IMG/VR virus record: IMGVR_UViG_3300028895_001083
Length of the DNA stretch: 16,938 nucleotides
Reading direction: 5' to 3' (one strand)
Source: a virus
Taxonomy: Duplodnaviria > Heunggongvirae > Uroviricota > Caudoviricetes
The notes beneath the pieces were generated by a model that was not told the DNA's origin, did no database searches, and was given only the letters and a program-made list of their open reading frames with translations. Both the position numbers and the translations under genes were made by a program. Position 1 is the stretch's first letter. The number at the start of each line of letters is the position of its first letter. Shown piece by piece: positions 1-16,938 of this stretch.

Positions 1-1
1 G

Positions 2-118
2 GAGCACCGCAAGCTTGCGGGCGTTGCCCCTCTCGTTGAAGAAGTCACTGACCACACGCAGGTGATCGTCAATGGCGAAAGCGAAGCAGCACAAGGATCC
101 GGAGATCCTTCAGAGTGA
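2..118 (+). CDS. 3' end of an upstream hypothetical gene (5'-truncated by the window)
   Basis: Open frame from base 2 (EHRKLAGVAPLVEEVTDHTQVIVNGESEAAQGSGDPSE) to TGA 116-118, overlapping the ruvC-like start. Not in the ORF track because no start codon lies in the window. Confidence 0.5.
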   Translation, partial: EHRKLAGVAPLVEEVTDHTQVIVNGESEAAQGSGDPSE

Positions 119-698
119 ACTCGCAGGACTCATACCCGGTTACGTCCGCATCGTTGGGCTCGACCTGGGTACCAACTGCGGGGTTGCCTGGTGTGACGTG
201 GATCCCGAAAAGCCGATCGTCTGGGACGATATCCAGATGTACGCCGGCCAGCTTGACCTCGGACTCGGACCGTATGACACCGGTCCCGTCCGTCATATCC
301 GGCTCAAGCAGTTCATGGCCGTCATGCACCCAAGCTTTATTGGGTTCGAGGACGTCAAGAACACCCCCACCGTTAAAGGTTTCGGCGGGAAGAAGCTCGG
401 CATGATCATGGCCCGTGTGGCCACAGCCGCTGAGCTCCTGGGTGGTTTCAAGATCACCCTCTGCACCTGGGCCGAGGAGAACGAGGTGCCCTGCCAAGGG
501 TACGCCATCGGCACCATCAAGAAGTACGCTACCGGGAAAGGCAACGCTGGCAAGCCTGCGATGATCGCAGCCGCCAACGAGCGCTTCGGCGCTGACCTCG
601 ACCCCGACAACTACGAATCATCCGGCACGGACAACATCGCAGACGCGATGCACATCTGCGCCATGAGCGTTGAAGGATACGCCAAGGGGCTGGCTTGA
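72..698 (+). CDS. ruvC: RuvC-like Holliday junction resolvase (RNase H fold), phage type
   Basis: Motifs IVGLDLGTNCGVAW (Asp I), FEDV (Glu), IKKYATGKGNAGKPAMIAAA (RuvC IKK..TG.G.A.K motif) and DNIADAMHI (Asp III/IV) in the expected order. SD-like AGGTGA at 60-65. Confidence 0.88.
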   Translation: MAKAKQHKDPEILQSELAGLIPGYVRIVGLDLGTNCGVAWCDVDPEKPIVWDDIQMYAGQLDLGLGPYDTGPVRHIRLKQFMAVMHPSFIGFEDVKNTPTVKGFGGKKLGMIMARVATAAELLGGFKITLCTWAEENEVPCQGYAIGTIKKYATGKGNAGKPAMIAAANERFGADLDPDNYESSGTDNIADAMHICAMSVEGYAKGLA

Positions 699-737
699 GC
701 CCCAATCTTATTGCTGTGAATAAAATTGGAGGCTCTC

Positions 738-1460
738 TTGCCCGGCACAGCACTCTACATCGGCGCCATCATGCGTGCCGCCGGTGACGCGTCCACTTAC
801 ATGGGCCCGGTCCGTGTGCCTCGATCGATGTCGAAGGCCACGACCATCAATGCCCATATTGCCGAAGTCAATCAGCAGCGCCAGAATGATGCGGCTGCAC
901 CGCCGCAGGCGTACGCTGATTCGACGTTGGCCGGGGATCGCCGATACGAGAACCGTATCCAGCGGCCCGGCCTGGCCATGCTTACCAGCGTGATCATCCT
1001 CGATCGCAACGGCAACCAAGTCTACGCACAGGAGACCACAGGTCCCCAACTGCGTGGCAAGGTTGCCGTCCCGCTGCTGAGCTACTTGAAGGAAGCATAC
1101 CCGCATCAGTTCTCCGACAATCTGCGATACAGCGACGGCACGCCCGACGCCGCGATTTTCGGATTCAACATCAAACAGGTGCTTCGGATCGCTGCATTCG
1201 AAGTACTGAAGCGGAATCAAAGCGAAGATACAAAGATCCAGGTACCGGTGCGCATGTGGCACAATCCGATCGGGTGTTACGACCCGTACGATGTGCTGTT
1301 GCCCTCGCCTGACCAAAAGGATCTGGATATTTTCTCCTTGATGCGTTACTTCGGCATTGCCGAGGCATCGCCCGAAGAGCTGGCCACGAGTGCGCTCCTC
1401 CAGGCCCAGGTGGCCCGGGAGCTCGTCTTGGCAGCTCAGCTATTGCCGTTGGGGTCTTGA
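738..1460 (+). CDS. Hypothetical protein, probable catalytically inactive DEDD/PolB-type 3'-5' exonuclease homologue (240 aa)
   Basis: GGAGG at 728-732 favours TTG 738 over TTG 726. Segments LYIGAIM, IFGFNIKQVL, CYDPYDVL, LDIFSLMRYFGI and SALLQAQVARELV follow the ExoI/II/III layout but lack the acidic residues. Family call is by eye. Confidence 0.55.
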   Translation: MPGTALYIGAIMRAAGDASTYMGPVRVPRSMSKATTINAHIAEVNQQRQNDAAAPPQAYADSTLAGDRRYENRIQRPGLAMLTSVIILDRNGNQVYAQETTGPQLRGKVAVPLLSYLKEAYPHQFSDNLRYSDGTPDAAIFGFNIKQVLRIAAFEVLKRNQSEDTKIQVPVRMWHNPIGCYDPYDVLLPSPDQKDLDIFSLMRYFGIAEASPEELATSALLQAQVARELVLAAQLLPLGS

Positions 1461-1484
1461 CACACTGGCCAACCCGGAGGCCGG

Positions 1485-1590
1485 GCGCTCGTCGCGTAGT
1501 GGTTACGTCAGCGGGCTCATAACCCGCATGGCCGCTGCTGAAGTTATCGGATCTTCCCCAGCGGTGGGGTTCGACTCCCTAACGAGTGCT
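1485..1590 (+). tRNA. Non-canonical tRNA(-like) gene, anticodon CAT (Met/fMet-type anticodon arm), with 37-nt variable region; CCA not encoded
   Basis: Acceptor GCGCTCGT 1485-1492 / ACGAGTGC 1582-1589. D arm GCGT-AGTGGTT-ACGT 1494-1508. Anticodon arm GCGGG-CTCATAA-CCCGC 1511-1527. T arm TGGGG-TTCGACT-CCCTA 1565-1581. Confidence 0.75.
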
Positions 1591-1631
1591 TTGGATCGAC
1601 GGAAGTTACAGTGTAGTCAAGCCCGGGGAAG

Positions 1632-1672
1632 GAGGGGCGGGTCGCGGTATCCCCACGCCGCGGCCCGCCCTC
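1632..1672 (+). other. GC-rich stem-loop between the tRNA and the next RBS (possible weak terminator or processing site)
   Basis: 1635-1647 pairs with 1658-1670 (13 bp, one G-U), 10-nt loop, extendable by 2 bp past a bulge. Followed only by GTGTTTAC, so the U-tract is weak. Confidence 0.5.
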
Positions 1673-1701
1673 GTGTTTACCACCACTACAGGAGAGACCC
1701 A

Positions 1702-2142
1702 ATGTCTCGCATCGAATTACATCACTCCGTGATGGACATCTTTCAAGCGCTCGGCGAGGGTAATCCCGGCGCGCTGCGCGTCTGTATGGAGCTGATGCAA
1801 CAGTCCGCCAACATTGACCCGGACAGCGCCCTGGGCGGTATGGGACCGTTGCTGTCGCTCGACACGCTCGAGATCTACGGCCCCCGCATTTGGATGCTGT
1901 ACAAGGACGTGTGCGGCGAGGATCTGACGCTGACAATAGCGTTGCTTCGTGGCCACCAGCTTGGTATGCTATCATCCGCAGAGTTGAACCACGCCATCGA
2001 CAACCGTGGCGACGGCATCGACCCCGCGACGGTACTCGCGCTGGTGCAAGAAGAGCTGCCGGCGTTCGCTACACAAGGAGCGAAAGATGACGAAGTGCAA
2101 GAATCACAAAAGGTACAAGGGGATACACCCCCCGCGGTGTAA
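1702..2142 (+). CDS. Conserved-looking phage hypothetical protein (146 aa)
   Basis: AGGAG at 1690-1694 before ATG 1702, internal to track ORF 1357-2142 whose N-terminal part runs through the tRNA. EGNPGA and LDTLEIYGPRIWMLYKDVC resemble a motif pair I recall from phage hypothetical proteins; function unknown. Confidence 0.8.
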   Translation: MSRIELHHSVMDIFQALGEGNPGALRVCMELMQQSANIDPDSALGGMGPLLSLDTLEIYGPRIWMLYKDVCGEDLTLTIALLRGHQLGMLSSAELNHAIDNRGDGIDPATVLALVQEELPAFATQGAKDDEVQESQKVQGDTPPAV

Positions 2143-2206
2143 CCGCGGAAAGCCTTGCGACGCTTGCAAGCAAAAGTACAAGGAGACTCATCGTGGACGT
2201 CTTTGA
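2087..2206 (+). CDS. 39-aa basic Cys/His mini-protein, putative zinc-binding
   Basis: AAGGAG at 2075-2080, ATG 2087. MTKCKNHKRYKGIHPPRCNRGKPCDACKQKYKETHRGRL (C-x2-H ... C-x2-C). Its stop overlaps the start region of the next gene. Confidence 0.6.
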   Translation: MTKCKNHKRYKGIHPPRCNRGKPCDACKQKYKETHRGRL

Positions 2207-2936
2207 ACCAGGCGAAGGATGGATGGAGAAGCGCGAGCGTCTGCCTGTTCCGAGCAGCGACGCGAAATTCGCACTGCATGAAATGGCAGACGACTGGCAT
2301 TTCTTCAACCACGGCGCACTGTTCGAATACACCACGATCGATACCGATCCCGTGGGTGACTGGTATGCCCAGCAAGAGCCGGGCACACGTGTCATCCGCA
2401 CACCGTTTAAGCGTCCAGTGATCGAGGGGCTTACGCGCCCCACGGCGCTGGGCGTTCCGTGGGGCCACGTCATCTGTGGCGTGCGCAACCACGATTGGGA
2501 GGATCTCTTTCCTTTCCTCGGCGGCGTTGTCGCCTTGGACTCCAAGGACAAGGACTACTTCCAGCTATTCAGCGGCGACATCGAAATCGTCGACCCAGGC
2601 GAGGCACAACGCCACAGCGTGTGGAGTCTCGACCTGCCGAAGATTACGGTCACTGTGTTCTGTGTCGATGGCATGAAGGACCGGTGGCAGGTGACGCCCA
2701 GTGTTGGTGGCATGCCGCCACGCTTCTATCGTGTCGACCCCCGCCAGGAGGTCATCGATATGGGGCAAGCGGTGCTGTCCGGCGACATGGAGCACCTCCA
2801 GTACAAGGACAATCCGGCGTTCAAACCGCTGCAGGATAAGTTCAAATCCATAGTTACACCCGGAGAAGCGAGCAATGAAGCTCTACATCGAGCTGCCCAG
2901 CAAAATCGAGGGAAACTGGACCTTGGTGGACGGTGA
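2193..2936 (+). CDS. Hypothetical protein (247 aa)
   Basis: GTG start with AAGGAG at 2180-2185; globular-looking composition; no family recognised. Confidence 0.8.
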   Translation: MDVFEPGEGWMEKRERLPVPSSDAKFALHEMADDWHFFNHGALFEYTTIDTDPVGDWYAQQEPGTRVIRTPFKRPVIEGLTRPTALGVPWGHVICGVRNHDWEDLFPFLGGVVALDSKDKDYFQLFSGDIEIVDPGEAQRHSVWSLDLPKITVTVFCVDGMKDRWQVTPSVGGMPPRFYRVDPRQEVIDMGQAVLSGDMEHLQYKDNPAFKPLQDKFKSIVTPGEASNEALHRAAQQNRGKLDLGGR

Positions 2937-3204
2937 TGGCAAACCGATCTGCGACAACACGCCCCCAGGGGCGATGATCGTGCTCGAGCCGCATTTCTAC
3001 AAGGGCATGCACTCGCAAGCATTACTACGTTCTACTAACGCTGGCAAAAAGGGCCTCACCGTCGACCAGACGATTCGGGTCTCGGCCACCACCGGCAAGC
3101 TGACTGCTGAGTCCGCTGGCAAGGTGCCCAAGCCGATCGAACCGCACTTCGACAAGAAGGAACCGAAGAAGTCAGCACCTAAGGAGCCAACGAATGGCAG
3201 CTGA
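2875..3204 (+). CDS. Hypothetical protein (109 aa), Lys/Pro-rich C-terminus
   Basis: ATG 2875 with GGAG upstream; fills the space to the next gene; overlaps the upstream gene by 62 nt. Confidence 0.7.
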   Translation: MKLYIELPSKIEGNWTLVDGDGKPICDNTPPGAMIVLEPHFYKGMHSQALLRSTNAGKKGLTVDQTIRVSATTGKLTAESAGKVPKPIEPHFDKKEPKKSAPKEPTNGS

Positions 3205-3691
3205 TACCCCGCCCGAAGAAGAGGGCCTGACTGACGAACAGCTCGCGGAGATCATGCGGCGCCTTGGCAGTGCTTTCCTACAGGCTGCCGATCCGCCGGA
3301 ACGTCCGCAGCAAACTATCTACATCGTCTACGGCGTCGTAGGCGACCGGCCGAACATCAGCACCGTGCAGAACGAGCAGGCGCTGTGTGACGCCATCATG
3401 GAGGCTCGCGTGGCCCAGAACGCCGATCCCGAGAATGAGCGCTACATGCATATCTTCGTTGGACAGCAGTGGCCTATTCAGAAGGGGCGCGTCTGGTACG
3501 TCTGCGCTGGTGAGCGGATGATTCCGGTGACCAGCGAGAACATCGACATGCGCGTCGATCAGACAGGCAGCCTGCGAGAACCCATCGACTTCGACACGGT
3601 CGTACCGTCCCCGCCGGACGAGCCGGAGACCGAAGATGATGAACCGGACGGCGACGTTGAAGTCGTTCCGGGGCCGCCCGAGTCGGGCTAG
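3194..3691 (+). CDS. Hypothetical acidic protein (165 aa)
   Basis: AAGGAG at 3181-3186, ATG 3194; followed by an intrinsic terminator. Confidence 0.8.
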   Translation: MAADTPPEEEGLTDEQLAEIMRRLGSAFLQAADPPERPQQTIYIVYGVVGDRPNISTVQNEQALCDAIMEARVAQNADPENERYMHIFVGQQWPIQKGRVWYVCAGERMIPVTSENIDMRVDQTGSLREPIDFDTVVPSPPDEPETEDDEPDGDVEVVPGPPESG

Positions 3692-3726
3692 TCAATCTGA
3701 CTAACATAACAAGGCATTATAAGGTA

Positions 3727-3758
3727 GACGCCAGCATATCTGCTGGCGTTTTCCTTTT
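3727..3758 (+). terminator. Rho-independent terminator
   Basis: GACGCCAGCA-TATC-TGCTGGCGTT (10-bp stem) followed by TTCCTTTT. Confidence 0.8.
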
Positions 3759-3775
3759 GCAGAAGGAGGAGACGC

Positions 3776-4009
3776 ATGTTCAAGTTATCTCCCCACAGAC
3801 CACGTGGTCCGCAACATGGCGCGATCAACGTGCGATGGGTGGAGGGAACGAAGCTACTGCGTGTTGTGTACAAAGGTCCCTTTAAGGGGTCAGACCTGAT
3901 GGACCATACTGCTGGCAAACGCAGGCCGTACGAGGATCTGACCCAGGACGAACTAGATGAGCTCAAAGCAGCTCAGGCCGCTTTAGGGCGGCCATTACAG
4001 CATGCGTAA
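3776..4009 (+). CDS. Hypothetical protein (77 aa)
   Basis: Strong SD AAGGAGG at 3763-3769, ATG 3776; 8-nt overlap with the next gene. Confidence 0.75.
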   Translation: MFKLSPHRPRGPQHGAINVRWVEGTKLLRVVYKGPFKGSDLMDHTAGKRRPYEDLTQDELDELKAAQAALGRPLQHA

Positions 4010-5567
4010 GCATTTCTACTTCTCCACTCGGAGTACAGCTTTGGATGAGTTCCAACAATTGAAAATGGGTGGCCGCGAGGTCACTACCAAAGTCCGTGAA
4101 ACAGCAGATGAGCCACAAACGGCTAATCTGGCTACCGACACCATCGAGTTGGCGGAGCAGCTGTTTCAGGACTACAAAAAGGGAACGGCTTGGTCGAAGA
4201 AGCTTTTCAACGGCCGTAGTGGTTCTCAGCTGATTCAGGCCTTGCGCCTGTGGGCCCAGAAGGTTGACGTGGACAGGGTTAGCTCCGACGAACCAGTCCT
4301 CAACGCTCTCGAGCTTGAGGAAGTGGTCGCCAAGCAAGCCGTCTCGTTGGCACTACCGCTGCAGACCCTCTGTCGCTGGATCGTCCTCGTGAGGATCGGC
4401 GTTGGGCGGCTGCGGCGGGAGCTTCTGGGACTGGTATCGATGGTCCCGATGCCGCCATGCGGTAGCGTGAGATTGGGGCGCCCAGCTGACCACGTGAGCA
4501 AGACTCACTATGTGGTCACGCACGTACTGGGCGATAGGATTTTCAGCAGGGGGTACTTGTTGCGGTTCACCGACCAGGGCTGGAAGCTCGGCGGCAAGGA
4601 AGGCAACAAGTGGTCCAAGGACCTGTGGCTCACGCCCGGGCTCCAAGAGGTGTCTGCAATCGTCGCGGCCAAACGCCGCAAGATGATGCCAAATGGCAAT
4701 CCACCGAAAGGCGAGCTGCAGAACATCAACCGGACCTGCAAGAACCTCGAAAAGAAGCTGAAGGCCAGTCGGCAATCCGCCGGCATAAGCACTGACCAGT
4801 TTAGTAAGGCGCACGGTGCACGCCTCGACCTTGAGAACAAGAACATCATGGTCGCTACCCTGGCCAGCGTAAGGGCGCTGCTCGCACAAACGATCGTCTA
4901 CAAGGAAAACCAGACCTTGGACGAGATCGCAGCGCGCCATGACAATTCCAAGTTCGCCTTGCTTGACGATCCGTCGCTCGCAGGGGACGAACAGGAAGCG
5001 TTCCTTTACCATCTACAGCGTCGCCGCCAAGCGCAGGCGTGCTTCGCGGAACTCGGGAAGTTCGTCTTCCCGCGCGGGTACATGGTGTTCTCGGAAACGG
5101 GTATACCTGACCACGTCCCGCCTGAGGTCCGTGTTGAACTCACTGGCGTGTCCGGTGTCGCCGTCGGCTCCGAGTATCTGGCATCTCGGTTCGACATTCC
5201 TGTGCTGCGTAAGCACGCGGCAGCTCTGCCCGAAGTGGAGGACCTCACGCCGCTCATCGACGCGTGTGGCATTTCTACCCTCCACGGCAAGATGGTAGAC
5301 GAACTAGACGAAATTCAAAAGGATGCGGGAGCGGCCGGCTCTGAGGATTACATCCGCTACCGGCTCGTCGGCGAAGAACCAGCCGACATGCCGAAAGCCG
5401 ACTTCTTCCGCAAGACCAGCGTCCGATTTGTTCCGATGGTGGTGAACTTCAATCGAAAAAGGCTCTTCGCCGAAGATATGCAGGGCGTCTCCAACGGGGT
5501 CAGCTTTGCCATCTCGCACGAAGACGTGAACGAGAGGTTCAACCAATGCCAGCCGAAGAAATCTTGA
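4002..5567 (+). CDS. Large hypothetical protein (521 aa)
   Basis: Long ORF translationally coupled to neighbours on both sides; no family recognised. Confidence 0.8.
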   Translation: MRKHFYFSTRSTALDEFQQLKMGGREVTTKVRETADEPQTANLATDTIELAEQLFQDYKKGTAWSKKLFNGRSGSQLIQALRLWAQKVDVDRVSSDEPVLNALELEEVVAKQAVSLALPLQTLCRWIVLVRIGVGRLRRELLGLVSMVPMPPCGSVRLGRPADHVSKTHYVVTHVLGDRIFSRGYLLRFTDQGWKLGGKEGNKWSKDLWLTPGLQEVSAIVAAKRRKMMPNGNPPKGELQNINRTCKNLEKKLKASRQSAGISTDQFSKAHGARLDLENKNIMVATLASVRALLAQTIVYKENQTLDEIAARHDNSKFALLDDPSLAGDEQEAFLYHLQRRRQAQACFAELGKFVFPRGYMVFSETGIPDHVPPEVRVELTGVSGVAVGSEYLASRFDIPVLRKHAAALPEVEDLTPLIDACGISTLHGKMVDELDEIQKDAGAAGSEDYIRYRLVGEEPADMPKADFFRKTSVRFVPMVVNFNRKRLFAEDMQGVSNGVSFAISHEDVNERFNQCQPKKS

Positions 5568-5815
5568 GGCCGCTGTACACCGGAGATGAAGATCTGTCGG
5601 TGTGGCTTGAGGGACTCGATGAATGCGACGCACCTAGGCTGTTTCCCCTGTGGCCAGATGACTTCCCGAATTATCTGGCGGTATATCTCACAGCCGAGGA
5701 TGAGCTCGGAGTCCCGCAGAGCAGGCAGGCGATGCTCTACGCCTGCTGTATAGGGAGATTGTGGTTCTGCCGCGTACCCAAGGCAGAATTCGATGACCAC
5801 ACGACTTTGGAGTAG
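5546..5815 (+). CDS. Hypothetical acidic protein (89 aa)
   Basis: GAGG upstream of ATG 5546; overlaps the previous stop by 22 nt. Confidence 0.7.
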   Translation: MPAEEILRPLYTGDEDLSVWLEGLDECDAPRLFPLWPDDFPNYLAVYLTAEDELGVPQSRQAMLYACCIGRLWFCRVPKAEFDDHTTLE

Positions 5816-5819
5816 ACCC

Positions 5820-5966
5820 ATGGACGACGACCAATTGGTCGACGACGCCATACAGGCGTTGATTGAGATTGTTGAACCTTCGGCCCTCCAGGAGGCCGAG
5901 ACAGAGTGGACAATCCACAAAGCACGCGATGAGGAACCGGTGGCGGCCGACCTCGTCGAGGTCTAG
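5820..5966 (+). CDS. 48-aa highly acidic protein (below the ORF-track cut-off)
   Basis: GGAG 5809-5812, ATG 5820, TAG 5964-5966: MDDDQLVDDAIQALIEIVEPSALQEAETEWTIHKARDEEPVAADLVEV. Fills the gap before a terminator. Confidence 0.65.
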   Translation: MDDDQLVDDAIQALIEIVEPSALQEAETEWTIHKARDEEPVAADLVEV

Positions 5967-5993
5967 TATCAAGGAGAAAAAAAGGGTAAACTT

Positions 5994-6031
5994 GTCCCTG
6001 GGTCGTTCCGTCACGGCCCAGGGATTTTTTT
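5994..6031 (+). terminator. Rho-independent terminator
   Basis: TCCCTGGGTCGT-TCCGTC-ACGGCCCAGGGA (12-bp stem, one G-U) followed by T7 at 6025-6031. Confidence 0.85.
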
Positions 6032-6036
6032 AGCTA

Positions 6037-6065
6037 TTGGCGGCAAAACAGTCTGAGGATAGACT
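6037..6065 (+). promoter_or_regulatory. Candidate sigma70-type promoter
   Basis: TTGGCG 6037-6042, 17-nt spacer, TAGACT 6060-6065; sits just after a terminator and 23 nt before the ATG at 6089. Confidence 0.5.
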
Positions 6066-6088
6066 GATGGGCCGGAGGAAAGGATGCC

Positions 6089-7282
6089 ATGCCACTAGAA
6101 AAAGACTCGTTTTGGGACCGCGGGAACGCCGTAATGGATTCCCAACTGGATCCCTCGCAGTACCATAATCCGGCAGAAGAGATACTGCCGATAAGCAAAC
6201 AATCGATGGCGAGTGTGCTGCCGCCCGGCGTTTGGGGGGCACAGGGCACTGTCATCAGGCGTTCTACGATGGATGGAGCACCGATCGGATGGGATCCTTT
6301 CGAAGTCGCCACCCGGGTGAATGTCGATCCAGACATCCCCGGGCAAGGCTTCGTGATCGACCCCAGGCAGATCCAGAAGGATGCAGCCCTCAAGGCCGTC
6401 AAAGATGCCGGTGTGCGGCACGCTTCGACGGTAGAGGACCTGCGCTTCGCCGGTGCGAGAGCCTATCAGCAGTTCGCCATCAGCAACGTTCCAGATACCC
6501 CGGCCATGACCGCACGTGAGCGTCCTCGAGAGGCACCGATTGCTTTGCCTGGCGTCTATGTCGTGCCCAAGGCCACCGAAGGAGGAGGACAAGAAGTGCC
6601 CACAGCCAACGAGCATGTGAACGACATCGTCAGCGGTTATGACCTCGCCCAGGGCGTGGCCACAGGCCGCAACGATCAACCATCTGCGAAGCAGCCCCAG
6701 GAGCCCGCAACCGTCCCGCAGGCCCCTGCGCCGCCTCCGCAGTCTCCGCCGCCCGTGCCGCAAGGTCCCCCGCAGCCACAGCCGCAGCAGGCTGTGTACG
6801 CTGCGCCACCGCAACCGGCCCCGGCCGCTCCGGCAGCCCCTGTGGCTCCGGTAGGCGCACCCATGCCTGCCCCGTCGTTGTTCGGCCCGTGCGGCCCTAC
6901 CGGCGAGACACCGGCTGCCGCTGGACCCTCTGCGCCCAGCTACAAGGTCACGTTCGAGGTCCGCGGCGCGCCCGCGGCTATCGAAGCGTGGTACCACGAG
7001 ATCGTCAAGGACAACCAGGTGCTCGTGATGTGCTATGACACGCGCACCCACGGTTATCCCCGGATCAACCTCATGCCCACCGAGGAAGATATCGCCATCC
7101 ATCTCGACGGCAGCGACATGGTCTACGACGTGACGGACCCCGCAATCAAGTTCGTTCACGGGCACGATGAGCTGCAAATCTTTCTCATCAAACGCGAGCG
7201 CCCGTTGCCTGGCGCTGTCGTTGACAGCACGCCTCAGGCTGCGGTTGCCGGCGGGCAACACAATATCGTGGGATTGCAATAG
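6089..7282 (+). CDS. Hypothetical two-domain protein with Pro/Ala/Gln-rich linker (397 aa)
   Basis: GGAGG 6074-6078. Folded-looking N- and C-terminal parts separated by PQAPAPPPQSPPPVPQGPPQPQPQQ...PAAPAAPVAP. Confidence 0.8.
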   Translation: MPLEKDSFWDRGNAVMDSQLDPSQYHNPAEEILPISKQSMASVLPPGVWGAQGTVIRRSTMDGAPIGWDPFEVATRVNVDPDIPGQGFVIDPRQIQKDAALKAVKDAGVRHASTVEDLRFAGARAYQQFAISNVPDTPAMTARERPREAPIALPGVYVVPKATEGGGQEVPTANEHVNDIVSGYDLAQGVATGRNDQPSAKQPQEPATVPQAPAPPPQSPPPVPQGPPQPQPQQAVYAAPPQPAPAAPAAPVAPVGAPMPAPSLFGPCGPTGETPAAAGPSAPSYKVTFEVRGAPAAIEAWYHEIVKDNQVLVMCYDTRTHGYPRINLMPTEEDIAIHLDGSDMVYDVTDPAIKFVHGHDELQIFLIKRERPLPGAVVDSTPQAAVAGGQHNIVGLQ

Positions 7283-7284
7283 GC

Positions 7285-7319
7285 GTAGCAGTACTGGCAG
7301 CCAAGGGGTAAGATGGTGG
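7285..7319 (+). promoter_or_regulatory. Bipartite promoter-like motif, copy 1 (GTAGCAGTA-N15-TAAGATGGTGG)
   Basis: Matches copy 2 at 13507-13541 at 7/9 and 11/11 positions with identical spacing; intergenic, ahead of the portal operon. Confidence 0.55.
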
Positions 7320-7376
7320 ATATCTACGTCAATAAGCAACAGATGGCACAGATCATTGCCCTATGGGGAGATTCCG

Positions 7377-7553
7377 ATGAGCATGGAAAAACAGGGAGTG
7401 GTTCGCCGGGGCACGACCCCGGAGATCGAGGAGAAGCAAGAGAAGACCGCGGCCGATGCTGCAGCCGAGACTCTCAAACAGGCAGCCCGCCGGCTTGAGC
7501 AGGACGACCCCAACGGGCGTCTCGCTGACGGTGTGGCCAAGCGCTCCAAATAA
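7377..7553 (+). CDS. Small hypothetical protein (58 aa) upstream of the portal
   Basis: GGGGAG 7365-7370 before ATG 7377 (internal to track ORF 7167-7553): MSMEKQGVVRRGTTPEIEEKQEKTAADAAAETLKQAARRLEQDDPNGRLADGVAKRSK. Confidence 0.7.
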   Translation: MSMEKQGVVRRGTTPEIEEKQEKTAADAAAETLKQAARRLEQDDPNGRLADGVAKRSK

Positions 7554-7567
7554 TCCAAGGACGGATC

Positions 7568-9565
7568 ATGAGCTTCCTCATCCCATCGTTTGCTGGCGGG
7601 ACCAATCGGGGTTCGCAGAACATCGAGCCCTTCCCCGACCCCTTCTGCGACTACGCGTCGACGCGTATGCCCGAGTCCCTGGAGAATGCTCTCCGGTGGT
7701 GCGAGTACATCATGCTGGCCAACGGCATCTACCGATCGGCGGTGGACCGAGTGGTCTCGTACTTCATTACCGAGGTGGAGATCGATGGGACCGATCGGGA
7801 CGGCAAGGAGAAGTACCTTGACTTCCTGAACAACACGCTGGGCATCAACTCGATCCTTCGGCAGACGGCGCTCGACTACGTCACCTACGGGAACTTCTTC
7901 AACTCGCTGGTTGTGCCATTCAGACGGCACCTGCGCTGCCCAGGCTGCGGCTTCGAGGCGCCTCTCGACCGGATCCACGGCAACGACAAGTTCAACTTCT
8001 CGTGGAGCGGCTTCGAGTTCAACGCCAACTGCCCCTTCTGCAGCTACCACGGCAAGTGGGCGCACAAGGACAGGCGATCGACCGAGGAAGACGACATCAT
8101 CATCAAGCGCTGGAGCCCGCACGAGATGGAACTCGTCTGGGACCCGTACACCGACCAAGTCGGGCACGTGTGGCGCATCCCGAATCACTACAAGAAGTAC
8201 ATCAACCAAGGAACCTTGTTCCATCTGGAGCGTGCGCCGTGGGAGGTCCTGCAGGCGATCAAGAACAACACGCATATCCAGTTCAACAAGGACATCATCT
8301 ACCACGGCAAGGAAGATACCCTGGCTGGCGTGCTGAACAAGGGCTGGGGCGTCAGCCGTATCCTGACGAACTTCCGTCAGGCGTGGTACGTCCAAGTGCT
8401 TCACCGCTACAACGAGGCGATCGGCCTCGACTACATCATCCCATTCAGGGTGATTACGCCCGAGCCGCGTCCGGGCGGGGCCGGCGGTGGTGGTGAGTCA
8501 ACGGACCCGCTGTTCACCGCTGACCTCGGCGGCTTCGTAGGCCAAGTCAACTCGATGCTGCGCCAACGGCGGCGTGACCCGACCATGTGGTTCACCATGC
8601 CGTTCCCGCTGAAATACCAGACTCTCGGGGGGGAAGCTAGCCAGTTGGCCCCGTATCAGCTCATGGACCAGGCCGTGGATGGCCTCCTGACGTCCGTAGG
8701 CGTCCCTGTGGAGCTCTACAAGGGTACGATGAGTCTCCAGGCTGCCCCGGCCGCGCTGCGGCTCCTGGAGAGCACCTGGAGCCACCTGACGACGATGCTG
8801 AACAACTACCTCCAGTGGCTGGTCAACAAAATCAGCGTGGCGCTGTCCTGGGACGAGGTTACGGCCACCCTGGCCAAGCCGTCGCACGCGGACGATCTGA
8901 ACCGTCAGCTGGCCAAGCTCCAGCTCATGATGGGACAGTCGATCAGCCAGACGACTGGCCTCAAGAGCGTCGGCCTCAAGTTCGAGGACGAGCAGCGCCG
9001 CATGCTCGACGAGCAGAAGTTCATCGCCGAGGAATCGCAGAAGACACAAGAGGAGCTGGAAGCCTCGGGCATGGGCGATGCAATGGCGCAAGGCATGATG
9101 GGCCCCGGAGGCCAACCGACCGATCCTGCTGCGGCAGGCATGGGTGGCCCTGGTGGTTCCGCACCTCCGCAAGGCGGTGCACCTCCGGCCGGCGGCGCAC
9201 CGGGTGGCGCTATGCCTCCTCCAGGCGCAGAAGCCGGAATGGCGCCGATGGACCCGATTCAGGCCATCATGGCACAAATACCTCTGGGCAATGAGCAAAG
9301 CCTCACGCCGCCAGAGCTGGAGCAGATCGCCAACACGGTTGCCGAGCAGATCTACGGACTGCCCGGCGGGCAACGTGTATCCGCGCTGCGACAACTCAAG
9401 CAGGCGTCGCCCACCATTCACAGCCTGGTCAAGAGCCTTCTCGAACAGAAAGACTCGCAGGCTGAGTCCCAAGGCCGCATGATGGGCCAAGAGCAAGCTA
9501 TGCAGATGCAACAGCAGAGCATGGCTCCACCCCCGCCGATGGGGCCGGGTGGTGGGATGATGTAG
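7568..9565 (+). CDS. Phage portal-like protein with zinc-ribbon-like insertion and Gly/Pro/Met/Gln-rich C-terminal tail (665 aa)
   Basis: Portal-like segments DYVTYGNFF, IKRWSPHEM, GWGVSRILTNF, NEAIGLDYIIP and VDGLLTSVGVPVELYKG (compare the I..AFGVP..L.G motif of HK97-family portals) in the expected order. Recognised by eye. Confidence 0.72.
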   Translation: MSFLIPSFAGGTNRGSQNIEPFPDPFCDYASTRMPESLENALRWCEYIMLANGIYRSAVDRVVSYFITEVEIDGTDRDGKEKYLDFLNNTLGINSILRQTALDYVTYGNFFNSLVVPFRRHLRCPGCGFEAPLDRIHGNDKFNFSWSGFEFNANCPFCSYHGKWAHKDRRSTEEDDIIIKRWSPHEMELVWDPYTDQVGHVWRIPNHYKKYINQGTLFHLERAPWEVLQAIKNNTHIQFNKDIIYHGKEDTLAGVLNKGWGVSRILTNFRQAWYVQVLHRYNEAIGLDYIIPFRVITPEPRPGGAGGGGESTDPLFTADLGGFVGQVNSMLRQRRRDPTMWFTMPFPLKYQTLGGEASQLAPYQLMDQAVDGLLTSVGVPVELYKGTMSLQAAPAALRLLESTWSHLTTMLNNYLQWLVNKISVALSWDEVTATLAKPSHADDLNRQLAKLQLMMGQSISQTTGLKSVGLKFEDEQRRMLDEQKFIAEESQKTQEELEASGMGDAMAQGMMGPGGQPTDPAAAGMGGPGGSAPPQGGAPPAGGAPGGAMPPPGAEAGMAPMDPIQAIMAQIPLGNEQSLTPPELEQIANTVAEQIYGLPGGQRVSALRQLKQASPTIHSLVKSLLEQKDSQAESQGRMMGQEQAMQMQQQSMAPPPPMGPGGGMM

Positions 9566-10010
9566 CTTCGAGGTAATCGGCAGCGGCTCGGCACAGTGCC
9601 GGGTCGTCTTGAAAATATCCCAGACCAGGATTGCAGCGTGTGCACAGCAGGCCACGCACTTTACCTGTTACATGGTCATGGTCGACATGGAGCGTCCTAT
9701 CGCTGGCTTTACGGCAGATGGCGCAGCGACCATCTTGCTCCCGCAGCAACTTATCGAACGCTTCCTGATCAAGACCGTACTTTTTGAGTCCCTGTTTACG
9801 GTTGTGCTTTTGATAGCGTGCCTTGTTGGCATCGCGCCAGCGTTTGCTTGAGTCTCTATTTCGCTGCGGATTCTTACGGCGATACTCTCGTTGGTAATCC
9901 GCCCTGCATTGTTTACAGTGGGAGTCTCGGCCATGGCGTTTTTGGGAGGCGCGTGAGAACGCCTCGACTGGCTTGGTCTCACCGCATTTGGTACACTGTT
10001 TCTCAGCCAT
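9498..10010 (-). CDS. Endonuclease VII-family (HNH-like) nuclease with N-terminal Cys4 finger; probable free-standing homing endonuclease
   Basis: CAICRK...LHVDHDHVTGKVRGLLCTRCNPGLG is the T4 EndoVII signature; N-terminal CTKC...CKQC; SD GAGGGG at 10020-10015. The only well-supported minus-strand gene. Confidence 0.9.
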   Translation of the reverse strand: MAEKQCTKCGETKPVEAFSRASQKRHGRDSHCKQCRADYQREYRRKNPQRNRDSSKRWRDANKARYQKHNRKQGLKKYGLDQEAFDKLLREQDGRCAICRKASDRTLHVDHDHVTGKVRGLLCTRCNPGLGYFQDDPALCRAAADYLEATSSHHPAPSAGVEPCSAVASA

Positions 10011-10037
10011 GATACCCCTCTATGGGTAGACTGGTTA

Positions 10038-10071
10038 GAACTGAGGGCAAGCCCATCTTGACCCTCGGTTC
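10038..10071. other. Stem-loop in the divergent intergenic region
   Basis: GAACTGAGGGCAAG-CCCAT-CTTG(A)CCCTCGGTTC: 13 Watson-Crick pairs, one T-G pair, one bulged A. Confidence 0.65.
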
Positions 10072-10074
10072 GCC

Positions 10075-10104
10075 ATTTTACGATAATTCCTGCTGGTTTG
10101 GCAA
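10075..10104 (-). promoter_or_regulatory. Candidate sigma70-type promoter for the endonuclease gene
   Basis: Minus strand TTGCCA (10104-10099), 18-nt spacer, TAAAAT (10080-10075), then GGCG. Confidence 0.55.
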
Positions 10105-10121
10105 CAGCGAGGAGCAGCAAT

Positions 10122-11165
10122 ATGGCTGAGCGGCTAGGGCTTTACGGCCGTTACTACCAGCACGAAACGACCCAGGCAACCATCATGCTGGCTGAGACAG
10201 CCACGAACCAAGGCATCCCTGTGTCGATGCTGGCACGCGACGTGTGTCGCCGCGAGGTCTCGGGGAGCTGGGACAACCGAGTTCTGTCGAACAAAACGCA
10301 TCCTTACCGTCACTGGGTACGCACGCTAAATAACGTAATTTGGACCAGCGTACCATCTCTCGGCGAGGTCCAGCTGGCCAAGCAGCTCGGCGTCCAGACC
10401 AGCATTCTGATCAATTGGGAGACGCTCGTCCCAGAGGACGAGGCAGTCATCAACCACATCGACAAGGTCATTCTGCCCTACCGCTGCGTGGGCAAGGCCA
10501 TCCACAAATACTGGACACTGCCCTCGAAGCCCGTCATGATGCCCTGGGATGTGCCCGTGGCGCTCACCAAGCAGCCCGAGCACTTTCGTCGGCATGTCAC
10601 AGCGTACTTCCCGCTGTATGACTCGCAGCCCGAGCGCTCCGACTGCGCTGTGTTCGATATGATGGAGAAGGCGCTCAAGGAGGTGCCTGACAGCTGCGTC
10701 CTGATCGCCTGTGGCCGCAAGTGGTCCTTGGCGTCCAGGAAGGCCGTGAAGCGCCTACGGAGCCTCTACGGGCCTCGTACGGTGGCTGTCATCCGACCCA
10801 ATATGCTACAGCGTCTCCTGCTGTTTGCCAGGGCGGACGTGACCGTCTGGGCGCCGCGGTTCGAAAGCTTCGGCATCGTGGGGCTGAACAGCATCTGCAT
10901 GGGCACTCCGGTGCTCTCCTGGGACGTCCGACCGCAGAACGAATTCCTCAAGCCCTGGAAAAACGCCATGCTGGTTCCGTGCAAGACGGACAAGAACTGG
11001 ATCGGCGTCCCGGAGGTTGTCGGGGGGTATGGGGACTTCGGTGAATGCTTGATAGCGCTCTTGCGGGACAAAGCACTACTTGCAAGAATGAAGTCTACCG
11101 TTTTGACCGGCATGGAGAGCCGCAAGCAGCAGTTCCTGGCCGGATGGGAAGAACTACTGAAATGA
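10122..11165 (+). CDS. GT-B fold glycosyltransferase, GT4/Glycos_transf_1-like (347 aa)
   Basis: ARADVTVWAPRFESFGIVGLNSICMGTPVLSWD matches the GT4 pattern ..ADv.v.PS..EgFGl..lEAma.G.PVi..d. GAGGAG at 10109-10114 favours ATG 10122 over the track start 10098. Confidence 0.8.
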   Translation: MAERLGLYGRYYQHETTQATIMLAETATNQGIPVSMLARDVCRREVSGSWDNRVLSNKTHPYRHWVRTLNNVIWTSVPSLGEVQLAKQLGVQTSILINWETLVPEDEAVINHIDKVILPYRCVGKAIHKYWTLPSKPVMMPWDVPVALTKQPEHFRRHVTAYFPLYDSQPERSDCAVFDMMEKALKEVPDSCVLIACGRKWSLASRKAVKRLRSLYGPRTVAVIRPNMLQRLLLFARADVTVWAPRFESFGIVGLNSICMGTPVLSWDVRPQNEFLKPWKNAMLVPCKTDKNWIGVPEVVGGYGDFGECLIALLRDKALLARMKSTVLTGMESRKQQFLAGWEELLK

Positions 11166-11177
11166 CGAGGATAAACG

Positions 11178-11690
11178 ATGTCAGTACCGAATCAAATCAG
11201 CCACCGTGCTAACTACAAGGCCCAGAAGGAAGCCGGCCAAGTCGCCGTCAACCCGAAGCCCGGTCAGCCGCCCGCTGCGGCACCGCCCCAGTTCCCGAAG
11301 CGCAAGAAGGGCGAGAAGACCACCTTGCGTGAGAAGCTGGGCATGGCGCCCGTGGCGCCAACGACCGTGCCGGACGAGGCTGAGTCCGAAGCACCTGCCG
11401 CTCCCAAGCTCGCTGCGCCCAAGACGCCAGTCGAGGAGATCATCGAAGAGGAGAACGAGAAGTTCTTCGCTACGGCCCGGGAGCTGGCCGAAGATCCCGA
11501 ACCTGAGGCGGACGAGTACGATCCGGAAGATCCGGAGAATGCCGAGGGCGACGACAATACGATCGAAGTCGATCCGCCCCAGGACGATGGAGAGGAAGAG
11601 GCCGTAGCGCAAGAGCAAGGGATCGGCAAGCTGCCGTCGTTTGATCTCGGCAGTCCGGCCTCTGAACCCGAAGAGAAGCCCCTGATCTAA
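11178..11690 (+). CDS. Low-complexity, probably disordered protein (basic Pro-rich N-half, acidic C-half; 170 aa)
   Basis: GAGG upstream of ATG 11178; composition read from the translation. Confidence 0.75.
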   Translation: MSVPNQISHRANYKAQKEAGQVAVNPKPGQPPAAAPPQFPKRKKGEKTTLREKLGMAPVAPTTVPDEAESEAPAAPKLAAPKTPVEEIIEEENEKFFATARELAEDPEPEADEYDPEDPENAEGDDNTIEVDPPQDDGEEEAVAQEQGIGKLPSFDLGSPASEPEEKPLI

Positions 11691-11698
11691 GGAAGCCG

Positions 11699-12277
11699 AT
11701 GGGAAGACGACGTCAAACGACCCGGCGTCACAAGCGGAAGACAGGGCGTTCCAAGGAAGCGAAGGAAAAGGGCCGTCGCGGTGGCCGTACCATCATCAAA
11801 GAAGGTGAGAAGGTGCGCCGCAACGAGCCCTGCTTCTGTGGGAGCGGTCTGAAGTTCAAGGCCTGCCACGGCAAGCCGAAGACGCCGCGCAATGTGATGC
11901 GTTACAACACGCTCGAGGACATGTACACCGATGAGCAGCGCGCTGCCATGCGGGAGTTCTCGAAGTACTGGGGATTCCACCCAGATCCCATGCTGCTCAA
12001 GATGTTCATGGAGGAGGACTACGACGCCATCGTCGCAGAGGTCACACGGGCCATGCGAGAGACAGGCGCCGATCCTGCCCACATCTACGCAGTTCAACAG
12101 GTCACAGGCCTGGTCACCCCACGCAACCACGGGCTCCTCTCTGAGGCCGAGCTCGAGCTGTGGGAACGAATGGTCCAGGAATACCGGGACCAGCACCCAG
12201 AAGAAGGAGAGAACGATGGCGGACAAAGTCCCCCACCTGATGGCGTATCTGATGGAGGAGTACCAGCGACAGGGTGA
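11699..12277 (+). CDS. SEC-C metal-binding motif protein with Arg/Lys-rich N-terminus (192 aa)
   Basis: KVRRNEPCFCGSGLKFKACHG (11810-11872) matches the SecA C-terminal SEC-C consensus K.GRN.PCPCGSGKK.K.CHG. Confidence 0.85.
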   Translation: MGRRRQTTRRHKRKTGRSKEAKEKGRRGGRTIIKEGEKVRRNEPCFCGSGLKFKACHGKPKTPRNVMRYNTLEDMYTDEQRAAMREFSKYWGFHPDPMLLKMFMEEDYDAIVAEVTRAMRETGADPAHIYAVQQVTGLVTPRNHGLLSEAELELWERMVQEYRDQHPEEGENDGGQSPPPDGVSDGGVPATG

Positions 12278-12647
12278 GACCCCGGCTGGACAAGATCCCG
12301 ATCCCAGTGCTCTCGACGAGCTTGACGAGCACCTCTCGCTCGAAGTCGAGGACGATCGGGATACGGCTACCGTGCGCAAATACCAAGAGGTCGCTCGATT
12401 CGCCATCGAGGACTTCTGCGAGTTCTGCGTGCGTCGGCTGCACGAGAATCCTCCAGTAACTGTGAGCGCCGCCGAAGTCGCTGAAGGGCTTGGGCTGCGC
12501 TTGGCCGACCAGACACTTGTCTGTACCCGGAAGGACGGCACCACACAAGGCGAGGGCACAATGGAGCCTGCGGGCGACGTGCCAATCACCAAGAGCGGCG
12601 GTGGCATGGAGGGTACGCGAAGCGTGCCGGTCACCGGCAAGAGGTAG
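12216..12647 (+). CDS. Hypothetical acidic protein (143 aa)
   Basis: AAGGAGA about 6 nt before ATG 12216 (internal to track ORF 11931-12647); overlaps the SEC-C gene by 62 nt. Confidence 0.7.
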   Translation: MADKVPHLMAYLMEEYQRQGETPAGQDPDPSALDELDEHLSLEVEDDRDTATVRKYQEVARFAIEDFCEFCVRRLHENPPVTVSAAEVAEGLGLRLADQTLVCTRKDGTTQGEGTMEPAGDVPITKSGGGMEGTRSVPVTGKR

Positions 12648-13183
12648 TGTCGACTGCCTGCTTCATAATCTCTATCTTGATTGCGATGGCAGGTATGATC
12701 TGCTGGTCGCACTCCAAGATGCAAGCGATCAATGCTGAGCAGCAGCGCTTAACTGCGGAGTTCAAAAAGAGCACCTCGGCGCTGCGCGCTCGCGTTGATA
12801 CCTTCTTAGTTACGCCCCAAGAAGAAGCCGAGGCGCAGATCGAAACTGCGCTTGAGCTCATCGACGAGGGCCTCACCACCGACTATGTCATCAATGCCGT
12901 ATTCCGTCCGCATGATGAATACGAGCGTGGTATCTGTCGTGACGTTCTCTGGGCAGCGGCTGAACGCCGAGGTCGACAACGTCGCCGTGACGGCGGCATG
13001 CAGCATGTCTTTGAGCAGATGTGGGGCATCCAGGAGCGGCTACGACTTGCACGCCAACGTGAGCGCGATCAGCGTGAGGCGTTAGAGCAGCAACGTGCTG
13101 AGGAAAGTAGGGCTGACACACGGAGGCCCAGACTATTACGATTTCGCAAGGAGGAAGTAGATGACCCATCACCCCAAACGTGA
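12647..13183 (+). CDS. Hypothetical protein with N-terminal transmembrane/signal-anchor helix and charged coiled-coil (178 aa)
   Basis: TAGTG stop/start overlap; hydrophobic ACFIISILIAMAGMICW; R/E/Q-rich C-terminal helix. Confidence 0.75.
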   Translation: MSTACFIISILIAMAGMICWSHSKMQAINAEQQRLTAEFKKSTSALRARVDTFLVTPQEEAEAQIETALELIDEGLTTDYVINAVFRPHDEYERGICRDVLWAAAERRGRQRRRDGGMQHVFEQMWGIQERLRLARQRERDQREALEQQRAEESRADTRRPRLLRFRKEEVDDPSPQT

Positions 13184-13475
13184 CTGCGGCGAGCGTTTTG
13201 AGATTGCCGTCGGGTTTCCCGAAGGCACACCCGACAACATCGTTGGCTACGAAAACACGCATATCGACGCGTACGACTCTGCGAAGGGCGTGGCACTACG
13301 GCAAGATGCCTGCCGTGGGATTGTTACAGATCGTCAGGGTGACGACCATGCGTCGCTCATCCGGGACGAGGAAGGATGCCTGACCGCCAATGATGGCGGA
13401 CCCTGCAAGAAGTGCGCCGGGGTGTCGTTTTGGCACAACGAATTCACCAAAAGACCCCTCGGAGAACCTACTTAA
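13161..13475 (+). CDS. Hypothetical Cys-containing protein (104 aa)
   Basis: GGAGG upstream of ATG 13161; five Cys including PCKKC. Confidence 0.7.
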   Translation: MTHHPKRDCGERFEIAVGFPEGTPDNIVGYENTHIDAYDSAKGVALRQDACRGIVTDRQGDDHASLIRDEEGCLTANDGGPCKKCAGVSFWHNEFTKRPLGEPT

Positions 13476-13506
13476 AAACTACAGGATTTAGGGCATTCTA
13501 AGTCAA

Positions 13507-13541
13507 GCAGCAATAAGATCGCTGCATCACTAAGATGGTGG
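13507..13541 (+). promoter_or_regulatory. Bipartite promoter-like motif, copy 2 (GCAGCAATA-N15-TAAGATGGTGG)
   Basis: See copy 1 at 7285-7319. Its first box also lies inside an inverted repeat GCAGC-N9-GCTGC (13507-13525). Confidence 0.55.
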
Positions 13542-13595
13542 TGCGCGTTTGCATGAGCGTGCACCATTGCACCCCGAACATGAAGGGAGAAAGTC

Positions 13596-14213
13596 ATGCG
13601 CACCGATGTACTGCTGGCGATTGTGGGGACCATCCTGCTGTGTCTCGTCGCGTTGTTCTGCTGGGATGCCTTTGGGCCGGAGACGGCCTCGGCAGCGCCC
13701 GCAAAGCAGACCGAAGCGAAGGACACCAAGAAGGACACCAAGAAGGAGGAGGCAGAGCCGACCTCCACTTGCACGCCTTCCCCCACCCCGGCCATGCAAC
13801 CCCGGCCTGATCGCAAGGCCTCGCCGACCCCGGCGAAACGGTGTTTCACACCGAGCGAGCTGCGGGAGTTCTGCAGCAAGACGCCGCCCACGCTGAAGTA
13901 CGTCATTGTCGAAGAGACGGTGACGAAGAACAGCAAGGAAGAAGAACCATTTGCCAAGTGGCTGGTTCTCGACGGCGGCAAAACCCTCGTTATTCCCTAT
14001 CGGCATCGGAACGTCTGGCACAAAGCCGGCACCACCGAGCCGATGGCGGAGAGTGAGGAAGTCACGCTTCCGAAGCATTGGGAGCACTGGGATCGGATCG
14101 CCGATAACCAGTGCGACTTTGCGCCGGAAGCACGTGGAGATCGGATGACCTCCACAAAAAGTAATGGCGGCCACACCCTGCGGGTGGGGCGCTATTACTT
14201 CGACGCACCGTAA
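13596..14213 (+). CDS. Membrane-anchored or secreted hypothetical protein (205 aa)
   Basis: AAGGGAG 13583-13589; N-terminal VLLAIVGTILLCLVALFCW then an Ala/Pro/Lys/Thr-rich linker. Confidence 0.8.
   Translation: MRTDVLLAIVGTILLCLVALFCWDAFGPETASAAPAKQTEAKDTKKDTKKEEAEPTSTCTPSPTPAMQPRPDRKASPTPAKRCFTPSELREFCSKTPPTLKYVIVEETVTKNSKEEEPFAKWLVLDGGKTLVIPYRHRNVWHKAGTTEPMAESEEVTLPKHWEHWDRIADNQCDFAPEARGDRMTSTKSNGGHTLRVGRYYFDAP
13719..13747 (+). repeat. In-frame 12-bp tandem repeat (AAGGACACCAAG x2 plus partial), encoding KDTKKDTKK
   Basis: Read directly at 13719-13730, 13731-13742 and 13743-13747. Confidence 0.8.
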
Positions 14214-14219
14214 CTTCTG

Positions 14220-14332
14220 GGTTCCGTTTGGTATGTGCATCCTGTAGGATGAATCACGCTACCATCGGAACCAAGCGATAAAGAGCAGCGCCCGGCCCCA
14301 TCCAGGCCGGGCGCAACGTGCTCTTTTCGCTT
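14220..14332 (+). ncRNA. Candidate structured RNA or mRNA leader: two abutting long hairpins
   Basis: Hairpin 1 14220-14272 (about 21 bp with bulges). Hairpin 2 14273-14332 (10+8+6 bp, with a 4-nt and a 1-nt bulge). No family recognised. Confidence 0.5.
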
Positions 14333-14358
14333 AGCCTTTGGAACATAAGGAGCCGGCA

Positions 14359-14859
14359 GTGAAGCCGATCTATCCAGACGACATAATCGATTTCATGGCG
14401 AGCGGAGAGCCGCTCTACGTTGTCCTCGAGGCAGGTCCGTTCAAAGAGAACGTGTCGCCCTACACCGGCGAGAAGACCACTGTCGAGGATACGTCTATGC
14501 ATGGGAGGGTGCAGCAGGTGGTCGGTTACAATCCGCCGTGGATCCTGCTGTTGCCTCTCGAACCGCCTCGGAAGAACCCGTCATCGCTGGGTCCGTTCTC
14601 GGTGATGGCGTTTGGGCCACAGCCGCAACAGCGTCAGCCCGAGGCAACACCCTACTACCTGCCGGACATTTCCATGCGGCAGGTGGACGGTGACTACTTG
14701 GAAGCTTACCGCAGGTACGTTTGTGGTGAGCAGGAGAAGGAGGACGTCTTCAAAGACCTGACGCCGATCCAGCGCACCATCCAGCGGCTGGAGTGCGGGC
14801 AGTGCGAAGACAAATCCAACTGCACAAACTGTATATCAAAGAGGCAGAAGAGTGAGTAA
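14359..14859 (+). CDS. Hypothetical protein with C-terminal CxxC-x4-CxxC (166 aa)
   Basis: AAGGAG 14347-14352 favours GTG 14359 over the track start 14338; ends in ECGQCEDKSNCTNC. Confidence 0.75.
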   Translation: MKPIYPDDIIDFMASGEPLYVVLEAGPFKENVSPYTGEKTTVEDTSMHGRVQQVVGYNPPWILLLPLEPPRKNPSSLGPFSVMAFGPQPQQRQPEATPYYLPDISMRQVDGDYLEAYRRYVCGEQEKEDVFKDLTPIQRTIQRLECGQCEDKSNCTNCISKRQKSE

Positions 14860-15511
14860 TCGCAACCCAAGGGGAATCCGGTTGGATCGTGGAGAGCACG
14901 ACGAGGAGCTCGAAGGCACCTACACCGTCGAGGTTCACTGCGCCAACTGTGACTGGGCGGGAGATGTCGAGATACCCAAAGGCATTCCCGTACCCAAAGG
15001 ACTACCACTCGAACAGATTGCCAGGTGCGATGAGTGCGGTTGCTACACGCTCATCCGCCCTGCCGATGAAGAAGAGCCAGAGACTGAGCCCTCGCAAGGG
15101 GAGGAGGTTGATGCTGCTCAAGAACGCATGGATCAGATCCGGCGTGAACTAGAGCGAGTACGCAGGGAGCAGGGAAACCGCCCGCTGCCTCCGTTTACTC
15201 CATATCGTGAGCGTCCGCCGCGTGAAACGCCGGTGCCAGATCCCAATGTCGTGCCTCGTCCGTCGGAGCAGACATCGCCGTGGGGGCCCGTGACGCCCGT
15301 GACGCCCAGGCCGAACACCGGTGACGGCTTTCCGCCTGGCATGATCTGGATGTCCACCACGGGACAGCAAGGCGAGCAACCAAACCTGAACGGCGATATA
15401 TTCCCACGGGATGCCGTCAGTATGTCGAGTCAACCACTGCGTCGGGAACACCTTTCTGACGCACAAGTTGAGTGGCTGAACCATATCGGGTGCAACCCCG
15501 AGGAGGTGTAA
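14852..15511 (+). CDS. Zinc-ribbon protein with Pro-rich disordered tail (219 aa)
   Basis: GTG start overlapping the upstream stop; YTVEVHCANCDW...ARCDECGC zinc-ribbon pattern. Confidence 0.75.
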   Translation: MSNRNPRGIRLDRGEHDEELEGTYTVEVHCANCDWAGDVEIPKGIPVPKGLPLEQIARCDECGCYTLIRPADEEEPETEPSQGEEVDAAQERMDQIRRELERVRREQGNRPLPPFTPYRERPPRETPVPDPNVVPRPSEQTSPWGPVTPVTPRPNTGDGFPPGMIWMSTTGQQGEQPNLNGDIFPRDAVSMSSQPLRREHLSDAQVEWLNHIGCNPEEV

Positions 15512-15538
15512 GCACACACATTCACTTCTTTCTTCGAG

Positions 15539-15579
15539 ACCCACCGTACTCTCCCGCAGTACGGTGGGTTTTTCTTTTT
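15539..15579 (+). terminator. Rho-independent terminator
   Basis: ACCCACCGTACT-CTCCCGC-AGTACGGTGGGT (perfect 12-bp stem) followed by TTTTCTTTTT. Confidence 0.9.
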
Positions 15580-15600
15580 GCGGGATCCAAGGAGGCCCAC

Positions 15601-16611
15601 GTGGCTGTGAAGTACAAGACAGAGGCTATCGAGCTTGGCTTGAAGGCCTCACGGCAGCTGCTACTGAACACGGATGAATCCACCTGGAAGGAGGACGATC
15701 CGCAGATCAAACTGGGAAACGATGCGCTGGCTGCCAGCGCACAATTCGTTCCCGCGGCACGTTTGCAGATGATGCTGGACGGACCGCCCACGCTCGAAAC
15801 GGCCGAGCTGGTGACGAATCCGACAGTCAAGCTGGAACGCATGGGCGCGGCGATCCACTTCCTGCACAGCGCCCGCGATCGTTTCCTCGAAGGTGTCGTG
15901 CGTGCCACCCACTTCATGGTGGGCAAGATGCAGGCCGCGGTGCAGCCGTTGAACTTCGGCGAAACCATGGACTGGATCGAAGAGAACGTCAGCTTCACGG
16001 AGCCCACCACCAACATCCTCGGGCAGATGGAGCAGTTGATCTATCTCGCTGCCAGCTCCAGCGGCAACGACAAGGCTGCCTGCGAAGCCATCTGCGCCGA
16101 TTTCGTCGACAGCGTCTGGGCGCGTGCCATCCCCTACGAAGAGGAGATCTGGGGACTCTTCCTGGAGAAGAAGGACGCGTGGCTCGCAGAGGACAAGGCG
16201 AAAGAGGAGGCAGAAGGTGGCGGCTCCGGCGGTGCCCTCGGCGCGCTCATGCAGATGCTCGGTGGTGGCGGTGACGGTGGTGGCCCTGTGGCCATCAACA
16301 TGGCGGATGTGGCCCGTATGGCCGGGGTGGAGTGTGACTGCCCCGAGTGCACGGCCGAACGCGCAGCAGCGGCTGGCGAGACGACCGAAGCCATGTCCGT
16401 CGAGGATGCCCAAAAGGTGGTCAACGAGGCCCGGGGCGACCTCAAGCTCGATCCGATCGAAGACTTTGACAAATGGGAGATGCGCGCGGACGACGGTTCC
16501 ACCTACCCGCTCATCGACCAGGTCGTTATCAACCGGATGACGAAACTCCAGATTTCCATGATGATGGATAACGGCCTCATCCGCCGTAGAAAGGAACCCG
16601 CGGAAGCGTGA
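15601..16611 (+). CDS. Hypothetical helical protein with Gly-rich linker and CDCPEC motif (336 aa)
   Basis: AAGGAGG 15589-15595 before GTG 15601. The track start 15472 would run through the terminator and the previous gene. Confidence 0.8.
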   Translation: MAVKYKTEAIELGLKASRQLLLNTDESTWKEDDPQIKLGNDALAASAQFVPAARLQMMLDGPPTLETAELVTNPTVKLERMGAAIHFLHSARDRFLEGVVRATHFMVGKMQAAVQPLNFGETMDWIEENVSFTEPTTNILGQMEQLIYLAASSSGNDKAACEAICADFVDSVWARAIPYEEEIWGLFLEKKDAWLAEDKAKEEAEGGGSGGALGALMQMLGGGGDGGGPVAINMADVARMAGVECDCPECTAERAAAAGETTEAMSVEDAQKVVNEARGDLKLDPIEDFDKWEMRADDGSTYPLIDQVVINRMTKLQISMMMDNGLIRRRKEPAEA

Positions 16612-16938
16612 GCACCGGAAACATTCCCCTTGACATCCTGAACGCACGTCAGTGTGAACGTATAAGACTCGTGCCGCGGCAGCACGGGTTGGAGCTGCAG
16701 TTGCAAAATCCCAACGGTCTTGCCCCTACCGACGAATATGACCCAGCCAAGCTGGCTATTTTCGAAACACCCGAAACCAAGATTTGCAACGACCAGCTTA
16801 TTGCGTCTGTCCGCGTTGAGAAGACTGAGAGCGGCTACCAGTTCTATTCGACACTGCCGCACGGCGCACGCATCTGTGCAGCCATCACAGCACTCAACAC
16901 TATTCTCGACAGCCACGGCAGCCTCCCAGTGAGACTGC
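16608..16938 (+). CDS. Hypothetical protein, 3'-truncated by the window edge (at least 110 aa)
   Basis: GTGA start/stop overlap at 16608-16611; frame open to the end: MSTGNIPLDILNARQCERIRLVPRQHGLELQLQNPNGLAPTDEYDPAKLAIFETPETKICNDQLIASVRVEKTESGYQFYSTLPHGARICAAITALNTILDSHGSLPVRL. Confidence 0.7.
   Translation, partial: MSTGNIPLDILNARQCERIRLVPRQHGLELQLQNPNGLAPTDEYDPAKLAIFETPETKICNDQLIASVRVEKTESGYQFYSTLPHGARICAAITALNTILDSHGSLPVRL

Follow-up and report, generated by a model that had tools for sequence, protein, structure and literature searches.

A tRNA-like gene with an initiator-type anticodon arm, an 8+5 acceptor/T helix and an optional variable hairpin in a group of large uncultured phages

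The window, by which we mean the whole 16,938-nt stretch of phage DNA analysed here (IMG/VR record IMGVR_UViG_3300028895_001083, from hypersaline sediment), carries at 1485-1590 on the plus strand a 106-nt element whose cloverleaf was confirmed base for base by direct reading of the window. The parts of this element and the features around it are as follows.

726-1460, plus strand: upstream gene, 244 aa, a conserved partner in the slot, with homologues 5' of the element in relatives
1467-1482, plus strand: leader hairpin GGCC-AACCCGGA-GGCC, followed by G1483-G1484 and then by the acceptor stem
1485-1492, plus strand: 5' strand of the acceptor stem, 8 nt, paired with 1582-1589 by direct reading and in the fold
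1494-1508, plus strand: compact D arm with a stem of 4-5 bp and GG in the loop
1511-1527, plus strand: anticodon arm GCGGG/CTCATAA/CCCGC, with stem 1511-1515/1523-1527, loop 1516-1522 and CAT at 1518-1520
1528-1564, plus strand: variable region, 37 nt, with outer stem 1532-1537/1559-1564 and inner stem 1540-1543/1553-1556
1565-1581, plus strand: T arm TGGGG/TTCGACT/CCCTA, with stem 1565-1569/1577-1581, directly abutting the acceptor stem
1582-1589, plus strand: 3' strand of the acceptor stem, followed by T1590, the unpaired 3' base at position 73
1630-1674, plus strand: terminator-like GC-rich hairpin with a long perfect stem, about 40 nt 3' of the element
1702-2142, plus strand: gene for 146 aa, an insertion 3' of the element and 5' of the conserved downstream gene, outside the conserved module
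2193-2936, plus strand: downstream gene, 247 aa, a conserved partner in the slot, with homologues 3' of the element in relatives

The eight acceptor pairs are, in order, G-C, C-G, G.T, C-G, T-A, C-G, G-C and T-A, and the five pairs of the T stem (T-A, G.T, G-C, G-C, G-C) enclose the loop TTCGACT. C1493 alone links the acceptor stem to the D arm, C1509 and A1510 link the D arm to the anticodon arm, and the variable region pairs CCGCTG with CAGCGG in its outer stem and GAAG with CTTC in its inner stem. The 8-bp acceptor on a 5-bp T stem, the linkers, the anticodon arm and the 37-nt variable fold all read as a first-pass annotation of this DNA had claimed. Its choice of the plus strand from the G-U pairs also holds, since three G.T pairs would become C.A on the minus strand, and the 1:72 mismatch is absent as it had said, G1485 being paired with C1589 and position 73 being T1590. 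Three G-C pairs (1513-1515/1523-1525) adjoin the CAT loop, and three consecutive G-C pairs beside a CAU loop are the signature by which the P site and the initiation factors select initiator tRNA. The T loop fits TTCRANN, the D loop has GG, and the 7-nt anticodon loop has U33 and a purine at 37, all as in a tRNA cloverleaf; the layout departs from that of a standard tRNA, with 8+5 bp (norm 7+5), a single linker base (norm U8+N9) and a 37-nt variable region (norm 4-5 nt, or class II). The 3' CCA is not encoded, TTTGG coming after T1590. G1484 is able to pair with T1590, and an equivalent G stands before the stem in most relatives. The cloverleaf is the minimum-free-energy fold of the 106 nt (-45.8 kcal/mol, z -2.6), and 3 of 200 shuffles fold as well.

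The element holds a fixed position in a replication/recombination operon, 63 kb from the tRNA cluster, and always lies between two co-oriented genes; upstream, the operon runs from a RuvC-like gene through a gene with a DEDD fold to the element. The second of these assignments comes from the AlphaFold model of the 244-aa protein, which resembles DEDD 3'-5' exonucleases weakly but in a consistent way (ISG20 first, with E 2.6e-3, followed by Pol III epsilon and RNase T), the protein itself having no Pfam or PHROGs match. The 146-aa gene is missing from the slot in every relative and belongs to a family widespread in phages in other contexts; it is a lineage-specific insertion, and the true syntenic partner on the 3' side is the 247-aa gene. 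The 146-aa protein has no match in Pfam or PHROGs and an atlas look-up gave only leads below 0.85; the 247-aa protein has no match in Pfam or PHROGs, none from Foldseek at E<=1e-3 and none from VIA-align with Z over 4.1. In relatives with a short form of the element (see below), the ribosome-binding site of the 247-aa homologue abuts its 3' end, within 3 nt.

A hairpin of the form GGCN-AACCCGG-N'GCC stands one G 5' of the element in L072, L067, L084, L080, L081, L083, L094, L096 and L050, the leader hairpin being conserved in about half of the members, and its loop-adjoining pair covaries (C-G, A-T, G-C, T-A). Analogous leader hairpins occur in L078, L070 and L088. A role as a general promoter was ruled out because the motif has a single occurrence in the 133.6-kb genome. 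Pairing of the leader loop with the T arm was likewise dropped, as relatives with a changed loop show no compensating change, and an alternative acceptor strand drawn from the leader hairpin (by ARAGORN, for L080, L083 and L094) is confined to that subclade and has no family-wide covariation behind it. On the 3' side, a terminator-like hairpin is found at the equivalent place in L058, L059 and L075, followed in L075 by a T run; a simple terminator scan did not call the hairpin of the window, whose T tract is weak. The leader and terminator-like hairpins and the operon position had escaped the first-pass annotation, as had an ordinary initiator-type tRNA elsewhere in the genome.

Standard detectors miss the element as it stands, neither ARAGORN at default settings nor Rfam at gathering thresholds making a call on it in the window. 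Its best Rfam match is tRNA-Sec (RF01852), with 30.8 bits where the gathering threshold is 47 bits (E 2e-4 on the local stretch), and RF00005 (tRNA) reaches 25.1 bits (E 3.5e-4 per genome) against a threshold of 29 bits. ARAGORN in intron mode or at lowered thresholds returns only spurious Ala and Sec alternatives on the native sequence. Once the variable loop is shortened in silico, or 1533-1564 removed, ARAGORN calls tRNA-Met(CAT), from which we conclude that the length of the variable arm blocks detection.

Homologues of the element occupy the same slot in related large uncultured phages, flanked by homologues of the 244-aa gene (726-1460) and the 247-aa gene (2193-2936), and persist where the neighbouring protein is only 36-64% identical. 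We curated 17 distinct homologues, which with the window's own copy make the 18 members of the family counts below. Four near-identical contigs (L046-L049), in which the element is invariant, are uninformative, and L050 ends 41 nt past the upstream gene, where the element starts. Within this family ARAGORN at default settings calls tRNA-Met(CAT) in 5 of the 18 members and Rfam makes a call in none, all members falling under its tRNA and tRNA-Sec thresholds: the relatives have no match to RF00005 at E<=10, score 24-30 bits on RF01852 and, in their short forms, find their best Rfam match in RF01684 (mascRNA-menRNA; 22-29 bits, threshold 42.5). A covariance model built from six relatives with the window excluded finds 1484-1591 at 33.3 bits (E 3.6e-6 in 326 kb), and in the phage's own genome the same model recovers the element at E 1.5e-6. 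Further afield, blastn found no match among INPHARED phages, and nhmmer with the element found none in relatives reached via the 146-aa gene. In cellular genomes the leader-plus-T-loop pattern gave at least 120 matches; among the matches listed none has an initiator-type anticodon arm, and we regard them as noise.

Covariation is present in all four stems. Scored over 23 pairs in 16 sequences, the paired fraction is 90.5% of cells, where shuffles give 72.1 +/- 1.6; both sides have changed at 17 of the 23 pairs against 9.8 in shuffles, and neither value is reached in any of 500 shuffles; a slid-partner control leaves 42-50% paired. The curated count of 18 sequences gives 89.8% paired against 68.7%, and RNAalifold, run on a plain, unfitted MAFFT alignment, predicts five helices in which both partners have changed at 19 of 25 pairs. 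Acceptor pairs 1-7 are standard in 16-18 members, with changes on both sides at six of the seven and at the eighth, which is itself standard in only 11/18. All four D-stem pairs of the family alignment have changed on both sides, and the D-loop motif GTGG/GGTGG is common to the family. The inner three pairs of the T stem are G-C in 16-18 members and the outer two standard in 11; as an architecture the Sec-like 8/5 description is right, with the qualification that 7/18, some 40% of relatives, have non-standard pairs at the eighth acceptor position and at both outer T positions. The family also retains the GG of the D loop and a canonical T loop.

Conservation is strongest in the anticodon arm. 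CAT is found in every member (18/18), and the initiator hallmark recognised in the first reading is a family trait, the three pairs adjoining the loop being G-C in 18, 18 and 16 of the 18. A 7-nt loop with T33-CAT-purine37 occurs in 13/18; the loop has 8-9 nt, or is without U33, in the other 5. The acceptor end is more variable: position 73 is T in 13, C in 3, A in 1 and G in 1 of the curated members, and the 1:72 pair is G-C in 11/18 and G.T in 5/18. On this comparative sequence evidence, 1485-1590 is a genuine RNA gene that selection maintains in a group of large uncultured phages.

A hairpin of 5-9 bp stands at the variable region in ten members, which fall into ten lineages scattered across the neighbouring protein's tree; their hairpin sequences cannot be aligned and yet always pair, and the plain MAFFT alignment is enough for RNAalifold to predict the variable helix with changes on both sides. 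Conservation does not extend to the inner GAAG/CTTC stem, in place of which relatives have U/G-rich loops. Half of the family is without the long arm and keeps the same anticodon arm; these short forms make up one derived subclade, which is a loss from the genome and not the work of splicing. Homologues with and without the hairpin, for which the first-pass annotation had advised a search, are both found in related phages. Since the hairpin pairs in all ten lineages and was lost in one subclade, we take it to be an old, optional appendage and not an intron.

The removable insertion of roughly 32 nt proposed in the first-pass annotation is not supported. On such a reading the element is a tRNA-Met gene with an intron or mobile hairpin of about 32 nt in its variable loop and an ordinary spliced product, and it draws on the 5-nt variable loop and the ARAGORN tRNA-Met call obtained when 1533-1564 is removed in silico, as well as on a distant relative whose tRNA-Thr has a 72-nt insert in its anticodon loop. 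The hairpin is maintained by compensatory change, however; its sequence has no repeat elsewhere in the phage genome, and intron families have no match at E<=10 in 1400-1700. At 32 nt it lies far under the size of a group I intron, and bacteria and phages are not known to have a splicing endonuclease for a variable loop. The body without the insert would moreover still have its 8+5 helix and odd linkers, and we consider the reading scarcely credible. The same can be said of a decaying tRNA pseudogene, or a chance tRNA-like fold, which the sub-threshold scores in all standard detectors might suggest: the first-pass annotation had listed decay among its options, and this is refuted by same-slot homologues beside such diverged flanking proteins and by the compensatory changes in the stems. 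A fixed position, covariation in every helix across 18 diverged members and detection by a model made from relatives alone speak equally against chance.

The ordinary initiator-type tRNA of the window's phage lies at G000:50679-50753 and has U1xU72, A73 and GGG/CCC; the phage also has a second CAT tRNA, its ordinary tRNAs are likewise without an encoded CCA, and a second tRNA-like element, lacking an anticodon loop, lies at G000:51021-51086. One relative has 38 tRNAs, including two or more with CAT, and its copy of the element still stands far from the tRNA cluster. In a complete relative of 226 kb, a cluster tRNA-Cys has the same compact D arm and a 6-bp anticodon stem, and this tRNA-Cys and a cluster tRNA-Trp score 36 and 42 bits on the family model, which indicates that tRNAs close to the element's build sit in the clusters of these phages. 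The window's genome encodes no MetRS, formyltransferase or CCA-adding enzyme, and three relatives, two of them complete genomes, encode no MetRS or CCA-adding enzyme.

What the evidence allows is the remaining proposal of the first-pass annotation, a novel tRNA class or a decoy. Our preference, held tentatively and short of an even chance, is for a functional non-canonical initiator-type tRNA that is specific to one lineage of large phages and would probably be charged by MetRS as an extra initiator. Such a tRNA would be co-transcribed with the upstream operon (the RuvC-like and DEDD-fold genes) ahead of the terminator-like hairpin and excised by host tRNA-processing enzymes; CCA would then have to be added, because none is encoded. 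It would fold into an L shape carrying the long variable hairpin, with an acceptor/T helix of 13 layers, one above normal, as in tRNA-Sec, and its business end would be the anticodon arm, in which three G-C pairs close the CUCAUAA loop. We infer that host MetRS might charge it through CAU, giving an extra initiator-type tRNA, and that its altered body may shield it from EF-Tu, as well as from any host enzyme by which the normal initiator tRNA is attacked or depleted. Phage tRNAs have been proposed as replacements for host tRNAs lost to anticodon nucleases (PMC10264068), and the tRNA-Tyr of phage SP15, which Retron-Eco7 does not cleave, needs its longer variable loop to suppress that defence (PMC12673091). 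A bolder form of the proposal, in which a private, body-altered initiator tRNA initiates outside the host's formylation and EF-Tu discrimination rules or neutralises a defence that attacks tRNA-fMet, is conceivable but doubtful. With G-C at 1:72 and U at position 73, the element does not obey the E. coli formylation rules. Several observations count against an initiator in general: the variation at position 73, which would be unusual for a single amino-acid identity; retention of the element in a phage already equipped with two other CAT tRNAs, one of them a normal initiator type; the non-standard loops (5/18) and acceptor/T junction pairs (7/18); and the scores below Rfam thresholds together with the lack of MetRS, formyltransferase and CCA-adding genes in the window's genome.

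Some of these observations would suit an uncharged mimic of initiator tRNA, processed but non-decoding, whose anticodon arm binds and blocks a host protein that recognises tRNA-fMet; candidate targets are a VapC-type anticodon nuclease, another tRNA-directed defence, MetRS, formyltransferase or an initiation factor during takeover. By far the strongest conservation is in the anticodon arm, while features for charging and decoding drift (position 73, the loops, the junction), the element is kept in phages with a full tRNA set and alongside a normal initiator-type tRNA, and its fixed place is in the replication/recombination operon, away from the tRNA cluster. VapC toxins are known to target initiator tRNA (PMC10264068 and the work cited there; see also PMC4105405). 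A decoy would, however, face competition from an abundant cellular tRNA unless its binding were much tighter, and U33 with purine 37 in 13/18, together with the retained tertiary bases of the D and T loops, fits a working tRNA equally well; we hold this explanation to be unlikely, if a serious contender. Less probable again is a role in cis, as an element for processing or stability: a tRNA-like punctuation mark comparable to mascRNA at the 3' end of MALAT1, which RNase P and a 3' endonuclease would cut so as to separate messages and define their ends, the released RNA having no role of its own. The constant place between two co-oriented genes, the ribosome-binding site within 3 nt in short-form relatives, the mascRNA-menRNA scores of the short forms (below threshold), the conserved leader hairpin and the second tRNA-like element without an anticodon loop are all consistent with it, but an acceptor/T domain would suffice for that purpose, and the near-invariant GGG/CCC and CAU, the covarying D arm and the variable hairpin would be left unexplained. 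A recoding tRNA resembling the Ser-accepting allo-tRNAs, in which the long arm and U73 make a SerRS substrate and AUG is read as Ser or initiates with Ser, seems very improbable. In the allo-tRNA work of Mukai et al., Ser identity was assigned from G73 or U73 combined with a long variable arm (PMC5389517), the window and L058 combine U73 with a long arm, and tRNA-Sec is the best Rfam match. Identity cannot rest on the arm, though, because the half of the family without it keeps the same anticodon arm, and proteome-wide misreading of AUG as Ser would harm the phage as well. A 37-nt arm is also well beyond the natural variable arms of Ser, Leu and Tyr tRNAs.

Initiator tRNA is the one tRNA on which all proteins depend, and here a conserved phage-borne family keeps its anticodon arm with the rest of the molecule rebuilt. 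If the element is charged and used, initiation can be carried out by a tRNA of 13 layers with an extra arm of 37 nt, which would also provide a natural scaffold for an orthogonal initiator; were the element a decoy, it would represent a new kind of RNA counter-defence. Should it prove to be a private initiator or to neutralise a defence, it would be a dedicated device aimed at translation initiation during infection. In practical terms, inventories of phage tRNAs miss such genes and so under-count them, given ARAGORN calls in 5/18 members, Rfam calls in 0/18 and a window copy missed by both.

Set against known systems, the element shares with bacterial initiator tRNA-fMet (E. coli metY/metZWV) the CAU in a CUCAUAA loop, the three G-C pairs, the canonical T loop and the D-loop GG. 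It differs in having G1-C72 in place of the 1x72 mismatch, U73 in place of A73 and C11-G24 in place of A11-U24, in its 8+5 instead of 7+5 layers, one linker base instead of U8+N9 and small D loop, and in a variable hairpin of 37 nt where tRNA-fMet has 4-5 nt. With bacterial tRNA-Sec (RF01852) it has in common the 13-layer 8/5 acceptor/T helix, the long variable arm and the compact small-loop D arm, and with tRNA-Sec and the allo-tRNAs a tendency to a 6-bp anticodon stem, U73 also being found in some allo-tRNAs. The anticodon, however, is CAU and not UCA, the D stem has 4-5 bp and not 6, the score is 30.8 bits against the 47 of the threshold, and the variable arm, which is optional within the family, has about double the usual length; allo-tRNAs, unlike the 13-layer 8/5 element, have 12 layers (8/4 or 9/3) (PMC5389517). 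The mascRNA/MEN-beta RNAs (RF01684) are similarly tRNA-shaped elements in a longer transcript at a gene boundary, but they are eukaryotic and have no conserved anticodon loop, whereas the anticodon arm is the most conserved part here. The SP15 tRNA-Tyr (PMC12673091) is likewise a phage tRNA with a variable region enlarged relative to that of the host, although it is a normal class II tRNA with a loop just a few nt longer, and the counter-defence role has been demonstrated by experiment for the SP15 loop. Also comparable are the phage initiator-type tRNAs of IMG/VR loci L027-L045, which are phage-borne, with CAU, a GGG/CCC stem and a variable-region hairpin. Those are mostly cloverleaves called by ARAGORN with a 7-bp acceptor (L040 is drawn with 8 pairs) and mostly with a 1x72 mismatch; their variable regions span about 15-50 nt, and some encode CCA. 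The family described here is set apart from them by its 8+5 body, paired 1:72, lack of an encoded CCA, leader hairpin, fixed operon position and failure with the detectors, and this 13-bp, operon-embedded family is a distinct variant among phage initiator-type tRNAs with an extra arm.

The first-pass annotation had described positions 1485-1590 (+) as a tRNA with a CAT anticodon, an 8+5 acceptor/T build and a long, structured variable region, and direct reading of the sequence bears out all of its structural claims about this element.

Parts of the element and its flanking hairpins (window coordinates)
1467-1482, +: leader hairpin GGCN-AACCCGG-N'GCC, then one or two G, directly 5' of the element
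1485-1492 with 1582-1589, +: acceptor stem, 8 bp
C1493, +: single-base linker before the D arm
1494-1508, +: small D arm
between the D arm and the anticodon arm, +: two-base linker
1511-1527, +: anticodon arm GCGGG/CTCATAA/CCCGC
1528-1564, +: variable region, 37 nt, stems CCGCTG/CAGCGG and GAAG/CTTC
1565-1569 with 1577-1581, +: T stem, 5 bp, stacked on the acceptor stem, loop TTCGACT
T1590, +: position 73
1630-1674, +: long GC-rich terminator-like hairpin, about 40 nt 3' of the element

The cloverleaf is the minimum-free-energy fold of the element (-45.8 kcal/mol, z -2.6), which is called neither by default ARAGORN nor by Rfam at gathering thresholds. At permissive thresholds its top Rfam family is tRNA-Sec (30.8 bits, E 2e-4; threshold 47), and RF00005 gives 25.1 bits against a threshold of 29. 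When the variable loop is shortened in silico or 1533-1564 is deleted, ARAGORN returns tRNA-Met(CAT), so the oversized arm is what hides the gene.

Upstream of the element lies a gene of 244 aa (726-1460, +), and a gene of 146 aa (1702-2142, +) follows it. The 146-aa family is common in phages, where its contexts are unrelated, and an nhmmer search next to its members returned no copy of the element; it comprises over 400 protein clusters across phage and metagenomic data, again in varying contexts, with some copies adjoining tRNA genes (L011, L021). True synteny was revealed by the 244-aa gene together with a conserved 247-aa gene (2193-2936, +). In relatives, homologues of these two border a short gap from which the 146-aa gene, a lineage-specific insertion into a conserved slot, is missing, and which contains a homologue of the element (e.g. 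loci L058, L059, L075, L067, L077, L084, L092, L095 and L096). The neighbour protein in L058 is 62% identical to the window's, and L059 is the same contig as L029, which had come up earlier in an independent pattern search of DNA. L080, L081, L083, L094, L072 and L078 have a compact version lacking the long variable arm, L070, L088 and L087 have forms that deviate further, and the element is missing in L062-L065, L097, L074 (= L089), L085, L091, L093 and L098.

The 244-aa protein has no Pfam or PHROGs match. The only structures resembling its AlphaFold model (pLDDT 82) are DEDD 3'-5' exonucleases (ISG20, Pol III epsilon, RNase T), and those matches are weak (E 2.6e-3 and above). The 247-aa protein carries an invariant HFFNHG motif, and its confident model (pLDDT 79) matches no PDB fold. 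A tRNA-like element without a normal anticodon loop (L017:2788-2904) lies directly upstream of one homologue of the 146-aa gene; it consists of an outer stem of 11 bp, a D-like stem of 5 bp, a small variable hairpin and a T arm.

A covariance model (A2, R1) made from six compact relatives only finds the window element with 33.3 bits, at E 3.6e-6 when 326 kb are searched and E 1.5e-6 when the genome of the phage itself is. In a covariation test on a model-fitted alignment of 16 distinct sequences with 23 pairs and 500 shuffles, standard pairs fill 90.5% of cells (72.1 +/- 1.6 shuffled), both-side changes occur in 17 of the 23 pairs (9.8 shuffled) and the covariation score is 0.517 (0.207 shuffled). 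No shuffle (0/500) reaches the observed pairing, double-change or covariation-score values, the signal comes from all four helices, and slid partners, as a control on the same alignment, pair in only 42-50%. The curated register, which was picked partly by pairing and is therefore somewhat biased, and which is uncertain for some distant members, gives 89.8% against 68.7% for 19 pairs in 18 sequences and shows double changes at 15 positions. RNAalifold, given a plain MAFFT alignment of seven long-arm members fitted to nothing, recovers five helices including the variable hairpin, with 19 of 25 pairs kept through both-side changes; between the window and L058 alone, double changes fall at acceptor pairs 4 and 5, T pair 1 and three of the six variable-stem pairs. 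Covariation across the helices and the match to the relatives-only model exclude a chance fold, and likewise the decaying tRNA that the first-pass annotation had entertained.

The element is firmly established as a conserved, structured, tRNA-derived RNA gene, and as firmly, its most constrained part is the initiator-type anticodon arm. The three loop-proximal anticodon-stem pairs are G-C in 18, 18 and 16 of the 18 family members, all 18 have CAT, and 13 keep a 7-nt loop with T33, CAT and purine 37, loops of 8-9 nt or without T33 being found in more distant members. Also preserved are the inner T stem, the T loop and the D-loop GG. Position 73 varies (T in 13, C in 3, A in 1, G in 1), and just 11/18 members have standard pairs at the eighth acceptor position and the two outer T positions, where G.A and T.T recur; the stacked acceptor/T layers stay at 13 in total.

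The long variable hairpin occurs in ten lineages with a stem of 5-9 bp, its sequences being unalignable between lineages and its loops mostly U/G-rich; the window's version occurs once in the phage genome. In the neighbour-protein tree, long-arm forms lie on both sides of the midpoint, and five compact forms make up one well-supported clade nested beside long-arm forms, a pattern which indicates that the arm is ancient and was lost once in the compact clade.

About half of the family shares the leader hairpin, whose loop-adjacent pair takes four different standard forms and whose motif occurs once in the window phage genome. The 3' hairpin is conserved in position in the window's nearest relatives, with a T tract that is weak in the window and a T run following in L075; in the compact clade the ribosome-binding site of the next gene comes at most 3 nt after the element. 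Judged from this arrangement, the element would be part of a polycistronic transcript and would require cutting out.

The window covers bases 114940-131877 of a 133.6-kb record, whose completeness CheckV puts at 62%; identical proteins occur on contigs up to 220 kb, so the source is a large phage. The ordinary tRNA genes of this genome, four in all (two CAT, one Glu-TTC, one Gln-TTG), lie at 50.6-53.9 kb, 63 kb from the element; one CAT tRNA is of the classical bacterial initiator type (U1xU72, A73, GGG/CCC), and none of the four encodes CCA. Between the two CAT genes, outside the window (G000:51021-51086 = L003:1843-1908), stands a second non-canonical tRNA-like element with a 7-bp acceptor stem, a GCCC-GAAA-GGGC hairpin in place of the anticodon arm and a T arm GGGG/TTCGATT/CCCC, scoring 28.2 bits on the family model and called by neither ARAGORN nor RF00005. 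Searches for MetRS, formyltransferase and CCA-adding enzyme in the window's genome came up empty, as did those for MetRS and CCA-adding enzyme in three relatives (two of them complete genomes), so any processing and charging would rest on the host.

Ordinary tRNAs number 38 in a complete 226-kb relative (G001), two or more being CAT, and the element is still present there, about 140 kb from the tRNA cluster. Two cluster genes of G001, tRNA-Trp(CCA) (G001:30045-30115) and tRNA-Cys(GCA) (G001:12660-12729), fail the RF00005 threshold or come close to failing it; against the family model they score 42 and 36 bits, respectively, and the tRNA-Cys has the compact D arm and the anticodon stem of 6 bp seen in the element family. 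Some tRNAs of these phages that look ordinary thus use a build close to the element's. A complete 195-kb relative (G002) and a 153-kb relative have one or two tRNAs each, no CAT among them, plus the element. One of only two ARAGORN tRNA matches in G002 has a four-base anticodon (ttca; L229:1500-1573).

Unlike its conserved structure, the role of the element is something we infer. Our leading but tentative proposal is a charged, non-canonical initiator-type tRNA. It fits the decoding-type loop and the bases for tertiary interaction, both retained, as well as one cluster tRNA whose body is similar. The 13-layer helix and extra arm would plausibly keep it off EF-Tu and off host factors aimed at normal tRNA-fMet. 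Phage tRNAs have been proposed as nuclease-resistant replacements (PMC10264068), and one such tRNA needs its longer variable loop to suppress a defence (PMC12673091). That the acceptor end drifts across the family, and that phages already equipped with full tRNA sets keep the element, would fit an uncharged decoy, which we consider somewhat less likely. A pure processing element would leave the conserved anticodon arm unexplained and is improbable, while a Ser-accepting recoder, an intron-bearing tRNA and a pseudogene are each highly improbable.

An incomplete literature search found no publication describing the element family. In a distant phage, a tRNA-Thr(TGT) at L021:6095-6238 has a 72-nt insert in its anticodon loop, below group I intron size, and scores 43.4 bits on RF00005 across the insert. 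Ordinary tRNA-Met genes at L035:890-961, L039:737-800 and L042:5676-5747 are followed at once by an orphan T-arm-like hairpin (GGTTCGANTCC in the stem). The element resembles tRNA-Sec in architecture but is not a member, having the wrong anticodon and a score below threshold; it shares the architecture of allo-tRNAs but is not one of them, having 13 layers rather than their 12; and it shares the anticodon arm of classical initiator tRNA but falls outside that class by its paired 1:72 and U73. IMG/VR contains many initiator-type phage tRNAs that carry an additional hairpin; ARAGORN mostly calls these as ordinary cloverleaves with a 7-bp acceptor, usually with a 1x72 mismatch, and compared with them the element family is a more deviant, operon-embedded variant.

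What the first reader, a model, noticed from the sequence alone, without database searches (positions are those of the whole stretch)
1485..1590. CAT-anticodon tRNA with Sec-like 8/5 architecture and a 37-nt structured variable region
Seen: an 8-bp acceptor stem stacked on a 5-bp T stem; a 1-nt acceptor-D linker and a 2-nt D-anticodon linker; an anticodon arm GCGGG-CTCATAA-CCCGC with three consecutive G-C pairs next to the loop; and 37 nt (1528-1564) between the anticodon and T arms folding as CCGCTG/CAGCGG plus GAAG/CTTC. G-U pairs work only on the plus strand. Established: the three G-C pairs are the initiator tRNA hallmark; Met/fMet/Ile2 tRNAs have 4-5 nt variable loops and 7/5 stems; the 8/5 fold with a long variable arm is typical of bacterial tRNA-Sec; the C1:A72 mismatch needed for formylation is absent here. 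Inference: (a) a tRNA with a roughly 32-nt removable insertion (deleting 1533-1564 leaves a normal 5-nt variable loop), (b) a novel tRNA class or decoy that resists or titrates host anticodon nucleases targeting initiator tRNA, or (c) a decaying tRNA.
Basis: partly seen in the sequence, partly recalled or inferred. Interest (0 to 1): 0.75.

Follow-up and report, generated by a model that had tools for sequence, protein, structure and literature searches.

The report
Conserved long-armed phage tRNA-like gene
A large phage carries a real, evolutionarily conserved tRNA-like gene with a methionine (CAU) anticodon, an oversized extra arm and a slightly too long acceptor/T helix; standard tRNA finders miss it, and it probably acts as a special or mimic initiator-type tRNA.

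Summary
Window 1485-1590 (+) folds into a complete cloverleaf with a CAU anticodon, a GGG/CCC anticodon stem, a canonical T loop, an 8-bp acceptor and a 37-nt structured extra arm. ARAGORN and Rfam's curated thresholds miss it. The only sub-threshold family hit is tRNA-Sec (30.8 bits; cut-off 47). When the extra arm is shortened in silico, ARAGORN calls tRNA-Met.

The decisive evidence comes from positional orthologues, found through the flanking proteins in phages only 35-65 % identical at protein level (L391, L396, L398, L400). They keep the same plan through compensatory changes:
- 92 % of stem cells are paired, against 45-54 % in slid-partner controls.
- The extra-arm stem is paired in 35 of 35 cells.
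- The CAU loop and a 13-layer acceptor/T domain are conserved.

The extra arm is therefore an integral, selected feature, not an intron, a mobile insertion or decay. The D arm, the outer T-stem pairs, the literal "8th pair" and the discriminator base are not conserved. Some relatives lack the element, and one (L399) lacks the arm.

The most likely reading is a functional non-canonical tRNA(CAU) or initiator-tRNA mimic. Its exact role (translation or decoy) is unresolved. Shorter-armed CAU tRNAs are common in phages, for example crAss001's "tRNA-Met". Novelty: a new variant of a known kind.

The parts
1485..1590 (+). tRNA-like gene (106 nt), anticodon CAU; no encoded CCA
   Evidence: MFE cloverleaf; all 33 pairs valid; Rfam tRNA-Sec 30.8 bits, full-length; ARAGORN calls tRNA-Met after arm trimming; conserved positional orthologues
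1485..1492 (+). acceptor 5' strand; 1485-1491 is the conserved 7-bp helix, and T1492 pairs with A1582 as the '8th' layer
   Evidence: the 7 outer pairs are paired in 34 of 35 cells across 5 orthologues, with compensatory changes at 6 of 7 positions; the 8th layer is a pair only in the window and L396
1494..1508 (+). D arm (4-5 bp; loop contains GG)
   Evidence: weak (2-5 bp) in orthologues
1511..1527 (+). anticodon arm: stem with three G-C pairs next to loop CTCATAA; anticodon CAT at 1518-1520
   Evidence: TCATA loop core invariant in all orthologues, two to three G-C pairs next to the loop kept
1528..1564 (+). extra (variable) arm: 6-7 bp stem 1531/1532-1537 with 1559-1564/1565, a 2x2 internal loop, a 4-bp helix 1540-1543/1553-1556 and a 9-nt loop; no spacer before the T stem
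   Evidence: folds alone at -15.1 kcal/mol, z -2.4; stem paired in 35 of 35 cells over 5 orthologues with changes on both sides at 5 of 7 positions; no other copy in the genome
1565..1581 (+). T arm: 5-bp stem (core GGG/CCC) and loop TTCGACT
   Evidence: the GGG/CCC core is invariant, the outer two pairs are kept only in the window and L396
1582..1590 (+). acceptor 3' strand (1582-1589) and discriminator T1590
   Evidence: all orthologues have 6 nt between the T loop and the 7-bp acceptor strand (13 layers); discriminator varies T/A/T/G/T
1452..1467 (+). 5' leader that pairs with the 3' trailer (1609-1624) around the cloverleaf
   Evidence: 181-nt fold, z -2.4, repeat I3
1609..1624 (+). 3' trailer segment pairing with the leader
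1635..1670 (+). 13-bp GC-rich terminator-like hairpin after the element
   Evidence: I1; -38.7 kcal/mol, z -3.7; an equivalent hairpin follows the element in L391, L396 and L398
726..1460 (+). orf244, the conserved upstream neighbour (stop codon 25 nt before the element)
   Evidence: syntenic homologues at 42-56 % identity; weak DEDD-exonuclease-like fold
1702..2142 (+). orf146, the downstream gene; an insertion relative to the syntenic relatives and not part of the conserved module
   Evidence: absent between the element and orf247 in L391; the only gene shared with L002-L022

Best explanation
Window 1485-1590 is a functional, selected, phage-encoded tRNA-like RNA gene. It is a non-canonical tRNA(CAU) in which the long extra arm and the 13-layer (Sec-like) acceptor/T domain are integral features. 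It is not an intron, a mobile insertion or a decaying gene. Inferred mechanism: it is transcribed at the end of the RuvC-orf244 operon and bounded by a terminator-like hairpin. Host RNase P and 3' trimming enzymes cut it out, and the host CCA-adding enzyme completes it. Its invariant U33-CAU-A37 loop and GGG/CCC stem present an initiator-tRNA-like anticodon arm to host factors, with MetRS (whose recognition is dominated by the CAU anticodon) the most obvious one. My rough split is about 45 % that it is charged and used as a special Met or initiator-type tRNA, about 30 % that it works as a mimic or decoy of initiator tRNA, and the rest other roles. Shown here: the structure, its conservation and the covariation. 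Inferred: transcription, processing, charging and role.
For: Structure. Independent assembly identical. Positional orthologues found by protein synteny rather than by RNA pattern: L391 lies between the orf244 and orf247 homologues (RuvC 65 %, orf244 43 %, orf247 51 %, orf521 55 %); L396, L398 and L400 lie upstream of orf247 homologues. Each folds on its own MFE into acceptor, D arm, CAU anticodon arm, long extra arm and T arm. Arm-wise count over the 5 orthologues: 115 of 125 cells paired (92 %) against 45-54 % with slid partners, and 16 of 25 pairs changed on both sides against 2-9. Extra-arm stem 35 of 35 cells paired; acceptor 34 of 35. Model-based alignment with L111 and L181: 92 % paired, 20 of 33 pairs changed on both sides, 0 of 500 shuffles as high. 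TCATA loop core invariant, and 6 nt between the T loop and the acceptor strand in all five. Rfam's tRNA-Sec model is the best family for the window, L398 and L396. A terminator-like hairpin follows the element in four lineages. Lack of encoded CCA is normal for this genome. The same architecture occurs in unrelated phages L111 and L181. Extra arms on phage CAU tRNAs are kept by compensatory change in a crAss-like family.
Against: There are no expression or processing data. The element is below the curated threshold of every family model and ARAGORN does not call it. In orthologues the D arm is weak (2-5 bp), the T stem is often only 3 bp, L400 has a non-consensus T loop (TGCAATT), and L391 has an A-C mismatch in the acceptor. 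This suggests relaxed tRNA constraints and casts doubt on ribosomal use. The discriminator base is not conserved (T, A, T, G, T), which argues against a fixed aaRS identity that depends on N73. The element is missing from three relatives (L397, L401, L395), and L399 lacks the arm, so it is dispensable. The genome already has two canonical CAU tRNAs. I curated the arm-wise alignment from each sequence's own fold, so it leans towards the structure. A model-free MAFFT plus RNAalifold attempt failed.
Confidence: 0.72

Rival explanations
1. It is a working translational tRNA in the ordinary sense: an extra supply of Met, initiator or, after lysidine modification, Ile2 (AUA) decoding for a phage whose codon usage differs from that of a GC-rich host. 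On this view the long arm is only a tolerated decoration.
For: CAU anticodon with U33 and A37; canonical T loop; GG in the D loop. ARAGORN calls tRNA-Met after trimming. The genome's other tRNAs (Glu-UUC, Gln-UUG) read A-ending codons, and AUA occurs 97 times in 94 sampled ORFs. 87-nt long-armed 'tRNA-Met' genes exist in cultured crAss-like phages.
Against: A 13-layer acceptor/T domain is the geometry of tRNA-Sec, which established knowledge says EF-Tu handles poorly. There is no 1:72 mismatch for formylation. The arm is actively maintained, not merely tolerated. Weak D and T arms in orthologues would compromise the tRNA elbow. Two canonical CAU tRNAs are already present. No TilS, MetRS or formyltransferase was found in the held 62 % of the genome.
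Confidence: 0.33
2. It is a tRNA mimic or decoy. Its stable initiator-like anticodon arm and Ser-type-oriented long arm would soak up or divert host tRNA-targeting defence enzymes, sparing the real tRNAs. Candidate enzymes are VapC-type nucleases that cut initiator tRNA and AbiEii/MenT-type nucleotidyltransferases that prefer long-armed tRNAs.
For: The conserved parts are exactly the anticodon stem-loop, the acceptor helix and the long arm, while the elbow-forming D and T parts drift. There is no spacer between the arm and the T stem in the window or L391. PMC11541572 shows that tRNA-Met carrying a tRNA-Ser variable loop becomes a preferred MenT3 substrate, and that this spacer-less orientation is decisive. 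The element is redundant with canonical CAU tRNAs and dispensable in some lineages, as accessory counter-defence genes often are.
Against: There is no direct evidence. No defence system or host is known for this phage. The spacer length differs in other long-armed CAU tRNAs (4 nt in the crAss family). The decoy idea rests on an analogy from a mycobacterial toxin study.
Confidence: 0.22
3. It is an RNA-processing or stability signal rather than an adaptor. On this view a tRNA-shaped structure at the 3' end of the RuvC-orf244 transcript recruits RNase P or blocks 3' exonucleases.
For: It always lies 25-45 nt after the orf244 stop codon and before a terminator-like hairpin. The leader and trailer pair around it. 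Its elbow features are loosely conserved.
Against: A processing signal would not need an invariant U33-CAU-A37 loop with a GGG/CCC stem, or a compensated 7-9 bp extra arm. Relatives without the element keep orf244.
Confidence: 0.1
4. It is a tRNA pseudogene, or a tRNA-Met gene disrupted by a 32-nt insertion (an intron-like or mobile hairpin), with no function of its own.
For: Standard finders and curated thresholds reject it. Deleting 32 nt restores a callable tRNA-Met. L399 carries an arm-less version. Some orthologues have mismatches in the T and acceptor stems.
Against: 33 of 33 pairs are intact in the window. The arm stem is paired in 35 of 35 cells with wholly different sequences in lineages at 35-65 % protein identity. 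There is no second copy of the arm sequence, no bulge-helix-bulge motif (sequence), and no intron family hit. Bacteria have no known splicing route for a 32-nt variable-region insert (established knowledge).
Confidence: 0.08

Closest known systems
Bacterial tRNA-Sec (Rfam RF01852)
   Same: A 13-layer acceptor/T domain (8/5 in the window), a long extra arm, and an extended anticodon stem possible. It is the best-scoring Rfam family for the window, L398 and L396.
   Different: The anticodon is CAU, not UCA. The discriminator is U and variable, not G73. The D arm is 4-5 bp with a 5-7 nt loop, not 6 bp with a tetraloop. The extra arm is about 15 nt longer. Scores of 24-31 bits are below the 47-bit cut-off.
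allo-tRNAs and other tRNA-Sec-like tRNAs (Mukai et al. 2017, PMC5389517)
   Same: Non-canonical cloverleaves with a longer acceptor stem, a long V arm and non-Ser anticodons. Some are found in phages, and some are thought not to be used in translation.
   Different: allo-tRNAs have a 12-bp 8/4 or 9/3 branch and a long D stem with a tetraloop. Here there are 13 layers and a weak D arm. No CAU member is mentioned in that paper's text.
Long-armed 'tRNA-Met' genes of phages, e.g. Bacteroides phage crAss001 crAss001_t23 (MH675552.1 5721-5807, 87 nt)
   Same: CAU anticodon plus a stem-forming extra arm on an otherwise class-I body. The arm is kept by compensatory change.
   Different: They have a canonical 7/5 branch, a roughly 20-nt arm with a 4-nt spacer before the T stem, and often a C1xA72 mismatch. 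ARAGORN calls them. There is no sequence or synteny relationship to the window's family.
Bacterial initiator tRNA-fMet
   Same: CAU anticodon, loop CUCAUAA, and three consecutive G-C pairs next to the loop.
   Different: G1-C72 is paired, so the formylation determinant is missing. The 11:24 pair is C-G, not A-U. It has 13 rather than 12 layers and a 37-nt rather than 5-nt variable region.
Elements L111 3009-3105 and L181 2688-2788 in unrelated phage contigs
   Same: 8-bp acceptor, GGG/CCC CAU anticodon arm, 27-30 nt extra arm and 4-5 bp T stem. They align full-length to my model at 41.9 and 38.5 bits.
   Different: There is no protein similarity between those contigs and this phage and the gene contexts differ. 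They are analogues or very distant kin. ARAGORN calls L111 as tRNA-Met.

Membership tests
Canonical bacterial tRNA (Rfam RF00005 / ARAGORN) | Reaches the family's curated score or is called by the default detector | tested here: not met
   No hit at gathering thresholds. ARAGORN finds nothing. The genome's canonical tRNAs score 53-63 bits.
Canonical bacterial tRNA (Rfam RF00005 / ARAGORN) | 7-nt anticodon loop with U33 and a purine at 37; T loop of the TTCRANY type; GG in the D loop | tested here: met
   Loop CTCATAA, T loop TTCGACT, D loop containing GTGG.
Canonical bacterial tRNA (Rfam RF00005 / ARAGORN) | 12-bp acceptor/T branch (7/5) and a variable region of 4-5 nt or a class-II arm of up to about 20 nt | tested here: not met
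   8/5, or 8/4 with one unpaired nucleotide. 6 nt lie between the T loop and the acceptor strand in all orthologues. The variable region is 37 nt.
tRNA-Sec (RF01852) | Score of at least 47 bits | tested here: not met
   30.8 bits; orthologues score 30.1 and 24.2 bits.
tRNA-Sec (RF01852) | UCA anticodon and G73 | tested here: not met
   The anticodon is CAT (1518-1520). The discriminator is T1590 and varies in orthologues.
tRNA-Sec (RF01852) | 13-bp acceptor/T domain and a long extra arm | tested here: met
tRNA-Sec (RF01852) | Sec machinery (SelA/SelB/SelD) in the genome or host | not tested
   The host is unknown and these families were not searched.
allo-tRNA (PMC5389517) | 12-bp branch arranged 8/4 or 9/3 | tested here: inconclusive
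The MFE is 8/4 with A1581 unpaired. All orthologues keep 13 layers.
allo-tRNA (PMC5389517) | Long D stem with a tetraloop; long V arm; G73 or U73 | tested here: inconclusive
   V arm: yes. U73: in the window only (others A, U, G, U). D arm: 4-5 bp with a 5-7 nt loop, and 2-5 bp in orthologues.
Bacterial initiator tRNA | Three G-C pairs 29-31:39-41 | tested here: met
   1513-1515 pair with 1523-1525. Kept in L391 and L396, and shifted or weakened in L398 and L400.
Bacterial initiator tRNA | 1:72 mismatch (formylation determinant) | tested here: not met
   G1485-C1589 is paired. Position 1 is G-C or G-U in all orthologues.
Intron-containing tRNA (archaeal BHB or bacterial group I) | Bulge-helix-bulge motif at the insert borders, or a group I intron core | tested here: not met
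   The arm is a 7-bp helix, a symmetric 2x2 loop, a 4-bp helix and a 9-nt loop. No intron family was hit. The arm is retained as a helix with different sequence in orthologues.

The most novel reading that the evidence does not exclude
The element belongs to an undescribed family of phage-encoded initiator-tRNA mimics. An invariant CAU/GGG-CCC anticodon arm is mounted on a Sec-like 13-layer body with a Ser-type-oriented long arm. This molecule would serve not to decode but as a decoy or sponge against host tRNA-targeting defence enzymes: AbiEii/MenT-type nucleotidyltransferases that select long-armed tRNAs, or VapC-type nucleases that cut initiator tRNA.
Probability: 0.18. Interest if true: 0.85.

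Novelty: new variant of a known kind. Interest (0 to 1): 0.62.

Why it matters
It shows that standard tRNA finders and Rfam miss a conserved family of tRNA-like genes in large phages. It also shows that an oversized extra arm on a CAU tRNA body can be a selected feature rather than damage. Together with the many shorter long-armed CAU tRNAs in phages, which are annotated simply as tRNA-Met, it points to an unexplored layer of phage tRNA biology. If the element is charged, it is a natural 13-layer Met-anticodon tRNA, of interest for initiation mechanisms and for engineering orthogonal tRNAs. If it is a decoy, it would be a new kind of RNA counter-defence against tRNA-targeting immunity. Either outcome can be tested directly with a 106-nt transcript.

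Tried and rejected
- ARAGORN at relaxed thresholds and in intron mode gave only spurious alternative folds of the region (Phe, Gly, Ala, SeC).
- The inverted-repeat leader/trailer and the arm sequence were tested as a mobile element: no second copy exists in the genome.
- L002-L022 were first treated as relatives and lacked the element. They share only orf146 and are not syntenic, so that absence is uninformative.
- Odd tRNA-like elements near orf146 homologues (L003, L009, L013, L017) are not homologous to the window's element.
- The metagenome and GTDB pattern scans were capped. They were dominated by ordinary tRNA-fMet genes followed by a second T arm (144 of 228) and by archaeal intron-bearing initiator tRNAs.
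- MAFFT plus RNAalifold on the orthologues misaligned the stems and gave a meaningless consensus.
- Alignment A6 was contaminated by the window's minus strand and was not used.
- One search used wrong minus-strand coordinates and is disregarded.
- No class-II aaRS core, MetRS, TilS, CCA-adding enzyme or formyltransferase was found in the held 62 % of the genome.
- orf146: a confident all-helical model with no PDB match by Foldseek or VIA-align (best Z 4.1) and no useful Atlas lead.
- Simple promoter and terminator consensus scans found nothing.
- Literature searches for long-armed tRNA-Met or initiator tRNAs in phages found no description.
- No match to the window's locus exists in the INPHARED phage collection.

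Full report
**Setting.** The window is bases 114940-131877 of a 133.6-kb IMG/VR virus record that CheckV estimates at 62 % complete. A protein of the window also occurs on a 220-kb contig, so the phage genome is probably about 220 kb. Its GC content is 59 %. ARAGORN finds four canonical tRNAs elsewhere in the record: two with anticodon CAU, one Glu-UUC and one Gln-UUG. They score 53-63 bits on Rfam's tRNA model. The candidate is not among them.

**Observation.** ARAGORN finds nothing in the window and Rfam finds nothing at curated thresholds. A permissive Rfam scan aligns the tRNA-Sec model full-length (1-91) at 30.8 bits, E 2e-4, below its 47-bit cut-off, and this beats the general tRNA model.

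The unconstrained MFE is a cloverleaf with a long extra arm (-45.8 kcal/mol, z -2.6). The extra arm folds on its own at -15.1 kcal/mol. Deleting 32 nt of the arm, or shortening it to 7 bp plus a tetraloop, makes ARAGORN call tRNA-Met(cat) at default settings. So only the arm's length hides the gene. The longest tRNA that ARAGORN called in about 400 fetched loci was 98 nt.

Three G-U pairs, and a score of 134.8 against 14.2 bits for the two strands, fix the orientation. CCA is not encoded, but none of this genome's tRNAs encodes it. An independent Logan assembly (L393, 99.95 % identical over 5.7 kb) carries the identical element, so it is not an assembly artefact.

**Is the arm an insertion?** The arm sequence has no second copy in the genome. 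It has no bulge-helix-bulge geometry, and no intron family is detected.

**Relatives.** My first set of "relatives" (L002-L022, found through the downstream 146-aa gene) lacks the element. These contigs share only that one gene, so their evidence is void.

A search with the 521-aa downstream protein found one truly syntenic contig (L391, the same contig as L037):

| Gene | Identity to window |
|---|---|
| RuvC | 65 % |
| orf244 | 43 % |
| orf247 | 51 % |
| orf109 | 41 % |
| orf165 | 34 % |
| orf521 | 55 % |

A CAU tRNA-like element lies exactly between the orf244 and orf247 homologues. orf146 is absent there, so it is an insertion in the window's lineage.

Anchoring on orf244 and orf247 in the 5.8-billion-protein collection and fetching contigs gave further positional orthologues:
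- L396 223-329 (36.9 bits on my model R1)
- L400 1885-1985 (17.7 bits)
- L398 280-380 (12.9 bits)
- L399 167-234 (12.0 bits; 68 nt, no extra arm)

L394 is cut 4 nt into the element but shares its leader. L397, L401 and L395 have no room for the element. ARAGORN calls none of these elements. Rfam's tRNA-Sec model is again the best family for L398 (30.1 bits) and L396 (24.2 bits).

**Covariation.** Each long-armed orthologue, folded alone, gives the same plan:
- acceptor of 6-8 bp
- weak D arm of 2-5 bp
- anticodon arm of 6-8 bp carrying CAU
- extra-arm stem of 7-9 bp with a 14-15 nt U-rich loop (in the window, an internal loop, 4 bp and a 9-nt loop)
- T arm of 3-5 bp

I aligned the five arm by arm. 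115 of 125 stem cells form standard pairs (92 %), against 45-54 % when the 3' partner is slid by 1-3 nt. 16 of 25 pairs show changes on both sides, against 2-9 in the slid controls. The acceptor is paired in 34 of 35 cells with compensation at 6 of 7 positions. The extra-arm stem is paired in 35 of 35 cells with compensation at 5 of 7 positions.

A model-based alignment that also includes the analogues L111 and L181 gives 92 % paired, 20 of 33 pairs changed on both sides, and 0 of 500 shuffles as high.

Caveats: these alignments were built with knowledge of the structure; a sequence-only MAFFT plus RNAalifold run failed; and there are only five lineages.

**What is and is not conserved.**
- Conserved: the loop core U33-CAU-A37; two to three G-C pairs next to the loop; G at position 1; the GGG/CCC T-stem core; a 7-nt T loop; the extra arm abutting the T stem; and 6 nt, rather than the canonical 5, between the T loop and the 7-bp acceptor strand. 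The last point means a 13-layer acceptor/T domain.
- Not conserved: the literal 8th pair (T-A in the window and L396, but G-G, T-T and G-A elsewhere); the two outer T-stem pairs; the D arm; the T-loop consensus in L400; and the discriminator (T, A, T, G, T).

The window's copy is the most canonical member of the family.

**Context.** The element starts 25 nt after the orf244 stop codon. Its leader (1452-1467) pairs with its trailer (1609-1624). A 13-bp GC-rich hairpin (1635-1670; -38.7 kcal/mol, z -3.7) follows. Equivalent hairpins follow the element in L391, L396 and L398. This looks like the end of a transcription unit. The held part of the genome encodes no class-II aaRS core, MetRS, TilS, CCA-adding enzyme or formyltransferase, so maturation and any charging would depend on the host.

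**Wider picture.** Pattern scans show that CAU tRNAs with stem-forming extra arms (87-95 nt) are common in viral contigs. One family occurs in cultured crAss-like phages, where it is annotated simply as tRNA-Met (crAss001_t23, 87 nt). Its arm shows three consecutive compensated pairs.

Very long arms on an initiator-type anticodon arm are rare. A complete IMG/VR scan gave 19 loci. Only L111 and L037 (the L391 contig) among them, plus L181 and L220 from the capped metagenome scan, align full-length to the model. L111 (a T7-like podovirus fragment) and L181 (a replication module) are unrelated to this phage yet share the 8-bp acceptor, GGG/CCC CAU arm and long-arm design.

I found no description of such tRNAs in the searchable literature. 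This includes the two key papers on non-canonical tRNAs (PMC5389517; PMC7609411).

**Interpretation.** The element is best explained as a selected, functional tRNA-like RNA in which the extra arm is integral. The invariant CAU loop means that something reading the anticodon matters. By established knowledge of MetRS identity, MetRS is the default candidate.

Several features argue that it is not just a spare Met tRNA: the paired 1:72 position, the 13-layer body, the drifting elbow elements, the variable discriminator, the presence of two canonical CAU tRNAs, and the element's dispensability in some lineages. These keep a mimic or decoy role open.

One concrete lead comes from PMC11541572. A tRNA-Met carrying a tRNA-Ser variable loop becomes a preferred substrate of MenT3, an AbiEii-family toxin, and the preference depends on a spacer-less arm orientation of the kind seen in the window and L391. 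This is analogy only and was not tested here.

**Verdict.** It is a new variant of known non-canonical tRNA kinds, of moderate to high interest.

Noticed in passing
L023-L138 (e.g. L031 7419-7507, L032 11554-11641, L026 5376-5462); L390 389-475: CAU-anticodon tRNAs of 87-95 nt with a stem-forming extra arm are common in IMG/VR phage contigs (at least 74 in a capped scan). Several have the C1xA72 initiator mismatch. One family occurs in cultured crAss-like phages, annotated simply as tRNA-Met (crAss001_t23). Its arm shows compensatory changes. I found no description in the searchable literature.
   Followed up: partly
all fetched loci: ARAGORN calls tRNAs of 85 nt or more for Asn, Cys, His, Ile(UAU), Asp, Gln, Lys and others in these phage loci. 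Extra arms on normally class-I tRNAs may be a general phage trait. The sample is biased towards loci chosen for CAU tRNAs.
   Followed up: no
window 1702-2142 (+): orf146 has a conserved EGNPGA motif. Its AlphaFold model is a confident all-helical fold (pLDDT 93) with no PDB match. It is the only gene shared with 21 otherwise unrelated phage contigs, and 6 of these have a tRNA or tRNA-like element within about 600 nt upstream. It is absent from the syntenic relative L391, so it behaves like a mobile single gene.
   Followed up: partly
window 726-1460 (+): orf244 has no Pfam or PHROG hit. Its model (pLDDT 86) gives weak but consistent Foldseek matches to DEDD-type 3'-5' exonucleases (ISG20L2, Pol III epsilon, RNase T, ExoI; best E 6e-3). 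I did not check the catalytic residues. It always lies directly upstream of the tRNA-like element when that element is present.
   Followed up: partly
L389 1523-1585 (own genome 51022-51084, outside the window): A 63-nt mini tRNA-like element (7-bp acceptor, one hairpin and a canonical T arm, with no anticodon arm) lies inside the phage's tRNA cluster. ARAGORN and Rfam do not call it.
   Followed up: no
L389 1180-1254 and 2120-2193 (own genome 50679-50753 and 51619-51692): The two canonical CAU tRNAs split the initiator hallmarks between them. One has a T1xT72 mismatch plus the GGG/CCC anticodon stem. The other has C1xA72 but no GGG/CCC. Counting the window's element, three of the genome's five tRNA-type genes carry CAU.
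   Followed up: no
L013 2792-2900; L009 4347-4454; L017 6095-6237; L003 about 2920-2972: Other uncalled tRNA-like elements have large internal insertions. L013 has an 11-bp acceptor-like stem plus a T arm. L009 has a 57-nt hairpin in place of the anticodon arm. L017 has a canonical D arm and a 78-nt insert before the T arm. None is homologous to the window's element.
   Followed up: partly
L139-L378 (metagenome and GTDB loci): 144 of 228 pattern hits are ordinary tRNA-fMet genes followed 20-45 nt later by a second T-arm-like hairpin, which could be remnants of integration sites. Another block (e.g. L196, L149, L289; Bathyarchaeota and other archaea) consists of initiator tRNAs with 34-36 nt inserts between the anticodon and T arms, consistent with archaeal non-canonical introns.
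   Followed up: no
L391 4921-4935; L396 279-293; L398 335-348; L400 1937-1951: The extra-arm loops of four orthologues are all 14-15 nt and U/G-rich (runs of T with GG or GTG). The window instead has an inner 4-bp helix with a 9-nt loop. The loop may be a binding site of its own.
   Followed up: no
window 546-987 (-): In intron mode ARAGORN reports a 'tRNA-Pro(cgg)' with a 349-nt intron here. It overlaps the RuvC-like and orf244 coding regions and is almost certainly a false positive.
   Followed up: no
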